Shown here: piece by piece, positions 1 through 64,000 of the stretch | How positions within the stretch are numbered: the first letter of the stretch is position 1 | Layout of the letters: every line of letters starts with the position of its first letter | Origin: a virus | Length of the DNA stretch: 64,000 bases | Reading direction: 5' to 3' (one strand) | IMG/VR virus record: IMGVR_UViG_3300046516_001541 | Span: 16,083 to 80,082 of that record | The notes under the pieces: model-generated | What the model was told of the DNA's origin: nothing | Database searches by the model: none | What the model saw: the letters and a program-made list of their open reading frames with translations, nothing else | Made by a program: the position numbers and the translations under genes

Positions 1-474
1 GCGCAATTGCTCAATCTCGTCTGGGCTGAAGCATCGCAGCTCCTGGGGCCGTGAAGACTCGTTCCTAACCGAATCCTCACCTACGGTTGTGGCCCCAGGA
101 GTTGCAACCTGTTCGGCGTCGATTTCTTCGACCTGACCGCCGCAATGACCGCAGTAGTCCAGTAGTTCCAAACCGCTCGACAAATAGAATTCATGGCCGC
201 AATCACTCAGCCACAATGAACCGCCGAGCTCGGCCTGAGTGTAACGGCAGATTTTCGCTTGCACGACAGCGGATTCCGGCTTCTCGAAGATCGAGCCAGC
301 CAACTGAATCGAATGCGGCAACATCACGGGAATGATCCCCGTCGGCGCCAGATAGTCGCGCAGCGCCATCATCAGCGATCGATGCTCGTTATCATCGGAA
401 GTCACATTGAAAAACACGACATCGCCAGGCTTCGCGGCGCGCAGAACGGTGATCTTCAGGTCGTCGGCGGTCAT
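1..474 (-). CDS. Hypothetical protein with zinc-ribbon-like Cys motifs (3' end runs off the window)
   Basis: Manual translation from ATG474 (overlaps the upstream TGA) is open to base 1: MTADDLKITV...CRY...DCGH...YCGHCGG. Confidence 0.6.
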   Translation of the reverse strand, partial: MTADDLKITVLRAAKPGDVVFFNVTSDDNEHRSLMMALRDYLAPTGIIPVMLPHSIQLAGSIFEKPESAVVQAKICRYTQAELGGSLWLSDCGHEFYLSSGLELLDYCGHCGGQVEEIDAEQVATPGATTVGEDSVRNESSRPQELRCFSPDEIEQLR

Positions 475-719
475 TGCACGACCGCTTCTAAAGCGTAGCG
501 CGTGATGGCGTAGGGCCCGCGGCAGCCGACTCCAGGCTGACCAAAGATCGCATTGCCTTTGGTCAGTTGCTGAAATGATTGCCGCATGACCTGAGTCAGC
601 GCGTTATGGAATTCCAACGCGCCGGTCTCAATCTCTCCGGTCGTGGTCCATGTCTGACCTTCCGCGCCATCGCCGATCATCCGGGCGGCGGTGCCTTCGA
701 CTGTCCATTTGTATTTCAT
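471..719 (-). CDS. Hypothetical protein
   Basis: MKYKWTVEG... start chosen at ATG719, just after the upstream stop; part of a tightly coupled operon. Confidence 0.6.
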   Translation of the reverse strand: MKYKWTVEGTAARMIGDGAEGQTWTTTGEIETGALEFHNALTQVMRQSFQQLTKGNAIFGQPGVGCRGPYAITRYALEAVVQ

Positions 720-720
720 A

Positions 721-861
721 TCAGCCCCGATCTTGATTGATGTTGTTTCCCCAGATGGCCAGAAACACGCCAAGCGACGCGATCCAACCGCCTTTCCAGG
801 CCACAAGCGCGATGCCCGCGAGACCAATGGCCAATCCGCCGAATGCTTTGAACCAGCGCAT
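721..861 (-). CDS. Small membrane protein, 46 aa (not in the ORF track)
   Basis: [46 protein letters not shown]; the ATG overlaps the ssb stop (TGATG) and the ORF fills the gap exactly. Confidence 0.6.
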   Translation of the reverse strand: MRWFKAFGGLAIGLAGIALVAWKGGWIASLGVFLAIWGNNINQDRG

Positions 862-1328
862 CAAAACGGGATATCTTCATCGAAGTCATCGCCATGGCCG
901 CCACCAGATTGGTGCGATGGCTGAGTCCGCTGCTGCTGGCGTGGCGCTCCGCCGGCCGAGGTGCCCTGTCCGGCATCTCCTTCCCTCGGCTTGCTACCGA
1001 GCATCTGCATGTTGGAACAGATGATTTCCGTCTTGTAGCGATCTTTCCCGGTGTCTTTATCCTGCCACTTGCGCGTGGAGAGTTTGCCTTCGATGAATAC
1101 CTGCGATCCTTTCTTGAGGTATTCGCCGCAGATTTTGGCGAGAGGACCGAATGCAGAGATGCTGTGCCATTCAGTCTTTTCCACCTTGTCGCCTGTTTCT
1201 TTGTTCTTCCATGATTCGCCGGTCGCGATGCTGAAGTTGCAGACCGTCTCGCCGCTGGGGAGCGCGCGGGACTCCGGATCGCGGCCTAGGCGACCGATCA
1301 GCATGACTCGGTTGAGATCGTTGGCCAT
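861..1328 (-). CDS. ssb: Single-stranded DNA-binding protein
   Basis: [15 protein letters not shown]...TEWH...[15 protein letters not shown]-fold motifs; acidic tail DFDEDIPF. Confidence 0.97.
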
Positions 1329-1813
1329 TATTTCCCGTTCTCTTTCAGAAGTTGTGCCAATTGCTGCGGGTCAAACAGTCGATCGAACTGCTTTTTATCG
1401 CCGAATACGCTCGCGCACGTCATCTTTTCATGTGTGCCGAGCATTACCCGGCCTTTCTCGTCCACGATTTCGCCCCTGCTCGGAAAGGTCTGCAGGTTCT
1501 CTTGGCAATCGGCCAGAGAAGTATAAAGCAACACGCCTGATGGCGGCGGAAAATTGTCGGGACATAGCCCGCTGCAATATGCAATCTGAACGTAGATCAG
1601 GCTATCTGCCGTTCTGTTTGGTTCGGTCAGAGTTATGCCATTTTTCAGGGCTGACGGTGCAGCGAGTTCCAATTTATTGGTAGCCGGAAGGTAAGGGCGA
1701 GTACCCCAGGATTTACTATCACTAGGTCCCACAACCTGCTTGGATGGAACATAGTGAATGATCAGTATTGTCCCAACAACGCCAATTACAAACATTACAA
1801 TTAGAAAGCGCAT
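1328..1813 (-). CDS. Membrane-anchored or exported Cys-containing protein
   Basis: Hydrophobic N-terminus [19 protein letters not shown]; YCSGLC-x4-PPPS motif. Confidence 0.6.
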
Positions 1814-1826
1814 GGCGACCTCTATT

Positions 1827-2048
1827 TTACGGCGTTGCCGGATGACTAAGTAACTTGTCGGCCGGGGCCACCGCAGAGCATGTTTGCTTCATTTTGATAT
1901 TTGGAACATTTGGCAGGGGGTTCGAGGCAGCGTTCCCCTGGAGTTTCGCGGCGTCGCAAGCAGCCTGCGAAGTGAAAAGGAATACGCTGGGCGGCGGCAA
2001 AGTAGGCACGCACAGTCCGGTACAGTACATAATCAGGACGTAGAGCAT
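1827..2048 (-). CDS. Small Cys-rich protein, paralogue of the C-terminal part of 1328-1813
   Basis: MLYVLIMYCTGLCVPTLPPPSVFLFTSQAAC; GAGG precedes ATG2048. Confidence 0.6.
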   Translation of the reverse strand: MLYVLIMYCTGLCVPTLPPPSVFLFTSQAACDAAKLQGNAASNPLPNVPNIKMKQTCSAVAPADKLLSHPATP

Positions 2049-2620
2049 GATGACCTCGATTCTTTGATCTTGTTTGCGAACGTATTCCAGGCGTCCGTAT
2101 CTTGCCGCGCGACGAATACGACTTGGTCGCCGATCGTCCAATCGACCTGATTCAGACCGCCAGGGAAGGTAAACGAGACGCGCGCCGGATGGCGATATCC
2201 ATTGGTGGACATGATCTTGATCCCGGGCCACCGATGATATGCGAGCGTCGCAGCCATTTCTCCGCGGCACAGCTCATAAAGTCGATCGGTCCGGAATTCT
2301 TCCTGACAGCGCGGCGAGCAGAACACGTGAGCGCCGGCATAGACCGGGTCTAAAACGATCGGCTCGCCGTCACTATCCTCGGGATCCCGGCAAATTCGTT
2401 GCTGGCACTGCATGCACTGAAACCACCATCCGTGCTCGACGAGCACTGGATCCGGAACCTGGGGCGCGTATTCATCAAAAGCCGGATACCGGTTGCATTC
2501 GACATCGCTGAATTCCGCATTGAGCTCGTTGGCACCGTTGCGGCGCGCGACCACATTGTGCAGGGCGAATTCGACGCAACAGCCGTCTCCGTGGACCTCG
2601 CGCACGATGTAGGCTTTCAC
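2033..2620 (-). CDS. Phage hypothetical protein with Zn-binding motifs
   Basis: GTG2620 start overlaps the upstream stop; GWWFQCMQC and FCSPRC motifs. Confidence 0.65.
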   Translation of the reverse strand: MKAYIVREVHGDGCCVEFALHNVVARRNGANELNAEFSDVECNRYPAFDEYAPQVPDPVLVEHGWWFQCMQCQQRICRDPEDSDGEPIVLDPVYAGAHVFCSPRCQEEFRTDRLYELCRGEMAATLAYHRWPGIKIMSTNGYRHPARVSFTFPGGLNQVDWTIGDQVVFVARQDTDAWNTFANKIKESRSSCSTS

Positions 2621-2934
2621 GATGGCGGCTCCGATGGAATGATCGCGACCGGTTCGGGAGGGCGCTTTCCTGCCGAAGATTCCCAGTTGATATCTGGGTA
2701 TTCCAGCTGCAGTGCATTTAGCAAAGACGGAATCGAATCGCACAACGAGCCGATGCACGCTTTCGTCCGCAGCCATGAATCGTCGGTCACTGCTTGATGC
2801 AAATGCATGGCCTGAATGGCGACCGTGGCCATGGCGCATTCGAGGCTCAACTGTTGCTCGCGGCATTCATTGCGAAAGCGCCTCAGTGCCGCGACTGACA
2901 CGAGACGAGAATGCTTGCCGCGCTGTCTGCTCAC
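2617..2934 (-). CDS. Hypothetical protein
   Basis: Coupled ORF with GTGA overlaps at both ends. Confidence 0.5.
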   Translation of the reverse strand: MSRQRGKHSRLVSVAALRRFRNECREQQLSLECAMATVAIQAMHLHQAVTDDSWLRTKACIGSLCDSIPSLLNALQLEYPDINWESSAGKRPPEPVAIIPSEPPS

Positions 2935-3013
2935 TTTTTGTGTTTGAGCCAGACGATCCAGGCGACAAGAGCGCAAAACGCGACCATTGCGAGAGCATCA
3001 GGCCAACCCATGT

Positions 3014-3241
3014 TCATTTTTTAGCTCCGGTTTCCAAATTCTCGCCGCACATCGGACAGAACAGGGCGAGCAGCGTGGCCGGTGGCGCTCCCTTTTTTCC
3101 TTTCCTCGGATCGACTTTCGAGGTCCGGATTCCGATTCCGTCCGAGGATTTCATGCGGCTGTCAAACACGATGATGGGCTCGATACGAGTGTTATGTTCG
3201 GCCAATTTCTTGTTGGCGACGGCGATGCATCTATGAGGCAT
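3014..3241 (-). CDS. Small phage protein with FCPMCG zinc knuckle
   Basis: ORF track; C-terminal CPxCG motif. Confidence 0.6.
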   Translation of the reverse strand: MPHRCIAVANKKLAEHNTRIEPIIVFDSRMKSSDGIGIRTSKVDPRKGKKGAPPATLLALFCPMCGENLETGAKK

Positions 3242-3247
3242 TTTTAG

Positions 3248-3847
3248 TTATCCAGGCACGGTTTGAACGGTGGCTTTCGACAAATCGTATTGCCGAATTC
3301 CCCACGCGATCGCGTAACAGCACCAGATGAACCGGTGAGTGTATTCGCTGAAGTTGCATTCCCAACTTTCTTGGAAAGGGTGGCGTTTCTCATATTTGAA
3401 GTCAAACATGGCCTGACGTGCCGGATGTTCTCCGTCCTGTGAATAATTGAGCACTTCATCCTTGATGCGATCGCGCAACTCATCGTCCGCTTCCACATCA
3501 TCGAGCCATTCTTTTACGTGAGACTCTAACTTCTCAGACGAATATTCATAGTGGCCATCAGTCTTGCTCGTGGCTTCGAGCTTTTCGCTCCAATATCCTT
3601 CATTGATCCGCAGCGGCCCAGCTTCCTTGCCGCGGAAGAATTGGAACATGTCATCGATCCGGCTGAAGACGTAGCAGCCCATATCGCCGGAGTAACACAG
3701 GTAGTGCGGATAGGTGACGACATCGAAGTGCATATGACCACTGCCAGGAATGGCGAAGTGTAGGTGCCGGTATACTCCGTCATCGCGCAGCACGGTCATT
3801 GCGTGTTTGCCCACGTCTTTCAGGAAGCTCTCTTCAGTCACTTTCAC
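3248..3847 (-). CDS. Conserved phage hypothetical protein
   Basis: FLKDVGKHAMTVLRDDGVYRHL...SGDMGCYVF...INEGYWSEKL...CCYAIAWGI is a pattern I recognise from many phage early regions; GTG3847 start inferred. Confidence 0.7.
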   Translation of the reverse strand: MKVTEESFLKDVGKHAMTVLRDDGVYRHLHFAIPGSGHMHFDVVTYPHYLCYSGDMGCYVFSRIDDMFQFFRGKEAGPLRINEGYWSEKLEATSKTDGHYEYSSEKLESHVKEWLDDVEADDELRDRIKDEVLNYSQDGEHPARQAMFDFKYEKRHPFQESWECNFSEYTHRFIWCCYAIAWGIRQYDLSKATVQTVPG

Positions 3848-6800
3848 GTTGTTCGCCTGCGCTGTGCGATGGCAGTTCTCGACGTGCAACCTTCTCTCCG
3901 CAGCGCTTACACTTGCGCCACTTCTTGCTGATCGCTCGGGTACCGAAGCCACACTTCGGACACATCGCACCCATATAGACCAACATCAATAGGAAAGCTT
4001 CCAAATGCTTTTCGTTGGCCAGAGAAAAACGCTCATCCATTGGGAGCGGCTCCGGCGCAGAGGGGTACCCGTGTGAGGCATATATGCCACTGTCCGAGGA
4101 AATGCCAATCCATGCGCAACGCTTTGTCATGGGCAGGCGGGAGCAATCTCTGCGGCGGAGCCACGTTCAAATTATCGTTTTTCGAACGCGATGCCGCCGC
4201 ACTCACAAGGCGCGGGACATTTGACCGGTTCGGGAAATATGTGCACTTTCGCGCAGCTACAGCAGTACCAGCCCGTACTGAGCATCGGCGGTCGCGTGCC
4301 TGGCGGATAGATTTTGTCAGGCTCGCCGAGCAACGCGATGACCTCGGCTTTGGTTTTGGGCAGTGTCATGATTGTAGTCCCGGTTGCTCGCGCGCATACG
4401 GCTCGGCATACGAGCGCATCGCTGATCGATGGATATTGCCACAGATAAAACTGACTCTTGCCACCATATGGAATGCGGCCGCAGCCTTTGCAGCGCTGAT
4501 CTTTGGGCACGTTGGCCAGCGTGCGTTCAATCCTTCGCGCTGGGATGTTTGCTACTCCAGACAACTGTCTCGGTCGGCTTCGGCAGACCGCGCAAGTAAC
4601 CATACTCAATTTGCCTGAACGGTTCGCGGGAATACTCAGCCGGATTCGGTCGCATGCGCAATTGCTGGGCAATGCTGATCACAACAACCTCGAGCGGATG
4701 AGTCGGATCGATTTCACGGGCTATGGCATATTCTTTCATCTCCGTGATTGCAGTCGCAACCGCGGTGCCTTCGCCATGGTAATCGCTCAGCGTCTGAATA
4801 TACTTGATAGTCTCTGTCCCTAACCGCACTTCGCATTTCGCCGAGATCTGCTCGAAGATGTAGTCGCGCACGATCACGACAGGCGGCGTCACATCTTCGA
4901 TCGACACGAGTCTGCCGACATGGCGAACGAATTCCCCGACCGCTGGCGGAATCTTGCTCACAACGTTGTGCTGGCGCGGCGCCAGATGTGGCGAAAGCCG
5001 ACCTCGGCGCCGGTCCCCACGGGCGCATCGCCGCTATCCAGGCATTCCTTTGATAGCTGCGCGATGAATTCCAGCGCGCTGCGCATGCGCTCGATGGTTT
5101 GCTCCGGCGTCTCTGCGGCGCGTTGGTTTTCAGTCCCCATTGGCTTGCTCGACCAAATCCTTGGGCTGGACGATGACTTCCTTGCGACCTTCCCAAAGCA
5201 AGTTGTTCTTGTCGAGGTCAATGCCATGTTGCAATGCCAAGCGGATATTCTTCTGGAGGAGCCAGACGCGATGCTCGCTCTCAACCGCCTGGACGGCGTA
5301 TCGAGCGACACCGACGCCAGTCAGGCGATCCGCCATATCGATATCCTTGATGGCCTGCAGCGCCAGGAGCAGTCCCCTGGTGACTCCCATGTCGACCAAA
5401 TGATTGGGATCCGTGATGGGCAATTTCTGCGGGCTTGGATCATCCGGCTGTGGCATTCGTGTTGCTCCGATTGTTAGTTGCAGTGACGGTCACGCGGTCA
5501 AGAAGGTAATAACCCCTGACGTTTTCGAGATGGATGACCGGATAGCCAGCATTGCAGACGTATGCGGCGCTGGTTGTTTCTGTCCTTTCAATCTGACCGT
5601 TATCCCGTTTGAGAGATACCTCGGTTCCGATTGGATTGGCCGCATTCCAGCGATCGCATGCGGCCTGGGCGCGCTTTTGTTTTCGGTTCATTGGTGGCAC
5701 TTCAGTGTATTAAACGCCTTGGAAATCGCCTGCCAGAATCGGCGGCTCGTATCATCCATTTTGTCAGGATGCGCAAGTGTGACGGTTCCGGTCTGCATGC
5801 TGACTCGTACTACCTCCCCTTGAGCATCAGAGAAGGTGAGAAAGCATTCGTACTTTTTGCAGTCATTTCCGAAATCGATTCGTGGCTGCGATAGAGTGGT
5901 ACTGAATTTCCAGGGAGATGCTTTCGAGTCGACCGGGGCGGCAGTGCGCAATTTCGACTGGCCAAGTAAGGATGCCGGCGGCAATTCCGCAGCATAAGCA
6001 TGCAGTCTCCACCCGAATAAGCCAGTGAGCATCAGGCTAGCCAAAATCGCGACCGGTTTCACGGGATCCACCCTGGCACCTCCAGTTGATCAATGACTGT
6101 CCACGTCTCTTCGCAATATTGGCAGCGCTTGCCATGGCACTCGTCGCACTTCGCCGCCAGCGTCATGAGAGTCGTGCGCGCGAGAAAGATCCGGGCGACC
6201 GCCGCTGTCTGGACATGTTGGCGATATTCGAGCCAGCGGTCCGAATCCTCGGCAGTCGAGAGGAACATGCCAGGGATCTTCCCGCTCGGCTGCTGCGGCC
6301 ATGGCGGTAACAGAGGCGTTCCCGCGACCGTCGGAGCGGTTTGCCTGGCCATGCATCGCTGAGCCTCGAGGCATTTGTCCGGATAATCACAACCACCGCG
6401 CCAGATGCACGATACGCCAGGCGGCGGTTTAGTCGTAGTCGACATGACCGGCCGTCTCCTCGCCGTCTGATGGCTCGTCTCCGTCGTCAGTGGCGTCGGA
6501 CATTGATTCGTCAGCCGCACCTTCAGGATCGTCTTCAAAACTGTCGTGCAGATCCTCCAAATCGGTGGAATTCGCTATCGCATCAGCATCAACCTGGCTG
6601 CAGTGGAAATGATCAATGAGTCGTGTCTTGAAACGATGCATCCACTCTTCTTCGTTGAACGAAGTATCAGCCATTTTCCCACTCCTTTTGAATGCGATCG
6701 GCTTCCGTCGTCAGCGCCCTCGCGCGCTCCGTATGCCATTTGCTGGAATCGGCCATGTCCATCCCGTCCGCCTCAGTAGCCCAGCAATCGTGCATATCGG

Positions 6801-9800
6801 CCAAAGCGCGCAGCACTCTCGGATTTTTGGACGCCTTTTTCAGTTCGCGTTCTGTGAGCTCGAACGCGGGAACGGCAGCGGGCGCGGTTGGCGAAACGTC
6901 AGCCATTAGTGAACCTTTTGTTTGCAGGGGAATTTGAACGATCGAGGATCGTCAATTCGGCCGGCGGTCGTGACCATGGCGCGTTGCCCACATTCATCAC
7001 AAGTTACAATGTAGATCCCGCAACGCACGGCCGGATAGGGCAAATCAACCTTACATGCCCGCGTCGATCCATGACTCGTGTCGACATCGACACCGGTCGG
7101 GAGTGCTGGATTGGCTGGGGACTGGGCGGTCCGGACTTTATCGAGCCAAATTATTTTGAACGCCAAACAGCACTCCTTGATTGCCTGCCCGCGCGCCTGC
7201 GGTTTACAGACCTTTCGTCCGACCAAGGTACCGATAGGTTTACTTAGCCGTTCGGCGCGCGGGCGGGACTCGGTTAGTTCCCAGACAGAAACCCTTCAGC
7301 CTGTTCGATATTGATTATCCACAAAACAGCGTATTCCACAAGCGCCGGAATTGGCACGACTCCGGTCTCATACCGGAATAGGTCAAATACATCGATTTGC
7401 AGACGGGCCGCCAGTTCGGCGTGCGTCGATTTAGAATCCGCAAGCAACATGCGGAATTCGCTGGCGATCATGGTCAATCCATTTCCTCGCGCCACCATTC
7501 CGCGCATAGTATGAAGATCGCCACCGAACCGAGGAGGATCGCCTCGAGCAGCATGTGTTGCCACAACGGACTCATCATGGTTCCTCGCCGGCTGATTCCT
7601 TGACGCCAGTGTGACCGGTCAGTGTCGGCGTGAATGTGCCAGTCCGCAGGCCCGGGGCCGATGGATCCAAATAGACGTCATGCGATCCCGCCGGCAGGCC
7701 TGGCGCATATATGCAAGCAGCCGAGCATTCCCCGTTCTCGTCGATGATCAGGTTGGCAATCGGAGCCTGGGGCCCAATCGCCGTTTTGGCTTGCAACGTC
7801 GGACAGTTCTGCTCCGGTTCGGCGTGGCGCTGCTGGCAGATGGAGCAGGGCGGAATCGGCGCGAAGCCTTCCGATAGTTGCGCGATTTGGTCGATGTCTT
7901 CCGGGAGTACTCGACTGCGCGTGGCGAGTTTGTGAATCTCCCAGAGCCGATCGCTCCTGAAGTCCGCTCGCGTTTCGAGAGCAACTCGTTCTTGTTGCTG
8001 CACCTCAGAGCCAATATTCGCAAGTATCCATTGCGCGAGAGCAACGGCCTCGCCGTGCCTTCTTGCATCCAACGCCAATTTCCGACAACATTCAGCGCGA
8101 ATTTTAGTGAGCAACTCATTTGAGGTTTTCTGGCGCTTTGTTCCCGTTGGGATGTGCTCACTTGTCACGGCTGGCCTCCGCAATCTTTTGCAACTTGTGT
8201 TCTTCCCACTGCTGATCAGACATGAGGGGTTGACGTAAAGCCGTGACGCCACTCTTCGTATGCGTCCAGCGCGCATAACCTTGGTGACTCGGATCCCAAA
8301 TGAATCCAGCCGCCTCCATGTCAATCGTTTCCGATGTGGGCCGTTTATCCATCGACGCATGCCCAACAAGAATCGCCGTCATTATTGGTGTCAACTTTGG
8401 GCGGCCATGCCGCGACATCTGCGCATTGAATATCCAAGTCCTGCATGCTCACGAGCATCGCCTGAATCTTCGTGGCCTCGTGATACTGATGATCCCGATT
8501 GCAACAATGCGCGAGTGCAATCAGGTCCTGACGCATCTCTTCGATCCGTTCTTTGACCGTCTGCGGTGTAGAGTGCTCATTGGGGTCGAGTGTTGTATCA
8601 GCCATCGAAGTTGCTCCATTCCTCTTCATCATAGTTGTCCTGGCACATGGATTCGTGCAACGTCTTAATAATCACGGCGGCGCTCACCAGCGATTGTGCG
8701 CGGACGAATTCATCATCCTCCATCAATAACTCGGCCATCCGCTGCATCTCGACGCGCCACTGGACGAGTTTGTCGGCGAACGTGATCTTCTTCTTTCGGC
8801 GTTTCGGCGTGCGCGTTTCGGCGTCGATCTTGGCTTTCGCAGGCCGCTTGGCGTCGCTCATGATTGGGGTTCTCCATCTTTCACCGAAGATGCACCGTGA
8901 ACCGTGCAGGCCGAATCTCTTACGAGCCTTCCATTTTCACTGAAGTAACAGCCCCAACTGCACTGACCGGTCGGGCGCCTGATTAGGTCATTGCTGGCTT
9001 TCTGAGCGGTCACTTCGCCAGTACCGGCTGACATCGTTGCGCCGCAGCCATTCAGGCATGCATGCACCCGGCGAATCGCGCTCCATTCGTGCTCGCACGT
9101 CTCGTGCGAACTACGCAACCGTGCAATCTCTGCGTCCCGCTCATCGAGCATACGGAGCAACTTCGAGCGGTGCCATGGTGCGTGACGAATTGCGTCGCCG
9201 GAATAAATGACACGTTCTGGCGGGACGCTGCGATCAGTCGAATTACTCGGCCAATCGAATCCGGTGTTGCGGCAGTCCTCGCGGATTTGTGCCAGCAAGG
9301 GGCTCTCCTTTGAGGTGCGTGTGCTATTGGGCACCGCACACTGGGTGCACTCTGTGTCGATACTGCCGTGAACGCACGTTGTCCATGATTTATTTTGCAC
9401 GTTGCATGTCCTCTCGCGCAGCGATAATCCGTGACTCACACTCGGATTTAATGTCTTCTAACATATCGATCCAAGCAACGATCGGTAGTGGTGGCCTCCC
9501 TTCGCGGTCAATGACCGTCATGACCCGTGTGACCTTGTCAGAGATATCCGTCTCCGATGTGGGCGTGCTCATTTCCGTTTCACCTTGTGCAGATGGATTG
9601 CAACAGTCATTGCAACGATGCCCATAAACCAACGATCTTCGGTCCCGCCACTCCACTTTGCGGCGAAAAATGCACTCCAATGCCAAATGAAGAATACGAC
9701 GACAGATGCGGCAATATTTACGGAATGCTCGTGCCAAGAAGATTTCTCTTCGGTGGGCAACTCATCCAGCACGGCGTTTCTCCTTGGCCTGTTCCTCTTC

Positions 9801-10263
9801 CCACTTCAGACGAAACTTGAGACGAGCTGCGGCGATGTGGACGGCCTCACGCTCTTTGTACGTGCCTCCATGCCACCACGCCTGACGCATCGCCTTCAGC
9901 AATTTGCCAAGGTGTGTATTGGGAGGATTCTCGCAAACTTCTCGTCCTCGAATCCAACTCTGGATATCGTCGGTATCGAAGGCCAGTAACGCGAATTCTG
10001 CAGCTTGGCGAACAGCCGTGTCATTTGCCATCGGATAGTTCCTGCCCGATCCTCTTCACGAGCCGTTGACGAGCTGCATCCGCCTGGGAGGAAGTAATCA
10101 TTCGATGGAGAAAGCACGTCGTAATGGCATCGGCCACGTGTTGCCAGCGCTTCGCATCTTTCGCTTTCCAGCCGCTGATCCGGCCTTTGCGCAGTTGGTT
10201 GGCGATCCTATCTGCGAGGGCACCGAACGCGATCTGGAAGCGCTGTTTTGTCGCGTCTACCAT
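3834..10263 (-). other. Array of about 20 short, translationally coupled leftward early genes of unknown function (e.g. 4527-4961, 5130-5456, 5440-5700, 5688-6071, 6429-6674, 6667-6906, 6906-7226, 7575-8168, 8598-8861, 8858-9400, 9569-9772, 9762-10031)
   Basis: Abutting or overlapping minus-strand ORFs, several with Cys knuckles or TM segments; individual starts uncertain. Confidence 0.7.
7274..7471 (-). CDS. Small XRE/Cro-like helix-turn-helix protein
   Basis: MIASEFRMLL...STHAELAARLQIDVFDLFRYETGVVPIP fits the XRE HTH pattern. Confidence 0.65.
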   Translation of the reverse strand: MIASEFRMLLADSKSTHAELAARLQIDVFDLFRYETGVVPIPALVEYAVLWIINIEQAEGFLSGN

Positions 10264-11033
10264 TCCAATTTCCCCGCGCAAATTGGTCCGATCCCGCGTT
10301 CGATTGATTCGGCATCCTCCAGCCTTCGATTGCAAACGCCACAGCGGCCAACAAGCTTTCCGTAAGCTACCGACGCGGCGCGCGGATCCGCGATGATGGC
10401 GCGCAGCGCATCTTTGATATCGCCTGTGTACAACTTCCCAGGAGCCTGCCGACCGTACTTCTTCTGCTGGCCATACTCGGCACCGTCGCTGACGAAGATG
10501 AAACCGGACCATTTCGACGGCGGCGTCGGGCGCTCAATCTTCACTTTCAATCGCGTCTCGCCATCCGGCACGGCGTAGAAACCTTCCGGGACCGACGACA
10601 GGTCAATGTCATTACCGTTGGGTTCGGCGCGAACGATCGCCGTCATGCGCTCAGCTGCGCGCGCGGCATCCTCGGCGAGAATCTTCCGGACCCCGACGAC
10701 CTGTCCTGTCGTCAAGGGACCTTCCTCGTATCGCCGCACAAGCGAACCGGCAAAGCTGTTGTGCGGCAGGTTGTCATAGATCCATTGAATGACATCGCGA
10801 TGCGCTTCGATCCACGCATTTTTGGCGGCAATTCGCTCGTGTTGTTGTTTCGAGATGCCGGCAGATTTACGCACTGGGCGCCTCGGCGATCCGCCTCGCG
10901 TAGCGGCGAATTCTACAGACGTCTGCAGAAAGCTTTTCGGCGTCGGCTCGACGGTGGGCTCAGCGTCCAAATCGCCTTCGAGGTCATCGAATCCGGTCGA
11001 CTTTTGCACGAGCGTGATATTGGCGAGTGGCAT
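10257..11033 (-). CDS. DUF6011-like zinc-finger protein; first gene of the leftward early operon
   Basis: C-terminal GRCGVCNRRLEDAESIERGIGPIC motif; AAGGAG/AGGA upstream. Confidence 0.75.
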   Translation of the reverse strand: MPLANITLVQKSTGFDDLEGDLDAEPTVEPTPKSFLQTSVEFAATRGGSPRRPVRKSAGISKQQHERIAAKNAWIEAHRDVIQWIYDNLPHNSFAGSLVRRYEEGPLTTGQVVGVRKILAEDAARAAERMTAIVRAEPNGNDIDLSSVPEGFYAVPDGETRLKVKIERPTPPSKWSGFIFVSDGAEYGQQKKYGRQAPGKLYTGDIKDALRAIIADPRAASVAYGKLVGRCGVCNRRLEDAESIERGIGPICAGKLEW

Positions 11034-11073
11034 CTTTTCCTGCTCCTTGACTGACGTTTCAGCCCATGCCTCA

Positions 11074-11102
11074 AATATAGAGCATTACTCAAAAAAGAGC
11101 AA
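11074..11102 (-). promoter_or_regulatory. Sigma70-like early promoter (TTGCTC-17-TATATT) overlapping a palindromic operator
   Basis: -35 at 11097-11102, -10 at 11074-11079, 17-bp spacer; palindrome TTACTC-N6-GAGCAA at 11085-11102. Confidence 0.6.
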
Positions 11103-11188
11103 GACGCGCGTCACATACCGGAAAAGACACAATTTCTCCGCATTCTTACCCCATAAATACTGGATATATATGGGATAGACACATGCTC

Positions 11189-11221
11189 TAGACCCCGGCC
11201 AGACCGGGGCCAGACCGGGGC
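11189..11221. repeat. Three tandem 11-bp repeats (TAGACCCCGGC, CAGACCGGGGC, CAGACCGGGGC)
   Basis: Read directly from the sequence, just upstream of the portal promoter motif. Confidence 0.8.
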
Positions 11222-11226
11222 ACGAG

Positions 11227-11248
11227 GTCGTGACACCAGACTGCGGTC
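11227..11248 (+). promoter_or_regulatory. Putative late promoter motif, copy 1 (portal)
   Basis: GTCGTGAC-ac-CAGACT-gcggtc-ATG11249. Confidence 0.75.
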
Positions 11249-12982
11249 ATGAGCGAAACCCCCCGTTCCGTTGCGTTCGACGAGTCCGCCCCGGCATCCG
11301 AGCGGCTGGCGGCCCAAACCGAGCTCACAAAATCCACGATGCCCACGATCACGGGAGACCTGATCCCGCGGTCGGACTTGGCGCCAGTCATCGATTTCAT
11401 TACGCATCGCTTCGACGAAGCACAGATGGCGAAATCGCTGACCCGCAGCAATATCATCCCGTTCCCGTCTCAGGCGGTCGAACAGCGCAAGCCAGGCATG
11501 CAGTCGGTCTACCTCGACGACATGCAACTCACTGTGATGGGGGATTATTACGAGCGGCCCAGCGTGTTCACGTTCGACAGCATGCGCTCGATGGTCGAAC
11601 AGACGCCGATTCTGAACGCCGTGATCATGACGCGGATCCGGCAGGTTTCCCGGTTCTGCAAATTGTCGGATCCGGACTCGCCAGGCTTCCAGATCAAATT
11701 GCGCGACAAAGACGCAAAGGCGTCAAAGGCGGAACTGAAAGAGATCGACGTGCTGCAGGGCTTCTTCATCAACTGCGGCTGGGAGAGCAATCCGCGCAAG
11801 CGGTTGAAGTTGAAGCGCGATCACCTCTCTAACTTCATGGCGAAGCTGGTTCGTGATTCGCTGACCATGGACTCGACGCCGATCGAGACCGAATTCAAGC
11901 GCGATCGCAACCTGGGAATGGACGGAATGTATGCCGTCGACGGCTCGACGATCCGTCTGTGTACGGAGCAGGGCTACCAGGGTGACGATGAAATTTTTGC
12001 GCTGCAGGTCATCCAGGGGCGCATTCGCGCGGCGTATACGCATGACGACCTCATTTATATACCGCGCAATCCGCGCACGGATGTCCTGTCGGCCGGCTAC
12101 GGCCTGAGTGAGACCGAGCTCCTCATTCGCGTGGTGACCGGTTTCCTGAATGCGTTCAGTTACAACACGAAGTATTTCGACTCGAACGCGATTCCGAAAG
12201 GCATCCTGCATCTCTCCGGCAACTACACCGAAGAGGACATCAACGGGTTCAAGCGCTATTGGAACGCCATGGTCAAAGGCGTGGCCAATTGGTGGACGCT
12301 GCCGGTCATGGTCTCGAAGGATCAGGAATCGAAGGCCAATTTCGAGAACCTGGGCGCCGATGTCAACGAGATGATGTTTTCGAAATGGATGACGTTCCTG
12401 ACGTCGATCGTCTGTGCGATCTACGGCATGAGTCCAGAGGAAATCAACTTCGAGGCCTTCACGACCGGCAAGTCAAACCTATCGGGCAGTGACACCGAAG
12501 AGAAGATCGCGAATTCGAAGGACAGCGGCCTCGAGCCATTGCTGTCCTACTTCGAGAACATTTTCACCGATTACGTCGTCTCGGATTTCGCAGCGAAGTA
12601 TGCATTCCACTGGACCGGTCGCGAGCAGGACGATCCCAAGCAAAGCTTCGAGGAAGTCAAATTATGCGGCACAGTGGACGAATTGCGCGCGGCCCGCGGC
12701 GAAGATCCCATCGATGGCGATTGGGGAAGCGCTCCGCTGAATCCGTCGCTCATTCCAGTATGGCAGGCTGAAAATCAGCCGCAGCCTGGCGGCTCCGAGC
12801 AGGAGAAGTTGTTGAATGGTGCTTTTCCGGCGCCGCAGCCTGGCGGCAAGCAGAAGGAGAAAACAACTCCGGATGACAAAAGCAAAAACCGCAAAGGCAC
12901 TCCTCCCAAGAAACCCAAGGCGAAGGAGGTTGCGACGATGAGCAAGGCGTTTGGACTTCCCATTTACTACATCGAGACTTAA
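11249..12982 (+). CDS. Portal protein
   Basis: 577 aa; VDGSTIR, PRNPRTD..GYGLSETE, YNTKYF..NAIPKGIL and AIYGMSPEEINF are portal-type motifs; first gene of the structural arm. Confidence 0.9.
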   Translation: MSETPRSVAFDESAPASERLAAQTELTKSTMPTITGDLIPRSDLAPVIDFITHRFDEAQMAKSLTRSNIIPFPSQAVEQRKPGMQSVYLDDMQLTVMGDYYERPSVFTFDSMRSMVEQTPILNAVIMTRIRQVSRFCKLSDPDSPGFQIKLRDKDAKASKAELKEIDVLQGFFINCGWESNPRKRLKLKRDHLSNFMAKLVRDSLTMDSTPIETEFKRDRNLGMDGMYAVDGSTIRLCTEQGYQGDDEIFALQVIQGRIRAAYTHDDLIYIPRNPRTDVLSAGYGLSETELLIRVVTGFLNAFSYNTKYFDSNAIPKGILHLSGNYTEEDINGFKRYWNAMVKGVANWWTLPVMVSKDQESKANFENLGADVNEMMFSKWMTFLTSIVCAIYGMSPEEINFEAFTTGKSNLSGSDTEEKIANSKDSGLEPLLSYFENIFTDYVVSDFAAKYAFHWTGREQDDPKQSFEEVKLCGTVDELRAARGEDPIDGDWGSAPLNPSLIPVWQAENQPQPGGSEQEKLLNGAFPAPQPGGKQKEKTTPDDKSKNRKGTPPKKPKAKEVATMSKAFGLPIYYIET

Positions 12983-12987
12983 CTGAC

Positions 12988-13290
12988 ATGCAAATCGTTG
13001 ATCCGGTGACAGGGAAACCGAACCCACTCAAAGGTGTAGATGGGAGGCTGTCGACGACGCTGCCGCCGAATGCCTTCGCCATCACGCCAAGCGATGTCGC
13101 CATGTACGATCCGCCGATATCGGTCTGGGTGGGCGATGCCGGTACCGTGAATGTCGCGGTTGTGCCGTATGGGCTCAAAGGCGATAAGAGTGTGATTTTC
13201 CCGGCAACGCTGGGAATGACGTTGCCTGTATTGTGCAAGCAAGTACTTTCGACCGGCACGACCGCCGCCACACTCCGCGGCCAGTTCTAA
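12988..13290 (+). CDS. Head-spike base protein (RcGTA Rcc01079-like), copy 1
   Basis: AITPSD...VWVGDAGTV...G..LPV....VLSTGTTA pattern. Confidence 0.65.
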   Translation: MQIVDPVTGKPNPLKGVDGRLSTTLPPNAFAITPSDVAMYDPPISVWVGDAGTVNVAVVPYGLKGDKSVIFPATLGMTLPVLCKQVLSTGTTAATLRGQF

Positions 13291-13294
13291 GCTC

Positions 13295-13690
13295 GTGACG
13301 TTGCAGCTCCTCGACCCGGTCAAGGGCGACCCACATCCGCCAAAAGGCGTCGATGGGCGCCTATCAACTTGTCAGATGCCAGATGCAGGGCTGCTCACTC
13401 CCGACGATATGGTCGTCTACGACCCGCCGATTCGGTTGTGGATTGGTGACGCTGCCTCGTTGCTGGTGACTGTCGCTCCCTATGGCCGCGGCGGCGATGC
13501 GCTCGTGCAGTATCCGACGAAACTCGGAATGACGATTCCGGTTCTCGTTAAACAGGTTAAGGCAACCGGGACCACAGCCACAATTTTGATCGGCCAGACG
13601 GCGTTCAAGCCGATGGTACCGACCGGTCCGACCGCCGACTCAACGCTCATCACGGCGGACGACACAACAATTACCGCAGATAGTTTCTAG
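13295..13690 (+). CDS. Head-spike base protein, copy 2, with C-terminal TAD triple repeat
   Basis: Paralogue of 12988-13290 (DPV.G.P.P.KGVDGRLST, YDPPI..W.GDA, TGTTA); ends TADSTLITADDTTITADSF. Confidence 0.65.
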   Translation: MTLQLLDPVKGDPHPPKGVDGRLSTCQMPDAGLLTPDDMVVYDPPIRLWIGDAASLLVTVAPYGRGGDALVQYPTKLGMTIPVLVKQVKATGTTATILIGQTAFKPMVPTGPTADSTLITADDTTITADSF

Positions 13691-13700
13691 GGGTTTCCCA

Positions 13701-15572
13701 ATGCGCAAACTCTCCTTCCTGGCCAGCCTACTGCTGGTCGTGGCCGCCGCACAGGCAGCTCAGCAACCAGTTGCAACCGGGACCTCGGGCAATGACCATT
13801 CGGGCGATCCTTTGCGCACGGCGTTCACGAAGCTCAACGCGAACGATGCCGAGCTCTATGGAAAATTCCCGGTCAGCGTGGCCAACGGCGGCACGGGCGC
13901 GACGACGCTCACAGGGGTATTGAAAGGAAACGGCACCAGCGCGTTCACGGCGGCGACCGCGGCCAATCTCATCAGTCTATGGACGGGCAGCTGCTCCATC
14001 ACAGTTCCGCTGCGCGGCGATGGCTCCTGCGGCACGCTGCCGGCGGCCAGCATCACGGGGCTTGCGACCGTTGCAACGTCGGGAAATGCCACTGATCTGA
14101 GTGCTGGCACTTTGGCGGCGGCCCGGGGCGGCGCTGGCACGATCACGGGCGCGCTGAAAGGCAACGGGAGTGGTGTCGTCTCGCAGGCGGCGTGCGCCGA
14201 TCTCTCGAACGCTGCGGCCTCGTGTTCCATCGACGCGACGAATGCGACCAACATTGGATCCGGCACACTGCCGGCGGCCCAGCTCCCAGCGCTGACGGGG
14301 GACGTCACCACGACGGTTGGAACTGCGGCGACGACCGTCAAGCAGGTCCACAACAACGTCACCTCAATCAACAACGCTGTCTCACCCTACGCAGTTACGG
14401 CGACGGACTCGTTTATCTATTGCGATGCTACGGCGGGAGCCGTAGTGATCAATTTGCCGGCGGCAACCGGGACTGGTCGAGACATTTCTTTCAAGAAAAT
14501 CGATTCCACTGCGAACGCCTGCACACCAACACGGGCTGGATCGGACACTATTGATGGGGCAACCAGCTATTCGCTGACGGCTCAATATGCCGCATCGAAA
14601 ATTACTGATGCGGCTTCTGCAGTCTGGTATCGCACGCATACGAATCAGTTGGGCGGCGATGTCATTGGCACGAGTACGGCGAATACGGTCGCGAAGGTCA
14701 ATGGCAATACCCCGGGGGGTACTTGCACCAATCAGGCGGTCACATCGCTCAATTCGAGTGCAGTGCCGACGTGCACCACGCTGACTTCGGCCTACGTTGA
14801 TACTTCAATCGCGCAGACTGGCGCATCTAATAGCTTTACCGGTACCACACAGCAAATATCGAGCACCGAGCCGCGGTTGAAACTGAACCAGACGGGCGCG
14901 GGCACGGACCAGAAGCTATGGGACATCGACGTTGCTTCGGGCGTACTGACCATCCGTACACGGACAGACGCAGACGGGGCGGGTGTCAACGTCCTGACGG
15001 TGACACGAGGGACGGGCACGGCGGACTCCAATATCACGCTAGGTGACGCGACCGGTAACCCTACGTTTACCCTTGCGGGGACGAGTAACCTCAGTATCGG
15101 AGGCATCCTAAACACTACTGGTGTGAGTTCATCAGGCTCCATCGGTGCAGCTAGGTTTAACGTCACCGCTGCTACGGTCGCGACCAACGGAATATATCTG
15201 TCAGGCACCAACACGGTGGGCATCTCGACCAATACCACTGCGCGCGGCACCGTAGATGCCAACGGAGCGCTCAACTGGAACAAGGCCATCGTTGCGGCGG
15301 GCACCAAGCCTACAGTGACCGGCTGCTCAAATACCACAACCTTGGGCGGCGCTGTTGGTGGCTCATATCTCTCAGGTACAAGCGGGACTTGTACAGTGAC
15401 AATCACCCTGCCGACCGGGCCAACCAATGGGTACGCATGCTTCGCACACGATGACACCACGGCGGCGGATTACACCCAATCGGCGATTGTGACTGCCACC
15501 ACGACGCTGACTATCAGCGGAGCGACGGTCACTGGCGACAAGATCGTATGGGGCTGTCCTCTGGGATATTGA
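13701..15572 (+). CDS. Putative head fibre with N-terminal signal peptide
   Basis: Signal-like MRKLSFLASLLLVVAAAQA, then the fibre-anchor motif GNDHSGDPLRTAFTKLNANDAELY; GGTG repeats; Thr/Gly/Ala-rich; 12 Cys. Confidence 0.7.
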   Translation: MRKLSFLASLLLVVAAAQAAQQPVATGTSGNDHSGDPLRTAFTKLNANDAELYGKFPVSVANGGTGATTLTGVLKGNGTSAFTAATAANLISLWTGSCSITVPLRGDGSCGTLPAASITGLATVATSGNATDLSAGTLAAARGGAGTITGALKGNGSGVVSQAACADLSNAAASCSIDATNATNIGSGTLPAAQLPALTGDVTTTVGTAATTVKQVHNNVTSINNAVSPYAVTATDSFIYCDATAGAVVINLPAATGTGRDISFKKIDSTANACTPTRAGSDTIDGATSYSLTAQYAASKITDAASAVWYRTHTNQLGGDVIGTSTANTVAKVNGNTPGGTCTNQAVTSLNSSAVPTCTTLTSAYVDTSIAQTGASNSFTGTTQQISSTEPRLKLNQTGAGTDQKLWDIDVASGVLTIRTRTDADGAGVNVLTVTRGTGTADSNITLGDATGNPTFTLAGTSNLSIGGILNTTGVSSSGSIGAARFNVTAATVATNGIYLSGTNTVGISTNTTARGTVDANGALNWNKAIVAAGTKPTVTGCSNTTTLGGAVGGSYLSGTSGTCTVTITLPTGPTNGYACFAHDDTTAADYTQSAIVTATTTLTISGATVTGDKIVWGCPLGY

Positions 15573-15575
15573 CAA

Positions 15576-17111
15576 ATGTTGGATTCCTGGGCACGGCCCT
15601 ATTTAGATCCGCGCAAACTAGGCGCGGTCATGGACGGCGTGACGGATGACACGCGCGCGGCAAATACCTGTCTGGCATATATCGGCACGACGCCAGCGGA
15701 AATCATGATCGACACGCCAATGAAATTGGCGACGCCACCCATATGGCCAAGCAATGTATATCTGCGATTCGTTGGTCAGGGAATGTTTGTCTATGACAAT
15801 CCCTTGACGATAAATGGAACCTGGCACGCTGGGCCTCAACAGATTTTCATGCCGACGAACGCAGCGGCCACCTTGTCTGGGCGTCCTCGTATCCCGGAGA
15901 TATACACTGAATGGTTCGGGGCACCAGCCAACGGGATTGACGATGATTCGGTCGCCACGCTGTTGGCATTTAATGCATCGTCCATGATGGGTTATATCCC
16001 GGTAAAGCTACTTCCGATTACCTATCGATGGGCTCAACAGATCCTGGGCGGCGGCACTCCTGCGGTCAACTTCTTTGGAGTCTCACTTCACGGAACATTG
16101 GGTACTATTGTGAACTGCGCGGGACTCGGTCCAGGCGTATCAGCGATCAAGTATCGAGGAGGTTCCGGCCGGACATGGTGCAGGATTCGAGTCACTGACA
16201 TCGAGTTTGAAGGAGACGCCGATACTATCGCGGTCGAATTCTCAGGGCAGGATGGAGCGAAAGCATTCAACTGTCGATTTGGCGTTTCGGCAGAAGGCGT
16301 TAGGTTCAGCAACATAGATACCGGGGCATTCACTGAGTACTCCACAGCGGAAGGTTGTCAATTTGACGACAGTTGCGTATTGCATATGAACTATGTCCGG
16401 ACCAACGGGAATGACTCCTTCCACGGCTCCGGAATGGGACGGCGCTGCACCTCGAACCGTTCGGCTGGAAAGGTTGTGACCCACATCGGCCCTGGATGCA
16501 AAATCTACAACTCGCCAGTAGACGTCCAAGTGTGGGCAACAGGAGCAGTCACACTAATCCAGAACGACAGCACGTTACCCACATCTACCCACGGCCTTGT
16601 CACCTATGAAACATCGGATCCAAACGTGCTGACGCTGGGAGCAGGCAACGCAATTGACTTCGTGGGCGATGTCATGGGTACAGGCATAGCAACCGCGGGA
16701 ACCCTCACTCGAATGGATGCGGCGATCATCAACGCCGACAGCAGCGTGACCGCCATGGGTGCCCGTAAATCATACAAAGCCGCACTGACGACCGGCGCAA
16801 ACGTATTGCCTTCTTCCTTCGCCGGCAAGCATCGAGATATTGCCATTCAAATCGAAATGTCGAACTACGACTATCGATACACCCTGTCCGTAGATCCGAA
16901 CGGATACGGCGGCGCGGGGAAAGTCACGATTCTGTCCACTGATTTGAGTATCAACAACGCTGGCTATGGAGCCCCGGTTCTGTCAGTAGATGCCGCGGGA
17001 CATCTCGTACTCACTAACGCGAATTGGCCGGCGACCGGCCTCCAATGCGTCTACAGCGAACGAGAAAACTCAGGCGGAGCGTTCCAAGAGCAACACGAAC
17101 AGACGATATGA
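15576..17111 (+). CDS. Beta-helix (pectate-lyase-like) spike or depolymerase-like protein
   Basis: Two G-A-x-x-(D/N)-G-x-x-D-D motifs (LGAVMDGVTDDT, FGAPANGIDDDS) typical of the start of tailspike beta-helices. Confidence 0.65.
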   Translation: MLDSWARPYLDPRKLGAVMDGVTDDTRAANTCLAYIGTTPAEIMIDTPMKLATPPIWPSNVYLRFVGQGMFVYDNPLTINGTWHAGPQQIFMPTNAAATLSGRPRIPEIYTEWFGAPANGIDDDSVATLLAFNASSMMGYIPVKLLPITYRWAQQILGGGTPAVNFFGVSLHGTLGTIVNCAGLGPGVSAIKYRGGSGRTWCRIRVTDIEFEGDADTIAVEFSGQDGAKAFNCRFGVSAEGVRFSNIDTGAFTEYSTAEGCQFDDSCVLHMNYVRTNGNDSFHGSGMGRRCTSNRSAGKVVTHIGPGCKIYNSPVDVQVWATGAVTLIQNDSTLPTSTHGLVTYETSDPNVLTLGAGNAIDFVGDVMGTGIATAGTLTRMDAAIINADSSVTAMGARKSYKAALTTGANVLPSSFAGKHRDIAIQIEMSNYDYRYTLSVDPNGYGGAGKVTILSTDLSINNAGYGAPVLSVDAAGHLVLTNANWPATGLQCVYSERENSGGAFQEQHEQTI

Positions 17112-17138
17112 CTCTCGCGCAAAAATGATCAAGCCTCA

Positions 17139-17160
17139 GTCGTGACAGGATCATGGCGCA
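17139..17160 (+). promoter_or_regulatory. Putative late promoter motif, copy 2 (MuF)
   Basis: GTCGTGAC-ag-GATCAT-ggcgca-ATG17161. Confidence 0.75.
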
Positions 17161-18294
17161 ATGGCTCTCCTGATCGACCTGTCCGCCATTCCCGCTCATC
17201 AGACTGATGAGACGCTGGAGTTTCTGCACAAGGCCATTTCGAGCGACGGCGATGCCATCTGGGACGCGCATCCCGATCCGGCCGTCCGCAAGCTGATTGA
17301 GCTGTTCACGCAGCGCGGGCTACTGCGTTTGGACGGAGTCCAAAAAGAGGTCGAGACATGGTCGCGCGGCGCGCGCACGAGCCCCGGCATCCGACCGCCG
17401 CGGCCCGCTGGCGCGATGGAGCGCTGGGGGCCCGATGAATTGAAGCTGGTCCGGATCTACCTCGAGCGGTTGCCGCCTGCCCAGTGGACGCTCAACGATC
17501 ACATGATGATGGTCGACTACGTCGTACAGCGGTATTTGCCTTCTGAGGAGTTGAAGTCAGAAGCCGACTGGCTGGCCACACGATCGACGCTGATGGGACG
17601 TGTTCAGGCCAATCTGGACCTGAAACTCAAGCAGGCCGAGAAGGTGGCCGCAGTCCTCCCGGTGACAGTGCCCGCAGCCTTAGAACAATTCCAAATGTCG
17701 CCAGCGCAGCGGCAGACGATCGAGTATGCCTCGGCTCATGCCGCCGAAAATGTGAGGCAATTCAAGGAGGATACGCGCCACGCTTTACGTGCAGTCGTGG
17801 TTCGGCGCGCGCACGAACGCGCGCTTGGCACGGAGCGCGGCTCGCTGCAGACCGAGCTCGTGGACCAGTTCGCGACGCTGAACCGGGACTGGCGGCGCAT
17901 CGCCGTGACGGAAGCCGGCGAGGCGCTGAACCAGGGTCATATCGCCAGCCTGCCGCCAGGCTCCCAGGTGAAGCGCGTCGAACAGTATCGCGGCGCCTGC
18001 CCGTTCTGCCGATCGATCGACGGCGTGATCGCGACCGTCGTCGCGCCGGACGCGCCGGACAAAGACGGCAATACGCAAATCTGGGTGGGAAAAGACAACG
18101 TCGGGCGGTCCGCCGCGCCTCGCAAGCGCGTCGGCGATGCGCTCGTGCCACGCACGGCGGATGAAATGTGGTGGCTACCAGCGGGGCTCGCACATCCGCA
18201 TTGCCGCGGGCGCTGGATCAACACGATTCAGATGAAGGAAGGCGACGACCCAGACTTTCACAAATGGCTCGTGGCCACACTGGCACCGAAGTAG
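17161..18294 (+). CDS. MuF-like (SPP1 gp7-like) head morphogenesis protein
   Basis: RIAVTEAGEALNQG, ACPFC and HPHCRG motifs. Confidence 0.8.
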   Translation: MALLIDLSAIPAHQTDETLEFLHKAISSDGDAIWDAHPDPAVRKLIELFTQRGLLRLDGVQKEVETWSRGARTSPGIRPPRPAGAMERWGPDELKLVRIYLERLPPAQWTLNDHMMMVDYVVQRYLPSEELKSEADWLATRSTLMGRVQANLDLKLKQAEKVAAVLPVTVPAALEQFQMSPAQRQTIEYASAHAAENVRQFKEDTRHALRAVVVRRAHERALGTERGSLQTELVDQFATLNRDWRRIAVTEAGEALNQGHIASLPPGSQVKRVEQYRGACPFCRSIDGVIATVVAPDAPDKDGNTQIWVGKDNVGRSAAPRKRVGDALVPRTADEMWWLPAGLAHPHCRGRWINTIQMKEGDDPDFHKWLVATLAPK

Positions 18295-18303
18295 GAGACG
18301 ATC

Positions 18304-19143
18304 ATGCCGCTGCTCGAAGGTTCCAGCGACGAAGTTATCAGCCACAACATCAAAGAGATGATGGATGCGGGACACCCGCAGGATCAGGCGATCGCCGCCG
18401 CATACCGAAAAGCAGGTCGTTCGAAGAAGGATCATGGGACTATGAAAAAATGCACTTTGTTCGTGAAATCGATGCTGGAAGCTCGCATCGAGGAACCTAG
18501 CGTCGCGGTCGCCATCGCGCGCGCCGAACTGGAAAAGGCGAATGAGGAAAGCAACAACGCGATCATGTTTGCCAACTCCGGCGTCAATGTGGCTGGCCAA
18601 AACAATAGCCAGGGACGCACAGACCGAAAACCTACGGCGGCAGAAAAGGCAGCCGGCGACTACGATAAGCGCAAAGTCGCCTGGCAGGGACTGACGATTG
18701 CCATCGAGAACGAAGCGGGCAGTACGCGCAGCGGCACCAATCGCGACGGCGAAACGTGGTCGCAGAAAATGCCGTATGCCTATGGTGAGATTCAGCAGAC
18801 CGAGGGCACGGATGGCGATCCGGTCGACTGTTTCCTGGGACCTGACGAAGATGCGCAATTCGCCTACGTGGTGCATGCGCGCAAGGTCAATCGCTGGGAT
18901 GAATTCGACGAAGACAAAGTCATGTTGAATTTCCCGACCGAAGAGTCGGCGGCGGCAGCGTTCCTCGAATGCTACAGCGACCCGCGCTTTCTGGGCCCGA
19001 TCACGGCGATGCCGGTCATCGAGTTTGTGCAGAAGGTTTCGAACACGAATGGTCGACCGACGATGATCAAGGCCATCGTTGCTAATAGCGCTGGGTTATT
19101 GGATGGCTTGCCACCCGTCTTTTTTTTTGCAAAGCGCACGTGA
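18304..19143 (+). CDS. Phage polyvalent-type inorganic-pyrophosphatase-like protein with a small N-terminal phage domain
   Basis: [13 protein letters not shown]...W...[23 protein letters not shown]...FDEDKVML; N-terminal MPL.EGSS..VISHNI.E...AGHPQ.QAIAAAY. Confidence 0.8.
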
Positions 19144-19481
19144 AGGGCTACACCCGGAAAAACGGAACTTACGTTCCGCCACATAACGACAATCGGAATG
19201 CCGCTATATCGACTAGTTCTGTCGAAAACATCGGGCGCTCTTTGATGCAGGCTGGCCATGATACGGCTGCACGCAAAAAACATATTGCCGATTTGTTATC
19301 CCATCATCCTGATGGATATAAAACCGGGAAATGGGTTAAAGAGACTATCGCTGGCGATATATTTTGGACTAACGGAAAGAAATATATAACTAGCGGCCAA
19401 CTGTTAGAAGAAGTTGGCACTGCACTTGTCGGTTCTGGCGCGATAAGTCATTCAGCTTACTATGGCGAGAGCATCGAATGA
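19140..19481 (+). CDS. Hypothetical protein starting with a [12 protein letters not shown] motif; possibly a frameshift extension of 18304-19143
   Basis: ORF track; visibly more AT-rich than its neighbours. Confidence 0.6.
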
Positions 19482-22400
19482 GCGAAAAAGCCGTTCTATT
19501 CGCGATGCCGACCCACGTCAAAGGGTCGGTCGACAAGCATGGGCACGTCCGCGCTGGCCACATGTCCACGCGGCACAAGAAGATCGAGACGGCTCCCCCA
19601 GCGGAGCGCGTCGAGTCGACGCTGGATAAATTCATCGTCTCGCACGGCGGCGCGGAGCATTTGCGCAAGACTCTGGACGAGATGACGGCGGAACAGCGCG
19701 CGAAACTCATCGATGCGATGGCCTACGTCGGCGGCATCGAACATTCGGCAGTGCTCGACAAGCTCAGTATGCGCAAACCCGCAGCCGAGGACCGCCAAAA
19801 GCTCGTCGATCGCCTGGGCCGCGGCGTGGCCGGCGGTTTCATCGACGAGCAGGACAGCGGCGTCGTGCTCGAGACGTATGACAAGGAGGGTTCCCAGGTT
19901 GCGCTCAATACGCTGCGCGGCATTCTCAAACAGAAGAAGGAAGCCGCGACCCAAGCGCTCCCCGCCGAACCCGTTACCGCAACAGTGGCCGCGGCGGAAG
20001 CGCCTGGGACATCAGAGGACGATCAGACCGCAGATGAAACAGTCGCACCAGCATCAATTCCAGTATTGAATCGCCTGAGAGACGATCCGGATTTGCGCGG
20101 CGGACTCGCGGGCATGAAGAATGAGACCGGCTGGGCCCAAGTCGGCGGCAAACTCATGCGCGATGCGGCGACGGATGCCGTCACGGGACGCACGATGTGG
20201 ATCCCCAATGCCGAATGGTGGCCGGGGCGACCGAAGGGGCTCAAAGAGCACGAGGTGCACGCGGCGGTTGATAAGGCGCTTGCGGGGCAGAAGCTCAAAA
20301 AGCGCGAACTGGCCATGGTCACTTTCATGGCGCAGGTCCACGACGAGCGCCTGGCGATGGAGGCCACGCATGCCGAACTGAAGGAAGCCGTCTCGGATCT
20401 GGCCGAGCAACCGGCGCAGGCAGTTGACATAACAATTCTGACCAGTCGCGCGGGCGACCACGATCCGGATGCAACTGCGGCAGTGCTGGATTCCTGGGAC
20501 GATGACAAACCGGAAACCATTACTCGTATTCGAGGCGAACTTGAGAGGATAATCGGGAATGGACAAAAAACCCTCAACGTTGAAGCCGACAGTGGTGGAA
20601 AACCTGCGAAAGTTGAACCTACATCGCCGGGTGCGCTCGACCTCTTCGGCCAAGACACGACCGCCGAACAAGCGCTAGCCGACGAGACTCGGCGCCGCGA
20701 CGAAGCGCGATCGCCGAATAAGGACGTTCCGCTCGAGACGGGCGATCCCGGTGATTTGTTCAGTCAGGCGCGTCGTCAGGTAGACATTGGCGACGCCGCT
20801 GCCGGTCCACAGGAAGGCGCAACCAAAACCGAGAACGGGATCGATTACGTGTTGCGTGATGGCCGCTGGCATCGCGTGGCCGGCGCCGCAGATGAAGCCG
20901 AACCGCCGCCGCCAGAACCATCCGCGCAGGCGGCAGTCCTGACGCCATCCGATGGCGACGATCTGGATCCTAACAGTCCAAACTATCGATATCGGGACAC
21001 CGGCTATGTCGGCGGCAGCCGCAAGGAACTGGCATCTCAGATGATTCGGCGCGCGGCCCGCACGGGGCAGCATGTCAGCGCGACTGATATCGACTGGGAT
21101 GAAATCGAAAAGAATCCGCGCGAGGCAGCCGAACTCATCACGAAGAAGAACATTTTCGGCGATATCGATTGGACCGCGATGAGCCAAACCGAGATGGCGC
21201 CAGGGGCAGGCTTCATACTGCAGAAGGTTTACGCCAGCGTTGCGCCGGATCCGAAGGAAGATACCGCACTCGGCCGGCGCGATTATGCGGTGGGGATCGA
21301 CTCCCTGCGCAAGCGCCTCGAGGCGTGCAAGTCGGTCGACGAGGTCGCGAAGACGCTTGACGAAATTCAGGATGAGCGCGACGGCATCATTCTGACATCA
21401 GAGGAAGAGGCAACGTATCTTGCCTATCGAGCCGCAGCCAAGGAGGAACAGGAGAAGGTTCGCGCGGTCGATGCGGCAGCGGATGCGCTTTATCAGACAT
21501 ATATGACCGCACAGACATCAGCTTCGAGGTTGAAGTTTGACGTCGAGAAGCGTGTCATTCGGAAATGGAAGGTCTCGCCGGAAATGCAACAGCAGGCTGA
21601 CGATGCCAAGGCTGAGGCAGCGGCGAAGATGGATACTTGGCGCAAGTATCGAGATGAGCAGGGAATGCAGGCGATCACGCATCAAACAAAAGAAAACGGG
21701 AGCATTTCATCTCGCTTTGAGTATCCCTACAAAAACAAACTGCATGATCTGCACGCGCGAATTGGCGCTCTACGCACGGCGACACAGGAACGCAACCGCG
21801 TAGAGAATCCGCTGACGCGAGCATGGAATGCGCTGGGCGACTCATTTAATGCGGTCGTCGACTATCGCCGGCACAAAGGATCCGAGGCGTTCGCGCGGCA
21901 TCTGGCCACGGCGAAGGCTGGTCGCGTCAAAGATTGGGCGTGGGCGGAAAAGAAAGCAGGGGGCGAGCCGCGCAAGGCCTCCAAGCGCTCTACCTCATTC
22001 CAACTTCGAGTTGCGGATAACTTCGAGCGTGAGGGTGGCCGAGCCGTCGCGGTAGATTCGACGTCGTCCCTGAAAGAGCATTTCGGGCTACGCGAGGTGC
22101 AGTCCGGCAACTGGGTACTCGATGATCCAAACTCGGCAAAATTTCATGTTGAGCATTGCGCGAATGCGTTCGCTGACATGGCGGATATCCTGGGCATCCC
22201 AGATCAACAGGCGTCATTCAATGGACGTCTGGCGATGGCGTTCGGGGCCCGGGGCCGAGGGAAGGCAGGCGGTACAGTGGCTGCGGCCCATTACGAACCC
22301 GTTGAGCGCGTCATCAATCTCACGAAGATGGCCGGCGGCGGCAGCCTGGCGCATGAGTGGTTTCACTTCGTCGACAACATCGTCAAGGAGGCGACGACCG

Positions 22401-23101
22401 GTGTCGGCTCCAGCGTCGATGATTTTGCGACCGAGAATGCGGGCACGCTCGATGATCCGGATTTGAAAGCAGCTTTCGTCGGGCTGACTACGGCAATGAT
22501 GGAGGGCCCACACCGCCGAACAGTCACGATGCAGTACACCGAGACTGAAGAGAAAATGGCCCATCAGAATATGCAGGGTCACTACGCAGGCAGCATTCGA
22601 GACAAAATCCGCAGCGCTACTGGCGTGCAGAATGCGATTGATCAGGTGCAGGCCATGTACGCGCGCGGTGCATTCGGCAGCGTAGACAAGAAGAAGTCAC
22701 AGAACACCCGCGATACGTGGAAGAAAATCGCCGCTATCCACCATGCCGGCAATGCCCAACGGGAAATCCGGTACGAGGTCGGCGCGGGGGTATCCATGTT
22801 TGCGCTCGAAGCTGTGCAACTCGACCAAGGCGCCTCGGGCAAATACTGGTCACAGCCCAAGGAGATGGCCGCGCGCGCGTTCAGCAGCTTCATGCAGGAC
22901 AAACTCGAAGGGGCCCAGCGTCGGAATACCTATCTGGTTTCCATGGCGGATAACCAAGTCTATAAAGCCATGGGCGAACCTCATCGGCCTTTCCCGGAAG
23001 GAGAGGAACGCAGCAGGGTCAATGCCGCTTTCGAGAGGCTGTTCACAGTTTTGCGTGAGCGGGACGTTCTCGCCAAAGCGCTTGAGCTGCTCGCCGCCTA
23101 G
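19478..23101 (+). CDS. Large polyvalent protein: zincin-like metallopeptidase plus LPD1-type C-terminal domain; probable internal head/ejection protein
   Basis: LAMAFGARG..AAAHYEP..VINLTK..GGGSLAHEWFH (HExxH); YWSQPKEMAARAF...PFPEGEERSRVNAAF. Confidence 0.8.
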   Translation: MSEKAVLFAMPTHVKGSVDKHGHVRAGHMSTRHKKIETAPPAERVESTLDKFIVSHGGAEHLRKTLDEMTAEQRAKLIDAMAYVGGIEHSAVLDKLSMRKPAAEDRQKLVDRLGRGVAGGFIDEQDSGVVLETYDKEGSQVALNTLRGILKQKKEAATQALPAEPVTATVAAAEAPGTSEDDQTADETVAPASIPVLNRLRDDPDLRGGLAGMKNETGWAQVGGKLMRDAATDAVTGRTMWIPNAEWWPGRPKGLKEHEVHAAVDKALAGQKLKKRELAMVTFMAQVHDERLAMEATHAELKEAVSDLAEQPAQAVDITILTSRAGDHDPDATAAVLDSWDDDKPETITRIRGELERIIGNGQKTLNVEADSGGKPAKVEPTSPGALDLFGQDTTAEQALADETRRRDEARSPNKDVPLETGDPGDLFSQARRQVDIGDAAAGPQEGATKTENGIDYVLRDGRWHRVAGAADEAEPPPPEPSAQAAVLTPSDGDDLDPNSPNYRYRDTGYVGGSRKELASQMIRRAARTGQHVSATDIDWDEIEKNPREAAELITKKNIFGDIDWTAMSQTEMAPGAGFILQKVYASVAPDPKEDTALGRRDYAVGIDSLRKRLEACKSVDEVAKTLDEIQDERDGIILTSEEEATYLAYRAAAKEEQEKVRAVDAAADALYQTYMTAQTSASRLKFDVEKRVIRKWKVSPEMQQQADDAKAEAAAKMDTWRKYRDEQGMQAITHQTKENGSISSRFEYPYKNKLHDLHARIGALRTATQERNRVENPLTRAWNALGDSFNAVVDYRRHKGSEAFARHLATAKAGRVKDWAWAEKKAGGEPRKASKRSTSFQLRVADNFEREGGRAVAVDSTSSLKEHFGLREVQSGNWVLDDPNSAKFHVEHCANAFADMADILGIPDQQASFNGRLAMAFGARGRGKAGGTVAAAHYEPVERVINLTKMAGGGSLAHEWFHFVDNIVKEATTGVGSSVDDFATENAGTLDDPDLKAAFVGLTTAMMEGPHRRTVTMQYTETEEKMAHQNMQGHYAGSIRDKIRSATGVQNAIDQVQAMYARGAFGSVDKKKSQNTRDTWKKIAAIHHAGNAQREIRYEVGAGVSMFALEAVQLDQGASGKYWSQPKEMAARAFSSFMQDKLEGAQRRNTYLVSMADNQVYKAMGEPHRPFPEGEERSRVNAAFERLFTVLRERDVLAKALELLAA

Positions 23102-23128
23102 ATACTCAAATTCGATTCACCCTCCTGG

Positions 23129-23155
23129 GGCCGTTGCTCTTTCCAATCAACGGCC
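23129..23155 (+). terminator. Possible hairpin or terminator after the LPD1 gene
   Basis: GGCCGTTG-N11-CAACGGCC inverted repeat; weak U-tract. Confidence 0.35.
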
Positions 23156-23172
23156 TATTCCGATGTTTCGGT

Positions 23173-23195
23173 GTCGTGACGGTAGCCTGCTCAGC
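23173..23195 (+). promoter_or_regulatory. Putative late promoter motif, copy 3 (protease-scaffold-capsid)
   Basis: GTCGTGAC-gg-TAGCCT-gctcagc-ATG23196. Confidence 0.75.
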
Positions 23196-24095
23196 ATGGA
23201 CGGCGGCACTTTGCAGGCGGCGGGTAGCGATTTCATTTCGCTCTCGGGCATCTTTTGCAAGGCGATGCCGGCCGAAGAAGCCGGCGCGCGCATGTTGTAT
23301 CTCGAAGCCTCCAACGAGACGAAAGATCACCAGAATGAGCGAATCCTGCAGTCAGCGTTGGCCGACAGTAAGGATTTCTACCTGCGCCACGGCAATATCG
23401 ACATTTCGCATTTCACGATGATCGGGCTGAAACACAACATCCCGAATCATATGGAATACGAGATTGGCAAGCCGCGCGAGGTGGGCTTTCACACCGGCAA
23501 GACATTCGTCAAGGCCGAACTGTATCAGGGCGCCAACGGTGGCACGTCAGCCCAGGCGCGCAACGCGGATATGGTCTGGGACTCCCTGACCAAGCAGCGC
23601 CCGCCGATGTCGTGGTTCCCGTCTGTCGGCGGCGGCATTTTGGACCGCGGGCCGGCTATCGACCCTGAGACGAAAACCAAGGTCATGGTCGTGAAGAAAG
23701 TGCGATGGGTCAATATTGGCCTGGACCGCACTCCGGTCAACATGACGGTCCCAGAAGCGTCGCTGACGCCGATCGGGACGTTCATGAAAAGCCTAGGCGC
23801 GATCGGCACGTTCGCGAAGACGCTGACGGCCGGCTACGGTACGGATTCGGCGCAACTATCCGGGGGCGCCGCGTTGCGCAAGCAATCGCTCCTCGGCGCG
23901 CCGGTCAACTATTTTGATTTTCGTGATCGGCTCGCCAAACATTTGATAGCGGGCCGTGACCAGAATTTGGGCTCACATGAGTTGATCGACCATTCGATCA
24001 ATGTGCTGCAGCTCGATCCCGCCAGCGCCAATCAATGGGTTGGGCGGTTCATGCGTGATCTCAATACCAGTCTGACCAATCGGAGTTTGTCATGA
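23196..24095 (+). CDS. Prohead (capsid maturation) protease
   Basis: Lies before the scaffold and MCP; EASNE..D..NE.I, GNIDISH, IGKP, PSVGG motifs; start reassigned to in-frame ATG23196. Confidence 0.75.
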   Translation: MDGGTLQAAGSDFISLSGIFCKAMPAEEAGARMLYLEASNETKDHQNERILQSALADSKDFYLRHGNIDISHFTMIGLKHNIPNHMEYEIGKPREVGFHTGKTFVKAELYQGANGGTSAQARNADMVWDSLTKQRPPMSWFPSVGGGILDRGPAIDPETKTKVMVVKKVRWVNIGLDRTPVNMTVPEASLTPIGTFMKSLGAIGTFAKTLTAGYGTDSAQLSGGAALRKQSLLGAPVNYFDFRDRLAKHLIAGRDQNLGSHELIDHSINVLQLDPASANQWVGRFMRDLNTSLTNRSLS

Positions 24096-24793
24096 GCAAA
24101 GTAGCTGCCGCAGTGGCTTCCGCCCTGGCTGTTGTCGCCAGTCCTTTCGACACGTTGCTCGGGGAACTCGACACGATGGCGAAGGCATTTCCGCCGAAAA
24201 CTGACGCCGATGGCGATAAGGACGGCGACAAAAAGAAGTGCAAGCATGGCGTGGAGGGCTGCGAGAAGGAAGGCGATCACGAGCACGAAATGAAAAAGTC
24301 GTTCTCGATCACGCTGGCTGACGGCTCCGTGGTGGAAGTCGAAGATGGCGCCGCGATGCTGAAGGCGTTGTCGGATCGGTTCGATGCGTCCGAGGAAAAG
24401 GTGATTGGAACGCTGACATCCGCTGTCGCCATCATCGGCAGTCAGGGCGCGCTGGTGAAGTCGCTGAGTGAGCAGCTGGCGACCCATGAAACGACCATTG
24501 GCGCACAGGCCACGATGATCAAGTCGCTGCAGACGGACCTCGGCAAGCTCGCCTCGACCGGCGCGGGCCGCAAGGCTGTATTGACCGTGGCCGAACGCCG
24601 CACCGATACCGCGACAGCGGCGGTTGCAAAAAATGGCATGCCAGAAGGCGTGACGACCGAGCAGTTTTTCGCCAAGGCATTTGAGAAACAGGGCATGGGT
24701 AAGTTGACCGGCGCCGATATCTCGCTGGCCGAGACGTGCCTCAATAACGGTCACGCCATTCCCGACAATCTCGTCAGTCGCGTGCTGTCCTAA
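24092..24793 (+). CDS. Capsid scaffolding protein
   Basis: Between protease and MCP; helical, with six [LMF]xK[AS] putative cleavage motifs. Confidence 0.7.
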   Translation: MSKVAAAVASALAVVASPFDTLLGELDTMAKAFPPKTDADGDKDGDKKKCKHGVEGCEKEGDHEHEMKKSFSITLADGSVVEVEDGAAMLKALSDRFDASEEKVIGTLTSAVAIIGSQGALVKSLSEQLATHETTIGAQATMIKSLQTDLGKLASTGAGRKAVLTVAERRTDTATAAVAKNGMPEGVTTEQFFAKAFEKQGMGKLTGADISLAETCLNNGHAIPDNLVSRVLS

Positions 24794-24855
24794 CGGCGCG
24801 CGCCTCCTAACTTCAGCAGCAACGTCACACTCAAAAATCCCAGAGGAACACTGAA

Positions 24856-26331
24856 ATGTTCAATCCGACAATTTTCCCCCAACTTGCCAATGGCGCTTCC
24901 GCCACAGGGGCACTGGGGCTCGATCAGGTGGCCGAGCTGCAGAAGGCGTTGACCGTAGGCTACGGCACGGACGTCTCGACGCTGTCCGGCGGCGCGGCTT
25001 TCCGGATCCAGTCGCTGGATCGGACCATGATGGCCACGATTCAGGAGAACAAGCACTTTCGCCTGTTCAACGAGCTCGCCAAGCAGCCGGCGACCGCGAC
25101 CGTCGACGAATGGACGGAGCAGTCGAGTGTCGGCGGATTCCTGGGCGGTTCGACCAACTCGGAAACCGGCACCATCGCTGCGGCGCAGGGTGTCTACAAT
25201 CGGCGCGTCGGTCTGGTCAAGTACCTGATGACTCGCCGCGAGGTATCGTTCGTTTCCACGCTGGGCAACAACATTGTTCAGTCCGAGGCGATCGAGCAGC
25301 AGGCCGGCGCCAAGCAGCTGATTTCGGATGCGGAATTCCTGTCATTTTTCGGTGATTCGGCCGTGGTTCCGACCGAATTCGACGGCATCTTTGCCCAGCT
25401 TCAGGCGGGCGTGACGGCCGGTCAGGTGGATCCGCAGAACATCATCGACGCGGCGGGCGGCACGCTCTCCTCGATCAACTTCGTCAATCAGGCGGCGGCC
25501 CAGGTGAGTGGATACGGCAACTTTGGCCAGCCCACTCATATCTTCACGTCGCAGCTCGTGCAGGCAGACTTCGATACCGGCCTGGATCCGGCGTTCCGTG
25601 TGCCTCTGACGGACGTGCCAGGCGGCGGCATTCAGCTGGGTTCGCCGGTCAAGGGTATCCGCACTTCCTGGGGCGACATCCGGACCGAGCCGGACGTGTT
25701 CATTCAGGATGAGAAAAACCTCCGTCCGTTCGAAGCGGACTTCCCGACGATCGCCGCGGCGAATGCTGCGCTGGCACCGACACTGGCGGTCGATGCGTCC
25801 GTGACGGATGCATCCTCAAATTTCCTGGCCGCGACGGCAGGGAACTACTATTGGGGCGTGACCGGCCTCAATGCGGCGGGCCAGTCGACCATCGTAAAGA
25901 CGGCACAGACCGCAGTAGCGGCGGGCAAGAAGGTGACTCTCACCATCACACGCTCGGGTGGCGCGCAGGAAACGGGCTACGCGATCTATCGCTCGCGCCT
26001 CAATGGCACGAATGGCACGACCGATTTCCGGCTCATCAAGCGGATTCCGCTGGTCGGCGCGACGACTCCCTATGTCGATTTCAACGTCGATCTCCCGGGC
26101 ACGACCAAGGCATTCATCCTGAATCTGATGCCTGGCGATTCGGCGATCACATGGCGGCAACTGTTGCCCATGCTGAAATTCCCGCTGTACCCGACCGTTG
26201 CTGCGACCATTCCGTGGGCGCAGTTGATGTTCGGTTATCTGCGGCTCAGCAAGCGCAAGCACCACGCGATCATCAAAAACATCGTTCCGACGAATTCCGT
26301 CTGGAAGCCATATGGTCTGATCGCGACCTGA
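24856..26331 (+). CDS. Major capsid protein
   Basis: 491 aa; LQKALTVGYGTD..LSGGAAFRIQSLD, FFGDSAVVPTEFDGI, IIDAAG resemble SPO1/A511/K-type capsids; GAGG SD. Confidence 0.9.
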   Translation: MFNPTIFPQLANGASATGALGLDQVAELQKALTVGYGTDVSTLSGGAAFRIQSLDRTMMATIQENKHFRLFNELAKQPATATVDEWTEQSSVGGFLGGSTNSETGTIAAAQGVYNRRVGLVKYLMTRREVSFVSTLGNNIVQSEAIEQQAGAKQLISDAEFLSFFGDSAVVPTEFDGIFAQLQAGVTAGQVDPQNIIDAAGGTLSSINFVNQAAAQVSGYGNFGQPTHIFTSQLVQADFDTGLDPAFRVPLTDVPGGGIQLGSPVKGIRTSWGDIRTEPDVFIQDEKNLRPFEADFPTIAAANAALAPTLAVDASVTDASSNFLAATAGNYYWGVTGLNAAGQSTIVKTAQTAVAAGKKVTLTITRSGGAQETGYAIYRSRLNGTNGTTDFRLIKRIPLVGATTPYVDFNVDLPGTTKAFILNLMPGDSAITWRQLLPMLKFPLYPTVAATIPWAQLMFGYLRLSKRKHHAIIKNIVPTNSVWKPYGLIAT

Positions 26332-26351
26332 GAGCGGGCTGGCTCAAAAAT

Positions 26352-26382
26352 GATGGGCATCCTAGAATGGGTGCCCATCTTC
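26352..26382 (+). terminator. Hairpin or terminator after the MCP
   Basis: GATGGGCATCC-tagaat-GGGTGCCCATC inverted repeat. Confidence 0.55.
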
Positions 26383-26398
26383 TGCGGAGAATCTCGCC

Positions 26399-26863
26399 AT
26401 GGCGAAAGTTATTTGCACGCTGCCGAACGCCTCGACGGAAATCAATGGCGTCAAGTTTGTGAGCCACAAACTCGGCATGATCTCCGAAGACGTCGACGAT
26501 GAGGTTGCCACCGGATTCGCGACGATTCAGGGGTATCACCACTACGACCCGAAGACGAAGGGTATCATCGCTCCTGCCGGACCTGCGACAGCGGAAACCG
26601 CCGGCGCGGGTAGCGCTGGAGCCGAGCTCGGCATTTCGCCGCTGCTACCCACTCCTGAGTCACTGGCCGCTGCAGCTGCGGCGTTCACTCCTGTGGCGCG
26701 CGGACAATTGATTGATCTGTTGGTCGCGCAGCAGAAGGCGAAGCCGGCTGCGCCCGCGTCCCCGCCAAAACTCGATCCCAAGGTTCCGCCAGCTACTACA
26801 GGCGCCGGAGCCAAAACCGCTCCTGCAGCCGGCACAGGCGGCGCACCGAATCCCACGTTCTAA
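26399..26863 (+). CDS. Hypothetical virion-associated protein with Ala/Pro-rich tail
   Basis: GGAG SD; immediately after the MCP. Confidence 0.65.
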   Translation: MAKVICTLPNASTEINGVKFVSHKLGMISEDVDDEVATGFATIQGYHHYDPKTKGIIAPAGPATAETAGAGSAGAELGISPLLPTPESLAAAAAAFTPVARGQLIDLLVAQQKAKPAAPASPPKLDPKVPPATTGAGAKTAPAAGTGGAPNPTF

Positions 26864-26881
26864 CTTTCTGGAGTACTGATC

Positions 26882-27112
26882 ATGGCGCGCGACCTCATTC
26901 ATGAACTGGATCACATGGAGCCTGCCGCATTCCATGTGAAATTGGGTGTAATGCTCCAGAAGATCATCACGAACCAGAACACCATTCTGGCCAAGTTGGA
27001 TGGCATTGGCGCAGCAGCCAACATTGCGGCGGTCAATGCGGCGGCGGGCACAACCAATGTTGCGACACTGGCGCAGCCGGACCTGATCGCACTGGGATTG
27101 ACTGCCGGCTGA
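26882..27112 (+). CDS. Small hypothetical virion protein
   Basis: GGAG SD; 76 aa. Confidence 0.6.
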   Translation: MARDLIHELDHMEPAAFHVKLGVMLQKIITNQNTILAKLDGIGAAANIAAVNAAAGTTNVATLAQPDLIALGLTAG

Positions 27113-27192
27113 TCTCGCGCACTGACATGCGACCCGGGCCCGCCGCCGAATCAAAACCGGTCGGTGGGCCTTTCCATTTCTGAGCGAGTGAT

Positions 27193-28308
27193 ATGACTGC
27201 AACCATCATCATTGGGCAGGCCGAAAGTCTATCCGCGACTGTCTCGGTCAATGGCACGGCGGTTGCGATCGATACCGCTGCCTCAGTGAGCGCCAGTCTC
27301 GTGTCCATTGATGGGCGCACGGTACTGCTCAGCGTTCGCGCGTGCAACCATACGGCAGCTGGCGCCAATTGGCCTACAGGCATTGTGGTGACTGCTTTCA
27401 CTGCACTCGAGACGGCTACTCTGACGGCCGGACCGCCGGATGCCATGCTCGTGCTGCAGGGCCCGGGTTTCGTCAAGCGCTTCCGGGTGCATGTCGAAGA
27501 TCTGGCCGACGTCCCGCGCTCACTCCTGTTCGTGCGCGACATCATCATCGATGAGTTGCGCCAGGATCAGCTCATTCTGATGGCTCAGACCTTTTTCCCT
27601 GGTCTGACGCTGACGGATGATTTTCTGTGGTCGACGGTCCAGGCGGCCGAATCCGAAGTCGCGCGCACTCTGCGCGTGCCTCTGGTGCCAACGCAATTTT
27701 TCGCCAATCCGCCGACGAGCGATCAAATCGCCGCAGTGCCCGTGGGCATGCCGTATGCGGTGGATGCGGCCTATGATTATGAGCCGGACTTTTTCACAGG
27801 CGAGAAATGGGGTTTTCTCGTACTGCGCAAAAAGCCGCTGATCAGCGTGAGCTTGATCCGCTTCGTCTATCCGGCTCCGACCATCGGCTTTTATGACATC
27901 CCGGCTGACTGGCTGCGCATCGACCGGAAGTATGCGCATATTCGATTTGTGCCGGCGAGCTCGCCGTTCGTGGCACCGCTCAATGCGTTCATCTTGCAGG
28001 CGCTCGGCGGTGGCCGCACGATCCCGTTTGCGATCGAATGTACCTACATCGCAGGCATCACGGATCCGTGGGGCACCTATCCGGAACTGATCGACGCCAT
28101 CAAGAAAACGGCCATCCTCAAAATCATCGAGAACGGCTTTTTGCCGCAGTCTGGATCAATCAGTGCAGACGGTCTCTCGCAGTCGATGTCGATCGACATG
28201 AAGGCATACCGGGACGGCATCAACAATATTCTGAACGGGCCGCCTGGCGCGAATGGCGGTCTCATGACGGCGATTCATGGGATCCGAACGTCTGCGCTAG
28301 GCAACTGA
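27193..28308 (+). CDS. Head-tail adaptor (neck) protein with extra N-terminal beta domain
   Basis: Position; AAESEVARTL, KKPLISV, TYIAG and SISADGLSQSMS motifs. Confidence 0.7.
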   Translation: MTATIIIGQAESLSATVSVNGTAVAIDTAASVSASLVSIDGRTVLLSVRACNHTAAGANWPTGIVVTAFTALETATLTAGPPDAMLVLQGPGFVKRFRVHVEDLADVPRSLLFVRDIIIDELRQDQLILMAQTFFPGLTLTDDFLWSTVQAAESEVARTLRVPLVPTQFFANPPTSDQIAAVPVGMPYAVDAAYDYEPDFFTGEKWGFLVLRKKPLISVSLIRFVYPAPTIGFYDIPADWLRIDRKYAHIRFVPASSPFVAPLNAFILQALGGGRTIPFAIECTYIAGITDPWGTYPELIDAIKKTAILKIIENGFLPQSGSISADGLSQSMSIDMKAYRDGINNILNGPPGANGGLMTAIHGIRTSALGN

Positions 28309-28309
28309 C

Positions 28310-28954
28310 ATGCGTCTGAATCCTGCGGCCTTCAACGCTTTTCTCTCGGGCAACATTGGCCAGAACATGAACTGGCGCAAAGGAAATGCCTGCCCGTGTT
28401 TCAATCCTCAGAGTGGCGCGGCCATTCCCGGACATCCTCTGTGTGCCGGTAAAGGCTGGATTTGGGATGCGCCGATCGCCGCGAAAGCAGGCATGACGCA
28501 GCAAAAAGTGAGTCGTGAATGGGCCCAGATGGGGCAATGGGAAGCGGGCGATGCGATTCTGACAATTCCCTCTGATTCTACAATGTACGAGCAAGCTGGC
28601 CGGTTTGATCGTATCGAATTGTTGAATTCGACCGATGTGTTCAAACTCATGCTGAAACGTGGATCCAACGACCGCATTTTGCTACCGGTCGTCAAATTCA
28701 TCCGGGTTTTCTGGTTGGATCCAAACGACAATCAGACCATGATCGATGGTGGATTGCCTGTGATCGATGTCAGTGGGAATCTGACATGGCCCAACAATGA
28801 CGGACCTCCCACTGGCTTGCAATACAGTATTTCCGGTATCCGCTATACCGACTACTTCATCTGGTACAACCTGCCCAGCGACCGCAATGAGCATTTCGGC
28901 GCGGCGCTGCCGAAAAAATTGCTGATGCGCAGGTTCGATCTATTCGGGCGCTAG
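28310..28954 (+). CDS. Head closure/neck protein
   Basis: W.K..ACPC...CAGKGW Cys motif typical of neck proteins of SPO1-like myoviruses. Confidence 0.65.
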   Translation: MRLNPAAFNAFLSGNIGQNMNWRKGNACPCFNPQSGAAIPGHPLCAGKGWIWDAPIAAKAGMTQQKVSREWAQMGQWEAGDAILTIPSDSTMYEQAGRFDRIELLNSTDVFKLMLKRGSNDRILLPVVKFIRVFWLDPNDNQTMIDGGLPVIDVSGNLTWPNNDGPPTGLQYSISGIRYTDYFIWYNLPSDRNEHFGAALPKKLLMRRFDLFGR

Positions 28955-29757
28955 GCGCCGAGCGTCCGCCGCAGCGCCTCGACAAACACTTTTTCAGCCA
29001 GCGGGCGCATGTTCGTGGTGACACATTCAGCTATGTGCAATCCAGGCTGCGGCGGCAGAATCCATTTTGCCGAACCTTCCATCATCGTCCTGAAGGTCAT
29101 ATGAGAGGAGTGACGTCCGCCGCCAGGCGTTGTGGTGTCGAAGCGCACCATCGACGCATAGATGTCCGTGGCGTGGAATTCCTTCAGCTTCGGCGCCAAT
29201 CCCGCCGGCAGGCGACCGCCCCACTGATATGAGCGCGTGGCGACGGTCCGCATTTGGCGCTGGCCGGTGACGCTGGCGTGCATCGCGGCGGGGCGCGTGC
29301 CTTGTCCGGTGACTCGAGATGGCGTGAGCTCGCGCGCTTGCGCGTAAATACTCGCCGGCATGGCCTGACCACCGTCAGCACCAGGCACATTGTGCCGAAA
29401 TGGAATGATCAGGTACTTTTTGCCGTTCTTGAACTGCCGCGTCTTCTGGCTCGTCTGGAGCATCTGCTTGAGGTCGTAGGCAGGGCGACCATTCTCGATC
29501 GCCTCATCCTGTTCGTAGATTGATTGCACCTCGGCGCTGAATGGTCCGGTCGATTTCCACGTGATGCCCGCGGCGTACTTGTCCTTTTCGCCGCTCCATA
29601 GATTCGTGCGCTGGACGGCCTCCTGCCAGTTCGATGTCATCTGCTGGGCGACAGCCCGGACGGCCTGACCGAGCAACGGGAATACTTGCTCATTTATGAT
29701 GTTCTCTGTCGCGGCCATGATGCCGGACAGATCAATCGAGATTCGGAAATCAGCCAT
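28951..29757 (-). CDS. Neck/tail-completion-type protein, inverted relative to the structural operon
   Basis: IENGRPAYDLKQML...KYLIIPFRH...TFRTM...WI.P..PG; start ATG29757 supported by its own promoter motif. Confidence 0.7.
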   Translation of the reverse strand: MADFRISIDLSGIMAATENIINEQVFPLLGQAVRAVAQQMTSNWQEAVQRTNLWSGEKDKYAAGITWKSTGPFSAEVQSIYEQDEAIENGRPAYDLKQMLQTSQKTRQFKNGKKYLIIPFRHNVPGADGGQAMPASIYAQARELTPSRVTGQGTRPAAMHASVTGQRQMRTVATRSYQWGGRLPAGLAPKLKEFHATDIYASMVRFDTTTPGGGRHSSHMTFRTMMEGSAKWILPPQPGLHIAECVTTNMRPLAEKVFVEALRRTLGA

Positions 29758-29806
29758 CCGAGCAGTATGCCGTCTCGTCTTTGAGTCGTGACAGCAGCAT
29801 GACCCC
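29758..29806. promoter_or_regulatory. Back-to-back late promoter motifs (copies 4 and 5)
   Basis: Plus: GTCGTGAC(29785)-ag-CAGCAT-gacccc-ATG29807; minus: GACGAGAC(29779)-gg-CATACT-gctcgg-ATG29757. Confidence 0.75.
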
Positions 29807-30649
29807 ATGATTAACGCGATCGCGCCGCTCGCCGTAGGGAATGCGGTCCAAATTGTCGTGGAGCTGCCGGCTACGGCAGTGCATTGGCGCATTTTGCGCA
29901 ATACGACAGGCGTCTTTCCTGCTTTCAATGATGCGCTGTCGACGCTCGTGCACGATGCGAATGACGGCGATCCATTGCAGTTTCTGGATGCCTCGAATCT
30001 GGTCAACGGTACGCTGTACTACTACCAGGGATTTTACTGGGACGGTGCAGCGTGGACCACGGACAGTGCAGCGGTCACAGTCACTCCGGCGACGACGTAT
30101 CTTGATGACAGCGCGGACGCGCAGACCGTGGTGCGTGATCGCTTGGATGTTGGTATCGCGGCGGAGATTGCTCGCGGCGCGCTCAGTCCGATTGCCGGTT
30201 TGATCAAAGTATTGTTGGCTCCTCCTGTGTTTGAGGACACGGCATTCCCCTGCATTTCAGTGCATATGAAAAACGAAGCGCCACTTAACCGAGCGCTCGG
30301 CGAAGATATCGCCAACGATCAACTCGACACTTTGACCGGCCTGTATGACGATCACGAAGGTTGGGCCGCAAAAACTCAATTGGATGTGATCGGCTGGTCG
30401 CTGAATGCAGATGAGCGCGTTCAGCTTCGGAAAGCGATTCGCCGTGTCATGGCTGCCAATCTCGGCGTATTTGATGAGGCGTTGCTACTGCAGGTCGAAT
30501 TCAGTCAGTCGGACATCGAGGATTTTTCGACCTACAATGCGCCTGTGTATGAAACCGTAGGCGTGTTCACTTGTGTGACACCGATCGCCGTGAATGTGCC
30601 AGGCCCCGCGATCACGACCGTCGACAGCACTGTCATTCCCATCAACTGA
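29807..30649 (+). CDS. Tail terminator/completion protein with N-terminal FN3-like domain
   Basis: Upstream of the sheath; LVNGTLYYYQ FN3-like motif; FPCISVH, WSLNADER. Confidence 0.65.
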   Translation: MINAIAPLAVGNAVQIVVELPATAVHWRILRNTTGVFPAFNDALSTLVHDANDGDPLQFLDASNLVNGTLYYYQGFYWDGAAWTTDSAAVTVTPATTYLDDSADAQTVVRDRLDVGIAAEIARGALSPIAGLIKVLLAPPVFEDTAFPCISVHMKNEAPLNRALGEDIANDQLDTLTGLYDDHEGWAAKTQLDVIGWSLNADERVQLRKAIRRVMAANLGVFDEALLLQVEFSQSDIEDFSTYNAPVYETVGVFTCVTPIAVNVPGPAITTVDSTVIPIN

Positions 30650-30659
30650 GGTATTTCCA

Positions 30660-30881
30660 ATGACCGGTGAAACAGCGCAAGAAGTCGCGCCAGAAACAGA
30701 GACCGAAACGACCGCCACGATTCCGCTGGGCGAGTTTTGCGCTTCACTGTCTGCGCATGACAAGCGCGTCGAGCTCATCGCCGGTTTCCATTCGGACGAG
30801 TTGCGCGAAAACCGTCTGCACGATATTGAGTCCGCGTATCACGAGCGCTTCGCAGCGTTCGCCGAACGTCCGGTAAAGTGA
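30660..30881 (+). CDS. Small hypothetical protein before the sheath
   Basis: GAGG SD before ATG30660. Confidence 0.6.
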   Translation: MTGETAQEVAPETETETTATIPLGEFCASLSAHDKRVELIAGFHSDELRENRLHDIESAYHERFAAFAERPVK

Positions 30882-30891
30882 GGGACTGACC

Positions 30892-32637
30892 ATGGCTGTC
30901 TTTTTCAATGGGCAATTGTTGGTTTCTCCGACGACGGTTTCATTCGTCAATGATGCGGCACTCGCCAATCAGAATCTGACGGTTGGCAATGTCGTGGCCA
31001 TCATCGGCGCATCCACCGGAGGCCAGCCGAATACGGGGCTCGTCTTCGGCGATCCGAATGTCGCGGCGAGCGTGCTTCAAAGCGGTGAGCTGCTCACTGC
31101 CGTGCAGAAGTGTTTCGCACCGAGCGCTGATACAGGCGGTCCCACGACGGTCATTGCCGTGCGCGTCAATCCTGCGGTGCAGGCGGCTTTGGTTCTGTCG
31201 GATGTATCACCGACACCCGTTATCAACTTGGTCTCGACCGATTACGGGCTGTATACCAACCAGATCAAAGTCAAAATCGAGACTGGTTCGACCGCTGGCA
31301 AAAAGATCACGACGCAGCTCGGAAACAATTTCTACGTTCAGGACAACATCCAGCGGCGCACCTTCCAGATCCAGTACACCGGCGGCCAAGCTACCGCGAG
31401 TATGACGATCAACGGCACGACACTTACTGTGTTCGCGCCGAATGGCACCCCTATTGCGGTCGTCGACCTCGCCACCTATCCGACTGTCGCGCAAGTTGTC
31501 GATCGACTCAATGCAGTGGCCGGTATCGTGGCATCGATTCTCGATGGCAACAACAACGCGGCTACCCTGAACGCGCTTGATTACGTGACGGCAGTCGACA
31601 TCAAAACGGCTCCGGTCACGGCGTTGGCCAACCTGCAGGCCATCGTCGACTACTTCAATGGTCTGGCCGAAGGCTTCGTTACTGCCACGCGCGTGGCGGC
31701 GGTCGGAACGCTGCCGGTGAATATCCCTTTCACGTTCCTGGCCGGCGGATCGGATGGCACGATCACGAACACACAATGGGCCAATGCGCTGACGACGCTG
31801 CAATCCGCTGCCACTCCGGCGCCTGGCGCGGTCGGCATCGATCCGCAATGGATCGTTCCGATTTCATCGGATCCGGCGATCGCCGCCATGGTCGACGCGC
31901 ATGTCCAATTCATGTCGACGATTGGCAAGAAGGAGCGCCGCGCGATTTGCGGAACGGCACTCGGCACCACGGACGCGGCAGCGATTGCGGCGGCAAAGGC
32001 GATCAACAGTGACCGCACGTCACTCGTGCATCTGGGCTACTACGATTACAACGCGGCCGGCGCGCTGACACTGTATTCCCCGTATCTCACGGCAGCTGCC
32101 GTGGCTGGGGCATTCTCAGGCGTGGGCCCAGGTACGCCGCTCACGAACAAGACGCTCAATCTGCGCGGCATCGAACGGAATCTCAAGAATCCGATCGATA
32201 CGGATCCGCTGATCCTGGGCGGCGTCTTTGCGATCGAGAATACGCCGAATGGATATAAGGTCGTCAAATCGATTTCGACGTGGTTGGTAGATACCAACTT
32301 CTATCGCGTGGAAGTCTCGACAGGCGTCGCAGGCGACTTTGTTGCGCGCAATCTGCGCAATGCGCTCGATCCTCTGCGCGGAAGCAAGAGCGATCCGTTG
32401 CTCTTGTCCCAGGCGGCCAGCCGCACGGCATCCATCTGCACGCTTCTCGCCGTCCCGGAGCCGAACGGTCCCGGTGTCTTGGTCGGAAATGCCGCCAATC
32501 CGCCATTCAAGAATATTACGGCATCGATTGTGGGAGACGTCTTGTCGGTAAGCGTGCAGGCGTCTCTCGTGATTCCCAACAACTACATTTTGATCACCAT
32601 TGCCGCTGTACCATTTAGCGGCTCGGTTTCGGCCTGA
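30892..32637 (+). CDS. Contractile tail sheath protein
   Basis: 581 aa; IIGASTGGQP, LQSGELL, FLAGGSDG, GTPLTNK, EVSTG motifs; followed by the tube gene. Confidence 0.92.
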   Translation: MAVFFNGQLLVSPTTVSFVNDAALANQNLTVGNVVAIIGASTGGQPNTGLVFGDPNVAASVLQSGELLTAVQKCFAPSADTGGPTTVIAVRVNPAVQAALVLSDVSPTPVINLVSTDYGLYTNQIKVKIETGSTAGKKITTQLGNNFYVQDNIQRRTFQIQYTGGQATASMTINGTTLTVFAPNGTPIAVVDLATYPTVAQVVDRLNAVAGIVASILDGNNNAATLNALDYVTAVDIKTAPVTALANLQAIVDYFNGLAEGFVTATRVAAVGTLPVNIPFTFLAGGSDGTITNTQWANALTTLQSAATPAPGAVGIDPQWIVPISSDPAIAAMVDAHVQFMSTIGKKERRAICGTALGTTDAAAIAAAKAINSDRTSLVHLGYYDYNAAGALTLYSPYLTAAAVAGAFSGVGPGTPLTNKTLNLRGIERNLKNPIDTDPLILGGVFAIENTPNGYKVVKSISTWLVDTNFYRVEVSTGVAGDFVARNLRNALDPLRGSKSDPLLLSQAASRTASICTLLAVPEPNGPGVLVGNAANPPFKNITASIVGDVLSVSVQASLVIPNNYILITIAAVPFSGSVSA

Positions 32638-32653
32638 TTAGGAGGCGGTAGAC

Positions 32654-33088
32654 ATGGCTCAACAGAACCTCAGAACCCGGTCAGGCAATCGAATCATCGT
32701 CACGTTTGATTCGAAGAAGATCGGGCTCATCCAGAACGTGCGCATGAGTGACGATTACGCGCCGGATCCGGCCTCGGGCATCGGCGATATCCACATACAG
32801 GAGTACGTGCCAACCGTGGCGCGGCACAATCTGAACGTGACATCCATGGTGCTGATCCGCGGCGCCATGCTGCAAGCGGGACTCATCCCGGAAAATGGCG
32901 ACGGTGCGTTGTTGGGACTCGTCTTCGACATCGAGAGCTTTGACAAGCAGACGGGCGACTTACTGCGCAAGTACACCGGTTGCTCGTATGCCAGCGGCGA
33001 TCTCGAAATCAGCAAACACACGATCGTCATGCAGTCCGGCACGTTCAATGCGCTGGATGTGAGCGGCCTGGGAGTGGGTGCGACCTGA
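32654..33088 (+). CDS. Tail tube protein
   Basis: 144 aa after the sheath; SGNRI..IGLIQ..GIGDIHIQEYV..YTGC. Confidence 0.85.
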   Translation: MAQQNLRTRSGNRIIVTFDSKKIGLIQNVRMSDDYAPDPASGIGDIHIQEYVPTVARHNLNVTSMVLIRGAMLQAGLIPENGDGALLGLVFDIESFDKQTGDLLRKYTGCSYASGDLEISKHTIVMQSGTFNALDVSGLGVGAT

Positions 33089-33453
33089 TGCCACGCGCTG
33101 CGAAAGAATCGGATTTTCCAGTCGACGTCGACGGTATCGGTCGCTTCAAATTCGCGCGTCGAGTGCAGAAAGACAGGTACTTGATCCGTACCTACTATTC
33201 CCAGATCACGAACGATCATTGGCAGGAAGACGGCACAGTTGGTGACATGGAGGCGTTCATGCACGCGACCATTCACATACTCGTGGTAGAGCAACCGCAA
33301 GGATTTTCGATCGACGAGTTGGATCCTATCCTAGACGATGGTATCCAGCAGAAGATCGAAAAGGTTTTCATGGCCTTACGCCAAAAGGAGTTGTCTTTTC
33401 GCCCGCAAACTGAGAAAGGACAGTCAGGAGAAAGCGCGGGCGCTCCTCCATAG
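33088..33453 (+). CDS. Tail assembly chaperone (G-like)
   Basis: Between tube and tape measure; starts MPRAAKESDF. Confidence 0.7.
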   Translation: MPRAAKESDFPVDVDGIGRFKFARRVQKDRYLIRTYYSQITNDHWQEDGTVGDMEAFMHATIHILVVEQPQGFSIDELDPILDDGIQQKIEKVFMALRQKELSFRPQTEKGQSGESAGAPP

Positions 33454-33661
33454 TTACGAGTGGCATTTTCGCCGTCGATACAACTTGCCACCAACTGATC
33501 CGCGATTTTTGGGCGCAACTCAGGAGGATATGGCAACAGACTATTGGGCGCATTTCTACCACGAGAATCCGAACCAAGCGACCACTGAAATCGAGGATGA
33601 GGATTTCGATCTCGAGGAAATCAGGCGCAAGGCCGAAAGCGGGGAATGGGAGGAAATCTAG
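33400..33661 (+). CDS. Tail assembly chaperone extension (T-like), probably reached by frameshift; start coordinate approximate
   Basis: Overlapping +1 frame, WHFRRRYNLPPTDPRFL, with no good independent start. Confidence 0.6.
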
Positions 33662-33664
33662 TTC

Positions 33665-35770
33665 ATGTCAATCAAGATCCCCGTCGATGCCGATGTCCGC
33701 GGCGTTCAAAAGCAGGTTGAGCAGCTCAGCAAGACCATCGAGAAGGCCAACCGCACGAAGTGGACGCCGATCGATGCGCCGGCCATTGATCGGGAGGCGC
33801 GGCGCGTACAGGAATCCTTCAAGCGCATCTATGGTGGCCAAAGCATTCAGGATGTTCGGGACGGTTACACTCCGCCACCACGGACTCAAGGCGGCCGAGG
33901 TGGCGTCGCAGGCGGCGGTGGCGGTCGTGGCGGCAATCGCGGATTCGGTCTATTTGACACGGTCGGTCGCCAGTTCACGAGCGGCGTCGGTGGCGGCTTT
34001 CAGAGCATAGGCAGCTACGCCGCTCGAGGAGCTCAGGAAGCCGGCGGCGGATTTTTCGGTGGCACCGCTGGCTTCTTGCGCGGAGGCGTCATCGGTGCCG
34101 CGGCCTTCGGCGCCTACAAACTCGGCTCGGCGGTCACTGAAGGTTATGACATGTCGAAGGACCGCGCTGGCAACGCGGACCTGCTCAAGCGTCAGATGGG
34201 GGATATCGGCGTCAGCTTTGAACGGCTGAAGTCCTACGCTGACAAATTGGCCGATGGGCTCGGCATCAATAGTAACGAGTTTATCAAGCTCGAAAGCAGC
34301 CTTCAGAAGCTCTCCCGGACCGTCGAATCGCCTGAATCGCTGGGCGCGGCTACGGCGTTAGGCGTCGGGATCTCGCGGTCATACGGTCTCGATGCGGGCG
34401 CTGGCGGCAACTTCTTGGGCGGCATGCGCAACATCGATCCGAAACAGAACAATCGCGAGCTCGCGCTGATCCTTGCCGACACGATCGCGCGCAGCGGCAT
34501 GAATGCGCGGGCCGACGAGGTCATGCAGGCGATTCTGAGTTTCACCGCGGCGACCACGCGCATGAGCCTGTCTCCTGGGAACGTCGCAGCATTCGGCAAT
34601 GCCTACGGTGGACTGCTGAGCACGCATCTGCCTGGCATGACTCCGGATACGGCTCAGGGGCTGCTCATGCAGGCAAATTCCGGCGTCATGAGCATGGGCG
34701 CCGGCGCCGGCGAGGCGGGCCGCGCATTCATGCTGTCGGCGTTCAATCGCCATGGCGTCATGAATCCCATCCAGGCGCAGGCGCTCGCCGAGGGCGGTCT
34801 CTTCGGTACCCGCGCTGGCGTTTTCGGCGGCGGCGCGATCAGTCAGTTCATGGGAGGAACCGGCGGCCTGGCGGGCGGGTCTGGCGCGAACGTCACCAAT
34901 TTCGATGCGATCAAGCAGCAGCTGGGACGGATGGGCGGCAGCAAATGGATGCAGCTCGAAGGCGCGCAGCGGCTGTTTGGCGTGCAGTCACTATCTCAGG
35001 CGGCGGCGCTGATGAATCTGAATGTAGGCCAGGGCAACGGCCTCGTGGACTTGGTCCACTCCAATGGCCTGGATATCAACAAGATCAGCGCCTCGGGCAT
35101 CTCGCGGCTGGGCGCGATCGGCGCGGCCGGCACGAATACGGGCCAGCTATCGGCGATTTTCGAGGACATGAAAAAGTCCGGCGCGCTGAGTCCGGACGAA
35201 ATCAAAACGGTCAGTTCTGCCGAGAAAGCCTCGCCGGCACAGTTCCGCGATGCGCTCGTGCAGGTTGCGGCCATGAAAGATCAGAGCGTCGATCAGGGTA
35301 GCGAGATTCGTACGCAGACGGCAATTCTCGACGACATCAAGATCAATACCGGTGACAAACTCCTGACGCCGATGATCGCCATGAGCGACACCATCGTTGC
35401 CATGGCTGGTCGCGGGCCGCAGGCGACTGGCGATAAATTGATCAACATGAAAGAGGATGAGGCAGAGCAAAAAATCCATTCAATCACCGAGGAGCGCCGG
35501 AACGCCATTCTCAATCGAGGCGATTTGACCGCGAGACAACGCTGGGAGTTGGTCGATAAGCTCCAGGCAGAGGAGAGCGCGGCCATTGCCATGCAAGAAA
35601 AAGATCGGACTGCCGCACTCCGTGGAGCACGCTCGCCGCTCGAAATCACGCTGCACAATAATGTCAATGTGAAGACATCGGACGGGAAAACAACTACGTC
35701 CTCGACGAGAACCAACATCTCGCCACCCGCTGCCTCGGGCAGCAAGAGTGTGACCATTGCAACCCATTAG
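33665..35770 (+). CDS. Tape measure protein
   Basis: 701 aa, Gly/Ala-rich and helical; follows the chaperones. Confidence 0.8.
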   Translation: MSIKIPVDADVRGVQKQVEQLSKTIEKANRTKWTPIDAPAIDREARRVQESFKRIYGGQSIQDVRDGYTPPPRTQGGRGGVAGGGGGRGGNRGFGLFDTVGRQFTSGVGGGFQSIGSYAARGAQEAGGGFFGGTAGFLRGGVIGAAAFGAYKLGSAVTEGYDMSKDRAGNADLLKRQMGDIGVSFERLKSYADKLADGLGINSNEFIKLESSLQKLSRTVESPESLGAATALGVGISRSYGLDAGAGGNFLGGMRNIDPKQNNRELALILADTIARSGMNARADEVMQAILSFTAATTRMSLSPGNVAAFGNAYGGLLSTHLPGMTPDTAQGLLMQANSGVMSMGAGAGEAGRAFMLSAFNRHGVMNPIQAQALAEGGLFGTRAGVFGGGAISQFMGGTGGLAGGSGANVTNFDAIKQQLGRMGGSKWMQLEGAQRLFGVQSLSQAAALMNLNVGQGNGLVDLVHSNGLDINKISASGISRLGAIGAAGTNTGQLSAIFEDMKKSGALSPDEIKTVSSAEKASPAQFRDALVQVAAMKDQSVDQGSEIRTQTAILDDIKINTGDKLLTPMIAMSDTIVAMAGRGPQATGDKLINMKEDEAEQKIHSITEERRNAILNRGDLTARQRWELVDKLQAEESAAIAMQEKDRTAALRGARSPLEITLHNNVNVKTSDGKTTTSSTRTNISPPAASGSKSVTIATH

Positions 35771-37235
35771 AGACAGGCATCCGGCACTGTCGGTCAAGCT
35801 GATGAAAAATGTCGGGCGCACTGCTGTGGCAGGCAGTGTTCCGGTATCCGATCGCTTCGCCGGCACGCAAAACCGAACGATCGACCTCGCGCCATTCCTC
35901 GGAGACGGGGGCGGCGTGCGCGTATCAAAGTCCGTGCGCGCGGCGGCGGGCAACTTTACGGTGCATCTCACGGACGAAATCAAGCTCGATGCTCAGGACT
36001 CTCTCTATGGTCTGATTGAGCCGATGGACGTGATCGAAATTCGGATGGCCGGCGATGCATACAAGAATCCAACGCTTCCGATCATGATGCGCGGATTCGT
36101 CGGCAGTGTGCGCCGCGTGCAGTCGATGACCATGAACGGGCAGCCGCAGCGCAGTGTCATCATCACTGGTCACGACTACGGGAAGATTTGGCAGATATTG
36201 CAGATATTCTACATGCCCAATGTCCCGTCAACCGGCAACCTGATCACGAGCTTTCCGTTCTATGCCCGGTTCGGAATCACATTCAACATTGAACAGATGG
36301 GCACGTTTGTGGGAGAGGTTTTCGACAAGATCGTCAATCCCTATATAGTCAACATGGGGGATATCGGCGGCAATGCCGACACGTCGCCATTGCTGGAAAT
36401 ACAGCAAGATATTCAGGTTCTGCACGGCAAGGTTTCACCGTATGGAATCGGCTCCTGGGGCGGCGGATCCGTCTATGACTTGTTATCCTCCTTTGGAGAT
36501 ATCAAAGCGTGGAACGAACTCTTCATCGAAGATCGCGAAGATGCACCTTATGTGGTGTATCGGCCGAATCCGTTCAAAACCGCGGACAGCAAAGAATTCA
36601 TTCAGGAAATCATTGAGGACGAGGCCCCGGCCGTCATCGATATCGATTTGACGGATGTTATCGGATATGACGTCGGTCGATCCGATGATGATGTGGCCAA
36701 CTATTTCTGGGTGGATGCGCCTCGATTCATGTTGAATTACGACGAGACGATGCGCGCGTTCGCGTATTACGGGGCGCCGGATACCTTCTTCATCCAAAAT
36801 TACGGCAACGTCGATCCGAAACTGTATGGCACACGCAAAATGCAAGTGTCAACCGATCAGGGCGGCGATGGCGAAAGCACCAATGGCAATGGCACGCCAG
36901 ACGGTGCCCCGCGGCAAGATGATCGAGATGCGCTGATCGGCTGGATGAATGAGCGCCGGCTGCAGCTCATTGCCCAGAACAAAGACAACGTCGTTTTCGA
37001 AAACGGCTCTTTCAATCTCAAAGGCAACGAGAACATTCGAGCCGGGACCTATTTGAGACTGACCCACGGCAACATGCAGTCCCTGTATTACGTGGTCGCT
37101 GTCAATCACGATTACAAGCCATTCGGTCATTTTATGACCAGCGCCCAGGTGGAACGCGGCACGGGATTTATCGACCGCGCCCAACAAGGCAGCGGCCTGG
37201 CGTCTCCATACTGGGCAGAAATCGCGCAGCCCTAA
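35757..37235 (+). CDS. Baseplate hub protein
   Basis: Follows the tape measure; MRGFV..V, ITGHDYGK, LKGNENIRAGTYL, YYVVAVNH; TTG start uncertain. Confidence 0.75.
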   Translation: MQPIRDRHPALSVKLMKNVGRTAVAGSVPVSDRFAGTQNRTIDLAPFLGDGGGVRVSKSVRAAAGNFTVHLTDEIKLDAQDSLYGLIEPMDVIEIRMAGDAYKNPTLPIMMRGFVGSVRRVQSMTMNGQPQRSVIITGHDYGKIWQILQIFYMPNVPSTGNLITSFPFYARFGITFNIEQMGTFVGEVFDKIVNPYIVNMGDIGGNADTSPLLEIQQDIQVLHGKVSPYGIGSWGGGSVYDLLSSFGDIKAWNELFIEDREDAPYVVYRPNPFKTADSKEFIQEIIEDEAPAVIDIDLTDVIGYDVGRSDDDVANYFWVDAPRFMLNYDETMRAFAYYGAPDTFFIQNYGNVDPKLYGTRKMQVSTDQGGDGESTNGNGTPDGAPRQDDRDALIGWMNERRLQLIAQNKDNVVFENGSFNLKGNENIRAGTYLRLTHGNMQSLYYVVAVNHDYKPFGHFMTSAQVERGTGFIDRAQQGSGLASPYWAEIAQP

Positions 37236-37238
37236 ACC

Positions 37239-37973
37239 ATGTTCCATTACTCAGACAGTCTGGCCATTGGGCAAGTCGTCGCGGTCTACCCGGAAGGCCA
37301 GTCGATCGATGTGCTCCTATCCGACGATGGCACGCGACTCAGCAATGTGCAGGTCATGGTACCGACCGGCAGCTCAAGTACGGGCTATGTCGATCTACCC
37401 GACCCGGGGCTACCACTAGATGACTCGAGATGGGCTTTCGCGTCCAATCCAGAGCGCACCATCCGCGCCATCATCGCGTTCTATCGACAGAACCCGGTCT
37501 GCATCGGATTCCTGTTGCCCCAGGTGACGCAGGTCACATTCAAGCGGGCGAATTTTCGCGTCGATCGACATGCCTCAGACGTCTACACCACGATCGCCGA
37601 TAACGGCGACTGCGAATTTTCGCATCCCAGCGGGATCTATTTGCGCATTGCAGTCAATCCAGCCCATGAGGATTTGACGGGGCTGGATTTCGACAAGAAA
37701 TGGGCCATCGCCAGGAACACGGGCGGCGGCGTACACGTGCACTTGGCGGGACTGGGCGGCATGACCCTCGACGTCAATCCGGCCGGTCAGGTCGCGATCG
37801 TGGCGCCACTGGTGACCATCAACGGCGTGACGATCGATGCCGGCGGCAATGTGCACACCACGGCGACCATAACGGGGGATACGGATGTGATCGCAGGCGG
37901 CATCAGCGGAAAGACGCACAAGCATGGCGGCATCACGCGCGGCGGCGCGCTCACTGATCCGCCTTCGCCGTGA
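37239..37973 (+). CDS. Baseplate central spike (gpV/gp45-like)
   Basis: N-terminal OB-like GQVVAVYP; C-terminal DVIAGGISGKTHKHGG with the HxH iron-binding tip. Confidence 0.85.
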   Translation: MFHYSDSLAIGQVVAVYPEGQSIDVLLSDDGTRLSNVQVMVPTGSSSTGYVDLPDPGLPLDDSRWAFASNPERTIRAIIAFYRQNPVCIGFLLPQVTQVTFKRANFRVDRHASDVYTTIADNGDCEFSHPSGIYLRIAVNPAHEDLTGLDFDKKWAIARNTGGGVHVHLAGLGGMTLDVNPAGQVAIVAPLVTINGVTIDAGGNVHTTATITGDTDVIAGGISGKTHKHGGITRGGALTDPPSP

Positions 37974-37988
37974 CGGTAGCCTAGTCCC
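37967..37988 (+). promoter_or_regulatory. Putative late promoter motif, copy 6 (baseplate wedge)
   Basis: GCCGTGAC-gg-TAGCCT-agtccc-ATG37989. Confidence 0.7.
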
Positions 37989-46962: not shown

Positions 46963-47465
46963 TGCCGGCGATCGAATTGCGGCTGATCATATATGCCGTC
47001 CTATCACTGGGGCTGCTCGGGGGCGCCGGTTGGACTGGGTACAAAATCACGTCGATGCATTATGAGACTGTGATGGGCAAAGATCAGACTGCCCGGGACA
47101 CAGCGGTTCAGACGGCGGAATTGAATGTGATCGCCCTACAAAAAGAGCGTGACACTCTCAAGCAACAGGTGGAGAAAGATCATGCGCTCATGGTGCAGAC
47201 CGACGCTACTGCTCGCGACGCTATCCTTGGCAGCGTGCGTGGGCTCGAAGACGCGCTACATCTCGGCGCCATGTCCAGACCAATGGATCATTCCGGAAAA
47301 CCTGGCGGAGCCGGCGCAGGGACCAGCAGCAATAGCGAGATTTCAAATCTCATTGGACAACTTAACGACAGCTTTAAAGAAGCTCTCGCCGGTTGTCAGC
47401 ACGATAGCACCGAGCTCACCGGGATCCTCGCAATAGCGCCGAAAGCGCCAATTTCGATCAATTAG
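46959..47465 (+). CDS. Inner-membrane spanin (Rz-like)
   Basis: Single N-terminal TM helix then coiled coil; follows the endolysin. Confidence 0.75.
   Translation: MMPAIELRLIIYAVLSLGLLGGAGWTGYKITSMHYETVMGKDQTARDTAVQTAELNVIALQKERDTLKQQVEKDHALMVQTDATARDAILGSVRGLEDALHLGAMSRPMDHSGKPGGAGAGTSSNSEISNLIGQLNDSFKEALAGCQHDSTELTGILAIAPKAPISIN
47182..47436 (+). CDS. Outer-membrane lipoprotein spanin (Rz1-like), embedded in the +1 frame
   Basis: GGAG SD; MRSWCRPTLLLATLSLAAC lipobox; Pro-rich mature part. Confidence 0.8.
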   Translation: MRSWCRPTLLLATLSLAACVGSKTRYISAPCPDQWIIPENLAEPAQGPAAIARFQISLDNLTTALKKLSPVVSTIAPSSPGSSQ

Positions 47466-47782
47466 AATTCCGGATCCGCCAGCGGCGGCATCGGGGCGAT
47501 TGGAGCAGATTTCGCCGCCACGGCGGCGGCCTGATGCTCAGCGAGGGCGCGTTCCATGGCTGGACCAAAGCGTTCACCGTAGAGACGGCGACCGCATGCC
47601 TGCCAGGTCTCGGGCTCCTTCTTCCCGTTCATGGCATTGCGTCGACCGTGCGGTGTCGTGGCGCCATAGCCCTTGGCGATGACGAATCGAGCGAAATGTT
47701 CGATTTGCGCCGGCCGAAACTGTTCGTAGTAATCGCAGACATCAGCCAGCGTGAAAAGAGGTTTTCCGCCGCTCGGTTCCAT
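47462..47782 (-). CDS. Hypothetical protein
   Basis: MEPSGGK... coupled to the upstream stop; converges on the spanin gene. Confidence 0.55.
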   Translation of the reverse strand: MEPSGGKPLFTLADVCDYYEQFRPAQIEHFARFVIAKGYGATTPHGRRNAMNGKKEPETWQACGRRLYGERFGPAMERALAEHQAAAVAAKSAPIAPMPPLADPEF

Positions 47783-48429
47783 CAGACCGCCGGCGGCAAT
47801 CTCGCGCGATATTGCGGGCAATTGCCCTGATGTCCTGGGCCTACTGGACCGTCATGTCCGCAGGAGCACAGAGACGCGCCGGCTTTCTCCGAAGCTCCAT
47901 AGCTGGCGGGCAGCGTGCGCAGCGCGTCGATGGCATACCCGAAGATGTCCCGCTCGCCCTCTAACTGCTCGCGGCAGCCAAGGATCGATTCATGGGTGCT
48001 CTTGAGGGAACTGATGCGCCCATCGCGGAACCGCTCCAGCAGGCCAATAGCGAGCGCTACGCGGCACGGATCGCGGGCGACCGCTAACGTCTCGTGCGAG
48101 AGTCCAGCCACGTATTCATTCCACCCACAGTCGCAAGCGGGGGCCCGTGCTTTGTAGTGCGCAAGGCGATATGCGCAATTGCTGGCGTGGTCGCCATACT
48201 TGGCTACGGTCCCGCGCAGCCGCTCAACTTCTTCGCACAGCCACTCGATATCATCGATGCCCGCCTGGCGTGGTGTCTGTTTAATAATGCCGAGACGTTC
48301 AATTGAACTCGGATTTCCAATCGGCCGATAACACTTCTCACAAAGCGACCCGAGGCCGTGATCGACTAGCGCGGGCTCTGGCTTGGAGCAGTCGCAATAC
48401 TCATTTGAGGTGCGAGCAACTTCGTTCAT
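47782..48429 (-). CDS. Mosaic Cys-rich early protein
   Basis: Several Cys/His knuckles joined by RTSNE, SHET and SEKAG linkers. Confidence 0.6.
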   Translation of the reverse strand: MNEVARTSNEYCDCSKPEPALVDHGLGSLCEKCYRPIGNPSSIERLGIIKQTPRQAGIDDIEWLCEEVERLRGTVAKYGDHASNCAYRLAHYKARAPACDCGWNEYVAGLSHETLAVARDPCRVALAIGLLERFRDGRISSLKSTHESILGCREQLEGERDIFGYAIDALRTLPASYGASEKAGASLCSCGHDGPVGPGHQGNCPQYRARLPPAV

Positions 48430-48980
48430 GATCGCTCTTCGCTGACTTTCGGTGCCTTGCTGATGACCTTATCAACCTCTTCATCGAGTCGATCGCCTGA
48501 TAGGTGGCACACCTCTTTGTCCCCGAAAATCTCGACCGTGACATCATCGCTCGCCTTGGCGGCTCTCAGGCAACGATAGCGGGCCGCGTCGCGTATATCG
48601 TTTGTCGGAGGAATGCACATCAGTCCCAACGTCTCCGGGAATTTCTTGGCATCCTCCAGACCTCGCGCATAGCCTTTCTCCTCCTCTCGGAGCAATGCTG
48701 TGCTGTGCTGAGCGCCGAGCGCATAAAACTGCTGAAACGCCGCGTTATCCTCTTGATGATATATGCGCAACTCTTGCTGCGCCTCGCGGAGCATTTTCAC
48801 GATCAACCCTTCCGTGGCGTTCAACTTACAAGCCACGTTGTCCGCGCAATCATCGATTTGAACGCCGAAGTGATCGGCCGCTGCGGCGTGGTCGGTAAAA
48901 ACTTCGTCGCAATGGAAACAACGCCATTCTTTTTTAGTTGCTTCAGTTGAAGCGGGAGCGACGGTGACAAGGTCATTCAT
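48426..48980 (-). CDS. Phage protein with zinc finger and Ead/Ea22-like RDAARYR segment
   Basis: WRCFHCDEVF....AA.DHFG; DAARYR.LR. Confidence 0.65.
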   Translation of the reverse strand: MNDLVTVAPASTEATKKEWRCFHCDEVFTDHAAAADHFGVQIDDCADNVACKLNATEGLIVKMLREAQQELRIYHQEDNAAFQQFYALGAQHSTALLREEEKGYARGLEDAKKFPETLGLMCIPPTNDIRDAARYRCLRAAKASDDVTVEIFGDKEVCHLSGDRLDEEVDKVISKAPKVSEERS

Positions 48981-49186
48981 GTTGGTAGCACCTTAAGCGC
49001 TCGTTTTGGCACTTGCGTTGTCATATTTCCGCTGATGGTCTCTAATCCACCGATCAATTTGAATCGGCTGCCAGGCACCGCCTTGATCGTATAGCGGAAA
49101 CCGTTTTCTCCTACGATCATGACTCGCACAGGCCCGCGGCCTGAAATTGTGATTTCGCCGAATCGTTGCGGCTTTTCGGCACTCAC
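48977..49186 (-). CDS. Hypothetical protein
   Basis: Coupled ORF. Confidence 0.5.
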   Translation of the reverse strand: MSAEKPQRFGEITISGRGPVRVMIVGENGFRYTIKAVPGSRFKLIGGLETISGNMTTQVPKRALKVLPT

Positions 49187-49626
49187 GGTTCTGAGATTCC
49201 CAGTTCTTTGTTGGCAACGCGACCTAATGCCTCGTCATCGATATCAAACAGTCCTTGAGCGCCCCGCCATGGCCATGGGCCGATACAACTCACCTTGTCC
49301 AATATAAAGCACCATGGACCGCTCGTATGCTCGTGGAGCGTCAACCATGGATATTTCAGCAAAATCGCAGGACTCACAGTATCGAGATGCACGCAATCGA
49401 CCAGCGTCGCAATGGCGATCACGGCGCCGAACGACATCTGGGCAACCGGAATGTTGTAACTAACATCAACCGTTTTAGTCTCGTCGAGACTAAGCCAGTT
49501 ACGATTCTTGCCAGCGTGGATATAAAGCGGTCCGCGATAAGGCGTCGACCACGTTCGATTCTCGACCCGCTTTGCGCCGCGCGCGATCAAAGTTGCATAC
49601 GGTTCGCATATTGTTAGTGCTTTCAT
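49183..49626 (-). CDS. ASCH-domain protein
   Basis: MKALTI.EPYA.LI..G.K.VENR.W...YRG.L.IHAG...RGAQGLF. Confidence 0.9.
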   Translation of the reverse strand: MKALTICEPYATLIARGAKRVENRTWSTPYRGPLYIHAGKNRNWLSLDETKTVDVSYNIPVAQMSFGAVIAIATLVDCVHLDTVSPAILLKYPWLTLHEHTSGPWCFILDKVSCIGPWPWRGAQGLFDIDDEALGRVANKELGISEP

Positions 49627-49778
49627 ATGAGCGCCAACTTTACAACGCCGACCACTACCATGAGGAAGAAAAACACGGATGTGATCTTATCCATGATATC
49701 GGGCGCAGGATTGTTCACGATCCATATCCCAAATACTCCAAACAGAACCAAAACGATATCTGCCACCAGAGCGATCAT
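49623..49778 (-). CDS. Small two-TM membrane protein, 51 aa (not in the ORF track)
   Basis: MIALVADIVLVLFGVFGIWIVNNPAPDIMDKITSVFFFLMVVVGVVKLALI; ATGA overlaps at both ends. Confidence 0.6.
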   Translation of the reverse strand: MIALVADIVLVLFGVFGIWIVNNPAPDIMDKITSVFFFLMVVVGVVKLALI

Positions 49779-50335
49779 ATGCCTCTCCGATTTTCCCTAT
49801 CATCATGGGCTTGCTTGGCAAGCTCGGGATTTTCTGCAGCCCTATCACGCGAGTGTTCTCTTGCATGCTCTGCTCGCGTCAATGATTGCAAATTCGTAGG
49901 AACATCGTTCATGGTATTTCTATCTTGATGATGCACCAACATTCCTTTTGGGAGCGGCCCATGATTTTCTTCCCACACTAACACCGCTCTCAGCTTCCAT
50001 ATATTCGGATCGCTAATCTTTACCCATGCACGCGGACCGTCTGATTTATGCGTTCGAATACGAATGCTGCCGATCGGCAACCATTTTTCAGAACATCGAC
50101 CTTTTTTATATTCAGTTTCAGGGTTTAGATGCAGTCCTTTCAATCCGGCATTCCATGTTTTATGGCCGTGTTGGAACCAACTTGGATTGCTTTTGGCTGG
50201 CTTTCTTGTTGCATTCAAATTAGCCACCATAGCCAATCCCCTGCAGCGACGTGAGCAGTACTTGAATCTTTTTACCCACGATGGCGGGATTCTTTTTTCT
50301 GCGCTGCACTGGATGCAGTATACCAATATGCTCAT
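49775..50335 (-). CDS. HNH endonuclease with N-terminal zinc finger
   Basis: YCSRRC; VWEE.HGPLPKG.LVHH.D.N..ND...NL..L...EH...H. Confidence 0.85.
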   Translation of the reverse strand: MSILVYCIQCSAEKRIPPSWVKRFKYCSRRCRGLAMVANLNATRKPAKSNPSWFQHGHKTWNAGLKGLHLNPETEYKKGRCSEKWLPIGSIRIRTHKSDGPRAWVKISDPNIWKLRAVLVWEENHGPLPKGMLVHHQDRNTMNDVPTNLQSLTRAEHAREHSRDRAAENPELAKQAHDDRENRRGI

Positions 50336-51438
50336 ATGCCCATGCCAATCTGAGTTGAACGCAGGCTGTTTGCCATTTTGACATACTCAGGGTTTAGTTC
50401 GCACCCTATATAATTTCTTCCCAAATCCAATGCAACAGATCCAACAGTGCCTGATCCGTGGAATGGATCGAAAATCGTATCGCCTGGCCGGCTACCGGCC
50501 AGAATGCAACGGCGAACCAATTCCTGGGGGAACGTGGCGAAGTGTGCGCCCGGGAACGGTTCGGTCGGAATTTTCCAGACTGTACGGATGTTGCGCGTCG
50601 AAACAGTGTCTGTTACCACAGCTGAAAACGATTCGTTTTGCTTACGCTCGCGCCGGTTAGCGCCGCGTCCAAATTTGTTTGAATCATCCATTGTCTGTTT
50701 CGCACGAGCATGATCTTTTGCGCTGTGAGAGCCTTCGCCGGTGGCCCAGCCTGAGACGGGTGTCTGTGCTTTCGGATTGACGCCACCGGTCCGCGGCTTT
50801 TCATCCGTGGCGTATCCCCAGCCAACTCCTGTATGCGACTTGGCCGCGCGAGCATGCGATTGAGGACTGGCGGGTTCAGCAATTGCGGCGGCATCGTAGT
50901 GATATTGCGCGGACTTGGCGAACAGAAAAATATACTCATGGCCTTTCGTGGGTCGATCGGTCATGGATTCCGGCATCGGATTCGATTTTTCCCAGATAAT
51001 GTCGGACCGCAGCCACCAACCCTCGTCCTGCAGCGCGAATGCGACTCGCCATGGCTGGCCCATCAAATCCTTGGGCTTGAGTCCGGTGATTCGCTTACTG
51101 CGTCCAACACGTTTACGATTCGCATCATCGAGATAGGCTTGTTTCCCGCCGGTCTCGCCACCCCATTTGCCATCATTGGCATAGGCATCGCCGAGATTCA
51201 GCCATAGTGTTCCATCATCGGCGAGTATGTCGCGCGCAAGGTGAAACACTTCAACAATCTGCTCCAGCCATTCGCTGAGCGAAGGTTCCAGTCCGATGGC
51301 ACCATCGACGTCATAATCCCTCAAACCCCAGTAGGGAGGCGACGTGCAGATTGTTTGAACCTTTACGCCATCGGCGATCATCTGTCGCATCAACTTGCGG
51401 CAATCGCCAACATGCGTTTTGTTGAGCCAGTCATTCAT
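50332..51438 (-). CDS. N6-adenine/N4-cytosine DNA methyltransferase (beta class), orphan
   Basis: TSPPY catalytic motif precedes the DPFHGSGT SAM-binding motif; HFATFP; start reassigned to ATG51438. Confidence 0.92.
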   Translation of the reverse strand: MNDWLNKTHVGDCRKLMRQMIADGVKVQTICTSPPYWGLRDYDVDGAIGLEPSLSEWLEQIVEVFHLARDILADDGTLWLNLGDAYANDGKWGGETGGKQAYLDDANRKRVGRSKRITGLKPKDLMGQPWRVAFALQDEGWWLRSDIIWEKSNPMPESMTDRPTKGHEYIFLFAKSAQYHYDAAAIAEPASPQSHARAAKSHTGVGWGYATDEKPRTGGVNPKAQTPVSGWATGEGSHSAKDHARAKQTMDDSNKFGRGANRRERKQNESFSAVVTDTVSTRNIRTVWKIPTEPFPGAHFATFPQELVRRCILAGSRPGDTIFDPFHGSGTVGSVALDLGRNYIGCELNPEYVKMANSLRSTQIGMGI

Positions 51439-51445
51439 TTCCTGA

Positions 51446-51691
51446 CTATTCCGTGAATCCCTGCCAATCGCAAGGCGGCTGAGCTGCATCGACGCGAAAA
51501 CCAACAGCTCCGTATTGCGAGCACTGCCACCATCCCGCCATTGAGGAATTGCGCCGCAGCTCGCGCGCGCATTTCGGGCAGCGACCGGTAGCGACCGCTC
51601 GGCGCACCTCGGCACGGGCTGCCTCCATGCGAGCGTGACTCGCTTTGTTCGCGGCACGAGTGGAAGTACGTTTCTGGGCGGCGGTCAGCAT
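51446..51691 (-). CDS. Small zinc-ribbon protein
   Basis: CPKC...WWQC...C; GGAG SD; first gene after the leftward promoter. Confidence 0.65.
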   Translation of the reverse strand: MLTAAQKRTSTRAANKASHARMEAARAEVRRAVATGRCPKCARELRRNSSMAGWWQCSQYGAVGFRVDAAQPPCDWQGFTE

Positions 51692-51727
51692 GATGAAAGA
51701 CTCCGGGAGAATTGCTTGATGAATTTG

Positions 51728-51778
51728 AATGTACGCACATTTGCGTAGCTTGTCAAGCAATCCGTGGATGTGTAGAAT
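51728..51778. promoter_or_regulatory. Overlapping divergent sigma70-like promoters with an operator-like palindrome
   Basis: Leftward TTGACA-17-TACATT; rightward TTGTCA-17-TAGAAT; palindrome TACGCA-catt-TGCGTA at 51732-51747. Confidence 0.7.
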
Positions 51779-51786
51779 CCTGCTGC

Positions 51787-52029
51787 ATGAACGATCCAAT
51801 TGCAATGCTCAAAGAGCGCCTGACCAGCCCCGATCTCACGCAGGCTGATTTGGCCACGCGAATCGGTATCAGTCCTCAGTTTTTGTCGGAAATTCTCAAA
51901 GGAAAGAGGAACCCCAGCAAAACCGTTCTGGATTTCCTGGGTCTTGAGAAGCACGTCACGTATCTGCCGAGAGTCTCGGCTGTAGCGACCGGCGCCGATC
52001 GTCGATCTCGAAATCGCCGCCGCGCGTGA
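51787..52029 (+). CDS. XRE-family HTH regulator
   Basis: TQADLATRIGISPQFLSEILKGKRNPS. Confidence 0.85.
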   Translation: MNDPIAMLKERLTSPDLTQADLATRIGISPQFLSEILKGKRNPSKTVLDFLGLEKHVTYLPRVSAVATGADRRSRNRRRA

Positions 52030-52110
52030 TACCGCGCTCCCTGCTCTAACCGTAGGTGCTTGCGCATCTGACAGGTTCATTTTCGTCACCCAGACCGCAC
52101 GGACAACAAT

Positions 52111-53934
52111 ATGAAACCGTCACTCGGGAAATTCGAAAACGGCCGCAATGCCGTGATCGATATCAAAACACTCGTTGTCTCGCGCATGCTGGTCCAGGCG
52201 AATTCGGGAGCAGGCAAGTCGTATCTGATCCGGCGATTACTCGAAGTGACGTTCGGGCTCATCCAGCAGATCGTCATTGATCGCGAAGGCGAATTTGCGT
52301 CGTTGCGGGAAAAATTCGACTACGTCATCGCGGCACCTCATGGCGGCGATGCGCTGGCGCACCCGAAAACGGCCAAGCTCCTCGCGATCCGCCTCCTTGA
52401 GACCGGTGTCAGCGCCATCATTGATATTTCCGAGCTGAAGAAGCACGAGCAGCAGACGTTCGTGCGGATCTTTTTCGATGCCATGGTGAATGCGCCGAAA
52501 ATCTTGTGGCATCCCGTCATGGTCGTGCTGGACGAGGCGCACCTCTTCTGTCCTGAAAAGGGCAGCGCCGAGGCGTCCGCCGCCGTGATCGACATGGCCA
52601 GCCTCGGGCGCAAGCGCGGATTCTGTCTGGTCGCTGCTACTCAGCGATTGTCGAAATTCAACAAAGACGTTGCCGCAGAGCTGCTCAACAAGCTCATCGG
52701 GCGCACATCACTGGTGCTCGACGTGAAGCGCGCAGCAGAAGAATTGGGCATGACTCCGAAAGAAGCGATTCCGATTTTGCGCAATCAGGAACCTGGGCGC
52801 TTCTTCTGCTACGGCCCAGCGCTGTCCCCTGCCGTGGAACTGGTCACCATTGGTCCAGTTGTCACCACTCATCCGAAACCGGGCCAGCGGCGCGCACACG
52901 CGCCCCCCAAGCCGACCAAAGCGATTCGGGACATCCTTCCCAAGCTGGCGGATCTGCCGAAGGAAGCCGAGCAGGAGGCACGCTCGATCGAGGAACTGCG
53001 ACAGGAGCTTGCGAACGTTCGGCGCGAGCTCGGCCAGGCGAAAAAGGAGGATGGCCCGAAGATCACCAAAGCGGAATTGGCGGCGGAATATCGCCGCGGG
53101 CGCGATGAAGCAGGAACGGTCACCGCGTCCGCGCTGGTCACTCGGCTGCGGACCGCCTTGGAGAACGTCATGAAGTTTGTCGTCCAAATCAACGCAATCG
53201 ATTTCTCGAAGGCTACCGATTTGGATCCTGGCGAATTGGCTAAGGCCATGAAATCGGCGGTTGATCAGGCCATGAAGTTGGTCGATGCCAAACTAGCCGG
53301 TCGTCAGAAAACGCTCGAATCCCTGCAGCGGGACGGCGGGCGGCTCATTGCTTCCGTACAGAAACTGCTTGCCGATGACAAGGTTGAAATCAAACTCGAC
53401 GTAAAGAAACAAAAGCCGTTCGAAGTTTCACCGACTCCGCCACCGAAAGCGCCACGGGCTGTACGGGAAGCGGTCCCGGGCAATGGCTCATTGCCCAAAG
53501 GCGAGGCAGCCGTTCTCGCCGCCTGCATCATGTATCCGAATGGTGTCAGCCGGGAACAGTTGACCGTGCTGACGGCTTACAAGCGCAGCTCACGCGATGC
53601 CTATATTCAGCGTCTGCGCGAACGTGGATACGTTGAGACGGGCGATCTAATTCGCGCTACTGAGTCCGGCGCTGCGGCACTTCCGGATGCACGACCGTTG
53701 CCAGTAGGCGAGGAGTTGCGCGATTATTGGCTGACAAAGTTGCCAGAAGGTGAGCGCAAAATTCTCACCGTACTGATCGAGGCGCATCCAGAACCGATGG
53801 ACCGAACGGCGTTAGATCAGGCGGGCTATCAGCGCTCCTCTCGAGATGCCTATCTGCAAAGACTGCGTGCGAAGGAACTTGTGACCGAACCCGCGCGCGG
53901 TCAGGTGAAAGCCAGCGACAATTTGTTTACTTGA
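52111..53934 (+). CDS. HerA/FtsK-like ATPase (DUF87-type) with coiled coil and tandem C-terminal winged helices
   Basis: ANSGAGKS, VIDREGEF, VLDEAH, GRKRG, ATQR motifs; duplicated Y.RSSRDAY.QRLR. Confidence 0.85.
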   Translation: MKPSLGKFENGRNAVIDIKTLVVSRMLVQANSGAGKSYLIRRLLEVTFGLIQQIVIDREGEFASLREKFDYVIAAPHGGDALAHPKTAKLLAIRLLETGVSAIIDISELKKHEQQTFVRIFFDAMVNAPKILWHPVMVVLDEAHLFCPEKGSAEASAAVIDMASLGRKRGFCLVAATQRLSKFNKDVAAELLNKLIGRTSLVLDVKRAAEELGMTPKEAIPILRNQEPGRFFCYGPALSPAVELVTIGPVVTTHPKPGQRRAHAPPKPTKAIRDILPKLADLPKEAEQEARSIEELRQELANVRRELGQAKKEDGPKITKAELAAEYRRGRDEAGTVTASALVTRLRTALENVMKFVVQINAIDFSKATDLDPGELAKAMKSAVDQAMKLVDAKLAGRQKTLESLQRDGGRLIASVQKLLADDKVEIKLDVKKQKPFEVSPTPPPKAPRAVREAVPGNGSLPKGEAAVLAACIMYPNGVSREQLTVLTAYKRSSRDAYIQRLRERGYVETGDLIRATESGAAALPDARPLPVGEELRDYWLTKLPEGERKILTVLIEAHPEPMDRTALDQAGYQRSSRDAYLQRLRAKELVTEPARGQVKASDNLFT

Positions 53935-54164
53935 GCACCAGATTCATGAAATTCAAAGTGCGGATTAAGGCGATCATTGATCAACAGCAACTCGTTTCGC
54001 TGGTTCGATCAGCGCCTATTACTGCGACAGCGATCCCAATTGCCGAATTTCATTGCGGACCTTTTCAATGCGACACAATCGAGGATGTCTGGGCGATCGT
54101 AACTGAAACGGTAGCGCAGGAACGCCAGTCCGCGTACGAGAAATTGAAGGATTTCGCTCCATGA
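53931..54164 (+). CDS. Small hypothetical protein
   Basis: Coupled between the ATPase and trigger factor genes. Confidence 0.5.
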   Translation: MSTRFMKFKVRIKAIIDQQQLVSLVRSAPITATAIPIAEFHCGPFQCDTIEDVWAIVTETVAQERQSAYEKLKDFAP

Positions 54165-55861
54165 CTAACGAACTGCGCCGCACGATCGACATCGAGTTAC
54201 CTGACTCTCAGATCGAGAGGGCTCTAAATCAAAAATTCCCTTTTCGGCATGGAAAACTGCCTGCATTCTCCTATCTCCGCAAGAAATATGGCGATGACTT
54301 TCTGACTGAAATCCTTCAGGCATTGTTGACAGAGAGGATCAACACGGAAATCGCCGCTCTCAAAATGGACATCGCCAGTGGCATAGAAGTTATGTCGCTG
54401 TGGAATACGTGGGATCAGCCATTGCGGTATCGGTATCGCGTGCAGTTCGAGGTATTTCCCGAATTCACGCTGCAGGGCCTGGATGCCTTGACGATGCCGG
54501 CTATTGCGCCTGTTCGGATCGACGATGCCCAGGTCGATGCATTCATCGAGATTATGCGACGCGAGCGATCGCCATGGCGGCATGTGAACCGCTGCGCTCT
54601 CCCGGGCGACCGCGTCGTAATCAATTTCAATGGGACCATTGATGGCGAGACGTTTCCTGGCGGCCGAGGTCAGGCGGCGAAAATCGAATTAGGCGCGGGT
54701 GGCATGTTGCCGGCATTTGAGCATGCATTGATGGCTGCGATGCCAGATGAGGATTTGTCTTTTCCGATTACTTTCCCCGCAGATTATCAAACATCTTTTT
54801 TGGCCGGGAAGACGGCGCAATTCGAGGTGCATATTGTTGACATTCAGGCGATTGATCTGTTGCCGCTCGACGATGAGTTTGCTAAGCGCTTCGGCGTTAC
54901 AGAGGGCATTGCGGCAATGCGCGAAGGAATGCGCAAAAATCTTGAGCGACAGCATCAGGAGCAGGATCAGCGCGATATCAGCAATTCATTGCTCACTCAG
55001 CTGGCGGCGGCGAACCCTATCCCGTTGCCAGACTCGTTAGTCGATCAACACATCCGGGCTATTCAGGCTGAGATGGCGCCGCGCGCCGGTCATCCGACAG
55101 AGCAAATCTATATTGACGCGGGCATGATCGCGACGGCCCGCCATCGAACCCATCTGGGAATTTTAGTACGCGAACTGATCAAGACTGAACACATCGAGGT
55201 TGATGCCAGTCAAATCGATGTGCGCATGGAAAGCATGGCGGCGGCAGCAACGGGCGCTCCTGCCGAGCTCATCCGGCATAATCCCGCGATAATTCAGCAG
55301 GTCCGTGCTGAGTTATTGCAAGAGCGCGTCATTAACTGGTTGATTTTCCGCGCCAAGCAGAATACTGACACGGTCGCGTCACGATCATCCATTAGAAAGG
55401 ATCGCACCATGCACAATCCATTTCATCGGCATCATCATTCTCATTCCCACGAACCGCCTTTTGCCGCTATTATCACCGACGCTTTCCTGCACGTCCGGTA
55501 TCACCGGCATACACACCATGGAGCACACACAGTGAGCACAGTTACACTCAAAGGCACGACTCCGATCGCGCGCACTGACGGCAGCGCGCTGGCTCTGACC
55601 GACATCGCTTCCATCGACGTTTTCGACGATGTTGGCGATGGCAATGGCCCACAGAACATTGGCAGCGTTCCCAACCCTGGCGCGACATTCGAATTCACGA
55701 CCGGCGTTCTGACCGCCGGCGTGACGCACAACTTCACAGTCGTGGTCAATGACACGACCGGTCACAAGTCCGCCCCGTCCAATGCGATTCCGATTCCGGT
55801 TCCCGCGACCCTTGCGGCGCCGAATGCTGTGGCCGATCTCGTCGGCACGCTGAATGCCTGA
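54161..55861 (+). CDS. tig: Divergent trigger factor homologue, in frame with a His-rich linker and an FN3-like domain
   Basis: FRHGKLP (GFRxGKxP signature), FEVFPE, FKBP domain GDRV.INF.G.IDGE.F.GG...TFP.DY...LAGK.A.F.V, LDDEFAK; no stop before the FN3-like part. Confidence 0.88.
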   Translation: MTNELRRTIDIELPDSQIERALNQKFPFRHGKLPAFSYLRKKYGDDFLTEILQALLTERINTEIAALKMDIASGIEVMSLWNTWDQPLRYRYRVQFEVFPEFTLQGLDALTMPAIAPVRIDDAQVDAFIEIMRRERSPWRHVNRCALPGDRVVINFNGTIDGETFPGGRGQAAKIELGAGGMLPAFEHALMAAMPDEDLSFPITFPADYQTSFLAGKTAQFEVHIVDIQAIDLLPLDDEFAKRFGVTEGIAAMREGMRKNLERQHQEQDQRDISNSLLTQLAAANPIPLPDSLVDQHIRAIQAEMAPRAGHPTEQIYIDAGMIATARHRTHLGILVRELIKTEHIEVDASQIDVRMESMAAAATGAPAELIRHNPAIIQQVRAELLQERVINWLIFRAKQNTDTVASRSSIRKDRTMHNPFHRHHHSHSHEPPFAAIITDAFLHVRYHRHTHHGAHTVSTVTLKGTTPIARTDGSALALTDIASIDVFDDVGDGNGPQNIGSVPNPGATFEFTTGVLTAGVTHNFTVVVNDTTGHKSAPSNAIPIPVPATLAAPNAVADLVGTLNA

Positions 55862-55888
55862 TAGCCTCGAGTTACATCATCGACAGAG

Positions 55889-55916
55889 AAAGGGGCCGCT
55901 CGCGCGGTCCCTTTTT
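55889..55916. terminator. Bidirectional rho-independent terminator
   Basis: AAAGGGGCCGC-tcgc-GCGGTCCCTTTTT between convergent genes. Confidence 0.8.
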
Positions 55917-55920
55917 CATT

Positions 55921-56247
55921 TCAGTGGTCGTCTTCATCGTCATCCATCAGCGGCGCACGTGATGGCGCTTGCAGACGTCGCAGCGCATCCTCGACCTGAT
56001 ATTCGTAGGTTGGCCGATTCACGGCGGCGGCTGCCGCGGCTCGAGCAATCGTCTCATCCGTAGGATGCAGCCCGTAAATGGCCGCGCCCCCATGGTAGAC
56101 GGTCCGAAATTTTTCCGGATTGTCCTTATCAGGAATATCGATGCGCAGCATGCTGACACCCGCGATGATTCGTTCGCTTATCCGGCCAGCCAAACGTTGT
56201 TTCCCAAAGAGATCGACAATTCCCCATGCTTCGAATGTTTCAGTCAT
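55921..56247 (-). CDS. Conserved phage hypothetical protein
   Basis: W.IVDLFG..RLAG.ISE......MLRIDIP...GAAIY..P..E..A pattern. Confidence 0.65.
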   Translation of the reverse strand: MTETFEAWGIVDLFGKQRLAGRISERIIAGVSMLRIDIPDKDNPEKFRTVYHGGAAIYGLHPTDETIARAAAAAAVNRPTYEYQVEDALRRLQAPSRAPLMDDDEDDH

Positions 56248-59116
56248 GATGCCTCTCGTTCGGTGGAATGGACTCTTCTATCCAACTACGCTGGAAACTT
56301 TCCTGCGTCATCGGCTCGACCGTGCGCAGCACGGGTTCGAGCGGAATGCGAATGCACTTGGCCAGCACTCCGTTGAATTTCACGGCAAGATTGTCGTTGC
56401 GGTCGGTGCCCGGGATCCGCAGCAATACGCCGCGCCAATCGGCGGCGAAATTGGTATCTTTCATGAGGGTGCGCAACTCATGGCTGGCATTGGATAGCAG
56501 CAGAAAGCCGTCTTTGACGCGCATCCCGTAGCGCTGCAGGAAGGTCGCGGCGTCGATGCGCGGTAATTCTATGCCGATGAGCTGCACCTCGCTGGCACAG
56601 CACACCAATTCATGGACTGTGAATTCCAGTCCGTGTGGCGCTCGAATACGTGATCCCATCAGGACGGCCAGAGCTTGATCGCTTTCATCCGTATCGGCCG
56701 CATCCCGATGCTCATCCCAGTTGTAGCTCTCGATCATGACTCGGGCCTGTTCGGGGGGCGCGACCTGACTATTGAACAGTGACCATGCACCGGCCAGGAG
56801 CGTGCCATATTGATCACCCGCTCGCGCGCTGCCGAATATCTTTGAGGCAACGACCGTGAACACTTCTACGTTTTGCTGAATTGTGGGCAGCAGATTCATC
56901 GATCGCCGGATCAACCTGGCGCCGATCGTGGGATCACGCTCAATGACCGAATATAACTTCTCTTTAATCGTTGACCATTCGGATACCGGACCGGTTTCGC
57001 GTTCCTTCTTTGGCCGCAATGACAGCACAGTCACCCGCTCAACATCCGCCTGATGCTTGATACCGACTTGAATGGATGCTAGGCAGAACATTGAACGGAT
57101 GAGAAACTCCATGCTGTGGCCGCCAACGGTGCCTTTGTATGTGCGAGCGTGCGATTCAGTGGAAGCTTGGCGAATCAGCGACAGTACGTGCTGAATACGC
57201 ATGCGGTCCTTATCTTCGTTCTGCTCGGTCTCCTCGAACAATACAGGTAGCGCATCGGTGCGCAATTTCTGCCGCAGTCCGGCCTCGGTCGTGTTGCCTT
57301 GGGCGAAGATATTCACTCCGTTCAGCAAAGGATGAACAAACATATTGAGGAGAGAGCTTTTTCCCGTACCCGCACCGCCAGTGAGCCAGATGTGAGGACG
57401 CCATCGGAGCGCGCCGCAAATGGGAGCCAATAGAATCCAGCCAGAGAGCAGCGCCGCTGATGCTGGCTTCGTCCAGCGGAACGAGCTGGCGATGTCGCTC
57501 AAGCGATCGCCGTCCTCATCAGATAGCGCGACATCGGCCGGCGCCGGCAGACTGCGCTGAAGCTCATATATATAGCGAGTCCGGAAATCTCCGACTCCAA
57601 CCGTTTCTCCGTCGACAGTCAGATGATTACCATGGTGGAACACTGCGCGACCATCGTCCAGCCACGCGCCGCGGCCTCGGATCCGGTCCGGATCATAGAT
57701 GCCGCATTCGGCAGCTCGACGCATGATGAAGTTGGTTGCGGATCCCTTATCGAATCCCTTGCCGTTTTTAAAGTTGTGTTGCCAGAACACTCCCGGATCA
57801 GCAAGCTCTATGAATGCAGATTCCGTGAAGTCACCTCGGCCGTATTCCATGATCTGGCGCTTTTCCCGGTGAAAAATATAATAGTTGTCATGGTCATAAC
57901 CGAGAATTTGGAAAAACGGATTGTTGACTAACTCATCTGGAATCAGACTTGGCGGTCCGCTCCCCATCCCGGCTGATTCATAATGGTCGTGTCCATTGAT
58001 TAGATCATGACCATTGATCGTAGGCGACTCATCGAGCGGCGGCTCGTCTTCCTGGGAGGGCTGTTCCGGTTCCGACGCCACCGCGGCAGGCTCTGATACA
58101 GCTGCCAGGCATGTCTCAATGATTCCTTTGACGACGTCAATGCCTTCATAACTGGCCAGATCATTGAAGTCAGTCGGTTTGCGCTGCAGATCCGCAAATT
58201 GGGGAATCGCCACCAATCCCTGCACTGCGCCGGCTGCCGCTCGGGCCCAATGAACGCCTGGATTGGCGATTGGCTTGTCCGTCCACTGATCATTGTCGGC
58301 GCAGAGAACCAACCGGAAACCCGGAAAGCGCTGGCGCAATGCTCGCGCGGTTGGCAACAGATTGCTCGTATCAAACGCGACGACCACGGCATGTCCCGTG
58401 CTCTCATGCAGCGAGGCGCCTGTCGCATATCCCTCGCATATCAGAATGGTGTCGACCCGAGGCTGACCGATGGTGAAAAAAAAACCGTCCTTCGCTCCGT
58501 CCTTCAGGTAGTCCTTATCGCGATGCAATGGATTGCGGTCGTGCGGGAAGATCGCCTGCAAGCTCCAGATCCGCTTGCGCGTGTCCCGAATGGGAATGAG
58601 CAATGCCAGTTTGGAGATGACGGTGATTTCACCGGTCTGAGGACTGGCGACGTCCCAGGTTCCCACGCGGATCCCGTGCGGTTTACAGGCCTTCCGCTGT
58701 AGATACGGATGATCATCGTCCGCCGGCTCTGCGGCGTCCCAAATCGCCTGAGCTCGAACTGCGGCGGCCTCGTGGCGTTGTTGCTGGGCCAGTTCACGCT
58801 CACGATTCTGGCGCTCCATTTTCGCGCGCCACTCGCGACGTTGCTCTGGTGTCCATTTCTGGACTTCTTTTTCCTGAGAAGTCCAACTGAATTTGATTTT
58901 GCCGTGACGCTTCCAGCAACCAAAGCTGCCAGCTGGATGTTCATCTATATGTAGGATGTACCACGCATTTTTAGACCGGGGGCGATCGCCTTCGGCAAAT
59001 GCCCGATGGAATTGGCCATCAGCCTGGATTGATTCTCGAACGTCAATCTCGTGCTCGCGCATGGCGGCACGGAATTCTTCGACGATAGAGGCAGCGTCAA
59101 CCATTGCCGACGACAA
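56240..59116 (-). CDS. DNA primase-helicase (TOPRIM plus P-loop ATPase)
   Basis: ICEGYATG, CADND, TDFNDL TOPRIM motifs; GGAGTGKS Walker A; start may be ATG59104. Confidence 0.9.
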   Translation of the reverse strand: MSSAMVDAASIVEEFRAAMREHEIDVRESIQADGQFHRAFAEGDRPRSKNAWYILHIDEHPAGSFGCWKRHGKIKFSWTSQEKEVQKWTPEQRREWRAKMERQNRERELAQQQRHEAAAVRAQAIWDAAEPADDDHPYLQRKACKPHGIRVGTWDVASPQTGEITVISKLALLIPIRDTRKRIWSLQAIFPHDRNPLHRDKDYLKDGAKDGFFFTIGQPRVDTILICEGYATGASLHESTGHAVVVAFDTSNLLPTARALRQRFPGFRLVLCADNDQWTDKPIANPGVHWARAAAGAVQGLVAIPQFADLQRKPTDFNDLASYEGIDVVKGIIETCLAAVSEPAAVASEPEQPSQEDEPPLDESPTINGHDLINGHDHYESAGMGSGPPSLIPDELVNNPFFQILGYDHDNYYIFHREKRQIMEYGRGDFTESAFIELADPGVFWQHNFKNGKGFDKGSATNFIMRRAAECGIYDPDRIRGRGAWLDDGRAVFHHGNHLTVDGETVGVGDFRTRYIYELQRSLPAPADVALSDEDGDRLSDIASSFRWTKPASAALLSGWILLAPICGALRWRPHIWLTGGAGTGKSSLLNMFVHPLLNGVNIFAQGNTTEAGLRQKLRTDALPVLFEETEQNEDKDRMRIQHVLSLIRQASTESHARTYKGTVGGHSMEFLIRSMFCLASIQVGIKHQADVERVTVLSLRPKKERETGPVSEWSTIKEKLYSVIERDPTIGARLIRRSMNLLPTIQQNVEVFTVVASKIFGSARAGDQYGTLLAGAWSLFNSQVAPPEQARVMIESYNWDEHRDAADTDESDQALAVLMGSRIRAPHGLEFTVHELVCCASEVQLIGIELPRIDAATFLQRYGMRVKDGFLLLSNASHELRTLMKDTNFAADWRGVLLRIPGTDRNDNLAVKFNGVLAKCIRIPLEPVLRTVEPMTQESFQRSWIEESIPPNERHHD

Positions 59117-59193
59117 TACCTTCGCCGGTAGCGACTACTTGCAGATGCATTTGTTCGACCCCGTCACACGACCCAAAGCGACTGGGGAATATA

Positions 59194-59631
59194 CTACGGG
59201 CTTTTGCGAATTGGGGAATATGACCGCACGATTTCGACCGCCATCTCGGGTGAGTGCGCGAAACCGGCTATTCCGCCAGCGTCATGAACTTGACAAACGA
59301 AGTTTTTCTGTTCGGGGTGCCTATGTGCGTCGGCGTCTACTTTGGTCTCGATGTCAGTAAAGACAGCAACCCAACATCCAACCATCTCGGGCGTTATTTG
59401 CACAGAGGTGTAGCCAACCAAATCGCCGACGCCTTTCATGGCGCGGCCATTCGGCATGCCGAATCCGAGCGTGATCGGCCTAGGATTGCGGATCATGATG
59501 GATCCATCTTCCAGCCGAATTGGTTTTGAACCATCGGCGCTGATCCATGCGCGTCCCGTTTGGAGCCGAAAAAGGATGCTGATGCGACCGAGTGCCAGCC
59601 ACACCATACGCAGAACAGTATTTTCGCTCAC
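59194..59631 (-). CDS. VRR-NUC-family nuclease
   Basis: MSE..V, GVGDLVG, F..IETK, EQKNF...V..AGGIAG. Confidence 0.85.
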   Translation of the reverse strand: MSENTVLRMVWLALGRISILFRLQTGRAWISADGSKPIRLEDGSIMIRNPRPITLGFGMPNGRAMKGVGDLVGYTSVQITPEMVGCWVAVFTDIETKVDADAHRHPEQKNFVCQVHDAGGIAGFAHSPEMAVEIVRSYSPIRKSP

Positions 59632-59678
59632 ACTTTATCCACAGAGTTACGCACAGGTTCGGACACGGTCGGGTGCGA

Positions 59679-60074
59679 TCACCAGTAATTGGCGGTCACG
59701 TATATTTTGTACGTGCAACGCAGTTTCTCGCAGATTCGCTTGCACCACTCATCAAGACGCTTCTGTTGGGCGACTAGCTTGTCCCATTCGATGCGTTCCC
59801 CGTATCCGTAAGTAACTGGATCCCAAAGCACGATTGAGCCACTGGGCGCCGAGATCTGAGTGCCTTTGTTATAATCGTCCTGTGCCAAGAAAGTGTGATA
59901 ACTATCCTCTTGCTCAAACCGATTGGGGCTATCTACACCAGTCGGAATGCGGACATCTAAGTCATCATCTTCGGCGTCCTCTCCCATCTCGACCTTGAGT
60001 GCTTTGTACGCTTTGCGTGGTAGGTCATCGGGCGACAGCACCGCGATGAGTAGGGCATTCGGATGCGTGCTCAT
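59679..60074 (-). CDS. Hypothetical protein
   Basis: AGGAG SD before ATG60074. Confidence 0.65.
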   Translation of the reverse strand: MSTHPNALLIAVLSPDDLPRKAYKALKVEMGEDAEDDDLDVRIPTGVDSPNRFEQEDSYHTFLAQDDYNKGTQISAPSGSIVLWDPVTYGYGERIEWDKLVAQQKRLDEWCKRICEKLRCTYKIYVTANYW

Positions 60075-60110
60075 TTCTGTTGTTCTCCTGCGCTGGGAGC
60101 GCGTCGATGC

Positions 60111-60356
60111 TCAGCGAGTGCTGCTAAGGCTTGCTGGGCTGCCGTCTCCATTGTCGGCGAGTTTCCATGCTTGCTGGCATAGACGATTCCACAGGAATTC
60201 GTCGTCCTTGCCTTCCTCCTTGATACAGCGGCCATCCTTCGTCATTGCGACAAACAACCGCCGTTCTCCATTGGCGTGATAGTGGTTCATACCGATGATC
60301 GACCAATCGGCGAGCGGGCCCAGTTTCCAGGGCGGCAAACGTTGGCTACCTTCCAT
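60111..60356 (-). CDS. Hypothetical protein
   Basis: Starts immediately after the helicase stop. Confidence 0.55.
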   Translation of the reverse strand: MEGSQRLPPWKLGPLADWSIIGMNHYHANGERRLFVAMTKDGRCIKEEGKDDEFLWNRLCQQAWKLADNGDGSPASLSSTR

Positions 60357-61922
60357 TTAGACCTCCGGCCAATCAAAGTTGAATTTCGGATTTGAGCGGG
60401 CGGCTTTGGCCTGTTCCTCGAACCATTGTTGCTTTTGAGTGGCTTTGATGTCCGCCGCCTTTTTCTGTCCGGCCTTGATCCGTAATTGCACGTTCACCCA
60501 TGCAGGGGAGTAATTCCGAGCCGTGGCGATCGCCTCCAACTCTTCACGGGTTTCGGCGCGGCCCACATCGATCCGTTTTTTATTTTTCACACCAGCCAGC
60601 ATTTCTGGCGTCAGCTCATCGAGCCTGCCGTCTTCACGCTCGATCTCACGGCTGCGTATCTCGAACACATATCCGCAGCCTGGGCAGACCGGCGCAGGCG
60701 GGAAGACGATCATGCAGATGGGGCACTGGCGAATGGCAATGATCGCCTCATCGGCCTTCGACTTTTTCGGTACTCCTAGAAGCGACCATTCCCGGACCTC
60801 ATCAATGAATCCGTGGCGGAATGTGAGGCCAGCGCAATCGAGGAAAATCCCCTTACGACCTTTCGGTCCGGCGTCGATGGCCGCGAAGCGACCTTCGCGC
60901 GTGTCCAGATTGTAGCCTGGCGCATACATGACACGGAGCATACGGCCATTGGTCTGCAGATAGCCGGCCAACGAATAGGTTGGCCGGAGTCCGATGATGC
61001 AGCCGATGGCCGGACAGTCGACACCCTCGACGAGCAGCTGACAAAATGTGACATTGTAAATGCTGCCGTCCGCCAGCTGGCGCATCGCGCGATCGCGCTC
61101 CTCACCCGTACTGTCGCCATACAGCATGACCGATTTGATGCCGGCCGCATTGAATTCGGCCGCTGTCGTGCGCGCGTGGTCGATGTCCACGCACCATGTG
61201 CAGGCGGGAACGTGCATCGCATGTTCTCGATAGTGATCAATCGCATTGCCCGTGATGACGCGCGTGTTCATCACGCTCGACAGTTGCTGTTTGTTGTAGT
61301 CAGCGCCTTGCTTCTGGACTTTCGAAAGATCCAGGCGATTCAGCGGCGCGTAGACGATCGGCTGGACCGCATAGCCGTCATCAATGAGCTCGCGCGTGGT
61401 CACACTCTCGACCATATGATCAAAGCGTCCGCCGGCGGTAGATCCCAAGCCGCGGCCATCCAGCCGGCATGGCGACCCAGTGACGCCGAGAATGCGGGTC
61501 TCTTTAAAATCCTCGTTGTCGATGATGTCGAGATAGGTTTTCGCGGCGCTCAGATGCGCTTCGTCGATGACGATGAGCTTGAAGTTGTAACGACGCTTGC
61601 GCATGCGCCTGATCATTGTCTGTACGCTGCCGACCTGCACCATGGCGTGCGGCGTCTCCGAATAGTCACCCATGATGATGCCGTGACCGACACCATATTC
61701 TGAGAGTTTGGCGCTGGCCTGTTTGATCAGAAAATCGCGATGGGCCAATATCAAAACCGGATTCCCGCGCGCCGCGGCGCCTCTGGCTATATATGAAAAA
61801 GTTACAGTTTTTCCGGACGATGTTGGACTCACGAGCAGGACGCTCCGGATCCCCTGCAGGAATGCGCCACGAATGTCCTCGGCTGACTTGCCCTGGTATG
61901 GGCGTAGGCAAATATCAGCCAT
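60357..61922 (-). CDS. Superfamily 2 (DEAH-like) helicase with C-terminal zinc ribbon
   Basis: LRPYQ, SPTSSGKT, IDEAH, TGSP.RLDG, EGVD.P, Q..GR.LR, CPIC..CPGC. Confidence 0.92.
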   Translation of the reverse strand: MADICLRPYQGKSAEDIRGAFLQGIRSVLLVSPTSSGKTVTFSYIARGAAARGNPVLILAHRDFLIKQASAKLSEYGVGHGIIMGDYSETPHAMVQVGSVQTMIRRMRKRRYNFKLIVIDEAHLSAAKTYLDIIDNEDFKETRILGVTGSPCRLDGRGLGSTAGGRFDHMVESVTTRELIDDGYAVQPIVYAPLNRLDLSKVQKQGADYNKQQLSSVMNTRVITGNAIDHYREHAMHVPACTWCVDIDHARTTAAEFNAAGIKSVMLYGDSTGEERDRAMRQLADGSIYNVTFCQLLVEGVDCPAIGCIIGLRPTYSLAGYLQTNGRMLRVMYAPGYNLDTREGRFAAIDAGPKGRKGIFLDCAGLTFRHGFIDEVREWSLLGVPKKSKADEAIIAIRQCPICMIVFPPAPVCPGCGYVFEIRSREIEREDGRLDELTPEMLAGVKNKKRIDVGRAETREELEAIATARNYSPAWVNVQLRIKAGQKKAADIKATQKQQWFEEQAKAARSNPKFNFDWPEV

Positions 61923-61928
61923 GGCGAA

Positions 61929-62159
61929 TTAGGCGCCGACTGTCTGATGACCCTTTTTTAGATCGGCTACATAGCTCTGCATCTGGTCCATGATTTCGAT
62001 CGTCCGTGGCACTTCATGGCGCCACCGGTCCGGCGTCGCACGCGAGATCCCAATGTGTTTGCAGATAGCCGTGAGGCTCGAACCAGCCTGGAGAGCTTCG
62101 CGTTCAAGATCATCGAGTTGCTGGAGAAAAACGGTCGAAAATGCGGAATTTTGCGCCAT
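61929..62159 (-). CDS. Cro-like HTH protein
   Basis: SLTAICKHIGISRATPDRW. Confidence 0.7.
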   Translation of the reverse strand: MAQNSAFSTVFLQQLDDLEREALQAGSSLTAICKHIGISRATPDRWRHEVPRTIEIMDQMQSYVADLKKGHQTVGA

Positions 62160-62201
62160 GATTTAATGAACCCGAAAGCCGGAAGATCCAATCCATAGCG
62201 T

Positions 62202-62241
62202 AACATACGGCTTGCTCATTTACGAGCAACACGGCTATACT
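62202..62241. promoter_or_regulatory. Divergent promoters sharing the palindrome TTGCTC-N6-GAGCAA
   Basis: Rightward TTGCTC-18-TATACT; leftward TTGCTC-16-TATGTT; palindrome at 62212-62229. Confidence 0.6.
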
Positions 62242-62276
62242 CACGGGACGTCACTTTACGTCACGGGTAGTTCTGA

Positions 62277-63143
62277 ATGGCCGATCCGACTGTCGTTCCC
62301 CATGCAGCTGGTCAACGCGAATGGCTGGGCCGTTTCACGGCGGACGAACTGACCAACGAGAAGTATCACGAGTCCCCTGGCGTGAGCAAAAGCCATTTGG
62401 ACATCATCGCGGCCGAGTCGCACAAACACTATTGGCAACGGTATATCAATCCGCAGCGACCGCTCGTTGAGCAGACAGACGCATTGCGCGTCGGTAACGC
62501 GATTCATGCGGCAATTCTGCAACCGGATCTGTTCACCTCGCAGTATGCGGCGAAGCCGGAATGCGATCGCAGGACCAAGGAGGGTAAGTCGGTCTATGCC
62601 AACTTCCTATCCACGCTCGGAAATCGGGAAGAAATCGGACCGAAAGAATACGATTGGTGCATCCAGATGCGCGACGCCGTGCACGCTCATCGAATCGCGC
62701 GCGGACTTCTGACGAAAGGAACCGCCGAACATTCCTTTTTCTGCCACGAGCGTGAGACCGGCGAACTGATCAAATGCCGTGCAGATTATTTCCACGATGA
62801 CGGCGATACGGTCGTCGACCTCAAATCAACTATCAACGCGGCACCGTTCGAATTTGGACGCGATGCCACCAAGTACCGCTACGACGTGGCGCCTCCCTGG
62901 TATTTCGACGTCATTCACGGAGTCACCGGCCAACGGCCTCGCAACTGGGTCTGGCTCGCCGTCGAGAAAGAGCCGCCTTATGCGATCGGCATTTACTACG
63001 CGCAAAAGCAGGACATCACGCGGGCCCGCGATACTGCGCGACGCAATTTTCTGGAGATTCTCCGGGCGCGGCAACTCGCCACGTGGGAGGATTATGGCGC
63101 CGAGGTGCGTCCGCTTGAGTTGATGCCTTGGGCAAAGCGATGA
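62277..63143 (+). CDS. RecE/exonuclease VIII-like PD-(D/E)XK nuclease (DUF3799-like)
   Basis: NE.YH..PGVSKS.LD, G.AIHAAIL.P, KCRAD..VDLKS, VEKEPPY. Confidence 0.88.
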   Translation: MADPTVVPHAAGQREWLGRFTADELTNEKYHESPGVSKSHLDIIAAESHKHYWQRYINPQRPLVEQTDALRVGNAIHAAILQPDLFTSQYAAKPECDRRTKEGKSVYANFLSTLGNREEIGPKEYDWCIQMRDAVHAHRIARGLLTKGTAEHSFFCHERETGELIKCRADYFHDDGDTVVDLKSTINAAPFEFGRDATKYRYDVAPPWYFDVIHGVTGQRPRNWVWLAVEKEPPYAIGIYYAQKQDITRARDTARRNFLEILRARQLATWEDYGAEVRPLELMPWAKR

Positions 63144-63382
63144 CGAGCTGGCGCCTACTCATTGTTATTGCTGGTTTGGCGTTGTCGCTCCTATTGTCAG
63201 CTTTATCCAATATGAACCAAGGCGATATCATTGCCAGACAAAGTCGCGCCATGAGTGAGTTGCAGAAAGCAGACGCTAGCTTGAAAAAAGCGGGCGAAAG
63301 ATTACAGCGGGCAGACGAAGCATTGAAACAGGCATGTTTCCCTCCATCATCCAAACATGAACAGAAAGATACTCCCCAATGA
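63140..63382 (+). CDS. Small membrane-anchored coiled-coil protein
   Basis: Hydrophobic N-terminus; ATGA-coupled at both ends. Confidence 0.55.
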   Translation: MTSWRLLIVIAGLALSLLLSALSNMNQGDIIARQSRAMSELQKADASLKKAGERLQRADEALKQACFPPSSKHEQKDTPQ

Positions 63383-64000
63383 AAATTGCCCACATCACCA
63401 TAAAAAACATCCTCGGCACGCGCGAGTTGGATTTCGTTCCGTCCGCCGGCTTTACTGAAATCGTCGGTCCCAATGGTAGCGGCAAGACGACGGTGCTCGA
63501 GGCGATCAAAGCCGTGTTCCGAGGCGGTCACGACGCCACACTGTTGCGTGATGGCGCCGAGAAAGGCGAAATCGTGCTGGTGCTCGACGACGGCACCGAA
63601 ATCAAAAAGACGGTCCGCGAGCATACCAGCAATGTGAAGATCAGCCGCGACGGCCGAGACTTGCCCAGGCCCGTGGAACTGATCAAGCAGCTCGTCGACC
63701 GGCTCAGCAACAATCCCGTAGCTTTCCTGACTGCGCCAAAAGATGAGCGCGTCAGCATTTTCTTGCAGTCGATGCCGCTCACTGCCGACGTGGCAAAGTT
63801 GGAACAGATCAGCGGCGTCAAGGTGGCAAACGCCGAAGGGCTGCATGCCTATCTCGTGATCGAACACGTGCATGATCAAGTGTTCAAGGATCGTGCCAGT
63901 ACCAATCGAGCCGTCGATGAGAAAGAAAAGACGATCAAGCAACTGCGTCAGGCGCTCCCGGATGCCCCGGACGGTATCATTGGCGGAGAGGAGGAGTTGG
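63379..64000 (+). CDS. SMC/Rad50/RecN-like ATPase (partial, runs off the window)
   Basis: Manual translation: MKIAHITIKNILG...EIVGPNGSGKTTVLEAIK. Confidence 0.85.
   Translation, partial: MKIAHITIKNILGTRELDFVPSAGFTEIVGPNGSGKTTVLEAIKAVFRGGHDATLLRDGAEKGEIVLVLDDGTEIKKTVREHTSNVKISRDGRDLPRPVELIKQLVDRLSNNPVAFLTAPKDERVSIFLQSMPLTADVAKLEQISGVKVANAEGLHAYLVIEHVHDQVFKDRASTNRAVDEKEKTIKQLRQALPDAPDGIIGGEEEL

Follow-up and report, generated by a model that had tools for sequence, protein, structure and literature searches.

How does a phage come to encode virion fibres that look built for export? In the textbook account, tailed phages assemble wholly in the reducing cytoplasm. In a 64,000-nucleotide stretch of the IMG/VR virus record IMGVR_UViG_3300046516_001541 (the window), a preliminary description had singled out a virion fibre (fibre 1) (Table 1) with a Sec signal peptide and six cysteine pairs. 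It had proposed that this fibre is exported, oxidised, and united with the particle only at lysis.

Table 1. Features of the window that bear on the two leader-bearing fibres
Feature	Position	Strand	Basis or remark
Spike-base homologue 1 (small1), 100 aa, leaderless	12988..13290	+	PDB 8cjz_h "Spike Base Protein" (E 4.5e-6); phrog_12296
Spike-base homologue 2 (small2), 131 aa, leaderless, C-terminal extension	13295..13690	+	PDB 8cjz_h (E 1.1e-3)
Fibre 1, 623 aa	13701-15572	+	start ATG; GGGG 9-12 nt 5' of ATG
Fibre 1 leader, predicted Sec-type (signal peptidase I), 19 aa: MRKLSFLASLLLVVAAAQA	13701..13757	+	n/h/c anatomy
gp9-like N-terminal anchor AQQPVATGTSGNDHSGDPLRTAFTKLNANDAELYGK, predicted mature N-terminus of fibre 1	13758..13865	+	motif in leaderless virion proteins
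Gly/Thr-rich shaft, Cys pairs C98-C110 (CSITVPLRGDGSC) and C165-C175	13866..14357	+	pair co-occurrence, alignment A1
Predicted XD/T4 gp10-like beta domain, residues 220-315, Cys pair C241-C274	14358..14645	+	model and Foldseek
Distal shaft (C342-C358) and C-terminal beta-rich tip (C542-C564, C580-C619), including stop codon	14646..15572	+	homologues and model
Tailspike-like beta-helix protein, 511 aa, 9 Cys, leaderless	15576..17111	+	3 nt after fibre 1
Candidate adaptor, 142 aa, leaderless	43229..43657	+	KISTLPAA-type anchor and C-terminal module
Fibre 2, second leader-bearing fibre; leader 43642-43710; 6 Cys	43642..45411	+	between baseplate genes and ordinary fibre
Ordinary tail fibre, 228 aa, 1 Cys, leaderless; canonical fibre of the lineage	45436..46122	+	Pfam Gp53-like_C; phrog_4209
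Peptidase_M15_3 endolysin, leaderless	46498-46962	+	lysis genes 46498..47465
i-spanin	46926-47465	+	lysis genes 46498..47465
Embedded o-spanin, lipobox LAAC	47149-47436	+	inside i-spanin gene

The textbook n/h/c signal peptide with an AxA site that had been described is plainly readable in the fibre 1 open reading frame (ORF). Its N-terminus consists of MRKLSFLASLLLVVAAAQA followed by AQQPV, with M-R-K as the n-region, an uncharged h-region (LSFLASLLLVVAAA), and A-Q-A as the c-region, which has small residues at positions -3 and -1. The leader (MRK, LSFLASLLLVVAAA, and AQA before A; h-region allowed 7 to 15 residues) was classed as a Sec/signal peptidase I signal by a rule that is our own heuristic (positive n-region, hydrophobic h-region, small residues at -3/-1) and not a trained predictor. 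The N-terminal sequence has no lipobox Cys at +1 and no twin arginine, and a lipoprotein or Tat (S/T-R-R-x-F-L-K) signal was ruled out on this reading. A true start farther downstream would have undone the proposal. The sole in-frame candidate, GTG at V14, lies within the h-region and was rejected because diverged homologues retain the leader as coding sequence. The rule was passed by 105 of 119 homologues, whose leader sequences differ from one another; in an independent set, collected with the mature part alone as the query, a leader was present in 71 of 92. In the relative L011, for example, the leader MRKTFFAVPLLAACLLAHG precedes the same anchor as in fibre 1. The comparison supports a predicted leader that is conserved as a feature while its sequence varies freely. 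Pfam and PHROGs yielded no family for either fibre 1 or fibre 2, and a PDB sequence search with both gave no match. Using tblastn against cultured phages, we obtained only short domain matches with fibre 1 and no match with fibre 2; no cultured relative in this search encodes a fibre 1 protein. Our literature search found no description of leader-bearing tail or head fibres in phages.

Next to the leader lies the motif QQPVxxGTxxNDxxGDxLRTAFxKLNANDxELY, the most conserved part of fibre 1 among 23 carriers (invariant residues Q21, Q22, G27, N31, G35, D36, A41, K44, N46, A47, N48, and Y53). The same motif begins at residue 2 in leaderless proteins of three cultured phages (Bradyrhizobium phage ppBeUSDA76-1, Rhizobium phage RHph_I46, and Synechococcus phage S-CAM22), which bears out the earlier remark that the leader stands directly in front of a fibre anchor. 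The junction between leader and anchor is exact when 20 leader-bearing carriers are compared with 15 leaderless carriers of the motif. Connectors of the gp9/gp10 type have their anchor at a free N-terminus, an arrangement that fibre 1 would attain only after the predicted cleavage. A first scan of genome contigs for anchor carriers found none. A second scan with an alignment query recovered mostly leaderless carriers in Proteobacteria and leader-bearing carriers in metagenome-assembled genomes (MAGs) of Bacteroidota and Verrucomicrobiota.

The 12 cysteines of fibre 1 (residues 98, 110, 165, 175, 241, 274, 342, 358, 542, 564, 580, and 619) form six neighbouring pairs, and the counts reported earlier were correct: the major capsid protein (24856-26331) contains none, and the ordinary fibre contains one. 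In homologue alignment A1 (39 sequences), C241 and C274 were both present in 18 sequences, one was present in 2, and neither was present in 17; for C98 and C110, the respective numbers were 10, 3, and 17. Mis-paired controls from the same alignment mostly had just one Cys of the two. Neighbouring cysteines of the family appear from these alignments to covary, being gained or lost together. The mature Cys count was even in 91 of the 105 homologues that passed the leader rule (binomial P = 5e-15), none of which was Cys-free (0/105), and in 55 of the 71 leader carriers of the independent set. Cys density was 1.21 per 100 aa in leader-bearing proteins versus 0.16 in leaderless anchor carriers (Mann-Whitney P = 8.5e-6), so that leaderless carriers of the same anchor have ~8-fold fewer cysteines. 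Fibre 1 and its relatives have the even, paired cysteines, enriched over cytoplasmic relatives, that disulfide-bonded periplasmic proteins would be expected to show. Exceptions exist. The homologues P0025 and P0031 are Cys rich and leaderless, leader-bearing anchor carriers in two Bacteroidota MAGs (Chryseolinea, 1123 aa; Cyclobacteriaceae, 357 aa) have a single Cys, and, as a counterpoint to the link between export and cysteines, the tailspike-like protein adjoining fibre 1 is leaderless yet Cys rich. No Dsb or thioredoxin gene is encoded on the contig.

The second fibre, which had been said to share the design of fibre 1, does have both a leader (MATNLKTLLASLVFSLIATSALA, followed by QQ) and six cysteines. 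In alignment A4, all 10 fibre 2 homologues have a leader, and both cysteines of the first pair, located in CSASTFLRGDGAC, are invariant. An upstream ATG at 43615 would prepend SRRRQM; it is not preceded by a Shine-Dalgarno sequence, and RR is missing from the homologues. A loose hydrophobicity screen of the large ORFs in the virion module flagged only fibres 1 and 2. The 142-aa candidate adaptor belongs to a conserved stand-alone family of ~142 aa, and its C-terminal module, which is also common to ~240-aa proteins with a different N-terminus, resembles residues 238 to 310 of fibre 1 (judged by eye). Homologues of this protein are located on contigs of 34,939 and 93,539 bp, and the leader fibres P0013 and P0018 are on contigs of equal lengths. 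The N-terminal type of the ordinary fibre recurs in fibres of 29 relatives, whose tail fibres are all leaderless and Cys poor. A conserved leader together with paired cysteines is what Sec export and disulfide formation in the periplasm would predict. Judging from sequence, fibres 1 and 2 very probably reach their fold in the periplasm of the host, away from the cytoplasmic assembly of the particle, and we have high confidence in predicted cleavage, export, and oxidation taken jointly.

The remainder of fibre 1 is consistent with a particle component. The proximal shaft had low pLDDT when modelled as a monomer, as expected of a trimeric shaft. The XD-like domain was modelled with pLDDT above 90. 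In Foldseek it matched the N-terminal part of CBA120 TSP4 (7rej; E 1.6e-4), the Solidus tailspike (24qj; 6.8e-5), the KP1 baseplate (9f4b; 9.6e-5), the Pa223 capsid spike (9ny6), and T4 gp10 and gp9, with E values for the XD/gp10-like fold of 7e-5 to 1e-3 and a probability of 1.0. With tblastn, the same region matched a minor tail protein of Gordonia phage Petra and a Thermocrinis virus region annotated as T7 tail fiber protein/hypothetical protein. The distal part (model mean pLDDT 75) contains C542, C564, and C580, which are at least 90% conserved among 20 C-terminal homologues. For the C-terminal half, the PDB search ranked the Bdellovibrio Bd2133 fibre first (8ond; E 1e-3, probability 0.99), a structurally weak match (TM 0.24, rmsd 17 Å). 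In the relative L006, the same C-terminus (70% identity) follows another leader and anchor.

Two paralogous genes, small1 and small2, stand just upstream and match a spike-base structure; searches with both gave no match to Rcc01079, the base of the Rhodobacter capsulatus gene transfer agent (RcGTA), itself. Both genes are kept in L011 (small2 copy, 50% identical), as is the order of bases and fibre. The tailspike-like protein downstream resembles a pectate lyase (phrog_11548; E 1.7e-4) and, in tblastn, tail spikes of Klebsiella phages, and a copy of it (58% identical) follows the fibre 1-related gene in L006. Gaps between genes in this head operon are 3 to 10 nt, and neither a promoter nor a terminator flanking the cassette gave a signal above that of shuffles. 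More than 60 capsid relatives lack the spike cassette. Given the spike-base homologues immediately upstream, together with the gp9-like N-terminus and the gp10/XD-like domain of the protein itself, we read fibre 1 as most likely an accessory capsid head-spike fibre of a ~90-kb myovirus, encoded in the late head operon. As a head-spike, it is most likely restricted to this phage and a single close relative. The earlier term "virion fibre" is therefore backed by homology, and can probably be narrowed to a fibre of the capsid.

When would such a fibre meet its particle? The embedded spanin shows that the host has two membranes, and the leaderless endolysin shows that endolysin release depends on a holin. 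Late attachment is plausible because the fibre is of the decoration type, lysis is holin dependent, and leader-bearing proteins of Cellulophaga phage phi18:3 are annotated from virion MS/MS. Provided that fibre 1 is exported, we put its attachment to the particle at slightly below an even chance. Our best reading, adopted tentatively, is that the fibre joins the particle after the inner membrane has been breached. The leader would route the fibre 1 chain through SecYEG, and signal peptidase I would cleave between AQA and AQQ, so that the mature chain would begin just as leaderless relatives do once their Met is removed. Host Dsb would close six sequential disulfides, and fibre 1, with its gp9-like anchor, docking domain of the gp10/XD type, shaft stapled by Cys pairs, and beta-rich distal tip, would trimerise in the periplasm. 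The leaderless spike bases would already sit on cytoplasmic capsids, and bases and fibre would come together once the inner membrane is breached by the holin, or else at lysis, with docking by the anchor. Fibre 2 may follow the same way at the baseplate, perhaps via the 142-aa adaptor. No mechanism is known that adds exported proteins to the particles of tailed phages. The leader, the exact junction, and the paired cysteines favour the export and oxidation proposed in the preliminary description, and homology favours a virion fibre; the late meeting it proposed is plausible, and the part it gave to the trigger factor encoded by this phage is not supported. Trigger factor was absent from 30 related phages and from 8 further contigs, 4 of them complete, on which leader-bearing fibres or close relatives of fibre 1 are encoded, and we rejected it as a pathway partner. 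A scan of viral contigs found no relative of the phage protein, and matches in a phage database were ~25 to 28% identical and mostly on short fragments.

An exported, disulfide-bonded fibre need not be a component of the particle. Fibre 1 could be a free or envelope-bound protein, with possible roles in hiding or digesting the receptors of the lysing cell and of its debris, which would spare progeny from being lost, in superinfection exclusion, or as a soluble decoy. The leader rule, Cys parity, and Cys pairing speak for this equally, leader-bearing fibres are accessory in this lineage, and in phage T5 the exported protein Llp blocks the receptor and thereby protects progeny. Exported trimeric fibres acting at a surface also exist, namely, the Bdellovibrio MAT fibres, one of which, Bd2133, is the protein best matched by the C-terminal half and was produced from residue 21 onwards behind a PelB leader (PMC10769870). 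We nevertheless consider a free fibre rather unlikely. The exact mature N-terminus retains a virion-type anchor, the most conserved segment; fibre 1 has an XD docking domain; and the spike-base genes immediately upstream, in a conserved order, have no known role other than holding a fibre. Moreover, the phage would face competition from a free copy of the protein that binds its receptor.

If there were no export at all, the hydrophobic N-terminus might dock to the spike-base pentamer, or the protein might be cytoplasmic with cysteines that are oxidised only on release or bind metal. The RcGTA head fibre plugs the base pentamer with a hydrophobic peptide at its N-terminus (residues 2 to 10, IALGLGLGL) (PMC7296036). 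Base homologues precede fibre 1, and some Cys-rich homologues have no leader. However, the fibre 1 leader has no (I/L-G)n repeat, and it differs strongly from that of L011 although the bases are ~50% identical and the anchors nearly so. The positive n-region and AxA-type site would be superfluous for a plug, fibre 2, which belongs to the tail module, bears a leader of this kind as well, and the association between leader and cysteines is strong. None of 10 other leader-fibre loci had a base homologue in flanks of up to 10 kb (BLAST plus a profile of four base copies), and the leader as a base plug was rejected on this count. The encoded trigger factor fits retention in the cytoplasm, as trigger factor can slow export in E. 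coli, but other phages with leader-bearing fibres lack it. Altogether, we regard the absence of export as improbable. Least credible to us, with very little weight, is a moron expressed during lysogeny, that is, a surface adhesin of a temperate phage that benefits the host. Signal-peptide morons do occur in temperate-phage tail regions (lambda lom and bor), and some relatives are flagged as proviruses. Against this, the 80-kb contig (87% complete) has no integrase or resolvase, fibre 1 is translationally coupled in the late operon, where neither a promoter nor a terminator of its own rises above chance, and the cultured phages with the nearest capsid proteins (Bordetella phage PHB04 and Pseudomonas phage Dolphis) are virulent.

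If these fibres are routinely exported and oxidised, the last assembly step would occur outside the cytoplasm. Host Sec and Dsb would then be host factors for phage infectivity, and receptor-binding proteins of this type would have to be expressed in the periplasm when produced in a heterologous host. Together, the precise junction and the neighbouring spike bases offer a concrete, testable model pair of a cytoplasm-made base and a periplasm-made fibre. A bolder generalisation, which we offer as a possibility on the doubtful side, is that of two-compartment particles: capsid and tail would be made in the cytoplasm, and Sec-exported disulfide fibres would snap onto pre-placed adaptors (spike bases on the capsid, perhaps the 142-aa protein on the baseplate) when the holin opens, a design that would recur across thousands of environmental phage proteins.

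Several known systems share single traits with fibre 1. The receptor-blocking lipoproteins T5 Llp and Cor are small and have a lipobox, unlike the 623-aa, lipobox-free fibre 1. Porphyromonas phage genes carry host-adapted Sec signals (Matrishin et al. 2023, PMC10367356); these belong to capsid, spanin, and unknown genes, and "tail fiber" is absent from the text of that paper. The MAT fibres of Bdellovibrio bacteriovorus (Bd2133; PMC10769870) are likewise exported, mosaic, trimeric fibre adhesins, but they are products of the predator's chromosomal, non-phage genes displayed on its own surface, whereas fibre 1 lies in a late phage head operon and the structural match is weak (TM 0.24). In the cultured tailed phage phi18:3 (NC_021794), gp085, gp086, and gp087 have leader-like N-termini and are annotated as virion/tail proteins from MS/MS, a database annotation compatible with uncleaved protein or copurification. 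The likeness lies in these N-termini and in the virion annotation, and the record makes no mention of leaders; unlike the phage studied here, phi18:3 is a podovirus of Bacteroidota, and its three proteins have 0 to 3 Cys.

Closer parallels are found among virion proteins. The anchor motif is common to cyanophage "gp9-like" connectors, as in T4 gp9/gp10, and residues 220 to 315 are predicted to fold as the XD/gp10 domain of branched tailspikes (CBA120 TSP4, PDB 7rej). Unlike fibre 1, these connectors and tailspikes are leaderless, assembled in the cytoplasm, and not built with disulfides. WAX24361 of ppBeUSDA76-1 (291 aa) is 56% identical over the anchor, which starts there at residue 2, but it is leaderless, has no Cys, and is encoded in a siphovirus tail-tip region. 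The RcGTA head spike consists of a pentameric base (Rcc01079) and a head fibre (Rcc01080) that docks by its N-terminus, and these head fibres are a glycan-binding capsid decoration not essential for gene transfer (PMC7296036, PMC10218006). As in RcGTA, small jellyroll-type base genes are directly followed by the fibre gene. The RcGTA fibre lacks a secretion signal and docks through an (I/L-G)n plug; fibre 1 has no five-fold (I/L-x) N-terminal plug, and its leader varies between close relatives. What sets fibre 1 apart is its predicted Sec-type leader, its gp9-like anchor, its XD domain, and its six Cys pairs.

Fibre 1, the first of two fibres with a predicted Sec-type leader, is encoded by a genuine ORF, and residues 1 to 19 are built like a substrate for signal peptidase I, with n, h, and c regions (MRK, LSFLASLLLVVAAA, AQA), as the preliminary description had read them. 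The stretch immediately after the predicted cut, AQQPVATGTSGNDHSGDPLRTAFTKLNANDAELY, matches the first residues of proteins without a leader from three cultured phages: Bradyrhizobium phage ppBeUSDA76-1 (MAQQVVNVG..., E = 3e-7), Rhizobium phage RHph_I46 (annotated "baseplate structural protein"), and cyanophage S-CAM22 (annotated "gp9-like connector"). This anchor motif begins at residue 2 in all three, which bears out the earlier claim that the leader sits exactly before the motif that opens the homologues. Of the anchor carriers in metagenomes and genomes, 20 have a leader ending just ahead of (A)QQ and 15 begin with M-A/S/T-Q/K-Q; cleavage would therefore recreate the N terminus of the leaderless relatives. 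The anchor is the best-conserved part of the protein. Leader sequences vary freely, even between the window phage and its closest relative (L011), as is usual in signal-peptide evolution. A loose hydrophobicity screen of large virion-module ORFs flagged only fibres 1 and 2. A provirus (L012, 11404-12396) may show a split design: its fibre with this anchor has neither leader nor Cys, and after it comes a leader-bearing protein of 330 aa with 4 Cys.

Fibre 1 contains 12 Cys in six neighboring pairs, compared with none in the MCP and one in the ordinary fibre. These counts are as originally described, and neighboring Cys covary in the alignment, whereas mis-paired controls do not. A stricter leader rule, which is our own, was satisfied by 105 of 119 homologues; the mature parts of these mutually related sequences had a median of 10 Cys, never 0, and an even count in 91 of the 105 (P = 5e-15). 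Among anchor carriers, leader-bearing proteins had 1.21 Cys per 100 aa and leaderless ones 0.16 (P = 8.5e-6). With the mature part alone as the query, the whole library yielded 6652 clusters at E <= 1e-3, and in an independent set of 92 new top matches from these, 71 had a leader (even Cys count in 55 of the 71). Exceptions to the leader-Cys tie were a few Cys-rich homologues without a leader and leader-bearing anchor carriers in two Bacteroidota MAGs with a single Cys each.

Fibre 2 had been proposed to share this design, and it does carry a leader and 6 Cys. The baseplate genes lie on one side of it and the leaderless fibre canonical for the lineage on the other. In the same region of 29 relatives, the proteins are leaderless and Cys-poor, with leaders only on lytic enzymes and one 263-aa protein. 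The gene just upstream of fibre 2 encodes a conserved protein of 142 aa that has no leader and starts with an anchor of the KISTLPAA type; this anchor type begins leaderless tailspikes at the same position in relatives and stands behind leaders in other phages. The C-terminal module of the 142-aa protein, also found behind another N terminus, resembles residues 238 to 310 of fibre 1 by eye. The protein may be an adaptor for fibre 2. One baseplate protein has a PASTA domain, a type usually described as peptidoglycan binding.

Features of the window discussed in the text
Feature	Position	Strand	Remarks
small1 and small2, tandem paralogues	12988-13690 (12988-13290, 13295-13690)	+	PDB 8cjz "Spike Base Protein," E = 4.5e-6 and 1.1e-3
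Fibre 1	13701-15572	+	623 aa; ATG start; GGGG 9-12 nt upstream
Tailspike-like beta-helix protein	15576-17111	+	9 Cys; no leader; no N-terminal anchor domain
Head-module proteins	18304-23101	+	279 aa with InPase domain; 1207 aa with LPD1 domain
Baseplate protein	41750-43222	+	PASTA domain, residues 87-149
Fibre 2	43642-45411	+	
Ordinary (canonical) fibre	45436-46122		Leaderless
Embedded two-component spanin	46926-47465 and 47149-47436	+	i-spanin: N-terminal TM segment; o-spanin: other frame, lipobox LAAC
Trigger-factor homologue	54161-55861	+	Full-length (Trigger_N, FKBP_C, Trigger_C); genuine homologue

The monomer model of fibre 1 is confident for residues 220 to 315 only. These match docking domains of the XD/gp10 type, namely, those of CBA120 TSP4, an Acinetobacter phage Solidus tailspike, a Klebsiella phage KP1 baseplate protein, the Pa223 capsid spike, T4 gp10, and T4 gp9. 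The best structural match of the C-terminal half, a weak one, is the exported Bdellovibrio Bd2133 fibre. Between the portal gene and fibre 1 sit small1 and small2, both leaderless; small2 is extended at its C terminus by 30 aa (…TADSTLITADDTTITADSF), a possible site of contact with the fibre. In RcGTA, a base-protein pentamer at each capsid vertex grips one head fibre by its N terminus, and the head spikes aid capsule binding but are not essential (PMC7296036, PMC10218006). Given this arrangement and the 8cjz match, the cassette of small1, small2, fibre 1, and the tailspike-like gene looks like a head-spike module. The cassette is an insertion; in phage Dolphis and several relatives, the gp6-like gene comes directly after the portal gene, and only one of the 66 capsid relatives' contigs (L011/L015) shares the cassette, in identical gene order. 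The C-terminal 240 residues of fibre 1 reappear together with the tailspike-like neighbor in another phage (L006) behind a different leader and anchor, as is typical when receptor binders are exchanged as mosaic pieces.

The window (bases 16083 to 80082 of an 80-kb IMG/VR viral contig estimated to be 87% complete) has a myovirus gene set: portal, protease, MCP, sheath, tube, tape measure, and baseplate genes. The MCP shares ~49% identity with its counterparts in Bordetella phage PHB04, Pseudomonas phage Dolphis, and Aeromonas phage ST4, whose genomes are 90 to 95 kb each. Between the gp6-like gene and the protease, the head module includes InPase- and LPD1-domain proteins resembling polyvalent-protein pieces. 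In seven relatives (L016, L020, L022, L032, L043, L052, and L057), 4 to 10 kb separate the MCP from the conserved virion gene that follows, an insert absent from this phage and possibly a cargo hot spot; in L020, two leader-bearing ORFs lie there. For lysis, the phage encodes a Peptidase_M15_3 endolysin that lacks a leader and an i-spanin within whose gene a lipoprotein o-spanin is embedded; no holin was identified alongside them. The leaderless endolysin and the spanin pair thus show that the host has two membranes and that the endolysin depends on a holin. This endolysin is unlike a set of ORFs with leaders, located downstream of the baseplate genes in the relatives L086, L089, L098, and L114, which share the motif …AHQYLPIL…WPDAPxPSFLAAQ and are taken for putative secreted lytic enzymes.

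Comparison makes it highly probable that the fibre would be exported by Sec, cleaved behind its leader, and then given disulfides by host Dsb. In a rival reading the fibre would not be exported: its N terminus would be a hydrophobic plug, or the protein would be retained in the cytoplasm. We consider this improbable; conserved bases go with variable leaders, and a base homologue is absent from all 10 other leader-fibre loci (flank examined, up to 10 kb; BLAST and a profile of four base copies). The adjacent tailspike-like protein, which has 9 Cys but no leader, counts against the exported-fibre reading. A lysogeny moron is a very improbable role, and the contig (80 kb, 87% complete) encodes no integrase or resolvase.

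After export, attachment to the particle is favored, since the virion anchor is exactly retained and strongly conserved, a docking domain is present, dedicated base genes and tight coupling in late operons accompany the fibre, and there is a cultured precedent in Cellulophaga phage phi18:3 (database record checked). An exported fibre that stays free or acts on the envelope is unlikely, albeit less so than a fibre that is not exported. For the attached fibre, the hole opened by the holin would let cytoplasm and periplasm mix while the outer membrane is still whole and the spanins have yet to act (a timing that we infer), and as a capsid decoration the fibre could bind a finished particle. Trigger factor had also been suggested as part of the pathway. 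The gene is real, yet none of 30 related phages has it, nor do 8 other contigs carrying leader-bearing fibres or close relatives of fibre 1, and its phage-database matches are only ~25 to 28% identical; as it does not travel with leader fibres, we rejected it as their partner.

We found no published account of leader-bearing tail or head fibres in phages; the search turned up only two related items. In Porphyromonas phages, signal peptides were described for capsid and spanin genes and for genes of unknown function, with tail fibres unmentioned (PMC10367356); exported fibres are in print for Bdellovibrio (PMC10769870). To these, the window adds the negative result on trigger factor, a residue-exact junction of leader and anchor, a head-spike context with leaderless bases, and a myovirus in which leader fibres are clear accessory additions.
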